A DNA stretch of 64,000 bases. Origin: a bacterium (GTDB taxonomy: Bacteria > UBA8248). Below are positions 1 to 64,000 of the stretch, piece after piece (positions within the stretch are counted from its first letter, which is position 1; the number at the start of each line of letters is the position of its first letter). The stretch is taken from contig CBDBBI010000010.1 of the NCBI GenBank assembly GCA_965202625.1, forward strand, positions 736,001-800,000. The letters run 5' to 3'. Position numbers and translations under genes: made by a program. The notes under the pieces were generated by a model that saw nothing but the letters and a program-made list of their open reading frames with translations, did no database searches and was not told the origin of the DNA.

Positions 1-639
1 CGGGCACTGCGAGGAATTATAGACCGTCACGTCGCCGCTCGGCGACCATTCGGCGATGGAGACGTGCGCCTCGAAGGAGGCGTGCATCTGGCGCGAGGAG
101 GATGTGGAAATCTCGCTCACGTGGTGCGCCTCGTCGAACATCCGGCCCACCTCGCCAAACTCCATGTGCTTGGTGAAGGCGACGTTGTTCGGGTGCGCCT
201 CGTGGAGCACGGGGGCACCCTCGCGCATCGCCTCAAAGGGGTCGAAGACGGCGGGAAGCTCCTCGTAGTCAACGTCGATGAGGTCGAGTGCCTCCTGCGC
301 GGCGTCCTCGGACGTCGCCACCACGGCCGCCACCGAGTCGCCCACGAAGCGCGCCTTGTCGGTAGCAAGAGGACGCTGATCGTAGCAGACGGGAACGACG
401 CCCCAGACCACGTCGTCAGGCACGTCCCTGGCCGTCATCACGAGTTTGACGCCAGGCAGCCTCTCGGCGCGGCTGACGTCGATGTTCCTGATGCGCGCGT
501 GGGGGATGGGGCTGCCCAGCAATTTTCCATGAAGCATTTTGGGCAACAGAAGGTCGAGAGTGTACATGGCCTTTCCCGTCACTTTTTCCGGTCCATCAAC
601 GCGCGGCACGCTTTTTCCGACATAGGCGAGATCAGTCAT
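1..639 (-). CDS. Xanthine dehydrogenase family molybdopterin-binding subunit (N-terminal part, runs off the left edge; not in the ORF track)
   Basis: Manual translation from ATG at 639 with RBS GAGGAGG: MTDLAYVGKSVPRVDGPEKVTGKAMYTLDL..MLHGKLLGSPIPHARIRNIDVSRAERLPGVK..RFVGDSVAAVVA..LIDVDYEELP, the typical XDH/CoxL/HbaC N-terminus. Confidence 0.92.
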   Translation of the reverse strand, partial: MTDLAYVGKSVPRVDGPEKVTGKAMYTLDLLLPKMLHGKLLGSPIPHARIRNIDVSRAERLPGVKLVMTARDVPDDVVWGVVPVCYDQRPLATDKARFVGDSVAAVVATSEDAAQEALDLIDVDYEELPAVFDPFEAMREGAPVLHEAHPNNVAFTKHMEFGEVGRMFDEAHHVSEISTSSSRQMHASFEAHVSIAEWSPSGDVTVYNSSQCP

Positions 640-962
640 GGAGCCTCCTCTCATGGGCGGCGTCATCAAAAGACACCACGGGTACAGGACGTTTTCTGAA
701 TCCTTCAGTCAAGGCAAAAACATAGAATATGCTATCATAGCTCTTTGCAATCGAGTGGAATTCGACGCAATGGGCGGATTATAACAACCTCACAGACGAA
801 ACAAAACTTCCTAAACGCGCCGTCGAACCTCCGCTCCTCCCGCGCGGCCGCCTTGGCCTTCCAGTTTGCCCAGTTTGCGGCGCACGGTCCGCCGTGCTAG
901 AAAGAGATAATAGATTTATCATTAATTCCTGCCTCCCCAAAATGCGGGATTGGAGCGACGCG

Positions 963-1709
963 ATGCCCATTCGTTTTGATTTTCAGGGCCGAAAGGTCAT
1001 TCTCACGGGCGCGGCGGGCGCCATGGGAAGCCGCATTCTGCGAGGCTACGCGGAAGCCGGCGCCCGGGTTTTCGCCACTGACAAGGAAGGGGCCGCCTTT
1101 GAGGCGATGAGCGGCCCGCCCGATCAATTCTTCAAGTATCCCTGCGACCTGACCGACATGACCGCCGTCCGTGCCACCATGCGCGAGGCGCTCGGGTGGC
1201 TTGGCGGCTGCGACGTGCTCGTCAACGTGGCGGGCTACATGCCGATTCGCCCGCCGCTTACGCTTGTCGAGGACGATTGGAATTCCGTCCTCGCCGTGAA
1301 CCTGCTGGCGCCTTATTTCTGTATTCAGGAAACCATCGACGCGCTGAAAGCCTCCGGTACAGGGCGCATTATCAGCTTCGCCTCCATCGCGGGCAAGATG
1401 GGGGGCATTGGGCCCAACCTCACCTACGCCGCCGCCAAGGCGGGCTTGCTCGCCATGACCTTCAATCTCGCGCGTGAACTCGCCAGGACGGGCGTGACGA
1501 TCAACACCATACAACCGGGCCCGGCCGACACGGGACTTCACTTCGAGTCTCCGCCCGAAATGCTGGCCAACGCCGCGAACGCCCACCCCATGGGCAGGCT
1601 GACGACACCCGAGGACGTGTGGCAGACCGTTTTATTTCTATCGAGTGAGGAAGCCGCGCACATCAACGGAGAGGCGGTGGACGTGAACGGCGGCTTCTGG
1701 ACAGACTAG
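963..1709 (+). CDS. Short-chain dehydrogenase/reductase (FabG-like)
   Basis: TGAAGAMG, VNVAG, YAAAK catalytic motif, VDVNGG end; start ATG chosen after GGAG. Confidence 0.9.
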   Translation: MPIRFDFQGRKVILTGAAGAMGSRILRGYAEAGARVFATDKEGAAFEAMSGPPDQFFKYPCDLTDMTAVRATMREALGWLGGCDVLVNVAGYMPIRPPLTLVEDDWNSVLAVNLLAPYFCIQETIDALKASGTGRIISFASIAGKMGGIGPNLTYAAAKAGLLAMTFNLARELARTGVTINTIQPGPADTGLHFESPPEMLANAANAHPMGRLTTPEDVWQTVLFLSSEEAAHINGEAVDVNGGFWTD

Positions 1710-1728
1710 ACAGAGGAGCGACGCCGCC

Positions 1729-2592
1729 ATGTCGGCAGAAAACCCGAAAGGATATTCGAATCCCGACCTGCTCTGGTCGCCCGCGCAGCTGATGTGCCGC
1801 ATGGACGACCCCAGCCTGCGGATCGTGGACACGCGCCCCGGCGAGCGCTATGCGATGGGGCACATTCCCGGAGCGCGTCACTTCAACGTCTATGGCGTCA
1901 ACTGCGATGATTCGAGCGAGGCGACGCTCAAGAATTTTTTCAGCATGTGGGCATTTCTGTTGGGAAACCGGGGTGTGGGGTTCGAGAACGTCATCGTTTT
2001 CTACGACGACGTCCTCGGCCACACGAGCGCGCGCGGATTCTGGATGCTCGAGCTCTTCGGGCACAAGGACGTCCACGTACTCGACGGCGGCTACAGCGCA
2101 TGGGAGCGGGCGGGCTTCGAGACGACGCGCGACGCCCAGCCGCCCCAGCCCGTCGCCTTCGAGATGGCGTTTGAGCCAGAGCGTCTTGCCACGAGAGAGG
2201 ACGTGGCGCGCGCCATTGAGGATGACAACCACATCCTGCTCGACACCAGATCTCTGGAAGAGTGGGAGGCGAGGCGCGTCCTGGCAAAGCAAGGCGGAAT
2301 CATCCCCGGCGCCGTCTGGCAGGAATGGCTGCGGCACCTGACGCCCGAGGGTGAGATGAAGCCCGCCGATGCGTTGCGGGCGCAATTCGAAGAACTCGGA
2401 ATCACGCCCGACAAAGAGGTGACCGCCTACTGACAGACGGGCTACCGTGCGGCGCACGGTTATCTCGCCTTGCGGCTGCTGGATCATCCAAAGATGCGAA
2501 ACTACATGAGCTCCTGGAAGGAGTGGGGGAATCGGGAGGATACTCCCATCGCGCAGGCCAAGACCCAATCTCAGGGCGAACAGCGAGAATGA
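1729..2592 (+). CDS. Two-domain rhodanese/sulfurtransferase (TST/MST, SseA-like), probable selenoprotein with Sec at codon 235
   Basis: GHIPGA, LDGG, LLDTRS..E and GIIPGA motifs; in-frame TGA at 2431-2433 inside the active-site loop Y-[TGA]-QTGYRAAH; frame continues LALRLLDHPKMRNYMSSWKEWG to TGA at 2590-2592. Confidence 0.88.
2444..2460 (+). promoter_or_regulatory. Candidate bacterial SECIS hairpin
   Basis: ACCGTGC-GGC-GCACGGT perfect 7-bp stem, G-initiated loop 17 nt after the UGA. Confidence 0.7.
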
Positions 2593-2621
2593 AGCGCGTC
2601 GCCCACCCGCTGGACAGGAGT

Positions 2622-2649
2622 TTGCGTATTGAAGCCCATGAGGTAAAAT
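2622..2649 (+). promoter_or_regulatory. Possible sigma70 promoter of the ABC operon
   Basis: TTGCGT-N16-TAAAAT upstream of 2746. Confidence 0.4.
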
Positions 2650-2745
2650 GGGGCATATTGAAACATTACAAAAAGTTCAATGGCCTGGAACGTCTATCGC
2701 GTCGTGGCCACTTCCATTCATGACGAATTCCTGGAGGTTCACAGC

Positions 2746-3762
2746 ATGAAGATGAATTTCGCTCGCATCATCCTCGCCCTCGGCGTCGCCTGCGGCGTTT
2801 CGGCAGCGAATCTCGCGTCGGCGGCACCCACCCTTCGCCTCGGCGCGGCCAGCAACACCGGCGGTCTCATCGTATTCGTCGGCGTCGATAAAGGGTTTTT
2901 TGCGAAAAACGGACTGGACGCGAAAGTCGTCGTGCGCAACACCGGCGCCCAGCTCACCAAATCCCTCAAGGCGGGGCAGATTGATTTCGCCCCCGCCGCG
3001 TTCACCAACCTGCCGGCGGCGCTCGAGCGCGGCATCAAGGTGCGGGGCGTCGTGGGCTACGTCGGCGGTTCTTACAAGAAATCCACGACCGATGAGATGG
3101 TGGGCATCGCCGTGCGCCCTGAAAGCGGCATCAAAACCATCGCGGACCTCAAGGGCAAAAAAATCGGCTCCACCTTCGGCTCTACCGGCGACCTCTACCT
3201 CCGCACCCTTCTGAACAAAAACGGCATCGGCGCAGGCGGCGTGCGCCGCATCAACGTGCGCCCACCGAGCATCGTCTCCCTGTTCGACTCCGGAGGCGTG
3301 GACGCCATGGTGGCGTGGGAACCCTACCTCACCCGCATGACCGACAAGGTGAAGGGCGCCTCTCTCGTGTCGCGCGGCGGCGATTACGTCTGCTTCTGCG
3401 CAGGAATGCACGGCGTGCCGGAGCGCGTGTATAAAGATAGGAAAGCGACGCAGGCGTTCGTCAACGGAATGTCCGAGGCCGCCGCCTACGTGCGGGACGC
3501 CAAGAACCGGGAAGAAGTGTCCAAAATCGGCGCTCGCTACGTTCGAGGCATGGACGCCTCCCTCATCAAGCGCACCATCAAGTGGTGGACCTATGACCCG
3601 CGCCTGGGCGAGAATACGCTGAAGGCCTTCAATTTTTCGGTAAAACAGCTTATCGCCCAGAAGAAAATGAAGCGGCCATACGACCCCAAAAAATACTTCG
3701 ACTTCCAGTTTATCAACCGGACGATAAAAGAGCATCCGGAGTGGTTCAAGGATCTGAACTAG
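2746..3762 (+). CDS. ABC transporter substrate-binding protein (NitT/TauT, SsuA/NMT1-like)
   Basis: Signal peptide, KGFFAKNGLD, IKTIADLKGKKIG, DAMVAWEPY; RBS GGAGG. Confidence 0.9.
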   Translation: MKMNFARIILALGVACGVSAANLASAAPTLRLGAASNTGGLIVFVGVDKGFFAKNGLDAKVVVRNTGAQLTKSLKAGQIDFAPAAFTNLPAALERGIKVRGVVGYVGGSYKKSTTDEMVGIAVRPESGIKTIADLKGKKIGSTFGSTGDLYLRTLLNKNGIGAGGVRRINVRPPSIVSLFDSGGVDAMVAWEPYLTRMTDKVKGASLVSRGGDYVCFCAGMHGVPERVYKDRKATQAFVNGMSEAAAYVRDAKNREEVSKIGARYVRGMDASLIKRTIKWWTYDPRLGENTLKAFNFSVKQLIAQKKMKRPYDPKKYFDFQFINRTIKEHPEWFKDLN

Positions 3763-3837
3763 CCGCGCGCGCCTTCAACATCCGCGCCCTGATCGTCGTC
3801 GGGGCGCGGATTGCGCTTTGAAAGGAAACGGAAAAAA

Positions 3838-4626
3838 ATGCCGTCCAAACTGGTCGTCCATGGGCTGTCGCACCGCTATCCGGATGAATACACGGGAGAG
3901 GACGTTCACGCTCTTGACCAGGTGAGCCTCGCCGTGGAGGACGGCGAGTTCTCCGCCGTCGTCGGCCCGAGCGGCTGCGGAAAGACCACGCTGCTCAACA
4001 TCCTCGCCGGCCTTCTTCCCCACACAGAGGGCAGCGTTCAGGTTGACGGCAAGGAGGTTCAGGGACCGGGGCCGGACCGGGGGGTGGTCTTTCAGGAGCA
4101 CGCGATTCTTCCCTGGCGCTCCGTCGCGAGAAACATCGGCCACGGCCTCGAGATTCAGGGCGTCCCCAAGGAGGAGAGAGCGAAAAGAGTTCAGGAATTC
4201 ATTGACCTGGTCGGCTTGTCGGGCTTTGAGGACCGTTATCCCCACGAGCTCTCAGGCGGCATGAAGCAGCGCTGCGCGCTCGCGCGCACGCTGTGCGCCA
4301 ACCCCGTCGTGATGCTGATGGACGAACCCTTCGCCGCAGTGGACGCGCAGACGAGAATCACTCTGCAAGAAGAGTTGAACCGCATCGCCATCGCGACGGG
4401 GAAAACCATCCTTTTCATCACCCACAACGTGGATGAAGCCGCGTTTCTGGGAGATCGCTGCTTCATCTTCTCGCGCCGCCCGGGAAGGCTGAAGGCCACC
4501 GTGAAAATCGAGATTCCGCGCGAGAAACGCATTTGGAAGAATTTGCTCTCCGAGAGGGACTACACCGAACCGCGCGATGAAATTCTGCGCCTCGTGCGCG
4601 AGGAGGTCTCTGATGAGGAGGAGTAG
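3838..4626 (+). CDS. ABC transporter ATP-binding protein (NitT/TauT)
   Basis: GPSGCGKT Walker A, LSGGMKQ signature, LMDEPF Walker B. Confidence 0.95.
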   Translation: MPSKLVVHGLSHRYPDEYTGEDVHALDQVSLAVEDGEFSAVVGPSGCGKTTLLNILAGLLPHTEGSVQVDGKEVQGPGPDRGVVFQEHAILPWRSVARNIGHGLEIQGVPKEERAKRVQEFIDLVGLSGFEDRYPHELSGGMKQRCALARTLCANPVVMLMDEPFAAVDAQTRITLQEELNRIAIATGKTILFITHNVDEAAFLGDRCFIFSRRPGRLKATVKIEIPREKRIWKNLLSERDYTEPRDEILRLVREEVSDEEE

Positions 4627-5437
4627 GGAGGCGACTCCTCGGAAAAAACCACGCTCGATGCGGTGGAGGAGGTTCACCAAAGAAGGCGGCGTCGAACTGC
4701 TGCTCCTCATTACGGGCATTTTCCTCCTTTGGTCCCTCATCTCGCAGATCATCCCCAACCCGAGCCGCTACCTCCCCTCGCCCGTTTCCGTCGTCCTATC
4801 TTCCTACGACGTCATCTGGAAAGGTCTCCTGCCCAACTATATCGGGCAAACTCTTTGGCGTCTCCTCATCGGCAGCGCCATCGGCCTCCTGCTGGGCATT
4901 CCGTTTGGAATCGCTCTTGGTCTCAATCGCACGGTATCGGACATGTTCTACCCCATCATGAATTTCTTCCAGTCCATATCGGGCATCGCCATACTACCCA
5001 TCATCGTCGTCTGGTGGGGCAACAGCGAAAAGACGGTGTTCGCCGTCATCCTCTACACCTGTTTCTTCCCGATCACCTTCAACGTCCTGACGGGCGTGCG
5101 CAGCACCCCGATGATACTGGTGAACGCCCTGCGCACTCTGGGGGCCTCGCGTCTGCGAATCGTGAAGGACGTCCTCATTCCAAGCGCCATGCCCCACATC
5201 GCGACCGGGGCGAGGCTGGGCATCGGCTACGCCTGGCGCGCGGTCATCGCAGGCGAGATGCTCGCCGGCAGACGCGGCCTGGGGTGGATGATCTTCACCG
5301 CGCAGGACGCAGACCTCACCGCTCAGGTGATCCTCGGCATGGTGATGATTGGCGCCATCTGGATCATGATCGACCGCTTCGCCCTCCGCCCCATCGAGGC
5401 AGACACAATTCAGCGCTGGGGACTCGTGCAGCGATGA
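4613..5437 (+). CDS. ABC transporter permease (NitT/TauT)
   Basis: Hydrophobic helices, YLPSP, EAA-like loop ALRTLGAS, IAGEM. Confidence 0.92.
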   Translation: MRRSREATPRKKPRSMRWRRFTKEGGVELLLLITGIFLLWSLISQIIPNPSRYLPSPVSVVLSSYDVIWKGLLPNYIGQTLWRLLIGSAIGLLLGIPFGIALGLNRTVSDMFYPIMNFFQSISGIAILPIIVVWWGNSEKTVFAVILYTCFFPITFNVLTGVRSTPMILVNALRTLGASRLRIVKDVLIPSAMPHIATGARLGIGYAWRAVIAGEMLAGRRGLGWMIFTAQDADLTAQVILGMVMIGAIWIMIDRFALRPIEADTIQRWGLVQR

Positions 5438-6294
5438 GCGCCCTCCAGACGGCGACCATCGCCCTGCAAAAGCGCTTTGGCCGCCAAAGACTGCGAAAGA
5501 TCATGCTGGGCGCTGTCCCCTTCGTCTCCCTGCTCGCTTTGTGGCAGATGAACGCCGTCCTCGAATGGCTTCCGCCGGTATTCATTCCGCCTATCGCATC
5601 CATCTGGGAGGCGATATATACGCTCTCGGAGGGCTGCTCCGGCGTCGGCGGGGCACTCAGCATGCAGTATGAATGTCTCTTCACCAACCATATATTTTCA
5701 AGCCTGGGCCGCGTGGGGCTCAGCCTCCTCATCGGCATTCCTTTCGGGATCGCACTTGGCGTGCTGGCGGGCATGAGCCGCCGTTTTGCCCACGCCCTCG
5801 AGCCCATCGGCGTATTCGCTAATGCCATATCAGGCATCGCCTGGGTGCCCCTAGCCATCGTCTGGTTTGGAACCGGCTGGCTCACGACGCTTTTCATCCT
5901 GCTGAACACCGTCTTCTGGCTCGTATTCTTCAACACGCTTCTGGGCGTTCGGGGCGTGCCCCGGGTATATGAAAACTCCGTCATGACGCTCGGTGGCGGC
6001 AGGTGGGCCATCATCTCTCAGGTATATATTCCGGGCGCGCTTCCCAGCATCGTCACCGGAGTGCGCATGAGCATGGGGTTTGGATGGCGCGCGCTCATCG
6101 CTGCGGAAATGATAGGCGGCGACAGCGGCCTGGGCTTCATGATCTTCGTCTCCGCGGCTGAATACAAAATTGAGGAGGTGTTCCTGGGCGTTCTCATCAT
6201 CGCCGTCATCTGGATGATCACCGACAGACTGCTTCTCATTCCCCTGGAGAGATGGACCATCCAGAGATGGGGCATGGTATGGAGACCGTCCTAG
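5434..6294 (+). CDS. ABC transporter permease (NitT/TauT)
   Basis: ATGA overlap with the previous gene; TM helices, WRALIAAEMIGGDSGLG. Confidence 0.92.
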   Translation: MSALQTATIALQKRFGRQRLRKIMLGAVPFVSLLALWQMNAVLEWLPPVFIPPIASIWEAIYTLSEGCSGVGGALSMQYECLFTNHIFSSLGRVGLSLLIGIPFGIALGVLAGMSRRFAHALEPIGVFANAISGIAWVPLAIVWFGTGWLTTLFILLNTVFWLVFFNTLLGVRGVPRVYENSVMTLGGGRWAIISQVYIPGALPSIVTGVRMSMGFGWRALIAAEMIGGDSGLGFMIFVSAAEYKIEEVFLGVLIIAVIWMITDRLLLIPLERWTIQRWGMVWRPS

Positions 6295-6295
6295 A

Positions 6296-6664
6296 ATGAT
6301 GGATGATACCAGAGCCATCTTGAAGGGCGCGCTGGGCGATCGCCACTGGAGCCGGCACCCTACCGCGCGTTTTCTGATCGCCACCGCCCTTTTGTTCGGC
6401 CTGTATTATGGATACGGCTACGTGACAGCACCCTCGCGCCTCACCCCCGCCCTCAAAGCGCACCTGGCGACCAACGCGGGCAAGGTTGACCTGCTCGTCA
6501 CCTCGAAATTTCCGCCAGAAGAATTTCATATCCGCATCTATCAGGAGTTGGGCAGCATGCGCGGCGTGAAAGACTCGACAGCGAAGTTGGTCTCCGTCAC
6601 GCCCTCAGGTTTACGGACGCTCTCCCAGTATTATTGGGTAGAAAAAATAGATTTGAAGAAGTAA
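6296..6664 (+). CDS. Small membrane-anchored hypothetical protein
   Basis: Starts 1 nt after the permease stop; single TM segment, then a soluble domain with FPPEEFH. Confidence 0.7.
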   Translation: MMDDTRAILKGALGDRHWSRHPTARFLIATALLFGLYYGYGYVTAPSRLTPALKAHLATNAGKVDLLVTSKFPPEEFHIRIYQELGSMRGVKDSTAKLVSVTPSGLRTLSQYYWVEKIDLKK

Positions 6665-6899
6665 TAAAAGAATCGCAGTGGGTTGAACCCCGTCTTGGCA
6701 ATGGCATCTCACCCGACATATCGCCGTTATTCTCGGTGTAGCCAGACAAAAATAATTGGGAATTCGCGCAAAAATAATTGTGAATAGCCTAGTAAAACGG
6801 CCGTGCAAGGGCGTTGAAAAAGTCGTTCAAAGCAGATCGTCGAGCGAGATGGCAGCGGCGTTCACGTTCGTGCGCATGACGCGGCGATCGCCGCGCAAT

Positions 6900-7325
6900 T
6901 TACTCGCTCCTTTTATACAGATTTTCGAACGTGCCGTGGTCTTTCTCAACGTCCGCCATCTCGCGGAAGATTTCCTCATATCCCGGGGGGGAGAAAATCC
7001 AGACGAGTTTCAGGGGCGCGTCGCCCGTGTTCTTCAGGCCATGCTCTACGCCCACGGGCAAAAATGCGCTCATGCCCGACGTGACGTGGTATGCCTCGCC
7101 GTCCACCTCCAACTCGGCTTCGCCTTCGTGGAAGAAGAGGATTTCCTCCTCTCTCTCATGAATGTGGCGGGGAATTCCGCCGCCGACGGGAATGTCCTGA
7201 TTTCCCATGCTCAGCATTCGGGAACTCGTATTCCGGGGGTCGATCATGATACGCCAGCCCCGGGCCAGCTCCACCTCGCGCATCTCCAGCTTCTCACCAT
7301 CGTCCCAACCGAATACGTATGCCAT
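6900..7325 (-). CDS. Cupin domain protein
   Basis: HIH..EEILFFHEG and PVGVEHGLKNTG metal-binding motifs. Confidence 0.9.
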   Translation of the reverse strand: MAYVFGWDDGEKLEMREVELARGWRIMIDPRNTSSRMLSMGNQDIPVGGGIPRHIHEREEEILFFHEGEAELEVDGEAYHVTSGMSAFLPVGVEHGLKNTGDAPLKLVWIFSPPGYEEIFREMADVEKDHGTFENLYKRSE

Positions 7326-7454
7326 ATGAACACCCTCCCCCCCGGCCTTCGCACGCGAACGCGTGCGTCGCGCTCTGCATCCGAGACTACGCGAGACGAA
7401 CAGAAAGGCACACCGCTGAGACGGCGCGCCCTGAAACCTTCGCGGGAATAATGT

Positions 7455-8492
7455 TCAGGCTACTGCGGGGACGACTTCCTTGGCGAATCTTTCCAGCAAT
7501 TTAAGGGATTCCTCATGCTTCATTCCGTCACCATAGACGCCCAGAATCACGTGGTTCAGGCCAAAATCGTCCCTCAGCCGGTAGAGTTCCTGAACGTTCT
7601 CCTCCACGGAGCCAATGACGCCGCCGCCCTTCAGAAACTCGCGCACGTCGAGCTTGTAGCTCCAGTTTCTCTGGAGGTGCCTGCCCTCCTCGTCGCTGAA
7701 CTCCACCTCGTTCACTCTGGCGCGGTATTCGAGATAAGAAGAAAGGCCCTGCTCGAAGGTTTTCAGATAATCGACCTGCTCGTCATCCTCACAGACGTAG
7801 AAGCGATGCGTCATGGCATAGTCGATCTCGGACACGTCGCCCCCGGCCTCCGCCACGGCTTCTTCGTAGATCTTCATCTTCGAGCGATAGACTTCTGGTC
7901 CCTTGAAGCCGGCCGAGGCCATGATCTTAAACCCGTTGGTGCCGGCATAAGCGTAGGTTTCCGGGCTCGTGCCCGCCAACCAGATGGGCGGCCTCGGCTG
8001 TTGCAGAGGTTGGGGAAAAATCCGCACGTCCTTGCACTGGTAGTGCTCTCCCTCGAACGTCAGGTTCTCTCCCTCCAACAGCCTAGAGACGATCTCCAGT
8101 CCCTCCACGAGGCGCTTTCTGCTCTCCGATGGTTTCACGCCGAAAGTCTTGAACTCCTTGGGTTGGGAACCCCGGCCCACGCCCAGATCGAGCCGCCCGC
8201 CACTCAGCAAGTCAGCCATCGCCGCCTGCTCCGCCAAACGCACCGGATTGTGGAAGGGCATGATGGATATCGCCGTTCCCAGCCGGATATTTTTCGTCTT
8301 TTGGGCTACCGCCGCGCACAAAAGAAGCGGGTCGGGACACATACCCACTCTTGAGAAATGGTGTTCGGCGAACCAGACGCAATGATAGCCGAGCTCATCA
8401 GCCGCCTGGCATTGCTCCATCACCCTCCGGTAGGCATCCGCCTCGGACTCCTCCTCTCGGGGACATACCACGTAAAAAAGTGAAAATTTCAT
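7455..8492 (-). CDS. Luciferase-like (LLM class) flavin-dependent oxidoreductase
   Basis: WFAEHHF, IRLGTA, AEQAAMADLLSGGRLDLGVGRG, PQPLQQPRPPIW. Confidence 0.93.
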   Translation of the reverse strand: MKFSLFYVVCPREEESEADAYRRVMEQCQAADELGYHCVWFAEHHFSRVGMCPDPLLLCAAVAQKTKNIRLGTAISIMPFHNPVRLAEQAAMADLLSGGRLDLGVGRGSQPKEFKTFGVKPSESRKRLVEGLEIVSRLLEGENLTFEGEHYQCKDVRIFPQPLQQPRPPIWLAGTSPETYAYAGTNGFKIMASAGFKGPEVYRSKMKIYEEAVAEAGGDVSEIDYAMTHRFYVCEDDEQVDYLKTFEQGLSSYLEYRARVNEVEFSDEEGRHLQRNWSYKLDVREFLKGGGVIGSVEENVQELYRLRDDFGLNHVILGVYGDGMKHEESLKLLERFAKEVVPAVA

Positions 8493-8684
8493 ATCACGCC
8501 ACTCCTGTCCCCTTGCCTAACGCATGGAAACCATATCTTTTCATCCGCATCACGGGCGGCTCAAGTTGTTTGGTGTAATTTATCCAGTTTATCATACTTC
8601 TCCAAGGCTGCGAAGAAGCCTGACGCTCAGAAGACGTCGTTCCACTTGCGCACCAAGGCCAGGCGTTATTCGAGGAGAAAGCAC

Positions 8685-9434
8685 ATGCGTTTCGAGGGCA
8701 GGACGATCATCGTCACAGGAGCGGGCGCGGGCATTGGCCGGGCGAGCGCGCTCAGACTCGCGCGCGAGGGCGCACACGTCGTTTGCATGGACGTCGCCGA
8801 ATCGCGCGAGGATACTGCCAGACGCATCAAAGAAGGCGGGGTTGGCGGCGCAAGCGCGGCGGCCCTCGACGTGGGCGATGCGGAGGGGGTGAAAAAAATT
8901 TTTCGGGAAACCATTCGGACGCACGGGCGGATCGACGGGCTCGTCAACTGCGTTGGCGGAGGCTCTCCCCTTCTGGCACTGGAAATTGACGAGCGGGCTT
9001 TCGACAAAATGTTCGAGCTGAACGTGAAAAGCGTCTATCGAGCCTGCTGGGCGGTACTGCCTCACATGCAAGAGCGAAAGGCCGGCAAAATCGTCAATTT
9101 CTCCTCCGTCGCGGGGCGCTCGGCCAGCGTGCTCCAGGGCCCGCATTACTCAAGCTCCAAAGCCGCCGTCATCGGCTTGACGCGCCACCTCGCCCGAGAG
9201 TTTGGCCCCCACAACGTCAACGTGAACGCCATCGCCCCAGGCGTCGTCGGCACAAAACGCATCCTTGCGCAAATGAGCGACGCACAAAGAAAAAAAACGG
9301 AAGCCGCCACGCCCCTGGGACGAATCGGTACGCCCGAGGATATCGCGGGCGTCGTCGCTTTTCTCGCCTCCGACGATGCTCGCCACGTCACCGGCGTCAC
9401 CATCGACGTGAACGGGGGCTTCTTTCTGGCCTAG
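8685..9434 (+). CDS. Short-chain dehydrogenase/reductase
   Basis: TGAGAGIG, YSSSK, VNAIAPG, IDVNGG; RBS GAGGAG. Confidence 0.92.
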   Translation: MRFEGRTIIVTGAGAGIGRASALRLAREGAHVVCMDVAESREDTARRIKEGGVGGASAAALDVGDAEGVKKIFRETIRTHGRIDGLVNCVGGGSPLLALEIDERAFDKMFELNVKSVYRACWAVLPHMQERKAGKIVNFSSVAGRSASVLQGPHYSSSKAAVIGLTRHLAREFGPHNVNVNAIAPGVVGTKRILAQMSDAQRKKTEAATPLGRIGTPEDIAGVVAFLASDDARHVTGVTIDVNGGFFLA

Positions 9435-9529
9435 ATGAGAATTTCACGACATGGCCCGCGCATCCACCTGAACCAGCTGGCTGCGCTTCGCGGTCGCGCC
9501 GCAAAATCGAATTTCAACGTATCTGCGTC

Positions 9530-11731
9530 CTATCCCTTGGGTGATTCCGCCTCCAAAGGCGACGCGGTCGGCAAAAAATCCTTTGGACGCATCATCTGTA
9601 TAGCGACCGATACGAGCAGCATGGCAAGTCCCGTCGCCTTGAACCAGATTCCGTTCCAGAACAAGGCCACTCCGGCCACTCCCATGAGGACGCGGTCGAA
9701 CACCGTCAGCAAGCGGAGGAAATAGCCCTCCAGTGCCGCCGAAGTGCAGATGAAACCCAAAGCCGCGCTCACCCAGACCAGAATGACCTGGCTCCAGGGA
9801 CCGTTGACCAAAATCGGTGTGTAGGCCATCAAGAGGGGCACGACGTAAAGCGGCTTGGCCAGTTTCAGAGAGATGAAGCCGGTTCTCATCGGATCGCACT
9901 GCGCGACGCCCGCGGCCACAAACGCGCCCAGGGCGAAGGGCGGCGTGAGCGCGGCGTCCTGGCTCAGCCAGAGGATGATCATGTGTGCGGTGAACATCGA
10001 GAGCCCAAAATCCATGAGCGCGGGCCCGGCCAGAATAGCGATGAGGATATAACTCGCCGTGATCGTCATCCCCATGCCCAGAATGTAGCTGGCGAGGGCC
10101 ACGAGAGCCACCGCAAGGAAAAGCATGTTGTTCGAGTAGGAGAGAATGATGGCCGTCATCTTCTGCGCGAGGTCCGGATGCGTGACGCCTGTGAGCACGA
10201 GGCCCATCACGCCCGCAGTCGCGCCAATGACGAGTGAATTGACCGAACCCGTGACAAACGCGTCGCAGATTTTGGACATGATGCGCCTCGCCTCTTCATG
10301 CCGCCACGCCAGAAAACAGGCGACCGCCACGTACAAATACACTGCGTCGCCGCCGTAGATGATGCTGGCCACGAAGACGGCCGCCTCCAGCCCCAAGAGA
10401 TACCAGCATTTTTGCTTGAACGTGCTCACCACCACGGCGGCGACGATGGCCCAAAAACCGGCGAAAAAGGGCGAAAACTGAAGGATGAGAAGCATGATAA
10501 GCAGCACGATGGGAATGAGCAGCACTCCGTCTTTTTTCAGCACGCCCCAGAAGTCGGGCAGTTCGTCCTTGCTGAGTCCCTGAAGGTTGTTTCTGCTCGC
10601 GTAGTAGTGAACCGACATGAATACGGACAGATAGTAGAGCAGCGCGGGCACGAGGCTCACGAGCGCGACCTTGTAATATGGCGTCTCGGTCATCGCCGCA
10701 AGGATGAAGGCGGCGGACGCCATGATCGGCGGCATCAGGTGTCCCCCAATGCTGGCCACTGCCTCCGTCGCCGCGGCGTAGGTGGCTCGAAAGCCGGCAC
10801 GCTTCATGAGGGGTATCGTGAAAGTGCCGGTGATGACGATGTTCGCCGCTCCGCTGCCCACGATAGAACCCACGAGGCCGCTCGACACGATAGCCGCTTT
10901 CGCGGCGCCGCCCTTGTAGCGGCCCACCAGCGCGAAGGCGAGGTCAACGAACACGTCGCCCACGCGCGTGGCCTGGAGCAGCGCCCCGAAGATCAGGAAG
11001 ATGAACACCACCTGGGCGTAGACGCGGGTGATGACTCCATAAATGCCCGATTGGCTATAGAGATAGCCCATCACGTAGCCGAACTCGGCGCCCTTGTGCG
11101 CCAACAGGCCGGGAAAGATGGGACCTGCCCAGTCGTAGAACAAAAAGACGACCGCGACAATAGGCAAAACCAGTCCCAGGACGCGGCGGCACGTCTCCAA
11201 GACAAGGCACGCGGCCGTGAAGCCGAACACCACGTCGTTCCACTCCACGATACCCGCCCGGGCCCCTCGCTCATCGTAGAAATACATGAACTCGATCATG
11301 ACGATGAGGCTGAGGACGCACCAGAGAAAATCGAAGAGCGAAGGTCTATCCTGCGGAGAAGTCGCTTTGCAGGGATACAGCAAAAAAGTGAGGATGGACG
11401 TAAAGCAAATGAATATAGGGAGGGAGAATTGTTCTCCATAATATGGGATATAGGGAAAATCGAGTTGCACCAGTTTCAGGCTTCTCGGACCGAAGAGGGT
11501 GTAGCTTCCGTTCACCGCTCCAAAAAGAAAATAAACGGCGAACACGAAACCCACCACGCGCAACACCCAGAGAGAGGGCCCGCTCAGCGTTCTCGTTCGG
11601 GCGAGACCCGCCCCGAGGAAGCTGCCGATTTTGTCTACGACGTCGCGAAAACCCAATCCATGTTCCTCCGGAATGAGGCGAGACGCCAAGCGGACTACTG
11701 TTCGTGAGAATAGTCGTTCCGCCGAGGACAC
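9530..11731 (-). CDS. TRAP transporter fused permease (4TM/12TM)
   Basis: GGAAKAAIVSS, GSGAANIVITGTFTIPLMKRAGF, LMPPIMASAAF, LTPP; start codon uncertain. Confidence 0.92.
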   Translation of the reverse strand: MSSAERLFSRTVVRLASRLIPEEHGLGFRDVVDKIGSFLGAGLARTRTLSGPSLWVLRVVGFVFAVYFLFGAVNGSYTLFGPRSLKLVQLDFPYIPYYGEQFSLPIFICFTSILTFLLYPCKATSPQDRPSLFDFLWCVLSLIVMIEFMYFYDERGARAGIVEWNDVVFGFTAACLVLETCRRVLGLVLPIVAVVFLFYDWAGPIFPGLLAHKGAEFGYVMGYLYSQSGIYGVITRVYAQVVFIFLIFGALLQATRVGDVFVDLAFALVGRYKGGAAKAAIVSSGLVGSIVGSGAANIVITGTFTIPLMKRAGFRATYAAATEAVASIGGHLMPPIMASAAFILAAMTETPYYKVALVSLVPALLYYLSVFMSVHYYASRNNLQGLSKDELPDFWGVLKKDGVLLIPIVLLIMLLILQFSPFFAGFWAIVAAVVVSTFKQKCWYLLGLEAAVFVASIIYGGDAVYLYVAVACFLAWRHEEARRIMSKICDAFVTGSVNSLVIGATAGVMGLVLTGVTHPDLAQKMTAIILSYSNNMLFLAVALVALASYILGMGMTITASYILIAILAGPALMDFGLSMFTAHMIILWLSQDAALTPPFALGAFVAAGVAQCDPMRTGFISLKLAKPLYVVPLLMAYTPILVNGPWSQVILVWVSAALGFICTSAALEGYFLRLLTVFDRVLMGVAGVALFWNGIWFKATGLAMLLVSVAIQMMRPKDFLPTASPLEAESPKG

Positions 11732-11785
11732 CCGTCGGCCGAGAGACGTCTTCCCCGGCCGACGGGGACGAGAAACGTTTTATTA

Positions 11786-12763
11786 TCAGTTGGGCAGCTT
11801 GTATCCGACCTCTTTCCAATACCGCGCCGCCCCCGGATGCACTTTCATCCCGATGGCGTCCATCTGCTCAAGGCCCGGAGCCATGGCGAAGCCAGAGGCC
11901 CAACCCTTGTGCACCTTTAAGAGGAATTCGCGGCCCTTTTTCGAGAAGTTGAGTCGCGCCACCTCGTAGACGACGTCGGCGGGCACATTGCAACCCACGA
12001 TGGTCCAAGCAGCATACCCGATGGTGGGCACCGACTTGTCAACGCCGCTATACGCCCCCTGGACGATGTCGGTCTTGAAATAGGCCTTGTTCGATTTCAA
12101 AAGGCCCTCTCCTACTTTTCCGTCCACAGAAAGGAGCGTGATAGGCGCCGAGGTCGCCAGCTTCAGGACGGCCGGAGAGGGGACGGGATTGGGAATGGTG
12201 AAGGCGTCGAGCCGGTTATCCTTCACGGCGTCCGCCGCTACGTTCCAGTTCAAGTTCTCCTCGCGCACCTTGATGCCAGCGAGCTCCACAATGGTGCGCG
12301 TCATGAAGTGCGTGCTGCTGCCCCGGCGAGCGAAACTCACGCGCTTGCCGTTGAGCTGCTCGATGGTCGTGATCCCTGAGTCCTTTCTCACAGCGATGTG
12401 GAACTGCGAAACCGTGCCGGGTCCCATCCCACACTGATTTTTATACGGTTTTTTGAACATTTTCTTGCCCTGAATCGCCAACTGCACGAGCGTGGCCACT
12501 CCCAGAGCAAACTCAGCCTTGCCGTTTTCGACCAAACGAATATCCTCCACCGCCCCTCGTGTGGTGAGGTTGTTCATCTCGACGATCTTTGATTCCTTCG
12601 ATACCAAAGCGGCGAGACCACCCCAGATTACATAGGCGGCGGCACCCGGCCCCGCGCCGGCGACCGAGGTTTTGATGCGCGCCGCCTCCGCCCCTGAGAA
12701 AGACAGGCCAATGGCCAGTGCGCATGCGTTTGCTACGAGAACAACGTTTCTTAGGCACTTCAT
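11786..12763 (-). CDS. TAXI-family TRAP solute-binding protein
   Basis: Signal peptide, T.GAVEDIRL, DSGITTIEQLNGKRVS, C-terminal HPGAARYWKE; RBS AAGGAGG. Confidence 0.92.
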   Translation of the reverse strand: MKCLRNVVLVANACALAIGLSFSGAEAARIKTSVAGAGPGAAAYVIWGGLAALVSKESKIVEMNNLTTRGAVEDIRLVENGKAEFALGVATLVQLAIQGKKMFKKPYKNQCGMGPGTVSQFHIAVRKDSGITTIEQLNGKRVSFARRGSSTHFMTRTIVELAGIKVREENLNWNVAADAVKDNRLDAFTIPNPVPSPAVLKLATSAPITLLSVDGKVGEGLLKSNKAYFKTDIVQGAYSGVDKSVPTIGYAAWTIVGCNVPADVVYEVARLNFSKKGREFLLKVHKGWASGFAMAPGLEQMDAIGMKVHPGAARYWKEVGYKLPN

Positions 12764-13223
12764 CTGATTTTCCTCCTTAATGAATAGTGGTGCGACGAAA
12801 TAACAAAGTGATTCCCAGAACGTCTGCGCGAAAATGAAAATCAAAGAATTTCACTTTCACGAAACATGGGGATATCGCAATACAATGCTGCATTGTCGCC
12901 TGCCGGATAACGGATACAAGAAGCGCCCCTCTCCCCTTACCCTTCTCGCCACTCTTCCCCCGGGTTGTGGAGCAAAAGGGGTATGACCAGTCTTCTCGCC
13001 GCACTCTTGCGCCTTGCGCTATACCCCATTGCGGGCTTTCAAAAGCAGATGCGCAAACTCCAGTTCAGCCTTCACTACGGAATCGTCTCATTCGGAATGC
13101 GTCCCCAAGATATCCGTATTGGCCTGAAAAAATACGAATTCATAACAAACGAGGCAACATCGGAAAATACGAAAGTCGCTTTCAGCATCTTCGCTCTCGG
13201 GCCGCTTCCGTCCACACTCTGAA

Positions 13224-13247
13224 ATTACGCGCGCGCCCGCGCGTAAT
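13224..13247. terminator. Hairpin downstream of the amidase
   Basis: ATTACGCGCG-N4-CGCGCGTAAT 10-bp stem. Confidence 0.4.
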
Positions 13248-13435
13248 AAACTCCCTCAGCCTTGCCAAATCCATCGTCCAGAACCGGCTTATTCGCACGC
13301 GGACGCAAAAAGGGTTCGATCTGCCCCCCCCCGCCCCTAAAAGCATTTATAAAAACAAAATATCCGTATGAGGGAATCTTACCCAGACCGAACAATAAAA
13401 TCAAATCCAAAAGCACGAGCCCCTCAAAGAGGAAG

Positions 13436-14800
13436 TCAACATCCCTCATCCACGTCCGGAAATTCGGACGCCCAACCCAGTTCCGCTTCGCACCATCGGG
13501 CGGCGGCGAGAAGGGCAGCCTCGCCGAATCGGCGTCCGCCCAGCTGAATGCCGATGGGCAAGTGATTCTCTCCCCTGCCTACAGGCAGGGTGAGGGCTGG
13601 AAACCCGATTTGCGTGAAAGGCTCGTTGAACAAAGCGTTTCCCGTCGATTCCTCGGCGATGGGGGCGCAAGCCACATGGGAAGGCAAAATGACGAGGTCG
13701 AATTTTTGAAAAAAATCATCCATATTCTGAATGAAGCGCGCACGAAAGCGCAAAGCGTTTACGTAATGAACAGCCGGCACCATGAGGCCCGAAGCAACGT
13801 TTTTGTGGATTTCAGGGGCGTAGGTCTCCTGATTCTCCAAAAATGTCCTGTCGTGATAAGAAGCCGCCTCCACTCGCATAATAATACGATGGGCCGCGTG
13901 CATCTGGTCCACGTCCACCGGCAGCCTCTTCTCCTCCACGTTCACTCTCATGGCTTTCAGGTTCGCCACGCATTCCTCCATTCTTCCGGCCACCTCTCGG
14001 CTCGCCCGCGGGAGGAAATCCTCCTTCAAAAAACATACTCGCGTTGGCTTTCTCGGAACGGACGCCTCTGCGTAGTCAGGCACCGCGACGTCCGGCGATT
14101 GCGCATCGCGCCCATCCGCGCCCGAGATAGCTGTGAGCAGGCGCGCCGTATCCTCTGCGCATCTGGCGATGATCCCCACATGATCCAGATTCCAGGCTAC
14201 CGCGACCATTCCGCTCCTGGGCACGCGGCCGTAAGTGGGCTTCAAACCCACCACCCCACAAAACGCCGCGGGGCGCAGAGTAGAACCGCCCGTTTGGCTG
14301 CCCAAGGCGGCCGGCGCCATTCCGGCGGCCACGGCTGCCGCGGAACCGCTGCTGGAGCCGCCTGGACTTCTTTCCAGATTCCATGGATTTCGCGTAATCG
14401 ACGGGTCAGAGGTGGCGAACTGCGTGGTGATCGTTTTGCCCAGAAAAACTGCGCCCGCCTTTTTAAGACGGAGCGCCAGAGTGGCGTCCCTTTCCGGCAA
14501 ATGGTCTTTAAGAAGGGGAGAGCCCGCCTCGCGCGGCATACCAACGACGTCGATGATATCCTTGCACCCGATGGCGGCACCTGCGAGCGGCGGGCTCTCC
14601 GACCGGTTGGCGAGCCGCTCGTCGATCGCCCGTGCCGCCTCAAGGGCTCCCGCCTTGTCTACGTACGCCCACGCACGCACCTTGCGCTCCACCGCGTCGA
14701 TTCTCCTCAGCAAAGAGCGCGTCCATTCAGCGGCGGACAGCCCGCGTTCGCAAACGTTCCTCACCCCCTCAGAGAGGCTCAAGCGCCAAAGTTCACGCAT
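13436..14800 (-). CDS. Amidase signature family protein (GatA/AtzE-like)
   Basis: KDIID, PGGSSSGSAAAVAAG, GSQTGGSTLRPA (Ser-cisSer-Lys triad). Confidence 0.93.
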   Translation of the reverse strand: MRELWRLSLSEGVRNVCERGLSAAEWTRSLLRRIDAVERKVRAWAYVDKAGALEAARAIDERLANRSESPPLAGAAIGCKDIIDVVGMPREAGSPLLKDHLPERDATLALRLKKAGAVFLGKTITTQFATSDPSITRNPWNLERSPGGSSSGSAAAVAAGMAPAALGSQTGGSTLRPAAFCGVVGLKPTYGRVPRSGMVAVAWNLDHVGIIARCAEDTARLLTAISGADGRDAQSPDVAVPDYAEASVPRKPTRVCFLKEDFLPRASREVAGRMEECVANLKAMRVNVEEKRLPVDVDQMHAAHRIIMRVEAASYHDRTFLENQETYAPEIHKNVASGLMVPAVHYVNALRFRARFIQNMDDFFQKFDLVILPSHVACAPIAEESTGNALFNEPFTQIGFPALTLPVGRGENHLPIGIQLGGRRFGEAALLAAARWCEAELGWASEFPDVDEGC

Positions 14801-15020
14801 TTGCGTCCCGCGCGCGCGTTCCGCGTTCTTCGGCAGGATTCATCGATTCCACCTCTTCCAGCTTTTCTAATATGCGGAGCAAATGGGGCTTCCCCCCAGC
14901 CGGCGGCCGCCAGTGCACGCCCACTACAGGCACATTCTGGCTTCTGAGTTCATCCGCAAATATCTCCAAGCCGAGATTAACGACTTGAAGCGGTTTAAGG
15001 CGCAAATCCTTCACGTTCAT
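14793..15020 (-). CDS. Stand-alone FdrA C-terminal domain protein
   Basis: VVNLGLEIFADEL..VHWRPPAGG..LLRIL resembles the C-terminal tail of FdrA; overlaps the amidase start. Confidence 0.7.
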   Translation of the reverse strand: MNVKDLRLKPLQVVNLGLEIFADELRSQNVPVVGVHWRPPAGGKPHLLRILEKLEEVESMNPAEERGTRARDANA

Positions 15021-15101
15021 CCGTCCTGGCGAACTCCCAGTCGGCCCGGAGGAGATAGATCGCGAGAATTCCCAAGAGAAAGGAACCCCCATCCCGACGT
15101 T

Positions 15102-16601
15102 CTACCCATCCTCAAGCAGAGCCGGCCTTATCAAAGCGGCGGCGAATCGGGTCACCCGCGCGTTAGAAGGCAAGAGCACGACTCCGGCGTCTTCTAAAAT
15201 TCTCATCTGCGCACTCATGTCTTGCGGATCGTCCGCCGTCCCCACTACCGAAGCCACAAAAAACAGATCCCTCGCTTTCACCCTCGTCTCTTTTATCGCC
15301 CGCGCCAGGGGACCCGCCGGGTCTACGGCGCTTCCCCTGCCCAGGATCAGGTCAAACAAAACCACGCCAACGCTCTCATCCATGGATGCACGCAAAACCA
15401 TTTCCACACGGATATCCGGGGCGATCATCGGATGTGGTTTCCCCACCGTATATCGATCGTCTCCCAAATCCAGGATACGGTGGCGGCCCGCCTTCTCGTT
15501 CCAACCCACGTCGCCGAGCAGCGACTCGAGTATGAGGCGGCTCTCATGGGCGAGCGTCCCTCCGGAGAACAGTCCCAAAATTCCCGCGCCTCTGGGCTCG
15601 CCCTCCAGTCGCAACGAGGCGATGCTCTCCTTCAGAGTCGCCTGCGCGAGAAAATTTTCAGTGCGGTGGTGCTCGCCCCGCAGAATCGCCGCCGCCGCAT
15701 GACCCGCATCCTCCAAATTCTCCGCCCAGTTCGGGTTTTTCGCGCCGAGAAAACATACGACGTGCGGTTTTTGCAGGCACGCCAACGCCCCCTCTATTTT
15801 GGGCAAAACCTCTGGTGCCGGCGGCTTGGATATGAGAACTACGATCTCCGTTTCAGGATCATTCGACAAGAAGTCCAGTGCGTGGAGCGTCATCATGCCG
15901 CCCACTTCGGCGGACAGATCGCGTCCGCCCACGCCAATGCCGTGAGAAATTCCCTCGCCTAAGGAGTCAAGCTGCGAGGCGACGGCCTGGAGGCCGGTCC
16001 CCGAGGCCGCGACACAGCCCACGCGACCAGGCTTCACCACGTTGGCGAAACCCAAACCCACGCCGCCGACGTAGGCCGTTCCGCAATCGGGCCCCATGAG
16101 GAGCAAGCCACGCCTTATGGCCTCCTGCTTGAGCGTCGCCTCATCGTCAACCGACACGTTGTCGCTGAACAAAAAAACGTGAAGCCCGCGACGCAGAGCT
16201 TCCATGGCCTCTTTTCCCGCATACGCGCCGGGGACGGAAATCATCGCCAAGTTCGCATCCGGAGCGACGGCGAGAGCACTCTCAAGGCTCAATGGAACAA
16301 AATCACGCGAGCCGCCATGAGTGCTCTGCGCCTGCGTGAGCAAGGCTTTCGCCTCCTCAATCGTCTCCAGCGCGCGTTCGCGAGAATCCGCAGCCACAGC
16401 CAAAATCAAATCATTCGGCCCGGCATCAATGCCCTCTCCCCCAACAAGCCCCGCCTGAAGCATGATTTCATGGTTCATGGGCGTGCCCATAAGCGCGGCC
16501 GCCTCGGAAACGCCCTTCCTCATCCGCATCGTCCGCGCCAGCCGCATGAGTTTGACGGAATCCTGGTAGAAGGAAGGCAATACGATGCTTGCGAGCGCCA
16601 A
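15102..16601 (-). CDS. fdrA: FdrA-family acyl-CoA synthetase (SucD-like)
   Basis: YQDSVKLM, ISVPGAYA, FSDNV, MGPDCGT, GVGGRDL, GKPHPMI; probable TTG start at 16601. Confidence 0.9.
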   Translation of the reverse strand: MALASIVLPSFYQDSVKLMRLARTMRMRKGVSEAAALMGTPMNHEIMLQAGLVGGEGIDAGPNDLILAVAADSRERALETIEEAKALLTQAQSTHGGSRDFVPLSLESALAVAPDANLAMISVPGAYAGKEAMEALRRGLHVFLFSDNVSVDDEATLKQEAIRRGLLLMGPDCGTAYVGGVGLGFANVVKPGRVGCVAASGTGLQAVASQLDSLGEGISHGIGVGGRDLSAEVGGMMTLHALDFLSNDPETEIVVLISKPPAPEVLPKIEGALACLQKPHVVCFLGAKNPNWAENLEDAGHAAAAILRGEHHRTENFLAQATLKESIASLRLEGEPRGAGILGLFSGGTLAHESRLILESLLGDVGWNEKAGRHRILDLGDDRYTVGKPHPMIAPDIRVEMVLRASMDESVGVVLFDLILGRGSAVDPAGPLARAIKETRVKARDLFFVASVVGTADDPQDMSAQMRILEDAGVVLLPSNARVTRFAAALIRPALLEDG

Positions 16602-16602
16602 T

Positions 16603-16803
16603 CTATCTCTCTTCTTCTTGCATTGGCGCGACGGCGGGAAGGGGGAAAGGTTCTTGCGTTTTCTCAAGCGTCATGGACGATACCGTCTGAAGCATCTCCA
16701 CTACCTCATCGGCATACGCGGCGACACGCTCCTTATCCTCAAGGAGAAAAACGCCCTCCGCCATCCGCGCGATTCGCACGGCGATCTCGCTCCGATCACT
16801 CAT
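16603..16803 (-). CDS. Small hypothetical protein, possibly a GatC/AtzG-like amidase partner
   Basis: 66 aa, overlaps the ubiX stop and abuts fdrA; IARMA..helix..EP pattern reminiscent of GatC. Confidence 0.55.
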   Translation of the reverse strand: MSDRSEIAVRIARMAEGVFLLEDKERVAAYADEVVEMLQTVSSMTLEKTQEPFPLPAVAPMQEEER

Positions 16804-17414
16804 TTGGTCGTTTCCCCATCATGACGGGCCGAGAGGGTTTTCCGCTCCGGGTGCTGGCCGCCCCACTTCTCAAACAGATTTTGCTCAAGCCCCAAGGCCG
16901 TGAGCGTCTTGCCCACCACATGATCGATCAAATCCGCCATCGTCCGGGGCTTGAAATAAAATCCCGGCGACGCGGGAAGAATCAAGACGCCCATCAGCGC
17001 GAGTTTGCGCATGTTCTCCAAGTGAATCGCGGAAAGCGGCATTTCGCGCGGCACGAGAACGAGTCTGTTTTGCTCCTTGAGCATCACGTCCGCCGCCCGG
17101 CAGATAAGATTCTCGCCCGTGCCGGCGGCTATTTGACCGAGCGTCTTGAGGGAGCATGGAGCTATCACCATCGCCTCAAAGCCGGCACTCCCGCTTGCGG
17201 GTCGCGCCCCGATGTCGCTCTCCGGATGTACGACGCTCGCCCAGGAGGATAGCGTGGCGAGATCCATGTCCGTCTCGTAATGCAAAACGCGAATGCCCGC
17301 TTTGGAGACGACCAGGTGGGTCTCCACCTCTGGGTACACGTCGTGCAAAACCTCCATGAGGCGAACGCCATATATCGCACCAGACGCGCCCGTGACGCCT
17401 ACCACCACCTTCAT
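16800..17414 (-). CDS. ubiX: Flavin prenyltransferase UbiX/Pad1
   Basis: VGVTGASGAIYG, ASGS, APCS, RAADVMLKE, VPREMP, SPGFY. Confidence 0.95.
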   Translation of the reverse strand: MKVVVGVTGASGAIYGVRLMEVLHDVYPEVETHLVVSKAGIRVLHYETDMDLATLSSWASVVHPESDIGARPASGSAGFEAMVIAPCSLKTLGQIAAGTGENLICRAADVMLKEQNRLVLVPREMPLSAIHLENMRKLALMGVLILPASPGFYFKPRTMADLIDHVVGKTLTALGLEQNLFEKWGGQHPERKTLSARHDGETTK

Positions 17415-17438
17415 CAGAAAACCCCAACCTCCATGCGT

Positions 17439-18329
17439 TTATGCGAGTGTCCGAGAAATCCTATCGTAATCACGATACAGCAGCGTAAAATCCTCTTCGA
17501 TCATCCCACGTTTGACGGCTTTGTTTAAAAAAGCGAGCGTGGCTTCTCCGTGCGTGGTCTCCGCCTTAAGCTTCCTCCCCATTCTGACGGCCATTCCCAC
17601 ATCCTTTTGTATATTGTAGATTCGCGACTTGCCATCCCACGTTTCAGACAATATGTGGTTCGGAAAACGAAACTGGCTCGCGTAGCTTCTCGCGTTGGAG
17701 ACATTGAATACCCTGATCATGTCCTCAAGGCTGATTCCCGACTTCTCCGCGAGCCTCCCCCCCTCACAAGTGGCCATGAATATGGAGTGACAAACCATGT
17801 TGTGAATCAGCTTCAGGGTATGACCCGCCCCGCTCTCGCCCAAATAGAAAAGGTTGTCGGCGATTGGCTTCAAAAATCTTCTCGTCTTGCGAAACGCCCC
17901 CTCATCCCCGCCTATCATCAACGTCAAGGAGCCGGCGGCCGCTCCCGTCGCGCCGCCGCTCATTCCGGCATCGAGATACGCGATCCCGTTCGCCTTAGCG
18001 CGCCTAGCGATTTTTCGGGTGCGTGCAGGGTCTGAACTTGTGAAGTCATAAATCACCAGGTTCTTCCGCGAGTTCGCCAAAACACCCCTCTTTCCCTTCA
18101 GGCTATCCTCGATTTCCGGAGATCCGGGAACCACGAAAAAGATGACGTTCGCCCGATCCGCCATATCGCCGGGCGCGAGAACCTCCACGCCTCGCTTTTT
18201 CTCCCATGGTCGCCTCGCTTCAGGGATAAGGTCCCAAACCATCAAGGGGGTTTTCGCTTTCTCGAAATTGGCGGCTATGCCGCGCCCCATGCTTCCCAAC
18301 CCCACCACGCCAACGCTCGCTTTCGCCAT
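17439..18329 (-). CDS. Beta-hydroxyacid dehydrogenase (3-hydroxyisobutyrate DH family)
   Basis: GLGSMG, DAGMSGG, LTLMIGG, KLIHN. Confidence 0.9.
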   Translation of the reverse strand: MAKASVGVVGLGSMGRGIAANFEKAKTPLMVWDLIPEARRPWEKKRGVEVLAPGDMADRANVIFFVVPGSPEIEDSLKGKRGVLANSRKNLVIYDFTSSDPARTRKIARRAKANGIAYLDAGMSGGATGAAAGSLTLMIGGDEGAFRKTRRFLKPIADNLFYLGESGAGHTLKLIHNMVCHSIFMATCEGGRLAEKSGISLEDMIRVFNVSNARSYASQFRFPNHILSETWDGKSRIYNIQKDVGMAVRMGRKLKAETTHGEATLAFLNKAVKRGMIEEDFTLLYRDYDRISRTLA

Positions 18330-18332
18330 GCC

Positions 18333-20090
18333 TCATACTTCTCCTTGCCGCGTATACGCGACCTCACGTTTCGGGGTTGATGTGGGCACAGCCGTCTTCA
18401 ACGGGTCTTTCTCGAGCAAAATCTTGCCCTTCTCCCCCCGCGTAAGACGCGTCACAAAACTGCAATCTCTCTCATTCACCTCGGGGTAATCGATCCTGAA
18501 ATGCGCCCCTCGGCTCTCTTTCCTGTTCACGGCGGCGGTGGCGAGGAGTTTACCCAAAAGCGCCAGGTTTCTGACCGAAAGCGCGCTCTCCAGCTCATGT
18601 CCCCTTATTTTCTCCGACGCGCGCGCGCCCTCACCAAGACACATGTTTGGAACTTCCTCGCTCTCTATGCGTTCGAACTCATCCAGCGCATATTGACAGC
18701 CCCCGGCGTCCCGGATGGGCCCGAGTTTTTCATGCGCGAGCATCCGGCACCGCATGCGCACGTCCTTCTGGAGCGGCCCATCGTCCCGATGAACGAGCGC
18801 CTCCAACCAGGCGCGCTCTGATGCAGGAATACCCGCAAAAGTCGCCGACGCGCCTCGCGCATCCTCTTTTACCTGCGCGGAGGCCGCCCTACCCGCCCGC
18901 CTCCCATAGACCAAAGACGCGGAAAGCGCAGAGCCGCCAATTCTGTTTCCGCCGTGGATGCCGCCCCCCGTTTCGCCTGCGGCCCAAAGACCCGGCACGC
19001 TCGTTCCGCCGTCGACGTCGATCTCCAAGCCCCCGAGCCAAGTATGGCTGCCCGGCGCAACTTCGAGGGGCGTTCGGGTGATGTCGATGCCGCGAGCGAG
19101 GCACGTCTTATACACATGGGGGATTTGTTTTTGAATGGTCGTCATGGGGACTTGGGTCGCGTCCATATAAATGCCGCCCGTGAGACCCGCGCGACCTGCG
19201 TGAATTTCCTTCGCCATGGCGAGGATAACCTCGCTGCGCGCGCTTTTCTCCGCAGTTTCGGGGAAATAGCGCTTCAAGAACGCCTCCCCCTCCCGATTCA
19301 AAAATATGGCGCCCGCGTTGATGAACCCCGTGGGATGAGGAGCGAAGCCGAAAAGCGCCTCCGGCGCGCAGCACATGGCCTGAAAGTCGATCATTTCGAT
19401 GCCGACAAGAGGCGCGCCCGCCCTGAAACCCAAAACGTAGCCATCGCCCGTCACTTGCGGCGGATTGTCGTTGACATAAAAAAGGCCGCTTCCACCCCCC
19501 GTGGCCAAAATTACCTCGCGCGCGGCGAAAACCACGAGACGACCGTGGGAATAATCCACTCCCCATGCGCCCACGACGCGGCCTCCGTCGGTGATGAGGT
19601 CCACAATGGCCGTATGGGGATGTTGTCCGATTCGGGCATCGGAACGGAGCCTCCTGGATAGCGTCTTGGTGACCATGTTGCCCGTGGTGTCATGGTGATG
19701 AAGGGCGCGGGGATAGGTGTGGCTCGGAAACATTTTCAGGTCGAGCCCCCCTTCATCATCCGTTATGAATTCTGCGCCCCAGGCGCGCAGGTCACGCACG
19801 ACGTCAATGATGTCGTGGGTCCAGGTTTTCGCCAGATCCGGGTTGATGAGTTCTCCGCCATATTGGAGAACTTCTTGGAGATGAATCTCCGGACTATCGC
19901 CCGGAGCCATCGCCGCGGCGAAACCGCCTCTCGCCACGGTTGTCGTGCCGCTCGTGGCGCGGCCCTTGGTGGCCTGAATGACGCGCACCCCCGCTTGCGC
20001 ACACTCAAAAGCGGCCATCGTGCCCGCCGCGCCACCGCCCACGATGAGCACATCGGTCTCGTGCCGCTCCTCAGCTATGCTCCACTCCAT
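18333..20090 (-). CDS. FAD-binding oxidoreductase, SdhA/FrdA/NadB family
   Basis: GGGAAG, LATGG, HTWLGG, GLWAAGE..GGIHGGNRIGG, RKESRGAHFR.DYP. Confidence 0.9.
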   Translation of the reverse strand: MEWSIAEERHETDVLIVGGGAAGTMAAFECAQAGVRVIQATKGRATSGTTTVARGGFAAAMAPGDSPEIHLQEVLQYGGELINPDLAKTWTHDIIDVVRDLRAWGAEFITDDEGGLDLKMFPSHTYPRALHHHDTTGNMVTKTLSRRLRSDARIGQHPHTAIVDLITDGGRVVGAWGVDYSHGRLVVFAAREVILATGGGSGLFYVNDNPPQVTGDGYVLGFRAGAPLVGIEMIDFQAMCCAPEALFGFAPHPTGFINAGAIFLNREGEAFLKRYFPETAEKSARSEVILAMAKEIHAGRAGLTGGIYMDATQVPMTTIQKQIPHVYKTCLARGIDITRTPLEVAPGSHTWLGGLEIDVDGGTSVPGLWAAGETGGGIHGGNRIGGSALSASLVYGRRAGRAASAQVKEDARGASATFAGIPASERAWLEALVHRDDGPLQKDVRMRCRMLAHEKLGPIRDAGGCQYALDEFERIESEEVPNMCLGEGARASEKIRGHELESALSVRNLALLGKLLATAAVNRKESRGAHFRIDYPEVNERDCSFVTRLTRGEKGKILLEKDPLKTAVPTSTPKREVAYTRQGEV

Positions 20091-20376
20091 ATGAATCGTC
20101 CTCTCAGGATGCCCGGTTTCAAGGGAGCGCATCTATCGAAAACATCTTAAAACATTCCGGTAGAAAAAACCCGCCACGGAAGAGGCGCGCCGGGGGACGC
20201 ACAGGGGATTTTCTTGAAAGCCGCATTCCCGGGCTTCCACCCTGTGAGGAATCGGCCCGCAAGACGCACCCTACAAAGAGGAACCGAATTTGCGGAGACA
20301 TCGGTGAGATTGATGCGGACCCCAGCCCGAGGAGCGGAAGACGTCGCTTTCATCACGCTACGATGATGGAGCGCAT

Positions 20377-21627
20377 TCAGATATCAGCCCTGCCCAGCAT
20401 CTCGACCATCTTGTCCGCGCACGCGTCAGCGAAAGCCCCATCGTTGATGTGCAGATCGAGCGTGATGATCTCTCCGGTTTTCAGATTCTCCGCAAGCGAA
20501 GCCGCGAAGGCGGCATCCACTTCGGGCTGATGCCAACCGCCCGCCTCCTGGCCGCCGAGGGCATAGACTTTTCGCTTCGTGTGCTCGCTATAGCCTCTGG
20601 CGGGTATCAATACGCAAAGGGGGCCTTGGGCGCGGTTGAGCTTTTCCGCCATGAGGACGCCCAAAGTTTCGCACTCTTGTCTGTTGGTGCGCATCAAAAG
20701 ATTCTGGGCGTTGTATTGAAAAAACACTCTGCTCCGGTATTTTTCGGGCACCTGCCCCGTCCAGAAATTGGCGTGATCGAGCGCGCCTGGAGCCACGACC
20801 TGGGGAATGCCCGCCGCGCCCGCCGCCTCCAATCTGCCATCGCCCGCGCTGTATACGCCGCCCACGAGCAAATCCGTAAGCTCATGCGTGGTGACGTCCA
20901 CCACTCCGGCGAGTTCACCCCGGCCGCCCAAGGATTCGAGCGCGCGGCCGCCAGGACCGGAAGCATGGAAGAATATAACCTCGTAGCCCGCATCCGCCAG
21001 CCTTTTTTCGACGCGGTTGACACACGCCGCGGTGCCGCCAAAGGAGGAGACTCCGACGAGAGGCGGCGCAGGGCGGTCGCCGTCTCGCGCCACTCTCTCA
21101 CACTTCACCATTCCCGCGAGCGAGAGAGCGGCGTTTCTCATCACGCCCCGGGTGATGCGGTTGAGAGACAAATCACCGATGGAGGGGAACATTATGATAT
21201 CGCTTTCGGCCACATACCACTGCACGGCCGCAGTAGCGGCGACTACGCTCACCATCACCTTGGGTGCAAGGGGTGGCAGCACACGCATGACGCCGCAGGC
21301 CATTGAGGTGCCGTTCGCGCCTCCGAGGCCAACCACGCCCCTGATTTCTCCTTTCTGAAACTTTTGGGACACGACCCGTCGTCCGCCTTCCATCATCACT
21401 TCGGACGCGGCGCTTCTTTCCATCCGCGCCAGCTCGCCCCAACTCTTCCCTGACGCCGAAGCTATTTCTCCGCCGCCGACGTCCGCGCCACGCGCCTCAT
21501 GTGGCCTACAGGACAAATCGATCACAAAGGCCCTCACGCCGCAACTCTCGAGCGTCTGCGCTAAAAAGCGCGCCTCCGCCCCCTTGCTGTCCATCGTCGC
21601 CAACAACGCTACCGCGAGAACTGACAT
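20377..21627 (-). CDS. Tm-1-like ATP-binding domain protein (UPF0261)
   Basis: ATMDSKG.E, GLGGANGT, LP..PKVMVS, FHASG.GG, DVTTHE, HIND..FA. Confidence 0.88.
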   Translation of the reverse strand: MSVLAVALLATMDSKGAEARFLAQTLESCGVRAFVIDLSCRPHEARGADVGGGEIASASGKSWGELARMERSAASEVMMEGGRRVVSQKFQKGEIRGVVGLGGANGTSMACGVMRVLPPLAPKVMVSVVAATAAVQWYVAESDIIMFPSIGDLSLNRITRGVMRNAALSLAGMVKCERVARDGDRPAPPLVGVSSFGGTAACVNRVEKRLADAGYEVIFFHASGPGGRALESLGGRGELAGVVDVTTHELTDLLVGGVYSAGDGRLEAAGAAGIPQVVAPGALDHANFWTGQVPEKYRSRVFFQYNAQNLLMRTNRQECETLGVLMAEKLNRAQGPLCVLIPARGYSEHTKRKVYALGGQEAGGWHQPEVDAAFAASLAENLKTGEIITLDLHINDGAFADACADKMVEMLGRADI

Positions 21628-21685
21628 TTTACTCCCATCGGAATGTTCCTGACTGCCTGATGGATGATTTCTGAAAGGATGCGTC

Positions 21686-22519
21686 TTATTTTCTCAATCG
21701 CACCGACTTAAAACCCTGTGCCGCCCTCGGTACGGCGTCCTCCACCGGAAAACGCTCTGCGGAGGAGCCGCCTACGTATCCATCAAAACGGCTTTCCAAA
21801 TCGAGAAGTTTTTCAAAGTCGCGCGGAGTTTCTATAGCACCTCCATGGCAGGTGAAGATTCTGTCTCGATACCTTGGCAAGAGGGCGTCAAAAATAGCCG
21901 TGGCCCTGCGGGCGGCTTCATCAAGCGGGACAACCGTATTCGATCCGATGGAGCCGCCGGAGCTGTTGCCGAAATGAATAATGACATTGTCGACCCCTGC
22001 CTCCGCCATGGCAAGCGCTTCATCCGGCGTAGTGGTGAAAGCCTTCGTGAACATGCCCTTGCGACTCGCGTATCCCAAAACATCGACTTCTTTCGAAAAC
22101 CCCATACCCGTTTCTTCCAAATCTTTCCTGAAATTTCCATCGATCAGAGCGACGGTTGGGCAGTTCATCACGCCATGGAAACCGACGGCTTCCACTCTGT
22201 CCACGAACGAAAACATGTTTCTCGTAGGATCAGTGGCTAACACGCCGGCGACGACAGGACATCCGCGCACGACGTTCAAAATGGAACGCTCACCCAACTC
22301 AAGCGTGATGGCGTTCGCGTCCCCAATAGGAAGATAGCCCGCCATCGAGCTCAAACCCTGCATCCGATAATAGGCCAGATTAAAGGTCGTGAGGAGGTCC
22401 GCTCCGCCACGCGCAGCGAATTTTGCCGTGATGCCGCTTCCACAAAGAGCGTCATATATCGCACGCCCAGCATTTTTTTCAGCCCCCAGACGAGCGAGAA
22501 TTTCGCTTTTTAGTATCAT
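21686..22519 (-). CDS. PEP hydrolase-like / TIM-barrel signal transduction family protein
   Basis: GSGITAK..GGADL, YRMQG.SSMAG.LPIGDAN, PTVALIDG.FR..LEETGMG, CHGG, GGSS.ER.P.E. Confidence 0.88.
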   Translation of the reverse strand: MILKSEILARLGAEKNAGRAIYDALCGSGITAKFAARGGADLLTTFNLAYYRMQGLSSMAGYLPIGDANAITLELGERSILNVVRGCPVVAGVLATDPTRNMFSFVDRVEAVGFHGVMNCPTVALIDGNFRKDLEETGMGFSKEVDVLGYASRKGMFTKAFTTTPDEALAMAEAGVDNVIIHFGNSSGGSIGSNTVVPLDEAARRATAIFDALLPRYRDRIFTCHGGAIETPRDFEKLLDLESRFDGYVGGSSAERFPVEDAVPRAAQGFKSVRLRK

Positions 22520-22819
22520 TATGAATTATGTGTCCTCAAAATATCAATATGTTGCATAAAATATCTAAGAAAAAACTTGAGATATTATGGCTTTTTCGGC
22601 TCCTCAATAAACTGCGCGTGCGGCCCCGAGTCATTTTCACGCTTGGTGCCACGCCCGCCTTTGTGTGAAAATAAGGCTGGTGGAAGGAGGAGACGTATCG
22701 CGTTTGAAATCATGTTGTTCTCAGGATAATCTATAGTATTCATGTGGTGCTTGAGATGCGCGTCTGCATGAAAATTATATTGTCCTGAGAATGTGCTCTG
22801 GTGATCTCGCTCGCCCGAG

Positions 22820-22853
22820 CCGCTCCGCCTCTCTTGAGATTGAGGTGGAGCGG
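22820..22853. terminator. Hairpin downstream of the MoxR operon
   Basis: CCGCTCCGCCTC-N10-GAGGTGGAGCGG, about 80 nt after the stop at 22933. Confidence 0.45.
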
Positions 22854-22932
22854 TGCGGGACCACATAGTTGAAGGGGTGAAGCGCGCGCTGAACAGACGC
22901 TAGAGAACACGAGAACTTATTCCCTGCTGTTC

Positions 22933-25056
22933 TCAAGTTCTGTCCGCCAAGAACGCTTCGGCGACAAATACCCCTCCCAGCAAAACGAAAAGAAGCGCGC
23001 TCACATCCATGAGTCCCAAAAGCGAACGCAGTGAATCCGCATCATCCGCAGGCAAGTCTCGCACATCGATTTTCTGGAGTTTTTCTTTCAGATCGCTCAC
23101 CTCCACGGGGGAGACGTTCGCTTCAGAGGCGGGCATGTTCACGCTCACGAGATGCTCCTCATCGGGCGTAAGAACGCGATAAAAACCCGCGCGGCCCGTA
23201 TCCCGGTAATGGACGACTGCGCCGCCGGAGGCTTTGCCCAGCCGCAACCCATCCAGGGATTCGGCTTGCGGGGCACTCTCCATGAATTGAAGCGCACGCT
23301 CTTCACCGACGGGCCCTCGTATTTGTATCGCCTCCCCCACCCGTCTGATGGACGCGCGCATTTCAAACGAATCCCCCACGTTCACGGACGAGGCCACCCC
23401 TTCCCTCGTCCCGCCCAAAAAATCGGAAACTCCTCTTATGAAAGGGACGAAAACAGGCCGCACGGCGAGGTCCGTCCAGTCTCGATCACAAGTAGAGCCC
23501 CAAACCATCACCCGCCCGGAGCCTACGGAGCCGCCGACCAAAACGGGAGTTCCATCGGAAAGCTCCAACAAGACGCGCCCGTCTCGCGCCGGCGCAAGCG
23601 GCGTGATGCGCGCCAGGCGCAAGGCAGAGAAAAACCGCTCGCCGTTCGCCCCCAGCAGAGAAAAAGCCGGATGCGCCTCCGCGTCCTGGGCGATTTTAAG
23701 GCTTTGAGATGGGCGCAGCGTCGTGGGGCCTCCCGGCACCCCTGGAAGCCAACCCAAACCAGCCCCCGTTTCGCTTGACAACTCACCCGTGGCCCAAAAA
23801 AGCCCTCCGCCCTTTTCGACAAAACTTCTCAGCCGCTGTCTCCCCCCCTCGGACCAGCCGCCCACATTGCAGCCGATGACGTAGTCGTAATCATCCCATT
23901 CCACGCTGTTCAATTCATAAGATGCCACGACGCGCGCCAACACCGGAGATTCCCCGCCTAGGGGGGCCGCACTCAGGGCGTTAACGATGAAAAAAGTTTC
24001 GCTGTCCTGGAGTCCCCGTTTCGGGTCTCCATCAATGACCAAGGCGCGCAGACGCTTACCAATGCGGGCCGCAAAGTAAAACCGGTTCGTTGGCGAAAGA
24101 TTATCCCGCGGTAATTGTAGACGGCCATAGAGCACACCCTTTCGGGGCGCGTTCACCCGAAAACTCAAAGGATTCGACCCATTCGGCTCGACGTCCACTC
24201 TGGCCGTTTCCTGTAGGTTTTCCCCCACGAACAATCGCACGGGAACGTTCACTTGTTTCTCGTTTCCTCGGTTGAAAACGCGTGCGCCGATGGTGAAGGG
24301 AAAGCCGGCCTTGGGCGGCCACGGCTTCATCCGCACGTTCTGGAGACTCAAATCCGCCACTCCGGCCTCTGGGGCCACGCGCACGAATTGGATGTGAACG
24401 TGCGGGTTCCGGCGCTTGAGATTACGAATCTGAAACGACCCCCAATCGCTGCGGGCAAAATCGCTGAAAACGACGATGTTTCTCCGCCTCGCACGGGGCG
24501 ACGCGCTCTCGAGTGCGCGCTGAACGACACGAGCCGGCGCACCTTTTCCATCGGTTTGGCGAATCTTATCCAGTGCTTCAAGCGCATCCTCGCGCTTCAA
24601 TTCCTTGAATGGAGCGATACTCGATTGTTCGACGGTCGGCGCGATACTCATTCGGTCAGAATCCGACATGTCCTCAATCATCCGCTTCACGGTGCGCTTC
24701 GCCAAGTCAAAACGACTACCCTTGTGCGTAGAAAACGCCATGCTCGCTGAATTATCAATCACGGCGAAGGTGTGGACGGGAAACCATCCACCGCTCGATA
24801 CACGGCCCTCCGTGGCGAGAAGAGGGCGCGAAGCCAGGAAAATGGTCAGCCCAACGGCACACACGCGGAGAAATAAAAGTATCCAGTTTCTGAGCCTACT
24901 TCGATTTGTGATGCGACGCTGCGTTCTGAGCAAGAATTCAAAAGTGGGGAGCCGATACCTCCGGACGAGACGTCTCCTTAAAAAGTGAATCAGGATAGGG
25001 AGAACAGCGAGCCCCATTCCCCAAAGAAGCGCGCTGTGCAAAAATTGAAAACCCAA
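22933..25056 (-). CDS. BatA/vWA domain membrane protein
   Basis: LPILIHFL..LL.FLR N-terminal double TM, MIDAS DNSASM, FSD, CARDB- and GATase-like region, C-terminal TM. Confidence 0.88.
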   Translation of the reverse strand: MGFQFLHSALLWGMGLAVLPILIHFLRRRLVRRYRLPTFEFLLRTQRRITNRSRLRNWILLFLRVCAVGLTIFLASRPLLATEGRVSSGGWFPVHTFAVIDNSASMAFSTHKGSRFDLAKRTVKRMIEDMSDSDRMSIAPTVEQSSIAPFKELKREDALEALDKIRQTDGKGAPARVVQRALESASPRARRRNIVVFSDFARSDWGSFQIRNLKRRNPHVHIQFVRVAPEAGVADLSLQNVRMKPWPPKAGFPFTIGARVFNRGNEKQVNVPVRLFVGENLQETARVDVEPNGSNPLSFRVNAPRKGVLYGRLQLPRDNLSPTNRFYFAARIGKRLRALVIDGDPKRGLQDSETFFIVNALSAAPLGGESPVLARVVASYELNSVEWDDYDYVIGCNVGGWSEGGRQRLRSFVEKGGGLFWATGELSSETGAGLGWLPGVPGGPTTLRPSQSLKIAQDAEAHPAFSLLGANGERFFSALRLARITPLAPARDGRVLLELSDGTPVLVGGSVGSGRVMVWGSTCDRDWTDLAVRPVFVPFIRGVSDFLGGTREGVASSVNVGDSFEMRASIRRVGEAIQIRGPVGEERALQFMESAPQAESLDGLRLGKASGGAVVHYRDTGRAGFYRVLTPDEEHLVSVNMPASEANVSPVEVSDLKEKLQKIDVRDLPADDADSLRSLLGLMDVSALLFVLLGGVFVAEAFLADRT

Positions 25057-25067
25057 TTCGGCTTCTC

Positions 25068-25964
25068 CTAAAACGTCCCTCTACGCCCTCGCCGAGCCAG
25101 AAACCGTATCAAGCTTTTGTCCAACGGATCAGCCGTCGAGACAAGATGATAATCGACCCCCAAGTCTGCGCACCGCTCGCGCATTCGCTCCAGAAATTCT
25201 TCCAAAAGCGCGAGATAGGGCCTCTTCACCACCTCACATTCCACCGTAACGTTTCTATTCGTTTCGACGTCATCCATCCTCGCGAGGCCCTCAAAGGGAA
25301 AATCCAGTTCCGCGCTGTCAAGAACGTGAAAGACTATGACGTCGTTTCCTTTTAGGCACAGCAGCCTGAGTGATCTCTCCACCGCTTCCGGCTCATCGAG
25401 CAAATCGGAAACGATGACGACGAGTCCTCTCCTCTTTAGACGTTCCGCGAGGGAAAACAGCGAACGGGCAATCCCCGTTCCTCCCATGGGCTTGACCCCT
25501 TGGAGACGCGCCAGCAGAGCCAGCAGGTGCCTCTTTACGGATCTAGGCGGAACTTGCGCATCTTCTTCCTCATGAGAAATAACCAGACCCACCGCGTCAG
25601 ACTGCCCAAGTAGCAAATACGCCATCGCCGAGGCGAGAGTAGCCGCATAGCCCCACTTGCTCAGAAAGCCATCCCCAAAATCCATCGACGCGCTGGCGTC
25701 GATGACGAGGTGAGCGCGTAGGTTCGTCTCATCTTCATATTGTTTTACGAGGTAGCGGTCGAATTTTCCATACGCTTTCCAGTCAATGTGGCGGAGTTCA
25801 TCTCCCGGAGAGTAGGCCCTGTGTTCCTCAAAATCAACGCTGAAACCACGCGAGCGGCTCCTGTGGACGCCACTCATCAAACCCTCGACCACGTGACGGG
25901 CGCGGAGCTGGAGATTGGACAATCGCGAGATGAGGGCGGGGTGGAAGTATTCCTCCGGGTTCAA
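25068..25964 (-). CDS. DUF58 (vWA-like) protein
   Basis: G.HRS..GFSVDFEEHR.Y.PGDELRHIDWK, DASASM, IVSDL. Confidence 0.93.
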   Translation of the reverse strand: MNPEEYFHPALISRLSNLQLRARHVVEGLMSGVHRSRSRGFSVDFEEHRAYSPGDELRHIDWKAYGKFDRYLVKQYEDETNLRAHLVIDASASMDFGDGFLSKWGYAATLASAMAYLLLGQSDAVGLVISHEEEDAQVPPRSVKRHLLALLARLQGVKPMGGTGIARSLFSLAERLKRRGLVVIVSDLLDEPEAVERSLRLLCLKGNDVIVFHVLDSAELDFPFEGLARMDDVETNRNVTVECEVVKRPYLALLEEFLERMRERCADLGVDYHLVSTADPLDKSLIRFLARRGRRGTF

Positions 25965-25986
25965 GGCAATTTCCCCAAAACCCCGC

Positions 25987-27039
25987 TCATGCGGCCTCGG
26001 TAGCCTCCGCCGGGGGTGCGATGGCTTCGAGAAGCCGCGTTATCAAGGACATGGAGTCATATCCTTCCGCCTGGCCGCGGAAGTTCACCAGAATCCGATG
26101 CCGCAACACGGGTTCGGCCAATGCCCTCACGTCTTCAATCGTAGCGGCGTATCTGCCCCGAAGCAGCGCGCGCGCGCGCGCGCCAAGAATCAGATATTGG
26201 CTGGCTCTTGGACCCGCGCCCCATTCCACATAGTGGCGGACGAAATCAGGAGCGCTCTCGTCGCTCGGCCGAGACGCGCGCGCGAGGGAAACCGCGTATT
26301 CCACGACATAGGGAGCTGCTGGCACGCGGCGCACCAACTCCTGGAACAATAAAATCTGCTCACCATCCACAATCTTTTCGAGCTGGGGGTCATAGTTCGA
26401 CGTCGTTTGCGCGACAATTTCTTTTTCCTCCACCAGACTCGGATACGATACCCCCACTTCGAACATAAACCTGTCCAGCTGCGCCTCCGGCAACGGATAC
26501 GTCCCTTCCTGCTCCACGGGGTTCTGGGTCGCAAGAACGAAAAATGGAGGATTCAGGAAGTGCGCTTGTCCACCGGCCGTCACATGCAGCTCCTGCATGG
26601 ATTGCAGCAGCGCCGCCTGCGTTTTAGGCGACGTGCGGTTGATCTCATCGGCCAGAAGTATCTGCGTGAAGATAGGTCCCCTAATGAAGCGAAAAGAGCG
26701 CCTTCCTTCGGTCGTGTCATCCAGAATATCCGTGCCCGTAATATCTGAGGGCATCAGATCGGGCGTGAACTGGATACGGTTGAAATCGAGCTGTAAGACT
26801 CGCGCCAAGGTGCGTATCAGCAGGGTTTTAGCCAGGCCCGGCACGCCAACCAAAAGACAGTGGCCCTTCGAGAGCAAGGCTATCAAAACCAAATCAATGA
26901 CTTCCGCTTGGCCAACGATGATCTTTCGCACCTGCTCCAAGATGGCGTCGCGCTTAAGGCCAATCTCGCGCGCCACTTCCACGTCCATCTCACTCATTTG
27001 TGATTTTTCACTTCCCGTATCATCAAACGTTTCGTTCAT
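25987..27039 (-). CDS. moxR: MoxR family AAA+ ATPase
   Basis: [50 protein letters not shown]. Confidence 0.96.
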
Positions 27040-27061
27040 TCGATACCGCCTTCTGAGGGGC

Positions 27062-28786
27062 TCAGCGGAGCGCCATGACGCGCAGAGCCTCCCGTTGCCG
27101 CTTCGCTTTTTTCTCGTCGCCTATCCTCTCATAGTGCGCCAACAAGCGCTGATGAGCCAGTTGAATAAACGGGTTGATCTCCAACACTTCCTCCCACGCC
27201 CTGAGCGCGCGATTCGGCTTTTGGCCCATCTCGCTCGCCAGCGCTTGATGCACGTATGTCATCGCGTAGTCCGGGTCCACCTCGAGTGCTTTTCGAATAT
27301 GCCGCTCTGCCTGTGAGATCATGCCAAGACGTATCTCGACCTGGGCCGCGCGATTGAGCAGGGGCTGGGAGTCCGGTTCATCGCGCAGCGCACGGCGATA
27401 CTCAACCAAGGCCGCTCTCATTCTCCCGCGAAACGAGAGCCTGTCGCCCAACCTCATGCGCCTTCTGGCCACGGCGCTCCTAAGTGCCGCCAAATCCAGC
27501 GTCCGCTCACTCATCGGCCCCTTGGGCTTCAACTTCGGCTGAGAAATCCGCACTCCTGAGAATGAGCGAAGAGGGAGTTTTCTGAGATGTGCTCTCCACA
27601 TTTTCTCAAATCCATTCAAATCGACTCCGGCGAGAATCCGCAGGCCAGGCTCGGCGCTCTGAGGCGGACCCGTACCCTCTAATTCAACGAGACTCGCATG
27701 CCTTTGCAAACGCGCACTGGCACCCATTTTCTTCTGAAGGTTTGATGCTTCCCCTGATTTTTGCGGGGAGGACGCGTTTCGGATACCCGCCAACAATCGA
27801 ACGAGTGCGCGCGCGCCCATCTTTCGGTGGATGAAATCAGCGGCGGAAGCCGCTTCCGCGTAAGCTAATTGCACGTCTTGCGGCGTATCCAGATAGATGA
27901 GGCTCGGTTCCATCCTCTTGAATGTAATATAGCTGCCCGCTTCTCTCGCTTTATACAACAAGGCTTCCTCGCCCGGGTGAAGATAGTCCCGCTCATCATC
28001 TCGCCATTTTTTCTCCAAATACTTGGCGATTCCCTCATGGAGCCAGATAGGAGCGCGATTCCTCGTGGCTCGCACGATGAGATAATGGACGTATTCATGC
28101 GCCGCAGTGTCGAGCCAGCGATAGCCCCGCAGGAGCGCGCCGGGCGATAAAAGCATCAGTTTGTTGAACTTGGAGACCCCGACTGCTCCCTTCTCCTCAA
28201 TGTCTCGCCTCGATAAAGTGGAGGATTTATGAAAACGGCTCGAATCCGAGAAAAGCTCCACCCGAATCCGCTCTTTGGGCCTTACGCCCAACGTTTCTCC
28301 ATACCGCGCATACGCTTTCTCAAGGGTATCACCCAGATAGGGGAGAAGAATGGCGTCTTCTCCCGGTTCGTACCAGATGTCGAAATGCGTCGTTTTATAC
28401 GCTTCAAACCCTTTAACAGCCGCTTGCGTCTGACGCACATGAAGCCTAAGCTCGAGCCATTCTCCATCGCCTGGTCTTTTTTGGAGCGCCGCGTTGAGGT
28501 GGGCAAGGGACTCAGAAAACCTGCCCTCCAGATAATCCACTGCCCCAGAGAGGGCCCGCCATTCAGCAAGCCCGGGGGATTCACGGCTAAGCAATTCCAC
28601 TTTATTCCTGGCGGCTTTCAGGTTCCACATCCGAAGCGCATCCACCGCCTCGCTATAGCCGTCCGGCCGCTTCACGTCCAGCGACGGTGGCACCACGCGA
28701 TTGACGGTGTGCGCTATCGCTAACGGAGCAAGCGCGAACGCAAAGAAAAGGGAGATGAGAAGAAAAAACGCTTTTTTCAACATCAT
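27062..28786 (-). CDS. Secreted TPR-containing zinc metallopeptidase (peptidase MA/gluzincin-like)
   Basis: Signal peptide, HEYVH followed by [12 protein letters not shown]-like repeats at both ends. Confidence 0.82.
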
Positions 28787-31700
28787 TTGGTGAGCTTATC
28801 GAAATAGTCTTCAATTTCGCCCCGCATCGCGCTCGGCAGGCCGTCTTTCATCGCTTCCATGATCTCTTCCCTGAACTTGGCCGGCACCTTGTATTGCTCC
28901 CTGTCGGGTATCAGCACCTCGCTGAACTGGGTGCCGAGGGAACCGTCCTCCTTTCGGCTTCTCCGCTCAGAACCCCGCTGTTGGGGAAAATTTGGATTTC
29001 TCGACCACCAAGGCCGACCCCCGCCCATACCCGGACGAAAGGCGCCGAACCCCCTTGGCGTCCCCAGTCCCACGCTACCCCGCTGGGCCATCTGCTGCAT
29101 GGCTTGCTGCATGGAGTTCTGCCCCTGGGTGAGTTTGCGTATCGCCTCTTCCTCTGGGAGAACCGCGTGGGATGGACTCCGCTTCTCTAAGAATGCGGCG
29201 GCTTGTTCCATCGCCTTGCCCGCTTCCGCGATTCTCCTCAAGATACTGGGGTTGATGAACGGATAAATCTGCATCATCTGACGCAACTGCCGCTCAAAAG
29301 CCGACAATCGCTTGTGCAGGGACTCTTGTCTGAAGCGCAAGCCGTCCAGTTTGGCGATTTCCGCACCGCCCGAATGTTTTTCGGATTGCTTCAAAAGTCG
29401 CTCCAGATTCTCGGCTACCTTCGACCAGGGCGCGACCCCGGCTCCTTCCTCACCCCTCGCCGCCTCTCGCGCCCCCCCCCTTTTCTTCGTTCCACGGGCA
29501 GAATCAACGCAGGGCGATTCCGAAAGCGTTGCCCTCCATTCCGGCAACCTTTGGAAAATGATCCCCCATTCCCCCCTTTTCAGCAGAGCGTCAAGTTCGG
29601 ATAGCGTCCGCATCCTCTCACGTTGCATTTTCTCGGTGCGCATTTGAGGAGGTGGTTCTGGCTGTTCCACACTAGGCCGCGACGCTCCTTGCACGGGAGT
29701 GGCGGATTCAGCCCTTCCCACAGGTTCGGCTCTCGACAAACAATCGGATTTAAGCGGCTTTTTCTGCATCTCGTCGCTTTTGCTCCAAGCCGATCTGGCG
29801 ATTCCCGCCACGACGGCCACCTCCTGCGGCCATTTCTCCTTGAGCCGATCCACAACATTTTCGAAAACTCCCACCGTCTCACCTAGTATAGCTTGCTGCT
29901 CCTCCACGATGGAGGCCAGCTCGCTTTGTCGACGCCGGATGGGGCTGCCACCGCGCTGGCTCATCATCTGCTGGCGCTGGATGCCTCGCAACGCTAGACG
30001 CATTCTCTGCAATTGACTCATCAAACGTCTGAGCTGCTCCAACGCGCCTTCAAAATTGTTCTCGCGCATCATCTGGCGCACCTGCTCCAGGGAGCGCATC
30101 ATGTTGCGCATAGGCATCTCCCGCATACTGCGCTGGTTCATGAACTCGGCGGGCATCCGCTGGGCTAATGAAGCCATCTGCCGCATCAGCTTCCTCAACT
30201 CTTCTCTCAGTTTTTGCAGCTCCTTCTCCACGCGCCCGATCGCCTCTTTGTCCGCGCCCAACTTCCGCATCTTCTCCAAAGCGCGCTCAATAGCCCTTTG
30301 TCTCTGGATCATCGACTCCGCCGCGCGGCCCGCCCTGTCCACCCGAACGTTGCGTTGAATCTCCTCACCCATCGTGGCGAGGCGTTCGAGGGTTTCCGTC
30401 GCCTCCTCTTGTCGAGCGGCCATCTCGCGCGTCAACCTCTCTTTTTCCTCTTTTGCGTCTCCACTCAATTTCGATAGTCTCGTCAGCGGTTTCAGGTATC
30501 GCGAAATCGCGTCTTTCAGTTGTCGCTCCAGGGTGGATAAATCCATATCCGCCAGCGTTTCTCGCGGATTCTTGGGTTTGAGCTTCATCCGAGCCAGTTT
30601 AATTCGCTCCAAAATTTCGTTCGCTTTCTCCTCGACCGCTCCGTCTCCCCTGGTGGTTTTCGCGGACTCCGCCCCCACTTCTCGCTTGCCTTGAGGCGGA
30701 AGATCCATTTCCAGGTAATCACCCAACAAATCCAGGAGATCGTCCGAGATTTTGCCCATCGCCTTATCCAGCCCAGCCATCACGGCTTCTCTATCGCGGA
30801 TTCTCAGCCGGTACGTTTTACTGGCACCCATTTTGGGGCCGCTCACCGTATCCACATCATGAGCGATGAAACGATAAGAGAGGACGCTCCCTAGTCGGAC
30901 ACCCATGGCCCTAAGATCAAATTCATAGCGCCCATCGGCCCTTTGTTGGGGTGTTTCACCGCCCCACACCTTGATTCTCTTGGCGCGTCTCCCCCCAAGT
31001 CCGATTTCGAGATAAACGTTTCTCAGACCGAAATCATCGGACGCTCGCCACACCACGGCCACTTGCGCATCCACTTCTACCGCGAGGTCCTTGGCTGGTT
31101 GCGTCACCATCACCTGGGGGTGGACATCCGGGATGATGTCAATTCGATAACGCCGGGGTACCAGACTGGAAAATCCATGTGCATCTTTCAAACGAACCTG
31201 ATAAGAACCCGCGCCGCCCAAGATGATCTTTCCGCTCAACAAATTGCCCTCAGCAGGCTTCAGCGGCAATCGCCAACCATCGGCTAGGGAGATGAGCGCC
31301 TCCTGGACAGGCTTGTTCGTTTTTACCGCCAAACGAATTTCCGAACCCATGTAGGCTCGAATATGCCCCCCATTTTTGCCCGGAGCGGGTTTGAGTTTCG
31401 TATGCTCCGGGGGGTATTGAACCACCTCGATCGATTCCACCCTGGGCGGCGTAGCCACATGAATATCGATCGTCCGGGAGCGAAACCGTCCAGCGCGCGC
31501 CGTTACGCGCGCATCTGCTCTGACTCCTGACCAACGCCCGCGAAAATGGCGAGCGGTTATTTTTTCCATGCCGATCACTCCGGTGGACGCGGAACCCTGG
31601 CGGATTTCCAATTCCACTGCATCCGTCTCTCGTCCCATGGTACTCACGTCAAACGTGATGGGCATTCCGGGCAGAACCGTCGTGCGGCTCGCCTGAACCG

Positions 31701-32295
31701 TCAAATGCGTGATGCGAGAGGGCGTGAGATCCCCCGCATTCGCCAAAAGATAGCCCGCGCGCGGATATAGCCCCGGCCAGATCAAAGCCATGAGAACCAC
31801 GGCGACAGCCAATGCACCGGCGATCCGCCTAAGGTTTTGCAAACCGACGCGAGAGACATACGCATCCGGCGGAAGCGCCTCCACCTCTCGACTGGTGTCA
31901 TTCACCAAGGCGTCGATGAGCGCCGGCGAAGTGGGATCGTCATCGCCGAGATCGCCTTTGCACGGAAAAAGCTGGAGCGAACTGATGAGGTTGCTGCCCA
32001 GCTCAGGATGGCTCTTCTCAATGTCGAGCGCGATGCTCTGCCGCTTCGGGCGGCGGGTCATCAGCCACCAGGAACGAACGAGCGTCGCGCCCAACAAAAC
32101 AATGGTCAGTGCAAAGTAGGCAAGGGCAGAATAGCCAAAATGAGGTTGCGAGAGAACCGCCGCTGGAGCGAGCAGCAACACAGACAACAACCCTAAGCCG
32201 AGTATCACTCCCGCTTCCAAGCGCTTGACCCTGAGGCGAGCGTGAATAACAGAATCCAAAAATTCGTTTATCTTACGGAAAGATTGCTCGGCCAT
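28783..32295 (-). CDS. DUF4175-like large membrane-anchored coiled-coil protein
   Basis: Three N-terminal TMs, Ig-like region (YPPEHT, ASDDFGL), long Q/M/E/R coiled coil, C-terminal IEDYFDKL. Confidence 0.8.
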   Translation of the reverse strand: MAEQSFRKINEFLDSVIHARLRVKRLEAGVILGLGLLSVLLLAPAAVLSQPHFGYSALAYFALTIVLLGATLVRSWWLMTRRPKRQSIALDIEKSHPELGSNLISSLQLFPCKGDLGDDDPTSPALIDALVNDTSREVEALPPDAYVSRVGLQNLRRIAGALAVAVVLMALIWPGLYPRAGYLLANAGDLTPSRITHLTVQASRTTVLPGMPITFDVSTMGRETDAVELEIRQGSASTGVIGMEKITARHFRGRWSGVRADARVTARAGRFRSRTIDIHVATPPRVESIEVVQYPPEHTKLKPAPGKNGGHIRAYMGSEIRLAVKTNKPVQEALISLADGWRLPLKPAEGNLLSGKIILGGAGSYQVRLKDAHGFSSLVPRRYRIDIIPDVHPQVMVTQPAKDLAVEVDAQVAVVWRASDDFGLRNVYLEIGLGGRRAKRIKVWGGETPQQRADGRYEFDLRAMGVRLGSVLSYRFIAHDVDTVSGPKMGASKTYRLRIRDREAVMAGLDKAMGKISDDLLDLLGDYLEMDLPPQGKREVGAESAKTTRGDGAVEEKANEILERIKLARMKLKPKNPRETLADMDLSTLERQLKDAISRYLKPLTRLSKLSGDAKEEKERLTREMAARQEEATETLERLATMGEEIQRNVRVDRAGRAAESMIQRQRAIERALEKMRKLGADKEAIGRVEKELQKLREELRKLMRQMASLAQRMPAEFMNQRSMREMPMRNMMRSLEQVRQMMRENNFEGALEQLRRLMSQLQRMRLALRGIQRQQMMSQRGGSPIRRRQSELASIVEEQQAILGETVGVFENVVDRLKEKWPQEVAVVAGIARSAWSKSDEMQKKPLKSDCLSRAEPVGRAESATPVQGASRPSVEQPEPPPQMRTEKMQRERMRTLSELDALLKRGEWGIIFQRLPEWRATLSESPCVDSARGTKKRGGAREAARGEEGAGVAPWSKVAENLERLLKQSEKHSGGAEIAKLDGLRFRQESLHKRLSAFERQLRQMMQIYPFINPSILRRIAEAGKAMEQAAAFLEKRSPSHAVLPEEEAIRKLTQGQNSMQQAMQQMAQRGSVGLGTPRGFGAFRPGMGGGRPWWSRNPNFPQQRGSERRSRKEDGSLGTQFSEVLIPDREQYKVPAKFREEIMEAMKDGLPSAMRGEIEDYFDKLTK

Positions 32296-32389
32296 CTCTC
32301 TATTCCCTCACGGGTGAATCCACTCCACCGAGTTGCGCATTTTACTACCATTTACGTTCGCGTGTGGTATTCAGGAGACATCAAACGTC

Positions 32390-34735
32390 CTACGCCAGCC
32401 CCCAAAGTCGTCTGATCGTCCACTCTACGCCTGGCAGCAAAATGAGAATCGCTCCGATCCAGGGAACGCTCCAGAGTCTCACGTCCCGCACCTCCATCAC
32501 CCGATGCGGCACCTTCCCCTTTAGTGCCTCCAGAACGCGGGCGGTCAAATCCTCGCTTCCCACTGTGCTTGCTGGAAAAAACAACCCTCCCGTGTGCTTC
32601 GCTAGGGTTTTCAGTGTCTCCCAACGCGGGCTGACATCAGCCCACTCTGCCCTGCCCGCCTCACGGCCGATGCTAATTGTCCTGGACGCTTCGCCGATAA
32701 CCTGTCCGCCTTGGGAGGCCGTCATTTTCGCTCGATAACCCCCATTCCCCCGAGGATGGAAGCGAACCTCGAATTCCCGGGAATCGGGGCGATACATCGC
32801 ACGATAGCGCTTGACGACTCCATAGGGATCGCGCAACTGAACTTGTACTCGCGCAGCCTGGGCAGGCTGGTAGGACTCGTCTCTCACCTGCATACGAAGA
32901 ACATACATTCCGTCCTTGGTTTGTTCCGCCTCAGGAAGAATTTGGGCCTGCGAACTACTCGGGTCCCCTGAGAGCCATCGGACCATTTGCGCGACGAAGC
33001 GAATATAAGGACGATTTGTCCTCTCCGCAGCCACCATTCCGAAATTCCACCGCCAGGTATCATCTGAGAAGATGGACACCACCCTACCTCTCCCCACCCG
33101 CTTCGCCGCGATGAGCGGAACGCCGTCCTCTTTCGTCGTCACAAGAATTTGCCCCTTCCCAAATGGCGTCGTAGCGTTCAGGCGCCGCAAAGGCGGGAAA
33201 GACATCCAGAGCCTTTTGTTTTCCTCCAGATCAGCGGAGAGTTGCGTGATGGGGTGCCTGCCGCCTGCCGGAGTCAGCCGAAAGCGCAGACTCCTCTCGT
33301 CTTGATAATCATTCGTCTCTCGCAAACGGACGGGGAGAAGGTTTTCGATGGGGCTGCGATAATAACCGCCCGCGCTATAGGATTGCCCGCCGCCAAACAT
33401 GAGCAGCCCTCCCCCTTTGCGAACGTATTCCTCCACGCGCTCTAAGTAATAGTTGCTAAAATATTCCTGGGTAGAAAAATTATCAAAAACCACGATTTCA
33501 AAATTCTTCAGCTCCTCCAGAAACAACTTGTCCACCGGAAATGGCACGAGGCTCAGGTGTCGAGTCGAGACTCCCGGGTCGTCCTCTGAGGTTCTCAAAA
33601 AGACGAACGACACGAGATCGATGGCGGGGTCTCGCTTCAGTGCCATACGGAAAAAACGATAATTCCATGCAGGAGAACCAGTGATTGTCAAAACTCGGAT
33701 TTTGTCTCGTCGAACTTCCAGAGGAATTTCAACGCGATTGTTCGACTCCACTATTTCGCCGCGTTGAACAGGCGTCATCACGCCCAATACCTGGCTCCCC
33801 ACTTCATTCGGCGCAAATCGGAACTTGACGAGACGGCACAATGGACTGCGCCTGACATCTATCGTCTGGGTTCTGATGATGCGACCTTCGCGCGTCAAGG
33901 CGACCGGCAGTTTACGACCCCGGAACCCTCGCACGGACAAAAGGACTTCCAGGTGCGCCTCCTTTCCCTGGAAGGCGATGCGCGGGGCCTGAACGTCTTG
34001 AATGGCAATGTCCCGAAAAGAATCAGGCACTCCAAAACCCACTCCGATGAGGGGCGGAAAGGATTTCACATCCATGGGCGGCAAAATCGTCTCGGTGGTA
34101 TCGCCTCCATCGGAGAGCATCAAAATACCCAGAGGACCATCTCGGGTTTTGGGCACCGCCTCGTCCGCGTGAGCAGAGCGCGCGTCCCGAATGCTCGTCA
34201 AAGCACTCCGGATGGCGCCAAGCGGATCGCTGCCCGATCCTTCAGCTTGAAGGTTTTTCATCTCCTCCAGTCCAATGGGGGTTCTACGCGCATCATAGCG
34301 AGCAAGTTGGACGTCATAGAGGGCTCTCAAGCGCGCGAGCAACGTGGTGGGCGGCTCCCCTTTTGCCCCCTCTCCTGGAGACTGCGATTTTCCGGCGTCC
34401 TTCGGGGCGAGTAGAAAATCCTTGGCCAAATGGATGCGTGCTTTCTTCTCGCTCTCATCCTGAATGCTCATGCTCGCCGAGCTGTCGATGAGAACGAGTA
34501 GCTTCGGCGGCAAGGAACGCTCGCGCTTGTCGATCAGCGTGGGACCAGAGAGAAAAAAAACGAGCGCAACATACAAAGCACCCCTGATCCCCTGAAGTAA
34601 ATAAACACGCCTTGGCGGAAGTTTCTGCATCAAGTCGCCATGCCGGCGAATCAACGTCCAGCCCAGCCCGGCAACAGTAAGGATAAGCAGCCACCAAGGA
34701 GCACCGCCTGGCCAATGGAGGGTAGCCCAGTCCAT
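32390..34735 (-). CDS. vWA plus glutamine-amidotransferase-like membrane protein
   Basis: DSSASM, LSDG, PFP..LF, GGGLLMFGG.SY..GGY, WRW, C-terminal EW..RR.WGL. Confidence 0.85.
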   Translation of the reverse strand: MDWATLHWPGGAPWWLLILTVAGLGWTLIRRHGDLMQKLPPRRVYLLQGIRGALYVALVFFLSGPTLIDKRERSLPPKLLVLIDSSASMSIQDESEKKARIHLAKDFLLAPKDAGKSQSPGEGAKGEPPTTLLARLRALYDVQLARYDARRTPIGLEEMKNLQAEGSGSDPLGAIRSALTSIRDARSAHADEAVPKTRDGPLGILMLSDGGDTTETILPPMDVKSFPPLIGVGFGVPDSFRDIAIQDVQAPRIAFQGKEAHLEVLLSVRGFRGRKLPVALTREGRIIRTQTIDVRRSPLCRLVKFRFAPNEVGSQVLGVMTPVQRGEIVESNNRVEIPLEVRRDKIRVLTITGSPAWNYRFFRMALKRDPAIDLVSFVFLRTSEDDPGVSTRHLSLVPFPVDKLFLEELKNFEIVVFDNFSTQEYFSNYYLERVEEYVRKGGGLLMFGGGQSYSAGGYYRSPIENLLPVRLRETNDYQDERSLRFRLTPAGGRHPITQLSADLEENKRLWMSFPPLRRLNATTPFGKGQILVTTKEDGVPLIAAKRVGRGRVVSIFSDDTWRWNFGMVAAERTNRPYIRFVAQMVRWLSGDPSSSQAQILPEAEQTKDGMYVLRMQVRDESYQPAQAARVQVQLRDPYGVVKRYRAMYRPDSREFEVRFHPRGNGGYRAKMTASQGGQVIGEASRTISIGREAGRAEWADVSPRWETLKTLAKHTGGLFFPASTVGSEDLTARVLEALKGKVPHRVMEVRDVRLWSVPWIGAILILLPGVEWTIRRLWGLA

Positions 34736-34739
34736 GGTT

Positions 34740-35567
34740 TTACCCCTGATTCAATCTGCGCTGAATGAAGGGATGGTGGATGAGGTCCTGCTTGTAGTTT
34801 CCCGTCATCGCATAAAGAGCAACGTTCACGGCCATTTGAAACGCCGCGCGCCTCTGGGCCTCGCCACCCGGAACGCATTCCTCAAGCCACTCGCCAGCAG
34901 GCCCACGAGCCCATGCGCCGCCCAGATCGTTTCGACAAAAAATGACGGGCGTGAATATACCGACATGAATGCCCAGCAAATCCTGGCTGATGGCCTGACG
35001 TCCTCCCACGGTGCGAATCAGGTAATAGCTTCGAAAAACGGCATGCTCGCGAGGCAGAGACTCCAAAGAGCGCTTAGGAAAAACCAGGCGCATGAGCCTT
35101 TTGACGGCCCCGCCAAATGCCTCGCGCTCAAGCCCCAGCCCATCGTCAACGAGCAAGAAACCCCCGTAGGTCAAATGGCGTCTTAAACTCCGAATCGTCC
35201 CCTCATCAGGCATTTCGAATTCGTATCGCCCCGACATATACAAAAAAGGATGCTCAAAAATTTCAGGCGAAGAAATTGGCACGGGCTTTGCCTCGTGAGC
35301 GGCTTCAATGCTCGTGCGCTTTTTCAGCTCATTCAAAAAAGAAGCCATGGCCGTGGGATACTCTTGCCACCGTCCCCCAGAGTAGCGCAGTTGCGCCGGC
35401 GTGAAATTCGGAAGAAACCGCTTTTCTTCCCCAGAATCCGAAAAAAAGCGATCGCCCCTGAATTGCGCTTTCGCCCATTCGGCGGAGCCCAACAGAGCAG
35501 CGGCGGCCATCGCAGAGCGAGTGATGAACTCACGTCTGCCGAAAGATGGCTTACGGAACATTGACAT
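34740..35567 (-). CDS. DUF4159 protein with a twin-arginine signal
   Basis: GRREFI Tat-like motif, PFLYMSG, GGFLLVDD, NDLGGAW, VN..LYAMTGNYKQD. Confidence 0.85.
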   Translation of the reverse strand: MSMFRKPSFGRREFITRSAMAAAALLGSAEWAKAQFRGDRFFSDSGEEKRFLPNFTPAQLRYSGGRWQEYPTAMASFLNELKKRTSIEAAHEAKPVPISSPEIFEHPFLYMSGRYEFEMPDEGTIRSLRRHLTYGGFLLVDDGLGLEREAFGGAVKRLMRLVFPKRSLESLPREHAVFRSYYLIRTVGGRQAISQDLLGIHVGIFTPVIFCRNDLGGAWARGPAGEWLEECVPGGEAQRRAAFQMAVNVALYAMTGNYKQDLIHHPFIQRRLNQG

Positions 35568-36249
35568 TCGGTAACACCACGTAGGTAGTGGGCGGGGGCA
35601 GTCTTCCGCGCATCAGCACCAATTCCGCTTTATTCGGACGAACGACCTTGATTATTCCCTCCGCCCTTAGCGCTTGCGCAAACTCGCCGGACAGTTCGGG
35701 ACCAAAGTAGTGCATCGGTATCACAATGTTGGGGCCGATGCGTTTGACGATTTTGGCCGCCACCTCATGGGGCACCGTAAACGAACCATCAATCGGCAGG
35801 AGAAGAACGTGAATCTTGCCCAACGCGCGAATCTGCCCGGGCGAGGGACCAAAACGCGCGTTTCCAAAGTGCGCGACGCAAAGGCCGCCCGCCTGAAAAA
35901 CATAAATAGTGTTGAGAACAATGGGGAATTTGTCGTTCCCGCCCACTTGGGGGAAAGACGCGATTCGCAGTTTTCCAAACGTCTTGTCAATGGGATTAGC
36001 CTTACCCTCTCCCGTCACACCGAAAAAAATATCCGACTTCCCCTCGTAGGGGCCGGTGACAGAGTGCGTTTCGTGAAAATTGCTCACGGTGACCGCCTCG
36101 GGCAGCGGGTTCAAAACAGGCTCGACGTAAGGATCCATCACGGCGCGCTCGCCGCCGGGCGCGCTGATCAAAAAACTCGAATGCCCCAAATATCTTAAGC
36201 GGATCCCTCTTTGCTCTTGCAAACCCTTCCATTGTCTTCGCATCGCCAC
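35551..36249 (-). CDS. Metallo-beta-lactamase fold hydrolase (true start probably further upstream)
   Basis: YLGHSSF, DPY, VSNFHETH, HFGN, IPMHY. Confidence 0.85.
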   Translation of the reverse strand: MAMRRQWKGLQEQRGIRLRYLGHSSFLISAPGGERAVMDPYVEPVLNPLPEAVTVSNFHETHSVTGPYEGKSDIFFGVTGEGKANPIDKTFGKLRIASFPQVGGNDKFPIVLNTIYVFQAGGLCVAHFGNARFGPSPGQIRALGKIHVLLLPIDGSFTVPHEVAAKIVKRIGPNIVIPMHYFGPELSGEFAQALRAEGIIKVVRPNKAELVLMRGRLPPPTTYVVLPNVNVP

Positions 36250-36559
36250 GGGGATAAAGCGTCCATCCCCGCGAACAATTCCGGGCTTGCAGATGCCGTC
36301 GGCCGCCCACAGAAGGTGTGATGAATAGTAAAAAAACAGAAAGGAAAAAAAACCAGCGAGACGGCTCTTCTCGCTAGCAAGCGCACTCTCCGACGCGGGG
36401 CGGACACGCGCCTCTCAAGAATAGAGTTCAATATCGCATTCCTCATGGCGGCACCATGAACGAATAGGAAGAGATTCTACCTTATTTTTCAGCCCTGTAA
36501 ACAACCTCGCTTCCACCCCAGAGAGCGACGACGCCCACCATCACTCATCTCTCACCCGT

Positions 36560-37090
36560 TCAATGTCTCACCTCCCAGGGTTTGGAGCCATGAAAAATCC
36601 ACATCGCCCCAAAAAGAAGACACGCCTTCAGCACATCCGTGATGAGATAGGCGCCGTGATAGCGCCCAAACGCGCTTTTCACAGCGGGTGCGACTCCGGA
36701 AGCCTCAGTACTCGCTAGAGCTTTTCCAAGCGCCTCTATTTTGGGCGAAAACCAAAAGACGTGCATGCACACGATGAGCAGCAGGCAACCACCTAAGAGA
36801 ACAGACACGCTGCGCATCCGCCCTGTTCGTCGAACGAGAAGAAGCAAGAAAACGCCAAAAATGAGTTGCAGACGGTTCCAGGTCCGAAAAATTCGGCTGT
36901 TCACCTCTCTGGCGGCCAGACGGCCCTTTTGCTTCGTCGCCGAGGAGGACGCGAAGAGTTTCGACACCGCTGGATTCTTCTCCGCATTGAGCGCCTGGAA
37001 TGAATTCGCCGCGACCCACCAGACTCCCAGCGTGAGAGCAAACCACGATACGAGGAGGCCAAAGTGAAAAGAGCGAATCAAGGCACCCAA
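36560..37090 (-). CDS. DUF4149-like four-helix membrane protein
   Basis: Four TM segments, FGRYHG motif. Confidence 0.65.
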   Translation of the reverse strand: MGALIRSFHFGLLVSWFALTLGVWWVAANSFQALNAEKNPAVSKLFASSSATKQKGRLAAREVNSRIFRTWNRLQLIFGVFLLLLVRRTGRMRSVSVLLGGCLLLIVCMHVFWFSPKIEALGKALASTEASGVAPAVKSAFGRYHGAYLITDVLKACLLFGAMWIFHGSKPWEVRH

Positions 37091-37395
37091 ACAGTACTCC
37101 TATAGTGAGAAAGCGACACTATCCGGTAAAGATCGCAATTTACTCGACTGACATCATGTATCACAACCCATCCTTACAGGAACACCACGATAGGGTGGAA
37201 AGCGCGCGTTCTGGCCGAGAACCGAGCATTGACTCCGCCCTCCCCCCTCAAATCAACCACGCAGAAAACATCACTAGACACTGCTCGCCGCAAATGATTT
37301 AGTATTATTTTCTCTTACATCTTGGATTCATGGGGGTCTTTCCTAACCCCGCTCATACAAAGTTCCTCACTGTCCCTCTCGCATGATGCCGCCAT

Positions 37396-38301
37396 TTATG
37401 TGAAAGTAGTGATCAGGAACCCGCCTAAAACCACAAGTCCGGCCGCGCCGAACAAACGCGCATTGATGTGCTCGATATCGTCCAAGAAGATGAAACTCAA
37501 CGCCACCACCCATATCGGAGCGGTCCGGCTGAGAGGCAACACGATGGTAACGCTGGATAACGTGAGAGCATACCACAAAAGTGCCGTGGCGGTGGAGGAA
37601 AAGACGGCACCTACTACAAACCAAAAAACGCCGCGTCTGTCTGCCCGGATTTTCCCGCTGGGACCGAGAAACGGCTTCGCACCCAAGAGGAGAAAACAAC
37701 CTGCCATAAACGCGAAACCAACTGCCGCGAACGGGGTATTCTGCTCGGTCAAGCCTATTTTCGCCACTACTGGCATCGCCGCATACATAAACGAGGCAAT
37801 GATGGGAAAAATCAAAGCGCGCCTGAATTCGCGTCCCATCCCGCCCTGGGCAACAGCCTTGCCCTCACCCAATGAGATCAAGCCCACGCCACCAACAATC
37901 GAAACCGTTCCGAGAAGAACCGCCGGGCCAGGTCTTTCCCCCAAGAACAGTGCGGCAAAAAAGATAGCCCATATCGGGGCCGATGCCTGGATGGGACTCG
38001 TCCTGCTCACGCCGATACGCTGAATCGAGGTATAGGAAGCGAGATGTCCCATTCCCTGTCCGAAGCAACCCGCCAGCATGAACCAGAGAACCGGCCTAAG
38101 CGATGAGGTTTGGAGCGTCCCTAGGTAGAAGGCCAACCCGAGGAGAAAAAAGCTCGCCACGGCGTTCGTGATCAACACCCCACAGAGAGGCGACGTGCTT
38201 CTCAACCCACGGCGAAACGAGATGAGTGCCACTGAGTAGATGAACGACGATGTCAAGGCGACGAGTTCACCAGACGAGAAGAATGCGGATTGTTCGCTCA
38301 T
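37396..38301 (-). CDS. DMT/EamA family transporter
   Basis: About 10 TMs, IGVSR..PI, FLGERP. Confidence 0.9.
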   Translation of the reverse strand: MSEQSAFFSSGELVALTSSFIYSVALISFRRGLRSTSPLCGVLITNAVASFFLLGLAFYLGTLQTSSLRPVLWFMLAGCFGQGMGHLASYTSIQRIGVSRTSPIQASAPIWAIFFAALFLGERPGPAVLLGTVSIVGGVGLISLGEGKAVAQGGMGREFRRALIFPIIASFMYAAMPVVAKIGLTEQNTPFAAVGFAFMAGCFLLLGAKPFLGPSGKIRADRRGVFWFVVGAVFSSTATALLWYALTLSSVTIVLPLSRTAPIWVVALSFIFLDDIEHINARLFGAAGLVVLGGFLITTFT

Positions 38302-38356
38302 GCGCGCGACTATACACGCGCAGAAGACACCTTTCGAGAAAGAACAGGCGTTTTTC

Positions 38357-39253
38357 CTAGAAAACGGTGATCAGCACGCCACCACACACAACCATCAACG
38401 CGGCCATAACAATGCGGGAGTTGATGCGCTCCAGGTTCCTCAGGAAAAGATAGGTCCACAAGATCACCCACAATGGAACGAGTCTGCTCAAGGGCAATAC
38501 CGTAGATACGGGAGCAATGCTCATAGCCGTCCAGAACATAGCGGCCGCCGCTGTCGTTGTGAGTGCGGCGAACAAAAACCATCGAATCGCTCTTGCGTCC
38601 GCTTGGAGTTTTCCCCCGCCGGGAAGAAAGGGGCGCGTGATCAGCAAAAGCGCGGTTCCGGCCGAAAAAGCGCAAGCGAATCCCATAATCGGGGTTTTTT
38701 GGTAAGAAAATGCGTAGTTGGCCAAAACGGGCAACAGTCCATAAGAAACAGCCGAGGCAAGCGGGTAAATAAGCGCGCCTTGAAAAAAACTCTTTAAGCT
38801 TTGCTCGCCCCGCCGCTCCATCAGGGACAAAAGACAAACGCCGGCCACTATGAGGAGCGTCCCCATTCCCACCGCGGCGCCTGGCCGCTCGCCCAGAAAA
38901 ATCATGGCGAAAGTGACGGAGAAGATAGGAGTGGACGATTGTATCGGAACCGAACGACTCACTCCCATTTTTTCAATGCCAATGGCGTTCGTAATTTGCC
39001 CGATGCCCTGCCCGAGACATCCGCCCAAGACGTATAACAATATAGGAGCAAGCGTGGATTTCTGGAGCGTCCCGAGAGATGCCGCGATGATGAGCCCTAA
39101 AATGGAGACCATCGAGTTGAGAATCAGAACGCCGGCAATCGGAGTCGCGCTGCGCACCCCCTGGCGGATTGCGATGAGGGATATCGAATACGTCAAGGAG
39201 GTGGCGATCGCCAACGTCTCACCCAGACCAGTTTGAGAGAAAAAAACGGGCAT
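38357..39253 (-). CDS. DMT/EamA family transporter (paralog of the neighbouring gene)
   Basis: About 10 TMs, MGVSRSVPI, FLGERPG, VLPLSR. Confidence 0.9.
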   Translation of the reverse strand: MPVFFSQTGLGETLAIATSLTYSISLIAIRQGVRSATPIAGVLILNSMVSILGLIIAASLGTLQKSTLAPILLYVLGGCLGQGIGQITNAIGIEKMGVSRSVPIQSSTPIFSVTFAMIFLGERPGAAVGMGTLLIVAGVCLLSLMERRGEQSLKSFFQGALIYPLASAVSYGLLPVLANYAFSYQKTPIMGFACAFSAGTALLLITRPFLPGGGKLQADARAIRWFLFAALTTTAAAAMFWTAMSIAPVSTVLPLSRLVPLWVILWTYLFLRNLERINSRIVMAALMVVCGGVLITVF

Positions 39254-39522
39254 GTAAAATTCATTGCTCCTATCAGAGGCCTTTTGGTTCTCACCGTCAG
39301 ACGAGCCAACAGGGGTTTAGCGACGAAGATGAAAGACGTCGTCAACACAAGAATTCGGGACGCCTGCGTGATGGGACCGGCACTCGCATTTGGCAGACTA
39401 TAACACCGCAAGTCTTAGCGAGGCGAGGAGTTGAGGCACATCATCTGGCCAAGCTCCCACCAAAAGGATAGAATGGGATAATTCAATGTTTTGATTTTCA
39501 TTCATGACCCAAGAGGCGAAAA

Positions 39523-39834
39523 ATGACGGATAAGAGAATTTTCCTGATTGCATGGCTGAAACCCAAACCTGACAAAGAAGATGCGCTGTCCGAACTTCTT
39601 CAAGGCATGTGCATGCCGTCTCGAGCGGAGGAGGGGTGCATTTTCTACAACCTATTCAAGTCCAAGGATGAAGGGGGAGTCTTTCATTTCATTGAATGCT
39701 GGAAGACACAGGCGGCTTTGGACGCGCACCGAGAAGAGGCACATTACAAGGAGTTTCGCGCAAAACTGCCTGATTTGATCGCAGAGCCGGTGGGAGTGAA
39801 ATTCTTGGACGCCGTCGATGCGACGATTGGATGA
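39523..39834 (+). CDS. ABM/putative quinol monooxygenase
   Basis: SRAEEGCIFY, E.W....ALDAH...HY. Confidence 0.88.
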   Translation: MTDKRIFLIAWLKPKPDKEDALSELLQGMCMPSRAEEGCIFYNLFKSKDEGGVFHFIECWKTQAALDAHREEAHYKEFRAKLPDLIAEPVGVKFLDAVDATIG

Positions 39835-40008
39835 CCCCTAAACAACCGCGGAGATTCGGGAAAATTCAGAAGGTTTCCTGCGCTCGCTTTTGTTGCTCGC
39901 ACCTTCATGAACGCTTGAAGCCAAATTCGATAATCCCTAGATAGAGTTGATATTATCGTCTTTATCCCTATGCGGGCACGAATGATCGCTCTGCGGGCCC
40001 CACAGACG

Positions 40009-40788
40009 TCAGAACGATTGGCAGACTCCGGTAGCGATAAACCAGCATGAACGCACCCCTAACCAGAGCGACTTCAGCCTGCCACCGTCCAGGTTCAGAG
40101 ATACGCCAGTGATATAGCTCGCTCTTTCAGAGCAAAGAAAAACAATCGCATCCGCCAGCTCCTCAGGTTTGCCGAAGAGGCCAAGCCTTGGACGTTTCTC
40201 TTTCAGAGATCGGTATCCACCCAACCTGGACATACCGCGTTCACGTGAATCCCCCACTCCCCGAATTCCATGGACAGCGACTTCGTAATGTTCAAAAGAA
40301 CACTGTTCGTCATCCCGCTGCCAAACATATACGGATCGGGCTCCTTTCCCGCTTCCACGATGACGTTCAAAATGCGTCCCCACCCTCTGGCGCGCATCCC
40401 CGGGACGACCAAGCGTATGAGGCGTAGAAAACCAAACAGATTGGTGTCCAGTTGGGTTTACAAACGGACGTCGTCGAGCGCTTCGAATCCGCCAGAACGC
40501 ATTGTTCCAGCATTGTTCACCAAAATATCAACACCCCCCGTTTTCTCCTGCACACTTCTCACCAACGGCGCTAGATCGGCCTCATTCGCCGTGTCCGCTA
40601 CAGCAAAATGGATATCGCCTCCAGTTTCCTCCGCCAGTTCCGCGCAAGTCTCGATGAGGGCGTCTTGATTTCTCGCGCAAATAAAAAACCCTTGCTCCTT
40701 CTTCCAAAAGGCGTCTGGCCGTCTGCAGACCGATGCCTCAGCTGCCACCCGTCACCAAGGCCAATGTTCCCTTTATGCCCAATTCCAC
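40009..40788 (-). pseudogene. Decayed SDR oxidoreductase
   Basis: MELGIKGTLALVTGGS-[TGA 40738]-GIG, then frameshifts separating [20 protein letters not shown] and [14 protein letters not shown] into different frames. Confidence 0.85.
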
Positions 40789-40854
40789 AATTATCTTCTC
40801 ATCGAAACAGAGGAGCCGTTTTGCTCACAAAACGCCCGCCGCCCGGCCAGACTT

Positions 40855-41454
40855 TCAGCCTACGGCCTCCGACGCTTCCTCAACCTCATCCCACGTTTGC
40901 CATCTCACGATATCGTCTGCGGCTTCCACCGGATTATGCAACCCGTCCTGCAAACGGTTCCAAGCGTTGAACAAGCAGGTAAACAACGTTAATTCAACAA
41001 TATCTTTTTCATTGAAAAACTCTTTCAACGGCGCAAACGAGGCATCGTCAGAGGGCGCGGTGTTCTTCGTCAAGGCCGTTGCCCAGCGAATCACCGCTTT
41101 TTCTTTCTCGTCAAATAAATGGCTGTCTTCCCATCCCTCAACTATCAAAACGATGTGCTCATCTCTCAAACCCGCAGCTTGACCAAGCTTCACGTTGTGG
41201 TTCGTTCATATCTCGCAATCGTTGATGAGGGAAGGCGTAAGAATCGCCAACTGCATCAAACGCATTCTGGCTGGTTCCGCCCGCCATTGGCTTCTCAGCG
41301 CCACCGTCAGGTTGATGATATGTCGCAGCGCTTCAGGTGAATGTCCCAATGCGCGGTAGAAACTGGGCACCGTGCCCCACGTTTTTCTTGATTTTTCAAA
41401 CAACGGCTCATGGGTGCCCTTGGCATGGTCAGATATTGGCGTGATTCTCGGCAT
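40855..41454 (-). CDS. AhpD/carboxymuconolactone decarboxylase family peroxidase, probable selenoprotein (C80-x-x-U83)
   Basis: ORFs 41206..41454 and 40855..41193 are in the same frame, joined through TGA: NDCEI-[TGA]-TNH; GTVPSFYRALGHSP at the N-terminus and EKAVIRWA..LT, IVELT..FNAWNR in the C-terminal half. Confidence 0.85.
41173..41194 (-). promoter_or_regulatory. Candidate bacterial SECIS hairpin
   Basis: CGU-GA-AGCUU-GGUC-AAGCU-GCG, starting 12 nt after the UGA; GGUC loop as in the E. coli fdhF SECIS. Confidence 0.68.
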
Positions 41455-41627
41455 CTTCAGCTCCTTGTTCTATGAAGGTTCGCACAAAATTTTGCGCGAG
41501 CACTTTTTGCTGCTGGAGTAGATTTTAGTAGGTTTCGATGAACACTACCATCAAAATCGAAATTGGCTTTACGAGCCTATCCCTGTCATAAGGCAACATT
41601 CCACACATCCGATAAGGGAAAATCCTA

Positions 41628-42189
41628 ATGAAAGATGAAAAAATTCTTATCATCGCCGCGCATATAGATGGCACCGAGTTTCGCTCCACACACTCCGTCG
41701 CCAAGTCAATGAGCAAGGGCCCGCCACATGGGGTATTCCCCAGCCACGAGCGGAGACAAGGGTGTGAATCGGCATCGCTCGAGAAGGATCTCCATTGATG
41801 AGAAAAGAGCGATTTGAGAAGTCGAGCGAAATCGGCAACGGCGTTCGTTAGCTCCACCACGGCACTCATCCCGCCATTGCGAAAGCGACTTTCGACCGCT
41901 TTACCAATGAAAATTGCTCTCCGGAACTGCTTGCGAAAGGCACCGATCCGCCCAAGCCCCAAGAAGCATATTTTGGAAGGATTCGAAATGCCGACGTATG
42001 GTGAATCTTACAAATACGTTCGGCCTTAAAAATAGAAGCGCTGACGTGTCACAAGAGCCAACTCGGCGCCGTGAACATGGAAGACATAATTTCCTGATTT
42101 CCCTTTTGCGCGACTGGACAAAACACGCGGGCGAGAGGGACAACCTTGAGTACGCCGAGTGTTACCGCCGCATGGAAGTCCCGCAATAA
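41628..42189 (+). pseudogene. Decayed PIG-L/LmbE family deacetylase
   Basis: ILIIAAHIDGTEF, ATSGDKG, VNLTNTFGLK/KIEALTCHKSQ and EYAECYRR scattered over different frames with stops. Confidence 0.8.
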
Positions 42190-42277
42190 CACCGCACCAT
42201 CGCTCTTTTCATAAAGCACGCGAGCGTTTACACTTGAGACAGTAGGCACAATTCGTTCGTACGCATAAGGAGCGCAT

Positions 42278-44140
42278 ATGTTCGGATATCAAGGGAAGAT
42301 ACTGCACATTGATTTGAGCAATCGCACATCGCGCATCGAGGAATTCGACGAATCCATGGGCCGCTTGTTTCTAGGCGGAAACGGTTTCGGGGCCAAAATC
42401 CTTTGGGATCACCTGAAGCCGGGCGTTGATCCGCTCTCAGAGGACAACATCATCGTCTGTGCCGTGGGGCCTTATACGGATTCCGCTGTGCCTAGCGCGA
42501 GTCGAGCCTGCGCCGCCACCATCAGTCCACTGACGGGGTTGTTCTTTGACAGCACCTTTGGGGGCGCTTGGCCCATCACCCTCAAACGTACGGGGCATGA
42601 CGCGATCGTTCTCCACGGCAAGGCCGATGCACTTATTTACCTCCTAATCACCGAAAGCGGGGTAGAATTCAAGGACGCCCACGATTTGAGGGGAAAGTGG
42701 ATTCGCGAGACGTGCGATTCCATTTCAGAGCGCGAAGGCGGCGCCGACGTCTTGGCAATCGGCCCCGCGGGAGAAAACCAAGTCCGCTTCGCGGCCATGG
42801 CACATACGTGGCGAAAAAGTCGAGACGGCATCAGCGGCCGTGGTGGCATGGCGGCCGTTTTAGGCAGTAAAAACGTGAAGGCCGTCGCCCTGCGCGGCAA
42901 AGCGAAAACCGACTTCGCCGACGTCAAGGCTTTGAGGAAATACGTAAACGATACCGCCGAGGACGTCCGCACGGGCACGGCGGTTTTGCACAAATATGGC
43001 ACGCCTATTCTCGTCAATATGATCAACAAGATGGGGGCACTCGGCACCCGAAATCTCATGTCCGAGATATTTGAAAATTGTGAACCCATCAGTGGTGAAT
43101 ACATGCACGAGAATTTTTGGGACAAGGACACCACGTGCCTTAAATGCCCGGTAGCGTGCGGCAAGAATTTTGTCATGAAGGGAGGGGAGTTCGACGGTCT
43201 AAAATGGAAACTTCCGGAGTATGAAACCATATTTGCGCTGGGAACCATGTTGGGTATTGGAGATCCAGGCGTGATGCTCCAGGCCAACATGCTCTGTGAC
43301 GAACTCGGCCTCGACACAATATCCGCTGGTGTCACGCTTTCGCTCGCTTTTGAGTGCTTTGAAAAAGGGCTGTTGAGCGAAGCAGAAGTCAACGCGCCGC
43401 TTCAATGGGGCGACTCCTCCACCATGCTGAGACTTTTGGAGGAGATGGCTAACCGCCAGGGCTTCGGGGCCAGACTTGCGGAGGGTGGCCAGCGCCTCGC
43501 CGAGGAAATCGGCGGCGACGCTCCCCGTCTTTTATATGCTTGCAGAGGGCTGGAACTTCCCGCGCACAGCGCGCGCGCACTCAAAGGCATGTCCATCGGC
43601 TATGCTACGGGCACGAGGGGCGGCAGCCACCACGACACCCGACCAACCTTGCAATACGCCTCTGATCACGACAACACGTCAACGAACGGGAAGTCCGCGT
43701 TCGCCGTGCGAACGCAAAATTTCACCGCGCTCGGCGACTCCATCACCCAATGTCGCTTTACGGCCGAGCGCGGCTACGGCGCGATGATCAACGAGAAATA
43801 CGCGCACATGCTCAACTTGGTCACCGGCTGGGATACGACGGAATCCGAGCTAGAGGAAACCGGCGAGCGCATTTGCAATTTAGAGCGCGCCCTTCACGTG
43901 AGAGAAGGGTTGAATCGCACACACGACCTGCTTCCTCACAAGGTGATGTATGAGCCGATTCCAGACGGCCCCCACAAAGGTATGCACTGCCCCCCTGACG
44001 AATTAGAGGCCATGAAGGATGAATTTTACGGGATACGCGGCTGGAATGAGAAGGGCATCCCCACAACGAATACCCTCAAAAGGCTCAAACTGGACGCCGT
44101 CGCCAAGGAGCTGGCCGCTGCAGCCAATAGTTCCCAATGA
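42278..44140 (+). CDS. aor: Aldehyde:ferredoxin oxidoreductase family (tungstopterin) protein
   Basis: IGPAGEN.V.FA, GRGGMAAVLGSKNVKA, CLKCPVAC, PEYET, CDELGLDTIS, RGW...GIPT. Confidence 0.93.
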   Translation: MFGYQGKILHIDLSNRTSRIEEFDESMGRLFLGGNGFGAKILWDHLKPGVDPLSEDNIIVCAVGPYTDSAVPSASRACAATISPLTGLFFDSTFGGAWPITLKRTGHDAIVLHGKADALIYLLITESGVEFKDAHDLRGKWIRETCDSISEREGGADVLAIGPAGENQVRFAAMAHTWRKSRDGISGRGGMAAVLGSKNVKAVALRGKAKTDFADVKALRKYVNDTAEDVRTGTAVLHKYGTPILVNMINKMGALGTRNLMSEIFENCEPISGEYMHENFWDKDTTCLKCPVACGKNFVMKGGEFDGLKWKLPEYETIFALGTMLGIGDPGVMLQANMLCDELGLDTISAGVTLSLAFECFEKGLLSEAEVNAPLQWGDSSTMLRLLEEMANRQGFGARLAEGGQRLAEEIGGDAPRLLYACRGLELPAHSARALKGMSIGYATGTRGGSHHDTRPTLQYASDHDNTSTNGKSAFAVRTQNFTALGDSITQCRFTAERGYGAMINEKYAHMLNLVTGWDTTESELEETGERICNLERALHVREGLNRTHDLLPHKVMYEPIPDGPHKGMHCPPDELEAMKDEFYGIRGWNEKGIPTTNTLKRLKLDAVAKELAAAANSSQ

Positions 44141-44239
44141 ACTCGCGCATTCTGCAAACGACTCGTGCCGGTAGTGGGTGAGCCCCACTCGAAACGGGAC
44201 GCGGAAGCGCGTCAGTGCAAAATCGATTTACGAAAATGC

Positions 44240-45397
44240 CTACGCAACAGAATATTTCTCCACCAATCGCCTCGCGATCACCATACGCTGAATATCGTTC
44301 GTCCCCTCTCCTACTTGCAGGAGAATCGCATCGCGATAATATCTTTCAATCGGTAATTCCTTGATATAGCCGTATCCACCGTGAATATGGACAGCCGCCT
44401 CGGACGCTCTTTGGCAAACGTCCGTGGCAAATAATTTCGCCATTCCCGCCTCGAGATCGCATCGCGCCCCTTGGTCCTTCAAGAATGCCGCGTGGTAGGT
44501 GAGCTGCCTAGCCGCCTCTAGGGAAGTCGCCATGTCGGCAAGTTTGATCTGAATCGCCTGATGCTCAGCGATGGGCTTGCCCATCGTCTTTCTTTGCTGC
44601 GCATATTTAATGGAATCTTCAAAGCAAGCGGTGTGAAGACCCACCGCTCGGGCAGCCACTTGAATACGCCCCAATTCCAGGGCCGCCATCAGGTGGTGAA
44701 ATCCTCTATTTTCCTCTCCGATCAAATAAGCGACGGGAACCACACAATTGTCAAAAACCAACTCCCCTGTCCGAATGCCCTTATAACCCATCTTGTCCAA
44801 ATGGCGGCTGGCGCTGAAGCCAGACAGGTTTCTATCCATGAGAATGCAGCTTATCCCTCGGGTGGGTTTGTCTGCGTTAGGATTCGTACGGGCCATGACG
44901 GCGAAATGGGTCGCGTTCTCGCTGTTGGTAATGAACATTTTAGAACCATTTACGAAATAATCTCGTCCTTTACGGCGCGCTGAAGTTCGTAGGGCCGCGA
45001 CGTCGGAACCTCCATCCGCTTCGGTAATGCCGATGCCAAACCGCATCTTCCCCTCAGCTACTTTCGGGAGCCACGCCCCGCGCTGCTCGTCACTTCCGAA
45101 TTCGTTGATCATCCATCCGACCATTGAGTGGCCACCGAGCACACCGGTCAAACTCATCCAACCTCGCGCCAGCTCCTCCGTCAGAACAGTGAAACTCACC
45201 GCATCCATCTCACCGCCGCCATAGGGCTCCGGTACAAGTGCGCCGAAATACCCCAACTCCTTCATCCGTTCGACCAGAGGATAAGGATATTCATCCTTAT
45301 GCTCATACTCGCTGGCAAGAGGTATAACTTCTTGATTTACGAATTGTCGAACGCTACTTTGGAGTGCGGTCTGAAACTCATTAAACCGAACGTTCAC
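44240..45397 (-). CDS. Acyl-CoA dehydrogenase
   Basis: ITEADGGSD, NGSKMFITN, GRI.VAA, QIKLADM, HGGYGY, GEGTNDIQR. Confidence 0.95.
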   Translation of the reverse strand: MNVRFNEFQTALQSSVRQFVNQEVIPLASEYEHKDEYPYPLVERMKELGYFGALVPEPYGGGEMDAVSFTVLTEELARGWMSLTGVLGGHSMVGWMINEFGSDEQRGAWLPKVAEGKMRFGIGITEADGGSDVAALRTSARRKGRDYFVNGSKMFITNSENATHFAVMARTNPNADKPTRGISCILMDRNLSGFSASRHLDKMGYKGIRTGELVFDNCVVPVAYLIGEENRGFHHLMAALELGRIQVAARAVGLHTACFEDSIKYAQQRKTMGKPIAEHQAIQIKLADMATSLEAARQLTYHAAFLKDQGARCDLEAGMAKLFATDVCQRASEAAVHIHGGYGYIKELPIERYYRDAILLQVGEGTNDIQRMVIARRLVEKYSVA

Positions 45398-45448
45398 CTC
45401 ATCGCCCCCAGAACAACGCGCGGTAGTTGAGATAGTGGATATTCATTC

Positions 45449-45790
45449 TCAACCGAACAGCGAAAGTCCACCCATAGATTCAGGGATCAAGAGACGCTCC
45501 ACGGACTCGCCATTCTCCAAATGCCTCTCCACAATATCCTCGGCGTCCTTCGGCCTCACACCGCCATACCAGACGTTATCGGGCATCACACAAACGACTG
45601 TCCCGTTCTCGCAAATATCCAGGCAACTCGTCGCGAGTATCCGCGCCCGTCCGTTCAGGTTTTTCTCCTCCAAAAGGGATTTCATACGCTCGCGAACTTC
45701 CAACGAACCACAACGAGAACAACTCCCCTTGGGATGATCCGCCACGCGTTCGTTTGTGCATACCAAAACGTAGCGCTTCCCTCGGAACAT
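45449..45790 (-). CDS. Thioredoxin-like [2Fe-2S] ferredoxin
   Basis: VCTN..C..TSCLDIC..G...P..VWY. Confidence 0.88.
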   Translation of the reverse strand: MFRGKRYVLVCTNERVADHPKGSCSRCGSLEVRERMKSLLEEKNLNGRARILATSCLDICENGTVVCVMPDNVWYGGVRPKDAEDIVERHLENGESVERLLIPESMGGLSLFG

Positions 45791-46021
45791 CTCGTCCGCT
45801 CCAACGTTTGACAAAAGGGATAGCCCGTGTTTTGGCACGGGTGTCAACGCGCGTATAGATTCCATGCCTATCTCTTACCTATGCTATCGAGACTAGCACT
45901 TACGCGACGTATCTTCAATCCGAATCGATCCTTTCGCTTGTTTCCGCGTGTTTGTATTTATCCCAGAAAACGACATAAAATTACATTTTCATCTATTGAG
46001 TTTTTCTGACGAAAGGCGAAT

Positions 46022-46798
46022 ATGCCCTCTAGCCCATCTGTAAACCGGCCCAAACGCGTTTTATTCTTCGCCACATGCCTCGTGGAGCACTTCTTTCCGG
46101 AAATCGGCGAGGCAACCGTCCATTTACTCGAGAATGCGGACCTTGAAGTCATTTATCCAGAAGGACTCACTTGCTGCGGACTTCCGCATTACAACAACGG
46201 CTTCAGAGCGGAAGCAAGAAAAATACTTGAACCCCAATTGTGCTTGCTTGAGGGGAACATTCCGATTGTCGTCCCTTCAGGCTCTTGTGGTTGGATGCTC
46301 AAATGCGTTTTGCCTACGCTGTTCACTAACGACCCCTGGACGAGGGAAAGAGCCGAGCGAATTGCTAGGCGGGTAGTCGAGTTGTCCCAATTTCTATGCA
46401 AGATCAAGGTAAATGACTTTGGCGTCACGCTTCCCGGAAAGACGGCGTATCACGATTCATGTCATCTTCTCCGTGGACTGGGAGAAAACCAAACACCGCG
46501 CCAATGTCTCGACCTCGTGGCCGAGAATCGAGAAGAGTTACCCGGCTGTGAGCACTGCTGTGGATTCGGCGGTTCGTTTTCCGTCAAGTTCCCAAAAGTC
46601 TCGTGCGCTATGCTGGAGGAAAAAATTCAGTCCGCTGAAAAAATCAATGCCACTTGGCTCATAGCGGCCGACGCTGGATGTATGCTCCAAATATCAGGCG
46701 GACTATCAAGGCGGAACAGCGATATCAAACTTCTCCATCTCGCGCAAGCCCTCGCCGGACCAAACAATCCGGGCTGGCCCGAGGAGCATCGGCCTTGA
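46022..46798 (+). CDS. lutA: LutA/LldE (CCG domain) Fe-S protein
   Basis: FATCL, TCCG.P, SGSC, YHDSCH, CCGFGGSFSVK, DAGCM. Confidence 0.92.
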   Translation: MPSSPSVNRPKRVLFFATCLVEHFFPEIGEATVHLLENADLEVIYPEGLTCCGLPHYNNGFRAEARKILEPQLCLLEGNIPIVVPSGSCGWMLKCVLPTLFTNDPWTRERAERIARRVVELSQFLCKIKVNDFGVTLPGKTAYHDSCHLLRGLGENQTPRQCLDLVAENREELPGCEHCCGFGGSFSVKFPKVSCAMLEEKIQSAEKINATWLIAADAGCMLQISGGLSRRNSDIKLLHLAQALAGPNNPGWPEEHRP

Positions 46799-48969
46799 GT
46801 ACGCCCTTTAACGATCGAGCAAACTCCGCTTTAGCCGATGCGCCCCTCCAGGAGGCCCTTCAAACGGCTACCGGCAAATTTGCCGACCTGCGCATGCAGG
46901 CTTTTGAATCGACCGCCGCGCCACTCGCCTTGCGGGCAAAAGCGAGAGACATTCGCAGAAGGACATTCGATAATCTTGACGAGCACCTAGAGACTTTGTT
47001 CAAAAACCTAGAACGTCTCGGCGTGCGCATCCATCCAGCTGCGGATGCAGATTCCGCAAGACGCATCGTTCTCGACATCGCTCGAAAAAACGGGGTCAAG
47101 ACAGTCGTCAAAAGCAAATCCATGGCGTCTGAGGAAATTCACCTGAACCAGGCTCTGAAGTCGGCCGATATCACGCCTTACGAAACCGATTTAGGAGAAT
47201 GGATACTCCAGCTGGCCAATGAAACGCCGAGTCACCTCGTGGCACCGGCCATCCACAAAACACTCAAGCAAGTACAAGAGATTTTTCGCAAAAAAATAGA
47301 TCCGCACTCCAGCTCAGACCCTGAAGCGCTCACAGCGATCGCCCGAAAGAAGCTCAGAGAAGAATTTCTGCGCGCCGGCATGGGAATCAGCGGCGTGAAT
47401 TTCGCCGTGGCGGAAACAGGAATGCTTTGCCTCGTCACAAACGAGGGAAACGGGCGACTCGTCACCACCCTACCAAAAGTGCATGTCGCCATCATGGGAT
47501 TCGAAAAGGTGGTACCCACGCTGAAAGAGACGCTTACGCTCCTCTCGGTTCTCCCCCGCAGCGCGACGGGTCAAAAGCTCTCCAGTTATTTTACCATGCT
47601 CACGGGGCCGAGAAGAGAGACGGAAGCCGACGGTCCCGATGAAATGCATCTCGTCCTCCTCGACGGCGGTCGCTCCAGACACTTGGGAACGCCATTTCAA
47701 GAAGCGTTTCATTGTATTCGTTGCGGGGCTTGTCAAAACGCCTGCCCCGTCTTCCAAACAGTGGGCGGACATACCTATGATTCCGTCTATGGGGGACCAA
47801 TTGGCTCTATCCTGAGCCCCATGCTGCGCGGCCTTGAAGTTTCGGGAGAGCTTCCCGCGGCATCGAGTCTCTGTGGCGCTTGTATGGATGCCTGCCCCGT
47901 CTTCGTGGATATTCCTCGTATGTTGTTGGAGATGAGAGAGGCGCGAACAGCTCAAAAAAATAACACCCTCTTAGAAAGATTCTCATTTCGACTACTCGGC
48001 GCTGCAATGCGCAAACCCTTTGTTTGGGAAATGGGTTTCAAGACAGCCTCTATATTTTCAAGGTTCCTGAACTCCAAAACGGCCGGTTGGCTTCCGGGAC
48101 CTCCGGGCGTCTGGGCGCAGGGGCGCGATATTCCCCGGATTGCGAAAAAAAGTTTTAGAGCGCGCTGGAGAGAGCGAAAGCAAGAAGCCGTCAATGCATC
48201 ACCGACAGTTCTTGGCCCATCACGGGCGAGCAGCCCGGATGAGGTGATTCAGACGACGCATCGCGCCCTAAAGTTGGCGCATGGACTGTCGCACGGAAGC
48301 GTGGAAACTCCTGAAGAACCCCTGCCGGAAATTGATATTCCGGACACCGTCGCTCGCTTTTCCATAGAATTTGAGGCCGTGGCGAATCCTGCTTTTCGTC
48401 CAAATTCCATGAGAGACGTTCGAGAATACGTCCTCACGTTGGCGGACAAATGGAAAGAATACTCCATCGCCATCAGCCACGACTTACCGGTAGAAGTGGC
48501 GGCTTGGCTCAAAAGCGAGGGTTTTGAAGTATTATTTCCATCGAACGACGGGGATAATCGAAACGCTATCGCCCGATGCGGCATCGGAATCACAAGTTGT
48601 GATTGGGCGATTGCGGAGACTGGCAGCATCGTCTTGCTCAGCGGACCCGGCCGCCCTCGCCTTCACTCCCTGCTGCCAGAAATCCACTTGGCGTTCATTC
48701 CTGAAAAGAATATATTGCCGCACATTTCCTCACTGGGCGCGAAACTAGAAGGCGTCTTCACGCAAAAACAAGACGCCACGCCCAGTTGCGTCAACATCAT
48801 CACAGGCCCTAGTCGTTCGGCCGACATCGCGCTCACCCTCATCAAGGGCGTCCATGGGCCACGCGACGTTTTTGCGATTATTATTCCCGCCACCCTCCTT
48901 CCGGAAGATTCGCAAAGCGCGTCTGCACCAACAGCGGAGCAAGAGAAGTTTCCGCTCGAAAACGAATAA
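46795..48969 (+). CDS. lutB: LutB/LldF fused to a LutC/LldG domain
   Basis: VKSKSM.SEE, ETDLGE, LVTNEGN, CIRCGAC.NAC and SSLCGAC..CP ferredoxin motifs, then IAETGS..ITGPSRSADI..GVHGP. Confidence 0.92.
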   Translation: MSTPFNDRANSALADAPLQEALQTATGKFADLRMQAFESTAAPLALRAKARDIRRRTFDNLDEHLETLFKNLERLGVRIHPAADADSARRIVLDIARKNGVKTVVKSKSMASEEIHLNQALKSADITPYETDLGEWILQLANETPSHLVAPAIHKTLKQVQEIFRKKIDPHSSSDPEALTAIARKKLREEFLRAGMGISGVNFAVAETGMLCLVTNEGNGRLVTTLPKVHVAIMGFEKVVPTLKETLTLLSVLPRSATGQKLSSYFTMLTGPRRETEADGPDEMHLVLLDGGRSRHLGTPFQEAFHCIRCGACQNACPVFQTVGGHTYDSVYGGPIGSILSPMLRGLEVSGELPAASSLCGACMDACPVFVDIPRMLLEMREARTAQKNNTLLERFSFRLLGAAMRKPFVWEMGFKTASIFSRFLNSKTAGWLPGPPGVWAQGRDIPRIAKKSFRARWRERKQEAVNASPTVLGPSRASSPDEVIQTTHRALKLAHGLSHGSVETPEEPLPEIDIPDTVARFSIEFEAVANPAFRPNSMRDVREYVLTLADKWKEYSIAISHDLPVEVAAWLKSEGFEVLFPSNDGDNRNAIARCGIGITSCDWAIAETGSIVLLSGPGRPRLHSLLPEIHLAFIPEKNILPHISSLGAKLEGVFTQKQDATPSCVNIITGPSRSADIALTLIKGVHGPRDVFAIIIPATLLPEDSQSASAPTAEQEKFPLENE

Positions 48970-48980
48970 TCCGTCTCGCT

Positions 48981-49026
48981 GCTCACGAAGCCCCGGGACA
49001 GATATCTGTCCCGGGGCTTCGTGAGC
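48981..49026. repeat. Perfect 46-bp palindrome between convergent genes (possible bidirectional terminator)
   Basis: GCTCACGAAGCCCCGGGACAGAT|ATCTGTCCCGGGGCTTCGTGAGC. Confidence 0.9.
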
Positions 49027-49056
49027 CTGATCTTTTAGAATCGCAGACACTACAAA

Positions 49057-50469
49057 CTAGATGTCGTAGTAGAGGATAAATTCGTGTGGATGCGGGCGCA
49101 GGCGAATTGCATCCACCTCCTCTATCCGCTTGTATTCGATCCAGTTCTCGATAACGTCCCTCGTAAACACGTCTCCTTTCAGCAAGAACTCATTATCCGC
49201 TTCGAGAGCATCCAAGGCCTCGGGCAGACTCCCAGGCGTCTGCGCCACGCTACCCCTCTCCTCAGGCTCGAGATCATAGAGATTCTTGTCGATAGGCTCC
49301 GGCGGCATAATTTTATTCTGGATGCCGTCCAAGCCGGCCATCAGCATTGCGGCGAAGGCCATATACGGGTTGCACGAGGGGTCAGGACAACGAAGCTCAA
49401 CCCTCTTGGCTTTCTCGCTTGAGGAATACATCGGAATACGGACGCACGCACTTCTGTTCCGGCAGCTATACATCAAGTTTATAGGCGCTTCATAGCCCGG
49501 TACCAAGCGGCGATAGCTGTTCGTCGTGGGGTTGGTAAAGGCCAACAGCGCGGGTGCATGTTTGAGCAAGCCACCAATGTAGTACAGCGCATCCGGACTC
49601 AGATCGCCGTAGGTCCCCGCTTTATACATGATATTCTTCTCGCCCTTCCAGATGCTCTGGTGGGTGTGCATTCCGGTGCCATTGTCGAGAAATACGGGTT
49701 TCGGCATGAAAGTCGCAGTCTTGCCGTGCTTTCTCGCGACATTCTTGACAATGTATTTATACTTCATCAGCTTATCCGCTGTGGCCAAAAGGGTATCGAA
49801 TCGAATGTCGATTTCACACTGCCCAGCGGAGGCCACTTCATGGTGGTGCACCTCACAATCGACTCCACAGGCCAGCATTTCGAGCATCATTTCCGATCGA
49901 ATGTCCTGAAGCGTGTCGTTGGGGGGGACAGGAAAATAACCCTCCTTATATCGGTTCTTGTGCCCAAGGTTGGGTCCTTCGTCCGCCGCCGTGTTCCAAG
50001 CTGCTTCGGATGAATCGACCTCGTAGAAGGCACGATTTTCCGAACCCGAATAGCGTACGTCGTCAAACACGAAAAATTCAGCTTCAGGTCCAAAATAAGC
50101 CACATCTCCGATGCCCGTAGACTTCATGTATTGTTCAGCCTTCAGGGCGATATAGCGAGGGTCGCGCTCATAAAGTTCTAGCGTAACTGGGTCTTTGATG
50201 TCGCAGATGAGAACCAAGGTGGGAATTTTCATGAACGGGTCTATAAACGCCGTCTCTGGATCCGGAATGAGGAGCATGTCGCTCTGATCGATGCTTTGAA
50301 ATCCCCGGATGCTTGAGCCGTCAAAACCGACGCCTTCCTCAAAGGTATCCTCATCAAGCGTGTGAATGGGTGATGAGAAGTGCTGCCACATGCCAGGCAT
50401 ATCCACAAAACGATAGTCCACTATCTTCGCGCCGCTGTCCTCCGCTAGCTTCATTACATTCGCAACCAT
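49057..50469 (-). CDS. glnA: Glutamine synthetase type I
   Basis: [46 protein letters not shown] adenylylation site. Confidence 0.98.
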
Positions 50470-50560
50470 CTCATTATTACCTCCATGCGAAATTGCGGTT
50501 TTGCTGGAAATTACTGATACAAAACCAAAATTGGTTCACCACTCGTTTTTTCATGCTTTG

Positions 50561-53302
50561 TTATGAGACAATAGCACCAGTTGGGTGCCCTTCCTCAAGA
50601 ATCTCGCTCAGATGAACGCACAGCTCCTTGAGCCTCACCGGATCCTCTATTTTTTCGCCATCGTTGTCCGTAATATAGAAAGCATCTATTGCGCATTGCC
50701 CCTCTGTGGTTATTTTCGCCCGGGAGATAGCTATCCCCTCATTTGCAAAGAATTGCGCAATTTGTGCCAGAAGACCGTGTCTATCAGGAGCAACGACCTC
50801 CAGAACGGTCGCGTCACTGCTTGCGGTCTGGTCAAATTCGACCATTACCGGTACATCGAATGACATTCGCTTCTTCAGACGCAAATATTTTTTGCTCCGT
50901 CCCAGGAAATTTGATAGTTCCACCTCACCCGACAACAATTCCTCAAGCGATCGCCGAAATTTACCCCACAGACTTTCATTGCCGACGGCCTTTCCCTCGG
51001 AATCTACTACTTGAAACGTATCTATCACCAAGCCATCTTCTCGCGTATATGCTTTCGCATCCAAAATGTTCAGTTCGTACACCGCAAACGCTGCGACGAC
51101 GAGTGCGAATAAACCAAGCTGATCTTTGCACAACAATGTTAAGAGCGTGTTTCCTAACCTCCTGCGGTGCGTGATGTCGATCTCGCAAACCACATCATCA
51201 GAGAGGCGGGCCCCCAGTTCTATATGACGCAGGATGTCCTGCGGCGGCGTCTCTGCCCGATATCTATCCGGCATAGATTCCATATGCTTGCTGATTTCCT
51301 CATACCCTATCCGACTTCCTCCCGCCCTCGCTTCCAAACCCACTTGCTCTACGATATCTTCCCTACGTTTTCTCCTGTACAAATTCTCTCCTGTTTCCAT
51401 CACTCTGAGCACGCGCTTATATAACTCGTGAATCAACGCGCTCCGCCATTCATTCCACATGCCAGGGGCGACGGCAGATATGTCTGCATAGGTCAAGAGA
51501 TAGAGCATCTGAAGTCTTTCTATCGTCCCCATTTTATCGGCAAAATTACTAATCAAGACGGGATCGTCGATATCACGCCTCTCGGCCGTGACACTCATCT
51601 CAATATGGCAAGCCACGAGAAACTCGATAATGCTCCCCTGGTCCGCCGGCAACCCCATTCTCACGGTAATATCGGGAAGGGCGGACGCGCTCTTATGTAC
51701 ATGCCTTGGCCCTCTCGCCTTTCCGATATCATGCAACAAAAGCGCGAGCCGCAATATATTCGTCCGCTCCATCTCTCTGTGGATATGAGCCACCCTCTGC
51801 AAGGACATATCTTTCGTATACGTCAGTTTATCTAACGCAGTTAGCGTCAGTAGAGTATGCTCATCCGCAGTGTAGCGATGGTAATGATCATAATGGACAA
51901 AGCACGTCAAGGGCTCGAACTCAGGAATATATCGCCCCAACAGACCGAGACCATGCATTTCGTGTATAGTGGGAGTAACACCAGCCTTGCCGCTCAATAT
52001 CCGCAAAAAACTATCGCGCACATCGGGCGAGGCGCGAAAGTCATCATCCACAGTATCAAGGTGAGCGCGAACAAAATTTCTCGCATTTGGCGACAAGCGA
52101 CACCCAAAACGATATTGACATTCAAAGACCTTCATCAAGCCAGCGGGATTTTCAAGCACTTCTCTGGGGTTTCGCGCATCCAATACAAGCGTATGATAAT
52201 CCTGCAAAGCCAAGCCGTTTTCCAAAAGTTGGAGTTTGGGGTTCTTGTTGACCCACCTCCTGCTTTTCAAGTGATCTTCCAAAACTTCAAAAAAATCGCG
52301 GCAAAAAATATGCAAGTCTCTCGCACTCAAGAAATAATCGCGCATCAAACATTCGCCCACCAATGCGCTTTCGTTGCTTTCATAACCTAACGCCGGAGCG
52401 ATATCTGCCTGTGCAGAAAAATTGAGCATATCGCTTTTGGCTTTTGCATGTATATGAAGTTGCGCGCGTATGCGAAGCAGAAAATCATATGCTTTCGCCG
52501 CTTTCTTGAACTCCGCTTCCGGCACCCAGCCTTTCCGCCATATCTCATCCATTTTCTTTAGCCCGAAGGCCCTGGCCAGCCAGCAGACGGTATGGAAATC
52601 CCGCAGTCCCCCCGCGCTTTCCTTCACGTTCGGTTCAAGGACGTAAACGGATGGATCCCATGAACGATATCGCCTCATCCGTTCTTCAAGACGATTTCGA
52701 AGATGTGAACTTTTAGCCACCCGCTGAAGGTAAGCGTCAAATTTCTTATTAAAGTCTCGAAAGACTTCTACGCTTCCCGCCAAAAATCGATTTTCCAACA
52801 TGGCGGTTTCACTGTGATAGTCTTCTTTAGCGATTTTCAGGCAATTTGAAATCGTCCTCGCACTATGGCCTATCGTAAGACCCGCGTCCCACATGAGGTA
52901 TAGCACAGAGCGTATCAATTTGCTGATTTGAGCCTCATGCCCTGAAAATAAAAACAATAGATCGATATCCGAGGCAGGTGACAATTCCCCTCGTCCATAC
53001 CCACCAATGGCGATTACGGCACACGGAAATGCGTGGTCTTTATTCCCAGATTTCCTTCTTTCCCCATCTAAGGCGTGGGCATATACCTGAGCGATAAACG
53101 TATCCATAAAACTCGCGCGCGCCTCGCATAGTTCATATCCGCCCGCCCCCTCATTCTGCGCATCACAAATATACTCGCCGGCCTGCGCGTAAGTCTTCTT
53201 CATATACCGGAGAAAAACACCTCTCTCCCAGTCGTTTGCCGCAGAAGTCGTTTCCCGAATATCGTTTTGAAGTTTTGATAAATGCTGAAGAGATGGCTTC
53301 AT
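50561..53302 (-). CDS. glnD: PII uridylyltransferase/uridylyl-removing enzyme
   Basis: GGYGRGEL.P.SDIDLL, EPNVKE..GGLRD, HRYT.DEH, LHDIGK, two ACT domains. Confidence 0.96.
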   Translation of the reverse strand: MKPSLQHLSKLQNDIRETTSAANDWERGVFLRYMKKTYAQAGEYICDAQNEGAGGYELCEARASFMDTFIAQVYAHALDGERRKSGNKDHAFPCAVIAIGGYGRGELSPASDIDLLFLFSGHEAQISKLIRSVLYLMWDAGLTIGHSARTISNCLKIAKEDYHSETAMLENRFLAGSVEVFRDFNKKFDAYLQRVAKSSHLRNRLEERMRRYRSWDPSVYVLEPNVKESAGGLRDFHTVCWLARAFGLKKMDEIWRKGWVPEAEFKKAAKAYDFLLRIRAQLHIHAKAKSDMLNFSAQADIAPALGYESNESALVGECLMRDYFLSARDLHIFCRDFFEVLEDHLKSRRWVNKNPKLQLLENGLALQDYHTLVLDARNPREVLENPAGLMKVFECQYRFGCRLSPNARNFVRAHLDTVDDDFRASPDVRDSFLRILSGKAGVTPTIHEMHGLGLLGRYIPEFEPLTCFVHYDHYHRYTADEHTLLTLTALDKLTYTKDMSLQRVAHIHREMERTNILRLALLLHDIGKARGPRHVHKSASALPDITVRMGLPADQGSIIEFLVACHIEMSVTAERRDIDDPVLISNFADKMGTIERLQMLYLLTYADISAVAPGMWNEWRSALIHELYKRVLRVMETGENLYRRKRREDIVEQVGLEARAGGSRIGYEEISKHMESMPDRYRAETPPQDILRHIELGARLSDDVVCEIDITHRRRLGNTLLTLLCKDQLGLFALVVAAFAVYELNILDAKAYTREDGLVIDTFQVVDSEGKAVGNESLWGKFRRSLEELLSGEVELSNFLGRSKKYLRLKKRMSFDVPVMVEFDQTASSDATVLEVVAPDRHGLLAQIAQFFANEGIAISRAKITTEGQCAIDAFYITDNDGEKIEDPVRLKELCVHLSEILEEGHPTGAIVS

Positions 53303-53314
53303 GGGAAGATAGCG

Positions 53315-53698
<384 letters not shown>

Positions 53699-53704
53699 TC
53701 ATCA

Positions 53705-53732
53705 ACTATAGCACGCAACGGATGGCCGTCAA
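53705..53732 (-). promoter_or_regulatory. Possible sigma70 promoter of glnB-glnD
   Basis: TTGACG-N16-TATAGT with an extended -10 TG. Confidence 0.55.
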
Positions 53733-53936
53733 TCAATAACCCGCTCACCGCTCATGATTCTCTAGAGTGAGGTATCTGCATCATCTATGTTTCTGGCGAG
53801 TTTCCGAAATCCCTAGCATCCGGGGTTGCGCCATGCGCAACCTTTCCATACACTTCACCTGCTTTTATGGAATGGCATATTCAGAATCACATTGATTTCA
53901 AGACACACTATCACTTTTGGCGAGGCGAGGACAGTA

Positions 53937-54257
53937 ATGGAGTGTACGCTTTTAGAAGCACCTATAGAATGTAACTTTGCGGTCAAGGGTTCCAACGGCC
54001 AAAATAAATGCGCATACAATGGGAATTCATGTCTTCCTGTAGTGGAAGAATGTCTTGCAGGCGATGATGGGAAAGCGTGCGAACATATCGTGAACTTACC
54101 GAAAGGGCAATTTTGCTCCAAATTCCCCAACCCAGAAAATCGTTGGGAACGCGGCAGATGTCCTCTCGCCACACATATCAAAGTCGATTTCGAAGCCCCT
54201 CTGGAGAAAAAACTAAACCCGCTCAAAGCTTCGAAGAGGGCCGCCAGAGGAAATTAA
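53937..54257 (+). CDS. PxxKW-family Cys-rich small protein
   Basis: Seven Cys, PENRW..G.CPLATH, LNPLKASKR end. Confidence 0.8.
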   Translation: MECTLLEAPIECNFAVKGSNGQNKCAYNGNSCLPVVEECLAGDDGKACEHIVNLPKGQFCSKFPNPENRWERGRCPLATHIKVDFEAPLEKKLNPLKASKRAARGN

Positions 54258-54332
54258 AGGAAAATTCACCCCCATCAAAAATCAAACCGCCTCTCCTCAA
54301 GTGCGAGTTTATTTTTGATGTTGAAACGAACC

Positions 54333-56051
54333 CTAAGCCGATAAAAGAGCCAAAACCCCTGCAACAACAAATATCTGATCGGCAGCCACCTCCATCAATC
54401 CACCATGCCCCAAAATTTTCCGAGAATACCAGTAGAGGCATGCCCCCGCATAAAGAACCGGAATGAACATGGTATGACCGAAGGAGGAATCCACCCATCC
54501 ATTCAAAGAAGCGCTGAGAAGAACAACTGCCAATGCGGCGCAAAGCGATCCTAAAAGGGCTTCAGTCCGTTCTTTTCCGAAAACAATCGGTAATGTTCTT
54601 TTCCCCACGATTCGGTCACCTTGAATATCTCTTAACTCCATCAAGCCGGTACGGAAGAAAATGAGACCAAAAGCAACACATATGGATACTACCCAGCTTG
54701 CGGAAGTCCACTGAGGATTCGCTAATGCGGGCAAAAACGCCATACTGAAAACCCAGCCCGACGTGACCATCAAGATTTTTGAGGAGGGAAAGTTTATCGC
54801 CTGCCCCACGAGTGCACGAGGTTCAAACCATAGACTGTAAAAAATAGCCCAAACCAACCCCAAGATCATGATGCCCCCGGCCAAGGGGGAAGCAATTATT
54901 CCAAACACGATAGACGTAAAAGCGGCAATCCCACTCAAAGACAATAATACGGTCTTGTACCTCTCATAGAACTGCGCTCGATTGGGTTCGTTGTATCTGT
55001 CCGCCTCATAGCTGATACAACGATTTATCGTATGCGCGGCGAAAAGATACAGACCTGCCGTCATGGCAAGCCTCATTGAGGGCGGAAAACCACCCAATTT
55101 TGTGATGGCGACGCTACCCAATAACGCAGATACGAAAAGAAGCACGTTCGCCCTTGATAGCACTTTAAGGATAGCGAAAATTTTGTCTACTCGATTTGGG
55201 TTTGGATCAGGGATCGCTTCAATGCGATTCACGACACGCCGTATCATCCAGTCCGGCGTAGAGGCACCCGCAGTGACGGCGATGTTTTCATAATTCTGGA
55301 AAAACTTCTCATCAATTTCATCTTCGGTTTCAATGAGAATCGATTCCGCGCCCCCTTCCTGCGCCACTTCCATTAGGCGGTTCGTGTTGCCGCTATTGCG
55401 ACCTCCGACGACGACCACCAGATCAACATTGGGTGCTAGTCTCTTGACCTCTTCTTGTCGAACTTCCGTTGCATCACAAATCGTGTTAAATATTTTCGCT
55501 TGGGGATATCTCGCAAAAATGGCTTCTTCCACGTCTCTCCATTCGCGCATGTTGATGGTAGTCTGCGCAACGACAACAACTGGTTGGTCGCCGATATCCG
55601 GTAATTTGGACACATCTTCCATACACGTAATCAGGTGACTACCGGCCTCTGCATACCCCCTATGTCCTTCTACTTCCGGATGGCTTTTCTCGCCGATGAC
55701 TACCGTAAAAGCACCCAAGCGGGAATGTTTTCTGATGATCCCATGCACCTTGGCGACTAGGGGACACGTCGCATCTCTAAGGCTCGCCCCTGAGCGTCTT
55801 AGGCGATCGCGCACCTGCGGCGAGATGCCATGCGCCCGAATGACCACGAGACTCGTATTACTCGGCGTCTCTTGGGGATCGGAGGCGAAAACGCTTTTCT
55901 TCTCTAACAGCTTGATTGTTTGAGGATTATGAATCAAGGGTCCATGAGTGAGAACCCCGCTGGCCGTCTCATTGGCCGTGTCCAATGCAATGTCGAGTGC
56001 TCTTTCCACTCCCCAGCAAAAACCAGCCGTCTTGGCTATCTTGACTCGCAA
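54333..56051 (-). CDS. ispH: IspH (HMBPP reductase) fused to a UbiA-like prenyltransferase domain
   Basis: AGFCWGV, IRAHG, DATCP.V, NTICDAT..RQ, TAGASTP, then about 8 TMs with RDIQGDRIVGKRTLP. Confidence 0.93.
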   Translation of the reverse strand: MRVKIAKTAGFCWGVERALDIALDTANETASGVLTHGPLIHNPQTIKLLEKKSVFASDPQETPSNTSLVVIRAHGISPQVRDRLRRSGASLRDATCPLVAKVHGIIRKHSRLGAFTVVIGEKSHPEVEGHRGYAEAGSHLITCMEDVSKLPDIGDQPVVVVAQTTINMREWRDVEEAIFARYPQAKIFNTICDATEVRQEEVKRLAPNVDLVVVVGGRNSGNTNRLMEVAQEGGAESILIETEDEIDEKFFQNYENIAVTAGASTPDWMIRRVVNRIEAIPDPNPNRVDKIFAILKVLSRANVLLFVSALLGSVAITKLGGFPPSMRLAMTAGLYLFAAHTINRCISYEADRYNEPNRAQFYERYKTVLLSLSGIAAFTSIVFGIIASPLAGGIMILGLVWAIFYSLWFEPRALVGQAINFPSSKILMVTSGWVFSMAFLPALANPQWTSASWVVSICVAFGLIFFRTGLMELRDIQGDRIVGKRTLPIVFGKERTEALLGSLCAALAVVLLSASLNGWVDSSFGHTMFIPVLYAGACLYWYSRKILGHGGLMEVAADQIFVVAGVLALLSA

Positions 56052-56148
56052 TAAAAAACCCTTCCGGAAGCAGAATACTCCTTCACTATATCAAGTAAAC
56101 ATATAACCCTATTTCGATTCACATGCAATACTGTAATCAGATATGGGG

Positions 56149-56694
56149 TTAGTCCCGCTCTGAAGGGAGGGGAAACTCGAATCGAGACTCAATAAGAGGT
56201 GGCACATTTCCTATTGTTCCGAGAGCAAATATTCGAAACCACCCTCCAGAAGCATTCAGAATTACCTCGCCAACGGTTCTTGGGAGCTCAAAGCGTTTTG
56301 GGCCACAGCTACCGGGATTGAAGAACACAACCTCGTCAACCATCTTGCAAAGGGGTCGGTGCGTATGGCCAAAAACAACCAAATCCGCTTCGTTTTTCCG
56401 GAGAAGTTCTTGGAATTCGAGCGATAGCTCCCCTTGACGCCAAACGACATGTTGAACCATGATGCGCCAACCCGCCAGCGTGATTTTTGACCTCACGGCC
56501 GCCAAGCCGGGAACGTCTACATTCCCTAAAACACAAATGAGGGGAGCAATATTTTCAAGTGTTGGTAATATGAAGTCGGAACCCACATCCCCAGCATGAA
56601 GGATATAATCCGCGCCTTCACAAAACTTGACGACCTCTTGGGGAAGACGCCCATGCGTGTCTGACAAAACACATAACCTGACACTCAAGCTCAT
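56149..56694 (-). CDS. YfcE-like metallophosphoesterase
   Basis: SDTHG, HAGDVG, GNVD, GHTH, NPGS. Confidence 0.92.
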   Translation of the reverse strand: MSLSVRLCVLSDTHGRLPQEVVKFCEGADYILHAGDVGSDFILPTLENIAPLICVLGNVDVPGLAAVRSKITLAGWRIMVQHVVWRQGELSLEFQELLRKNEADLVVFGHTHRPLCKMVDEVVFFNPGSCGPKRFELPRTVGEVILNASGGWFRIFALGTIGNVPPLIESRFEFPLPSERD

Positions 56695-56974
56695 TCTCTC
56701 TCGTCCCCATGGTCTTTAGCGCAAAGCATGAGACGCTCCCCCATTCTGCAGACCATGAATGAAATCAGTAACGAGCGTCCCTTCGGGCAGATGTGTGCAA
56801 GATAAATGAATTTCCCATCTCAGTATGAGGAAAAAATAAGCTAAGCCAAAGAACCTTCTTGGGCATCTGGGGAGGGAGCGTCCAAGAGAACCCGTAATCG
56901 CTTGAAACGCGATATGCCCATGGGCCATGCTCCAAGCCTACATCTCGGAGACATGCTCGAATAACTCGTCGCCT

Positions 56975-57700
56975 CTATGATGAAATAAACTCAAAACTAC
57001 CGACAAACGTATCGAATGTCCGAAGCCCGGAATCAAATATCAATACATGGTCGATATAATAAAATTCATACAGCTTTCCCTTTCTTAGAAACACCACGAC
57101 CTTGCCACGGTAACTCACCGAACGCGATGAGAAGAGGGAATCATATCGAAATTTGCGCTCCTCTTTGAGCTCCTCTCCTGTCTGAGCTCCTCCAAATGAT
57201 AAACTTTCGTTAAGATGTTTAAGAGCAAGTTCTCTGGACCGCAAAGTCGGTCTTCTGCCCATCTTGCCCCTCAAATAAAATTCGCCGCGAAGCGCGCCCT
57301 GAGCGTTCGATAATTCTATCGCCTCATCAAAGGATGCATAAAGACTCCCTTTCACGGAACGCATATCGACAAATGGAGTGCTCAACATACGTCGATAGAT
57401 ATATCGCATCTCATCCATAAACGTCGCCTTTGAGGAATAATGCCGAGGGAGAACTTGCAGTGCTATGACTCCCCCCGTGTATGGATTGTCAAAATACAGA
57501 ACAGAAGTCGTCGGATCGTTTAACGCTAAAACATTGGCGACATCAGGCGCTTTACGCCAAACGCCGGATAATATCTTCCGTATCCGAAATCTATGCTCAG
57601 GAAATATGTAATGTGTCTTTGACTCTTGTAGACCAACGCAACCAGACAACAAAACGGCGATCAGGAATAAAGCAAATAACGCACGCATATATTTTCGCAC
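56975..57700 (-). CDS. Hypothetical lipoprotein
   Basis: Lipobox LSGC after a hydrophobic stretch. Confidence 0.65.
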   Translation of the reverse strand: MRKYMRALFALFLIAVLLSGCVGLQESKTHYIFPEHRFRIRKILSGVWRKAPDVANVLALNDPTTSVLYFDNPYTGGVIALQVLPRHYSSKATFMDEMRYIYRRMLSTPFVDMRSVKGSLYASFDEAIELSNAQGALRGEFYLRGKMGRRPTLRSRELALKHLNESLSFGGAQTGEELKEERKFRYDSLFSSRSVSYRGKVVVFLRKGKLYEFYYIDHVLIFDSGLRTFDTFVGSFEFISS

Positions 57701-57776
57701 CCAGAAAATCTACCGGTGGCACATTCCTCGTTGCCCTAGGAAAATAATCAATATGTGTTCCAAATTCAAGGAAACC

Positions 57777-58637
57777 CTAAGCGCGTGACCTCCCTCCTAA
57801 TACGATACCTATCAATATACTCAAACAAACGAGAAGCCGGGTAGTCGTAGGACTTTCCTCGAGCAGCCACCACGCCAATGCAGTGGCGATCAACGGTTCT
57901 CCCACGACGGCAAGCGCCACTTTTCCAGAATGCAAATGTCCGAGCGCGTAGTTGACGGCGGTATGGCCAACCAATGTCGGAATGAGGATCATAGCGACCA
58001 AAAGCAGCCAGGTATTGAGGGCGTATCCGGTGAGGGGTTGTTCGAAGACGAGAGCTGCGCCGCAGAGCAAAAGGCCGCTCAACCCATAACAAACGGTGAC
58101 ATACGTCGCCACGGGGATTTTCAATCTGAGTTTTCGGCCACACAACATATAGGCCGAGGCCATAACAGCTCCGGACAAGGCGAGAGAATTTCCCCCAAAG
58201 CTACCTTCCCAGCCCCAAAAGTCGGAATACGCTAAGGCCGCGCTCCCCGCAACCGCCATCAGCGCACCCAACCAAAAATTTCTTCCCTCCCTCTCGCCCA
58301 AAAAAAGAACACCGCCGATGCCTGCAAATATTGGGTTCGTCGTCACAAGGACAACGGAGCTCGCCACGGACGTATGCGACAGCGACTCTATCCAAAACGC
58401 GAAATGGAACGCTAAAAACGTACCCGAGCCCGCCCAAATAATTTTTTCCTTTCCCGATAAAGCGTTCCAGACGCCAATGACGCTCCTCCCTGTAAACGGA
58501 AGCAACAATAAAGCGCCACCCCCCATGCGGTACGCCGCCATGGCCAAGGGCTGCGCATCCGCCAATCGTATCAATACGGCAGAAAAGCCAAGGGCGATGA
58601 CCCCCACAGACAAATAGAAATACAAGGGAGCTCTCAT
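57777..58637 (-). CDS. DMT/EamA family transporter
   Basis: About 10 TMs, HFAFW..SL..TSVASS, LVGH..NYAL, EPL. Confidence 0.92.
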   Translation of the reverse strand: MRAPLYFYLSVGVIALGFSAVLIRLADAQPLAMAAYRMGGGALLLLPFTGRSVIGVWNALSGKEKIIWAGSGTFLAFHFAFWIESLSHTSVASSVVLVTTNPIFAGIGGVLFLGEREGRNFWLGALMAVAGSAALAYSDFWGWEGSFGGNSLALSGAVMASAYMLCGRKLRLKIPVATYVTVCYGLSGLLLCGAALVFEQPLTGYALNTWLLLVAMILIPTLVGHTAVNYALGHLHSGKVALAVVGEPLIATALAWWLLEESPTTTRLLVCLSILIGIVLGGRSRA

Positions 58638-58688
58638 GATTCTAAAAGCCAGACCAATATGGGGTGATACGCTGGATCCGGAAGATGC

Positions 58689-59471
58689 TCAGAACTCACC
58701 CAGAAACTGTGAGATGGCATCGCCAACTACCCTCGGTTGTTCCAGCATCACCATATGACCCGCCTTTGAGATGATGGACAACTTCGCATGGGACATCTTA
58801 TCCATGAGAAATTGCGAGTATTTCGGAGGCGTCAAGAGGTCGTCTTCTCCACATAGGATCAAAGCGGGCGTGGAGATGGATTCTAACTTCTCGATCACGT
58901 CAAACCGATCACAGGCGACAAAATCATGGTACAAGGTATCTACATGGCATTCCAGCAAACTGCGAGCCCCCTCTTGGGCAAAGGATGGGTCAGCCGCTGG
59001 GGAAAAAGCATAACCAATAATTTCATTCACAGTTTCTTCGAAATGGTTCTTGACGCCTCCTAAAATCGAATCCCTTACCCTGAGCTTCGCACCAGTGCCA
59101 ATCAGAACAACGCCATTCAACAATTCAGGATCCGATAAAACGCTTTCAAGAACCACGGCGCCTCCCATTGAATGCCCGGCCAGACAAATGGATTTGAACT
59201 TCTTCGCCTCTATGAATTGAAGAACAACCCGCCTATATTCTTTGATATCTGAGATTTGGGCGATGCTGGATGCCCCATGGCCGGGTAATTCAAGAGCGAG
59301 GCTTCTAATGCTCCGCTCGGCCAGATCACGCATTAAAGGTATCCAGGCGTCCCGATTGCCCCCCGCCCCATGAATGCACAAGACGACGCACGCCGACGCA
59401 CCGGGGCCAGCCTCGCAATACGCAATTCTATAATCTGATATATCCAGAATCGCTTGACGCAGCCAGGACAA
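58689..59471 (-). CDS. Alpha/beta hydrolase
   Basis: IHGAGG, PGHG, GHSMGG, G..D, AGH. Confidence 0.92.
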   Translation of the reverse strand: MSWLRQAILDISDYRIAYCEAGPGASACVVLCIHGAGGNRDAWIPLMRDLAERSIRSLALELPGHGASSIAQISDIKEYRRVVLQFIEAKKFKSICLAGHSMGGAVVLESVLSDPELLNGVVLIGTGAKLRVRDSILGGVKNHFEETVNEIIGYAFSPAADPSFAQEGARSLLECHVDTLYHDFVACDRFDVIEKLESISTPALILCGEDDLLTPPKYSQFLMDKMSHAKLSIISKAGHMVMLEQPRVVGDAISQFLGEF

Positions 59472-59516
59472 GAAGCAGGATTTCCTTAAATTACGAGCGG
59501 GCCATAGGGTCGAGTT

Positions 59517-59843
59517 CTAAAGAGCGCGATCAATTGCGGCCTGCAAGTCCGCTTTCGATTTCACTCCTACGACCTGTTCCACAACCTCTCCCCCCTTAAA
59601 CAACATCAGTGTCGGAATCCCCCGAATACCAAATTTCGCCGGAACCGACGGATTTTCATCAATGTTCAACTTTCCTATACGAACCTTGCCCTCATACTCT
59701 TGAGCGAGGGATTCCACCGTGGGGGCAATCATCTTACAAGGAGCGCACCACTCCGCCCAAAAATCAACCAAAGTAGGCGTATCAGAAGCAATTACATCTG
59801 CCTCAAAGTTTTGGTCCGTAAACTCCAAAATACCTTCCCCCAT
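59517..59843 (-). CDS. trxA: Thioredoxin
   Basis: DFWAEWCAPC, GIPTL. Confidence 0.95.
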   Translation of the reverse strand: MGEGILEFTDQNFEADVIASDTPTLVDFWAEWCAPCKMIAPTVESLAQEYEGKVRIGKLNIDENPSVPAKFGIRGIPTLMLFKGGEVVEQVVGVKSKADLQAAIDRAL

Positions 59844-60098
59844 TTCATTTCCTCCAAAATCAGACTTTCAAAAAATACGCAAGCCGCCGAAAAGCGCGCT
59901 AAAAGGGCACCCTCAAAACTTCTGGGCCATTGATGGCCATAACTTCTTGACCAGCCAAACGTGGAGCATCATTTCCCATCGGTTGTTAGGCGTCAAGCAC
60001 TTTTGCGCCCTTCATAAAAGGTTTTAGGGGGTCAACTGGATCACGAACCCTTATTGGAAAATGAAGACATCGCGCGCACAAAAGCACCTCAAGATCAC

Positions 60099-63080
60099 TC
60101 AGGACACCTCTACCGGCTCTTCTCCCGGAATCTCACTTACCAAGACCTGTCTTCGCTTCACGCCATCGGCTGGACCTATGATTCCCTCTTGTTCCATACG
60201 CTCAATGATGCGCGCTGCCCTGTTATACCCAATACGCAAATGTCTCTGAATGAGGGAGATGGACGCTTCGCGCGTTCTGGATACAAGCGCAATCGCATCG
60301 TCATACCTCTCATCATACTCTTCATCATTCGATTCGCTTGAAGACGCGCTCTCCTCTTCCACAAACCAACTATCATGAAATACCGCTGCCCCTTGAGATT
60401 TCCAGTGTCCGACCAATTGCGAAATCTCATTATCCGAAACGTATGCTCCGTGAATACGAACCGGGATATTCGAACCAGGCGGCACGAAAAGCATATCGCC
60501 TTTGCCCAAAAGGCGTTCCGCCCCGTTTGCGTCCAAAATCGTTCGTGAGTCCGTCCTCGTAGCGACGCGGAGCGCCATTCTCGAGGGAAAATTCGCTTTT
60601 ATAAGACCTGTAAGAACATCCACCGAAGGACGTTGAGTCGCCACTAGCAAATGGATGCCAGAAGCGCGAGCCATTTGGGCCAACCTCGTCATCGATTCTT
60701 CCACTTCACGTCGCGCGACCATCATCAAATCCGCCAATTCGTCAATTACTACAACGATATATGGAAGAAAATCGAGTGATGCGTCGCCCTCCGATAGAGG
60801 CTCCTTTAATCTTCGCTTCGTCTCTTGCTCGCCCAATCGCCGCGCTATCGATTCATTGTAACTCTGAATGTTCCTCACCCCCGCCTCGCTCATTACTTTA
60901 TAGCGCTGCTCCATCTCCGCCAGGACGCCCCTTAGACCGGCGGCGGCTTTTTTGGGTTCAGTCACCACGGGCACGAGCTGATGAGGAATGCCTTCATATA
61001 TCGATAGCTCCAGCATTTTGGGGTCGATCATCAAAAAGCGAACCTCTCTTGGCGTACATCTTGACAAGAGGCTACAAATCATCATGTTCAGAGCAACGCT
61101 TTTCCCTGAACCAGTTGTTCCCGCGATGAGAAGATGCGGAATTTTAGCCAAATCCGTAAACGCCGTTCTCCCTAAAATGTCCTTGCCCAAACCCATGGTC
61201 AATTTCGCTTCCGCCTTTTTGAACTCCTTTGATGCCAACACTTCTTTCGCAAATACTGCATCGCGTTCGATGTTGGGAACCTCAATGCCTACGACTGGTT
61301 TTCCTGGTATTGGAGCAACTATGCGAACGCTAAGAGCGGACAGGGCACGGGCAAGATCATCTGCGAGGCCAGAGATTTTAGAGACCTTCACTCCTGGGGC
61401 GGGGTCATACTCGAAAATGGTAATGACTGGACCGGTTTTTACCTCCTTGACTTTTCCAACGACGCCAAATTCTTTTAGCGTTTGTTCAAGAAGCAGTGAT
61501 TTTTCACGTATGCCTGCTTCGTCAACTACCCGCCCTCGAGGGGGCGGATCCGCAAAAATATCCAACGAAGGCAGCATATATTCTTTATTCGATTTAGTGA
61601 TTCGCTTGTCCTTTTTGGGGGATTCCGCCCGTGCGTTGGATTGAACCAAGGAATTGTCCTCAAGCCTGACAGTCTGTGATTCTCTCTCATCTCCCGCGTG
61701 TCGGACTTTCACGTCCACAGCTGGTGCTTCGATCTCTGTTGAATGTTTAGCATCCGTTGACATCGAATCGAGAAACGACTCAGACCGCTTCTCTCCCGTG
61801 AAAGTCTTCTCCCCCGCTTGGAGCAAAAAATAATCATCGTCATCCATACTTTTTTTCTTCCAAATCCGTAATCCTACAGTCGCCGACTTCCTTTGAGTCT
61901 CCCCTTCGTCCCTTTCAGGAGTGATATTTTCTTCTCTTTCCGCAGTTGTAACAATTGGGGACAAGCTCTCATTTTTTTTATCGCCAACAGGCCATGAAGC
62001 ATCATCTTTCTGAAGACAGGCTTTACCCTCAGAACTCGCCACAGGTTCAGGCAAAATACTCGGGGTATTTTTAGGAGAAATCAATTCATCCTCCGCTGCG
62101 GGCCCGCACAACGCCAGCAATTTCCGCGCCGAAAATTTTCCGCCACCAAAAAACGAGGGCCCATTTTCCACCAAAAAGCGAGAATGGCGCCCGCCATTTT
62201 CTTGAATCTTCTCTTGACTCGAAAAAGACATATCATCCGGCTCCGCAATTAATTCGCCAATATCGGTTTGTAGGGAGTTCGGCGTGCTATTCGAGCCATT
62301 CTGCTCGTCATCCGATTCATGCGGATAGAAACGTCTCCTCTCCTCATCCCCATAGCTGGCCGCCGGCTCACCACGTGATTCCCGCATGCTCGGACGCGAA
62401 AAAAAATTCGTGGGCAGAGAAACCGATTTTTTAGCGGTGGATACAACCCATCCGGCCATTCGTCGGGCAACCTTTCTCAAGATCATAAATAAGCGAGACA
62501 AAAACCACACATGCGCATTCGCAAACCTAGAAATCGCTTTTTTGACGGAGAAACCAGTCGTGGCAACAAAAGCAGTCAAAAAAACAAAACTAAGCGTCAC
62601 CCAGCTTCCCGGGCTGCCCAAGTATTCATCCAACAACGTCACGACGCCATAGCCAATAAGTCCACCGGGCAATATCGTCGCACCAAAAAGGGGGTCAATC
62701 TCAAATGTCTTAAAAAGCAGCCCCGACGCACTCAGAAGCAAAACCAAACCCAGCAACTCCCGCCAACCTAGTCGCCACGACCGCAAACCTGCGAATGTAG
62801 TGACACCCCAAACAATCAAACCAAGGGGTATCAAAGCTGAGAAGGCACCAAATATCTGAACCATTGCGCCGGCAACGTAGGCGCCCACGGCTCCCCCATA
62901 ATTTTGAATCAACCACTGTTTATTGACATATGAGCCCCAAGCCGGGTCGCCAGGATCAAAAGTCCACAGCGCCATCGCCAGAAAAACGCCAAAGCCGATC
63001 AGGAATAGACCAACGATTTCGTGGGTTCTCTCAGAAAATGAGCAAGATTCGGATTGGGTCCCCGAGTGACGGACAGGCAT
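60099..63080 (-). CDS. ftsK: DNA translocase FtsK
   Basis: 4TM N-terminus, long linker, PHLLIAGTTGSGKS, IDELADLM, ATQRPSVDV, gamma domain QRHLRIGYNRAARI. Confidence 0.96.
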   Translation of the reverse strand: MPVRHSGTQSESCSFSERTHEIVGLFLIGFGVFLAMALWTFDPGDPAWGSYVNKQWLIQNYGGAVGAYVAGAMVQIFGAFSALIPLGLIVWGVTTFAGLRSWRLGWRELLGLVLLLSASGLLFKTFEIDPLFGATILPGGLIGYGVVTLLDEYLGSPGSWVTLSFVFLTAFVATTGFSVKKAISRFANAHVWFLSRLFMILRKVARRMAGWVVSTAKKSVSLPTNFFSRPSMRESRGEPAASYGDEERRRFYPHESDDEQNGSNSTPNSLQTDIGELIAEPDDMSFSSQEKIQENGGRHSRFLVENGPSFFGGGKFSARKLLALCGPAAEDELISPKNTPSILPEPVASSEGKACLQKDDASWPVGDKKNESLSPIVTTAEREENITPERDEGETQRKSATVGLRIWKKKSMDDDDYFLLQAGEKTFTGEKRSESFLDSMSTDAKHSTEIEAPAVDVKVRHAGDERESQTVRLEDNSLVQSNARAESPKKDKRITKSNKEYMLPSLDIFADPPPRGRVVDEAGIREKSLLLEQTLKEFGVVGKVKEVKTGPVITIFEYDPAPGVKVSKISGLADDLARALSALSVRIVAPIPGKPVVGIEVPNIERDAVFAKEVLASKEFKKAEAKLTMGLGKDILGRTAFTDLAKIPHLLIAGTTGSGKSVALNMMICSLLSRCTPREVRFLMIDPKMLELSIYEGIPHQLVPVVTEPKKAAAGLRGVLAEMEQRYKVMSEAGVRNIQSYNESIARRLGEQETKRRLKEPLSEGDASLDFLPYIVVVIDELADLMMVARREVEESMTRLAQMARASGIHLLVATQRPSVDVLTGLIKANFPSRMALRVATRTDSRTILDANGAERLLGKGDMLFVPPGSNIPVRIHGAYVSDNEISQLVGHWKSQGAAVFHDSWFVEEESASSSESNDEEYDERYDDAIALVSRTREASISLIQRHLRIGYNRAARIIERMEQEGIIGPADGVKRRQVLVSEIPGEEPVEVS

Positions 63081-63236
63081 ATATACAACCTCATTATCCC
63101 ACCAAAAACTCTGATTAGGATACACATCCTCGGGCAGAGGGAACCTAGAAACATTATCAAATTCTCTCAGGAAGGGCAAGAAAAATTTGAGGTTGTAGAA
63201 TTAGGTATCATCAATTCCTATAGGTTTGCCTCTCTC

Positions 63237-63288
63237 CTGGTGCCCAGCCCCAAGTCGGATGAGCCTAAAATTTGGGGCTGGGCACCAG
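63237..63288. repeat. Perfect 17-bp inverted repeat with an 18-nt loop
   Basis: CTGGTGCCCAGCCCCAA ... TTGGGGCTGGGCACCAG. Confidence 0.85.
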
Positions 63289-63608
63289 TTAGCGTCTAAA
63301 TGAGCGTGGATTTTCCCTTACCAGTTGGTCTATCATTTCTTTAAGCTCTTCGGCGGCTGCTTTTTGAAACGCTATCATCACTTCTATTGATGGTCTTTTA
63401 AGAATTATCCTTCCTGGATAGCTCCTCAGATATTCTTGTGCTTTTCCAACTAGAGTTTCTGAGTTGTTCCACTATTTCTAAACTCTTCAGTTGTATTGAG
63501 AATCGGAAAGCGACCTACAATAAAGTAAGTCTCATAAATAGCCGACTCAGATTTCCTGTCCGGGATTCAAGCAGAGTGAGGTGGTCTACGACCATGAACG
63601 ATCTCATT

Positions 63609-63670
63609 TGGCGCCCAGTCCCCAAGCCGAATGAGTTAATTTGATAAATCTAAAGGGCTAGGGCGTCTAG
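63609..63670. repeat. Degenerate second copy of the 63237 hairpin element
   Basis: TGGCGCCCAGTCCCCAAGCCGAATGAG versus TGGTGCCCAG-CCCCAAGTCGGATGAG. Confidence 0.6.
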
Positions 63671-63810
63671 ATATTTGGGCTTAGGCTGATCCTAAGCTTC
63701 AGGTTGAGGTTCGGGCTCGGGCTCACGCTGAGGAACGTCTGGTTCCTCTTCAAGCAGGTGAATCAACTCCATTTTAGCACCTATTATGACGGATAACATC
63801 CACTCGTATG

Positions 63811-63999
63811 TCAAAGATTCTCGGTCTTTTCGTGCTTCTTTAGAAATACGAGGACGCTTACCTTTCTTTCTCTAACCCATTCATCCCTCCAGTCCTTGAG
63901 TCTTACAGAAGCTGGAAGAGCATTAAATCTTTCCTTTGCTCTCTCGAGAGCACGTTTTCCAGACTCGCATGAGTCCATACCGTTCATATAGTCATCACG
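63811..63999 (-). CDS. 3' end of an unidentified ORF entering from the right edge (possibly frameshifted)
   Basis: 63 codons open from the edge to the stop (RDDYMNG..DWRDEWVRERK..); no recognisable motif. Confidence 0.35.
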   Translation of the reverse strand, partial: RDDYMNGMDSCESGKRALERAKERFNALPASVRLKDWRDEWVRERKVSVLVFLKKHEKTENL

Positions 64000-64000
64000 G

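Follow-up and report, generated by a model that had tools for sequence, protein, structure and literature searches.

A predicted two-domain, RhdA-like sulfurtransferase with selenocysteine at its catalytic position

The gene at positions 1729-2592 of the window (the whole stretch of 64,000 nucleotides that was analysed) most probably encodes an RhdA-like sulfurtransferase of two domains and 287 residues, with the UGA at codon 235 decoded as selenocysteine (Sec), a reading to which we give a probability of about 0.9 on the sequence evidence. The initial annotation had predicted a Sec-sulfurtransferase of this length, and the prediction is supported by the conservation of the TGA, the selection acting across it, the constraint on the hairpin that follows it and the Sec machinery of the genome. 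The features of the gene are the following.

1713..1718, plus strand: Shine-Dalgarno-like GAGGAG, 10 nt 5' of the ATG, read from the sequence; probable ribosome-binding site
1729..2592, plus strand: full coding sequence of the predicted Sec-containing two-domain rhodanese, 287 aa plus terminal TGA (from read-through translation, Pfam and orthologs)
1777..2109, plus strand: N-terminal rhodanese domain, residues 17-127 (best Pfam stretch)
2206..2553, plus strand: C-terminal catalytic rhodanese domain, about residues 160-275, limits approximate (from the alignment to 1e0c and 1uar)
2431..2433, plus strand: UGA codon 235, predicted to be read as Sec at the catalytic position, Y-U-Q-T-G-Y-R (from alignment to Cys and ortholog conservation)
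2444..2460, plus strand: SECIS-type hairpin ACCGTGC-GGC-GCACGGT, perfect 7-bp stem, loop GGC at 2451-2453
2438..2467, plus strand: possible extension of the SECIS by a lower stem of 4 bp (2438-2441 paired to 2464-2467), weak, from the minimum free energy (MFE) fold of 2431-2472
2590..2592, plus strand: genuine terminal stop TGA (the terminal stop varies among orthologs)

From the ATG at 1729, the uninterrupted open reading frame covers 1729..2433 and ends ...KEVTAY, followed by the TGA at 2431-2433. When this TGA is read through, 52 further codons (QTGYRAAHGYLALRLLDHPKMRNYMSSWKEWGNREDTPIAQAKTQSQGEQRE) lead to the TGA at 2590-2592 and bring the total to 287 aa. The same frame is common to 28 orthologs in other genomes and is unbroken in all 29 genes. 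The initial annotation had described the stop after KEVTAY, the 52-codon extension and the perfect hairpin, and all of its sequence statements are correct; it had also expected standard annotation to cut the gene short, and the NCBI records of the orthologs are indeed 234 aa long, under the names 'sulfurtransferase' or 'rhodanese-like domain-containing protein'. The C-terminal tail of the window protein (...KTQSQGEQRE, 2563-2589) is 6-10 residues longer than that of the orthologs (277-281 aa).

The product matches the Pfam family Rhodanese (PF00581) in two stretches, with 109.9 bits against a cut-off of 22.2 (E 9.5e-32). Its best relative of solved structure is 1e0c (E 1.6e-45; query residues 13-274 on chain residues 8-269), followed by 1uar, 1urh (SseA) and several thiosulfate sulfurtransferases, and the two-domain proteins 1e0c, 1uar and 1urh are aligned end to end. 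Residue 235 falls on the catalytic Cys of these enzymes (HCQTHHRS in 1e0c, YCRIAERS in 1uar), and ten of ten full-length homologs aligned have Cys in this column; the structural alignment and the Cys homologs thus agree with the earlier placement of the TGA in the active-site loop at the catalytic Cys. Sec235 would head the six-residue active-site loop U-Q-T-G-Y-R of the C-terminal domain, and the motif U-x-x-G is present as U-Q-T-G at residues 235-238, within the PF00581 domain. The fold and catalytic architecture predicted for the product of 1729-2592 are clear from these comparisons. Since the C-terminal domain spans the TGA, a 234-aa product would be without the active-site loop and the last ~40 residues of that domain. 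No equivalog cut-off of NCBIfam was reached: the top model, for 3-mercaptopyruvate sulfurtransferase (SseA, NF008557), scored 125.7 bits against a cut-off of 250, and assignment to that equivalog was rejected, as was membership of rhodanese_LYCAU (NF041203, CxU; 28.6 bits against 115) and of TsoB (NF045694; 15.8 bits against 805).

Of 41 genomes searched in six frames, one of them being the window's, 36 gave a match. Each of the other 22 genomes in the genus has an ortholog, with 78-86% identity, and the TGA lies within the match in 21 of these 22; in the remaining one the contig stops at residue 198, short of the site. Outside the genus, one genome of the same family has a 71% identical ortholog carrying the TGA, and internal stops are missing from the more distant matches (63% identity, and below 50%). 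Scanning of species-representative genomes gave 25 loci, the informative titles of which were Nitrospinota, Nitrospinae, Nitrospinaceae or Candidatus Tectomicrobia. Direct reading of the site was possible for 28 unique coding sequences plus a gene from one more genome, which makes 29 genes, the window's included. All 29 carry TGA, and not TGC or TGT, in the context ...TAY-U-QTGYRAAHG..., at 69-100% amino-acid identity. Because the TGA is conserved across 29 independent assemblies, a sequencing error is excluded.

Two genomes deserve a separate remark. In one of the same genus (G004), an 81% match to residues 65-284 (C3:37068-37727) contains two TGA and one TAA, residues 1-77 being matched by another piece with 66% identity (C3:37690-37920); this is apparently a broken second copy. 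In one of the same family (G024), the full-length homolog is a Cys form (63% identity, L067), and a TGA occurs in a fragment at a contig end (C355:1-225) with 53% identity to residues 207-281, so that this genome may carry both Sec and Cys forms.

The protein database search returned 1,615 matches at E <= 0.001 from 3,666 candidates. Among the 120 of these that were listed, 94 are full-length (262-436 aa) and have Cys at the column in 94 of 94 cases; 25 others, the window's included, are 234-aa calls that end exactly at ...TAY, and one is a 209-aa partial sequence. A quick IQ-TREE analysis of 119 rows, built from only the columns before the active site and with P0002 and P0116 left out, placed the 25 Sec rows on one side of a branch with an SH-aLRT of 100, and in the midpoint-rooted tree they lie among the 94 Cys rows.

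What is inserted at UGA235 has to be considered before function. The rival reading that survives best is that the codon is read through as Cys or Trp by near-cognate suppression, or as Cys carried on tRNA-Sec under selenium limitation, so that the enzyme would be an ordinary Cys rhodanese. Sequence alone leaves the chemical identity of residue 235 unfixed, Cys is used by all non-TGA homologs aligned, and there are other systems in which Sec codons can receive Cys. We nonetheless consider this reading quite improbable, because the TGA has been kept over a dS of ~0.7-1.2, which would be senseless if TGC or TGT were equally good, and because a conserved hairpin of the SECIS model, missing from the Cys homologs, and a full selA/selB/selC/selD set in the genome both speak for Sec. 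The predicted insertion of Sec at UGA235 is strongly supported on these comparative grounds.

The hairpin at 2444-2460 starts 10 nt past the UGA, and 17 nt separate the UGA from the loop. Its folding energy is -9.7 kcal/mol for the 17-nt element, and the MFE of 2431-2472 is -14.9 kcal/mol. A 2026 review gives the bacterial SECIS (bSECIS) constraints as a loop of 3-9 nt, an upper stem of 4-16 bp and a G in the first two loop positions (PMC13188914), with a distance of 16-37 nt from the UGA and an MFE of <= -7.5 kcal/mol (PMC13188914, Fig. 2 legend); with a 3-nt loop GGC, 7 bp, 17 nt and -9.7 kcal/mol, the hairpin falls within all of these. Genome-wide, a comparable hairpin (perfect, 7 bp or longer, with its start 8-12 nt past the TGA, a loop of 3-6 nt and a G in the first two loop positions) follows 83 of 94,584 TGA trinucleotides (0.09%). 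Seven Cys-coding homologs, six from related genomes and one a paralog in the window's genome, are without the hairpin and reach 0 to -2.9 kcal/mol at the corresponding 17 nt. At the stem codons the Sec forms have YRAAHG and the Cys forms YRSAHA or YRSAHT, and it is precisely the codons of the two residues replaced between Sec and Cys forms that complete the stem.

Moreover, synonymous change is suppressed in this segment. Over codons +1..+9, which hold the spacer and the stem-loop, dS is ~13-fold below that upstream and ~21-fold below that further downstream. Mean codon entropy is 0.107 at these nine invariant-residue codons versus 0.743 at the other 120 such codons of the gene; in 100,000 random draws of codons for invariant residues, conservation as strong as that of +1..+9 never came up, and the 9-codon sliding windows with the lowest values anywhere in the gene are those on the TGA. 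The SECIS-like hairpin that the initial annotation had noticed 3' of the TGA is thus borne out by the bSECIS constraints, by the suppression of synonymous change and by its being missing from the Cys homologs.

Other descriptors of the RNA were less informative. No covariation was found in the hairpin, where 34 of 45 columns are invariant and the observed scores were reached by 143 of 500 shuffles; covariation cannot be assessed here because the hairpin is nearly invariant. A single change unpairing one stem position occurs in 4 of 20 distinct sequences, and among the same number of distinct sequences the lower-stem pair 9:36 shows one compensatory change and three unpaired cells. The folding energy of this GC-rich sequence is not better than that of shuffles (z = -0.07 for 2425-2500, z = -1.29 for 2431-2472). 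A scan of 2300-2700 against Rfam, with E up to 10, gave only two chance-level matches to unrelated families, a scan that does not establish whether Rfam holds a general bacterial SECIS model.

The window's genome (3.09 Mb in 10 contigs, 99.7% complete) has the complete Sec machinery, each match being above its own family cut-off. The tRNA-Sec scored 75.8 bits against a cut-off of 47 and was called tRNA-SeC with anticodon TCA by ARAGORN; selA scored 565 bits; selB, adjoining selA, scored 361 bits over model positions 1-580 of 581 and is full-length; selD scored 333 bits and has one in-frame TGA of its own, in the motif GGUGSK. Three further genes on the same genome, all outside the window, can be compared with the one studied here.

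C10:1611050-1612009, minus strand: selD, itself a selenoprotein gene (locus L018), with a bulged hairpin, loop GGA, starting 9 nt past the UGA
C10:2809702-2810526, plus strand: second two-domain rhodanese, a 30% identical paralog, with an in-frame TGA at the catalytic position
C10:1990809-1991702, minus strand: third rhodanese, a 44% identical paralog, with Cys (LCQGGYRSAH) and without the hairpin

The second rhodanese has the motif Y-U-R-L-S-H-R and a 9-bp hairpin with loop GUC that starts 10 nt past the UGA; the geometry of this hairpin and of that in selD matches the hairpin at 2444-2460. As the third paralog uses Cys, the genome keeps both Sec and Cys versions of this enzyme type. In most genomes of the same genus there are also matches of 26-31% identity with one or more TGA.

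A further rival reading holds that the TGA is a true stop, the gene being a pseudogene or encoding a functional 234-residue protein, and the frame downstream a decaying remnant. The length of the public gene calls speaks for it, and a change from TGC or TGT to TGA needs only one base. The rates of substitution on both sides of the TGA were estimated by the Nei-Gojobori method from 378 pairs of 28 coding sequences.

232 codons upstream of the TGA: dN 0.106, dS 0.710, dN/dS 0.150
Codons +1..+41: dN 0.086, dS 0.590, dN/dS 0.146
Codons +10..+41: dN 0.113, dS 1.190, dN/dS 0.095
Codons +1..+9: dN 0.000, dS 0.056, dN/dS 0.000

Selection is not relaxed 3' of the TGA: the 41 downstream codons are under purifying selection equal to that upstream (0.146 versus 0.150), and by this comparative measure the region is translated and constrained as protein. 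None of the 29 genes has a break in the frame, and the internal stop is always TGA, whereas the terminal stop varies (TGA in 8, TAG in 12 and TAA in 6 of 26 orthologous loci). This variation among three codons indicates that TGA serves these genomes as a normal stop. If codon 235 did nothing more than terminate translation, it too could change from one stop codon to another, yet no such variation occurs there. There is no conserved restart codon 3' of the TGA, codon +13 (TTG in the window) being one of five different Leu codons in the orthologs, and a 234-aa product would be without its catalytic residue. A true stop is therefore very improbable. Least of all can a changed genetic code with TGA as a sense codon throughout the organism be entertained, as it has the open frame and no other support in its favour, the terminal stop of the gene is TGA in the window and seven other orthologs and TAG or TAA in 18 others, and selA, selB and most homolog matches are free of internal stops.

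With UGA235 read as Sec, translation and catalysis might proceed as follows. As the ribosome reaches UGA235, the 17-nt hairpin 10 nt past it would recruit SelB with Sec-tRNA(Sec), and Sec would be inserted, standing in for the catalytic Cys. By analogy to Cys rhodaneses, the selenolate of Sec235 would take the sulfane sulfur, or possibly selenium, from a donor in a double-displacement reaction, and the enzyme-bound Se-S intermediate would then hand the atom to a thiophilic acceptor. The Se-S intermediate is our extrapolation from those enzymes.

The neighbours of the gene in the window may give some indication of the substrate.

1-669, minus strand: molybdenum hydroxylase large subunit, N-terminal part (Ald_Xan_dh_C and MoCoBD_1), running off the window start
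894..1709, plus strand: short-chain dehydrogenase/reductase (SDR; Pfam adh_short_C2, E 3.2e-46)
2746-3762, plus strand: NMT1/THI5-type ABC binding protein (Pfam NMT1)
3811-4626, plus strand: ABC importer ATPase (Pfam ABC_tran)
4577-5437 and about 5431-6294, plus strand: two ABC permeases (Pfam BPD_transp_1 twice)

The SDR gene ends 19 nt 5' of the rhodanese ATG and is directly upstream in 27 of 27 orthologous loci; the NMT1-type binding protein is found downstream in 17 of 27, within a 1.5-kb flank. This arrangement suggests a putative operon of the SDR, the Sec-rhodanese and the ABC importer. The SDR and the NMT1-type importer as neighbours hint, though only weakly, at organosulfur metabolism.

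A role in selenium trafficking has to be considered as well. According to a review, the Cys enzyme RhdA of Azotobacter vinelandii accepts selenium in vitro, in the form of a perselenide, and the selenium needed to make selenophosphate may come from rhodanese (PMC9369223). The perselenide of RhdA is bound selenium and not a coded Sec such as that predicted here; given that work, a Sec-rhodanese might by analogy take such a role. A more specific proposal is dedicated chalcogen trafficking, in which Sec235 would carry selenium as a Se-Se perselenide toward SelD, or sulfur as Se-S, drawn from a compound that the ABC system takes up and a co-transcribed SDR processes; the enzyme would then be more than a faster sulfurtransferase. 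We regard this as unlikely; if true, the conserved SDR-rhodanese(-ABC) block would be an uncharacterised operon for organosulfur or organoselenium salvage.

Sec-rhodaneses had been predicted before, as the initial annotation rightly remarked. The 2005 study of the Sargasso Sea selenoproteome lists a Sec 'rhodanese-related sulfurtransferase (COG2897)', with three sequences, among 15 new families (PMC1088965), and a predicted SECIS is shown for that family (PMC1088965). Counts of selenoproteins from Olavius symbionts include 'Sulfurtransferase COG2897' (PMC1976440), and the Sec-rhodanese family appears in a 2022 review (PMC9312934). The 2026 review describes rhodanese forms 2 and 4 with the motif UxxG (PMC13188914); its example accession was not found among the members listed for eight ortholog clusters. 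Judged by motif and description, the gene studied here shares with the COG2897/SseA Sec family a rhodanese fold with Sec at the position of the catalytic Cys, the two-domain SseA type, the U-x-x-G motif, widespread Cys homologs and a SECIS-type hairpin with a G in a small apical loop. What sets the present clade apart is the RhdA-like loop UQTGYR and its occurrence in MAGs labelled Nitrospinota or Tectomicrobia. A related MAG ranks among the most selenoprotein-rich bacteria in BSepDB, and a locus on a contig bearing the name of that MAG (L059) holds a 73% identical ortholog with an identical TGA and hairpin.

Among characterised enzymes, RhdA of A. vinelandii (1e0c, 1h4k, 1h4m) has the same two-domain layout, and in the alignment U-Q-T lies opposite its catalytic Cys and the Q-T that comes after it. 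Its loop is CQTHHR, with Cys, as against UQTGYR, with predicted Sec, and an Arg ends both loops. E. coli SseA (NF008557; 1urh) likewise has two rhodanese domains and aligns over its full length, with query residues 39-277 on model positions 40-280. The families NF041203 (rhodanese_LYCAU) and NF045694 (TsoB) resemble the gene here in that their rhodanese domain carries Sec within the active-site loop or close to it, but they have single-domain or fusion architectures and other motifs.

To conclude, the gene at 1729-2592 is a further member of a family predicted in 2005, from a lineage whose wealth of selenoproteins is already on record, and the existence of Sec-rhodaneses is not new. The practical value of the finding lies in annotation, as this gene and its orthologs are deposited as 234-residue stumps without the catalytic residue; metabolic reconstructions of uncultured Nitrospinota/UBA8248-type bacteria will in consequence either overlook a working enzyme or include a defective one. 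The accessible literature on the COG2897 Sec family reports no biochemistry for it, and a U235C comparison would be informative for that reason. The clade offers a clean natural Cys/Sec pair for such work, its 25 Sec rows forming a single group among 94 Cys rows. Within this pair, the two linked changes from YRSAHA to YRAAHG build the SECIS stem, so that a coding sequence appears to have been reshaped to host a recoding signal.

Follow-up and report, generated by a model that had tools for sequence, protein, structure and literature searches.

AhpD-like selenoproteins with a CxxU motif have been described from environmental sequence data. The report on the Sargasso Sea data gives 27 such sequences, assigned to COG2128 (PMC1088965). 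In the report on the GOS data the group named 'AhpD-like 1' is given as 299 sequences with the motif CxxU and 902 Cys homologs (PMC2398784). A 2026 review lists an AhpD-like selenoprotein under TIGR01926 (PMC13188914), and AhpD-like is a browsable family in BSepDB (PMC13326102). The enzyme described here belongs to this selenoprotein family, which has been known since 2005 and was treated again in 2008 and 2026. The family, its motif and the rich selenoproteome of the lineage are already in print, and orthologs of the gene may already be contained in BSepDB.

The predicted AhpD-like (CMD-fold) selenoprotein gene lies on the minus strand of the window, by which is meant the whole 64-kb stretch of DNA analyzed. 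The coding sequence (40855..41454) is comprised of 199 codons followed by a terminal TGA (40857..40855). A Shine-Dalgarno-like AAGGAG was read directly at 41461..41466 on the same strand, 6 nt 5' of the ATG (41454..41452). Codon 83 is an in-frame TGA (41206..41208), taken as selenocysteine from the alignment with homologs. It is preceded by Cys80 (TGC, 41215..41217), the proposed resolving cysteine of CxxU, and followed by His86 (41197..41199) of the CxxUxxH motif. Codon 80 is TGC or TGT and codon 86 is CAC or CAT in 28/28 sequences. Read-through of the TGA yields a product containing ...S-L-I-N-D-C80-E-I-U83-T-N-H86-N-V-K-L-G-Q.... The initial annotation had described two ORFs of 82 and 112 amino acids in one frame, separated by a single TGA to give C-E-I-U-T-N-H, and all of these elements were found on the minus strand. 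The 82-aa ORF occupies 41454..41206 including the TGA, and the 112-aa ORF occupies 41193..40855 with a GTG start. The gap between them consists of the single TGA and four sense codons (T-N-H-N) in the same frame. It is highly likely that 41454..40855 is one Sec-decoded AhpD-like gene.

Relatives were collected by a full HMMER scan, which returned 1692 at E ≤ 0.001 and superseded a word-index search with two matches. In 16 full-length homologs (alignment A1) a Cys is present at the TGA position, mostly inside CxxCxxH. Alignment with homologs had been suggested as a check on the gene, and it placed the TGA column at the second Cys of this motif. In an alignment of 77 sequences only four columns were nearly invariant, and the TGA column was among them. 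Public protein sets keep the two halves of the protein apart, as P0005, P0006 and many C-terminal fragments. Protein P0005 (82 aa, 88% identical) stops exactly at ...NDCEI while P0083 and P0135 begin directly after the TGA column. Proteins P0003 and P0025 are frameshifted reads, and their alternative frame (..DMNEPQ.. and ..HMNGPQ..) implies DNA of the form ..ATA TGA AC...

Genome contigs were scanned with a three-sequence C-terminal alignment, which gave 80 related loci. Loci L001 to L027 were classed as orthologs, with 57-86% identity over the C-terminal part, and are labelled Nitrospinota, Nitrospinaceae or 'bacterium'. Codon 83 is TGA in all 27 of these close orthologs, which have exactly 82 intact codons 5' of it, 109-130 codons after it and no other lesion. 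Their terminal stops are TAG, TAA or TGA. Across the 80 loci the codon was TGA in 49 and TGC or TGT in 26, and five were unscored, the register being lost across gaps. A CxxC was present nearby in four of these five. Such counts rule out that the TGA is unique to this genome. Sec forms were also present in loci labelled Burkholderiales, Betaproteobacteria, Rokubacteria, Acidobacteria, Bryobacteraceae, Vulcanimicrobiota and Streptomycetaceae. The alignment of a UGA with Cys, which is looked for in a selenoprotein, was seen in the 16 homologs of A1 and in the 26 Cys-form loci. A paralogous 'CNNU' group was also observed. Four of its members (L028, L029, L030 and L037) are in the same MAGs as orthologs and a further member (L035) is in another Nitrospinota MAG.

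The presence of a GTG four codons past the TGA could suggest two genes, encoding an 82-residue and a 112-residue protein (GTG at 41193) which assemble post-translationally. Public gene calls split the relatives in this way, with P0005 ending at 82 aa and many C-terminal fragments starting just after the column. However, codon 88 is GTG in only 2/28 sequences and is otherwise GTC, GTA, GTT, AAG, AAA, CAA or CAG, which are not start codons. The 112-codon ORF therefore lacks a conserved start. The four codons T-N-H-N that separate the TGA from the GTG are conserved, including that of the catalytic His86, and a split would sever the CxxCxxH motif. Two separate genes are exceedingly unlikely, and a single Sec-decoded gene is the preferred reading.

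Selection was estimated from dN/dS between the window gene and its 16 closest orthologs, with the N- and C-terminal halves treated separately. The N-terminal half had a dN/dS of 0.042-0.114 (16/16 computed). The C-terminal half had a dN/dS of 0.026-0.046 (7/16 computed, dS being saturated in the other nine). Purifying selection thus acts on both sides of the TGA. A conserved UGA with a downstream frame under purifying selection is a mark of a selenoprotein gene, and this combination was found here.

Both neighbors of the gene were called pseudogenes in the initial annotation, and this was borne out. The downstream neighbor is a short-chain dehydrogenase (SDR) pseudogene (40009..40748, minus strand) spread over three frames. 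Its three fragments match profile positions 21-98, 119-186 and 194-234. An intact SDR is present at the same place in L007. The divergent upstream neighbor is an LmbE/PIG-L deacetylase pseudogene (41628..42189, plus strand) with frameshifts and in-frame stops. Its four HSPs lie in three different frames, in-frame stops interrupt two of these HSPs, and AHPDD is altered to AHIDG. An intact divergent LmbE/PIG-L gene is present in the five closer relatives examined (L001, L003, L007, L016 and L018), and L024, L026 and L027 have different neighbors.

Decay of both neighbors, in a region (~40-42 kb) rich in short broken ORFs, would suit a TGA that arose as a nonsense mutation in a third pseudogene. 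This had been raised as a caveat in the initial annotation. Against it, the same TGA is present in 27/27 orthologs which have diverged to saturated synonymous distance, and dN/dS 3' of the TGA is as low as given above wherever it was computable. Neither a frameshift nor a second stop was found in the gene, which agrees with the earlier statement that it has no other lesion. The LmbE/PIG-L pseudogene is only 37-58% identical to its L003 ortholog, compared to 86% for the C-terminal part of the selenoprotein. With the TGA conserved and purifying selection 3' of it, the caveat was set aside and a nonsense mutation is considered highly improbable. The selenoprotein gene has stayed whole as the genes on either side decayed, and is therefore under selection.

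Synonymous-site entropy across the 28 orthologs was minimal over codons 80-95, at 0.31-0.42 compared to 0.65 gene-wide. A permutation test of synonymous entropy over codons 82-96 gave p = 0.0003. Gly91 is encoded by GGT in 28/28 sequences while four codons are in use at Gly95. Gln92 is CAA in 23/23, and Ile82 is ATA in all 26 of the 26 sequences with Ile.

A putative SECIS hairpin follows the TGA. The apical stem-loop (41176..41189, minus strand) has a 5' arm AGCUU (41189..41185), a loop GGUC (41184..41181) and a 3' arm AAGCU (41180..41176). The full hairpin predicted by the minimum free energy fold extends over 41167..41204 on the minus strand. Its basal stem, CGAACC/GGUUUG, begins 1 nt 3' of the UGA. 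Above this are an internal loop, CGU/GCG, a 2-nt GA bulge and AGCUU/AAGCU capped by GGUC. RNA folding thereby recovered the hairpin drawn in the initial annotation, AGCUU-GGUC-AAGCU with a lower CGU/GCG stem. From the window sequence alone the hairpin was unremarkable, the 76-nt fold having a z of 0.08 against shuffles. GGTC sites closed by five pairs numbered 2/311 in the window, with 2.3 expected. The significance of the hairpin derives wholly from the relatives. A search of the window against Rfam gave no family at the gathering threshold, and the local 161 nt gave only chance-level matches (E of 6.5 and 8.8).

The RNA alignment covered 60 nt from the TGA in the window and 41 Sec-form loci and was gapless. 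All five pairs of the apical stem are formed in 41/41 distinct Sec-form sequences and the GGUC loop is invariant. Covariation in relatives had been proposed as a check on the hairpin, and two apical pairs were found to covary. Pair 20-33 is AU in 24 sequences, GC in eight, UA in eight and UG in one. Pair 24-29 is UA in 31 and CG in 10. One covariation joins the second codon position of residue 89 to the wobble position of Ala93. The other joins the wobble position of Leu90 to the Q/R92 replacement. Some of the sequence conservation in the hairpin reflects the protein, because the hairpin overlaps codons for the conserved peptide L-G-Q/R-A.

The structure tested was the window's own fold. For this whole window-derived structure the covariation score was 0.268 compared to a shuffled mean of 0.141, and was reached by 0/500 shuffles. 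Paired cells made up 76.5% compared to at most 54% with partners slid, a control which favors the tested structure because that structure came from the window's own fold. No excess was found in pairs changed on both sides (6 compared to 5.9 in shuffles, 355/500) or in further pair types (17 compared to 20.1, 497/500). Conservation of the lower helices is only partial, with 67.9% pairing in helix 1 and with pairs 15-36, 16-35 and 17-34 formed in 22, 17 and 28 of the 41 sequences, respectively. RNAalifold retains the apical stem only. A lack of conservation is thus ruled out for the apical stem-loop, with its 41/41 and two covarying pairs, while the lower CGU/GCG stem of the initial annotation is poorly kept (17-28/41). 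The stem with the GGTC loop was present in 41/49 Sec-form loci and in 0/26 Cys-form loci, where at most three of the five pairs form. A conserved, covarying stem-loop 3' of the UGA, as looked for in a selenoprotein gene, is therefore present, good support being confined to the apical 5 bp and the loop.

UGA terminates translation in the window in the usual way, since 15/37 family-supported ORFs, among them the selenoprotein gene itself, end in TGA. All 114 sites where a TGA has an open stretch of 45 codons or more on each side were scanned for domain matches at 1e-4. Only one, in a two-domain rhodanese sulfurtransferase gene, had a domain through the TGA at this threshold. The AhpD-like gene had a CMD match through its TGA at E = 0.003 and none at 1e-4. 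No other site among the 114 had a family match through the TGA. The 15/37 ORFs and the scan of the 114 sites argue against UGA as a sense codon genome-wide (table 4 or 25), which is next to impossible. The TGA-split sites at 18335, 58691 and 7457 were rejected as adjacent genes sharing a frame. A read-through candidate at 9152 on the minus strand was also rejected, being the antisense of an SDR gene without a family match.

The rhodanese gene (1729..2589, plus strand) is a second selenoprotein candidate, with a TGA (2431..2433) at the position of the catalytic Cys. The Pfam Rhodanese stretch runs across this TGA. In the alignment with Azotobacter vinelandii RhdA (1e0c, 1.6e-45) the TGA falls on the catalytic Cys of the CQT..R loop, and the match goes on for about 40 residues past it. 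The sequence U-Q-T-G fits the 'UxxG' rhodanese selenoprotein form as listed in PMC13188914. Taken together, the AhpD-like gene and the rhodanese gene show that UGA is very probably read as Sec in this organism.

The window was searched for the components of Sec insertion. No selA, selB, selC or selD was found in the 64 kb, and tRNA scans of the window and of 32 related loci predicted no tRNA. A tblastn search with E. coli SelA, SelB and SelD gave none in the window. The sole match among the 80 loci was to SelB residues 2-221 in L072, a Cys-form locus, and was limited to this N-terminal portion and uninformative. The lack of visible Sec machinery within the window would fit a UGA used without selenocysteine. 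The UGA could then be read by a near-cognate Trp or Cys tRNA, or could serve regulated termination at 82 residues, with the hairpin as a mere stimulator of read-through. However, the UGA is located at the catalytic second Cys of CxxC, a classic site of Sec/Cys exchange, and the loop agrees with that of the SelB-binding fdhF element, as does its spacing. According to the structural model, over half of the fold would be missing from an 82-residue product. The family is already documented as one of selenoproteins. The MAG from which L016 and L029 derive is listed with 54 selenoprotein genes, and the counts for two more MAGs of the GTDB phylum UBA8248 are 50 and 48 (PMC13326102). This list is the one source of support for Sec machinery at the level of the lineage. 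A use of this UGA without selenocysteine is very unlikely, and decoding as Sec remains the preferred reading.

The motif C-E-I-U of the gene is the CxxU of 'AhpD-like 1'. Every matching curated family model scored the selenoprotein under its cut-off. The match to Pfam PF02627 (CMD) was below the gathering threshold (18 bits compared to 23, E = 0.003). The top NCBIfam match was TIGR01926 'peroxidase-related enzyme' (3.7e-14), with a score of 52.9 compared to a cut-off of 81.8 over residues 9-175 of 199. The scores for NF053654 YciW-related (seleno)protein (48.9, cut-off 310) and NF041238 AhpD_rel_CFYUT (15.5, cut-off 175) also do not place the protein in these families. Sequence matches in the PDB were AhpD-core proteins, namely Atu0492 (2gmy, 6.5e-17), Pseudomonas aeruginosa 7xw1, 2ijc and 2o4d, and Deinococcus radiodurans AhpD (6k40). 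The debrominase Bmp8 (6ohi) was also matched (phmmer 1.1e-5). C80 and U83 aligned with the CxxC of these matches.

An AlphaFold model built from the 77-sequence alignment had a pLDDT of 92.6 and a pTM of 0.87 and was all-helical. In the model C80 is located just ahead of helix 81-93 as its N-cap and U83 is in the first turn of the helix. Foldseek gave a probability of 1.00 to 2gmy, 6k40, 7xw1, 2prr and 6ohi. The modelled structure thus places the protein in the AhpD-like/CMD structural superfamily, as a predicted all-helical AhpD-core with CxxC(U)xxH at a helix N-terminus. This assignment rests on the PDB sequence matches (2gmy, 6.5e-17) and the fold because the Pfam CMD threshold was not reached. 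The proposal in the initial annotation of a Sec-decoded UGA in an AhpD/CMD-type protein with CxxU is supported by the Sec/Cys column, the TGA of the orthologs, the hairpin and the fold.

The best explanation of these results is that the gene product is a 199-residue all-helical AhpD-like thiol/selenol oxidoreductase, as predicted. In the proposed mechanism a SelB-type elongation factor carrying Sec-tRNA(Sec) would bind the GGUC-capped stem-loop 17-30 nt 3' of the UGA. The factor would then deliver Sec to the ribosome, competing with release factor 2. The terminal UGA of the gene has no such hairpin and would give normal termination. Dependence on SelB and actual incorporation of selenium are thus presumed. 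The proposed catalysis is modelled on that of Mycobacterium tuberculosis AhpD and on the functions of its two Cys and its His. By analogy with that enzyme Sec83, in the first turn of helix 81-93, would be the nucleophile. Its target would be a hydroperoxide or an oxidized partner, for example the sulfenate or disulfide of a peroxiredoxin. Cys80 would resolve the intermediate via a selenenylsulfide and His86 would act as the general base.

No peroxiredoxin was present among the annotated ORFs of the window, and none adjoins the gene in L001, L003, L007, L016, L018, L024, L026 or L027. The gene linkage of an AhpC-coupled AhpD of the M. tuberculosis type was thus not seen. A role as an AhpC reductase has no support from context because no adjacent peroxiredoxin gene was found. 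The family scores under the cut-offs, the missing peroxiredoxin neighbor and the conserved divergent LmbE/PIG-L gene in five closer relatives suggest another reading. The Sec-AhpD of this clade would then be a selenol enzyme with a substrate other than AhpC, and the ATA before the UGA would be an upstream context for Sec insertion. This reading as a whole is unlikely. One option within it is that the Sec-AhpD could act as a partner in a pathway of low-molecular-weight thiols, as mycothiol and bacillithiol are made by PIG-L enzymes. Another is that it could be a Bmp8-like reductive dehalogenase. The invariant ATA codon 5' of the UGA may be an upstream context requirement for Sec insertion in the lineage.

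For annotation, the gene and its 27 orthologs are each to be read as one 199-residue selenoprotein and not as two ORFs or a pseudogene. Decoding of UGA as Sec bears on every other TGA-interrupted gene of the organism's genome. The gene also adds a member to the AhpD-like selenoprotein family. As in the AhpD-like CxxU family of Zhang, Gladyshev and co-workers, Sec is located at the second Cys and a SECIS hairpin is directly downstream. In the published accounts drawn on here that family also has widespread Cys homologs and is present in marine and environmental bacteria. TIGR01926, under which the family is tabulated, is the best NCBIfam match of the present gene. The gene differs from the family in its score of 52.9, under the TIGR01926 cut-off of 81.8. 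It also differs in belonging to a Nitrospinota-labelled clade with its own signature, for example FNAWNRLQDG. Two patterns, this one included, were used to retrieve the related loci.

The likeness to the E. coli fdhF SECIS proposed in the initial annotation, a GGUC loop, holds against the E. coli K-12 fdhF record. Both elements have a GGUC apical tetraloop in which GGU is an in-frame codon, and both stem-loops are inside the coding sequence after the UGA. In the window fold there is also a 5'-side bulge below the upper stem, as in fdhF. Counted from the U of UGA, the loop occupies nt 25-28 here and nt 22-25 in K-12 fdhF, a shift of one codon away from the UGA. The 5-bp upper stem (AGCUU/AAGCU) also departs from the fdhF arrangement, and the bulge is not kept among the orthologs.

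The AhpD of M. tuberculosis and the structurally solved AhpD-core proteins 6k40, 7xw1 (PA0269) and Agrobacterium tumefaciens Atu0492 (2gmy) share the all-helical CMD fold and CxxCxxH at a helix N-terminus with the present protein. Unlike them it has Sec for the second Cys and no ahpC or peroxiredoxin neighbor was found, and identity to them is 20-31%. Bmp8 debrominase (6ohi/6ohj), a CMD-fold thiol-dependent reductive dehalogenase, has the same fold (Foldseek E 9e-6, TMq 0.74) but is just 17-19% identical.

The Ile codon 82 directly 5' of the Sec-AhpD UGA (41209-41211, minus strand) was compared among the orthologs and was ATA in all 26 of those with Ile at this position. Over the window gene and its 27 orthologs, Ile71 was ATT or ATC in 27 of 28 and Thr84 was ACG in 21 of 28. 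Taken with the codon usage at Ile71 and Thr84, the ATA bias at Ile82 suggests that nucleotide-level context constraints flank the UGA. The GGUC stem-loop, sought at the aligned columns, was missing from eight of the 49 related loci in Sec form (L053, L055, L058, L060-L062, L064 and L074). Their record titles were Rokubacteria, Bryobacteraceae, Acidobacteria, Burkholderiales/Betaproteobacteria and Vulcanimicrobiota. The SECIS of these eight loci is presumably placed differently.

A second Sec-containing AhpD-like gene, paralogous and approximately 43% identical, carries the motif C-N-N-U. It was matched in five loci (near 5001 in L028, 4861 in L029, 5001 in L030, 2384 in L035 and 3481 in L037) and its stem-loop is of the GGUC type, as for Sec-AhpD. 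This paralog co-occurs with orthologs L002, L016, L003 and L006 in the same MAGs. Among public protein entries, P0003, P0025, P0005, P0006 and many C-terminal fragments are relatives of Sec-AhpD stored by the gene calls as separate halves or frameshifted reads. The family is therefore under-annotated as a selenoprotein in the collections searched.

Sec-AhpD is flanked by decayed genes. An LmbE/PIG-L deacetylase pseudogene (41628-42189, plus strand) lies in three frames with in-frame stops, and its AHPDD motif has become AHIDG. LmbE/PIG-L is intact, divergent and adjoining the Sec-AhpD gene in L001, L003, L007, L016 and L018. A short-chain dehydrogenase (SDR) pseudogene (40009-40748, minus strand) is broken across three frames; an intact SDR is found at the matching position in L007 (5342-6358) and is absent from L003.

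A luciferase-like monooxygenase (7455-8492) ends at a TGA stop, after which a cupin-domain ORF (approximately 6903-7454, minus strand) follows in its reading frame. The 231 amino acid ORF at 6756-7451 on the plus strand matched no family and is probably not a real gene.

A two-domain rhodanese sulfurtransferase gene (1729-2589, plus strand), identified by domain match, contains an in-frame TGA; it is probably the first read-through gene implied by the initial annotation. Alignment to RhdA 1e0c placed the TGA (2431-2433) exactly at the catalytic Cys position, giving the motif TAY-U-QTGYRA, and ran on for approximately 40 residues past it. A candidate hairpin, ACCGUGC-GGC-GCACGGU, was spotted by eye 13 nt 3' of the TGA; the minimum free energy fold is a different one. 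The gene matches the 'UxxG' form of rhodanese, a known selenoprotein form according to PMC13188914.
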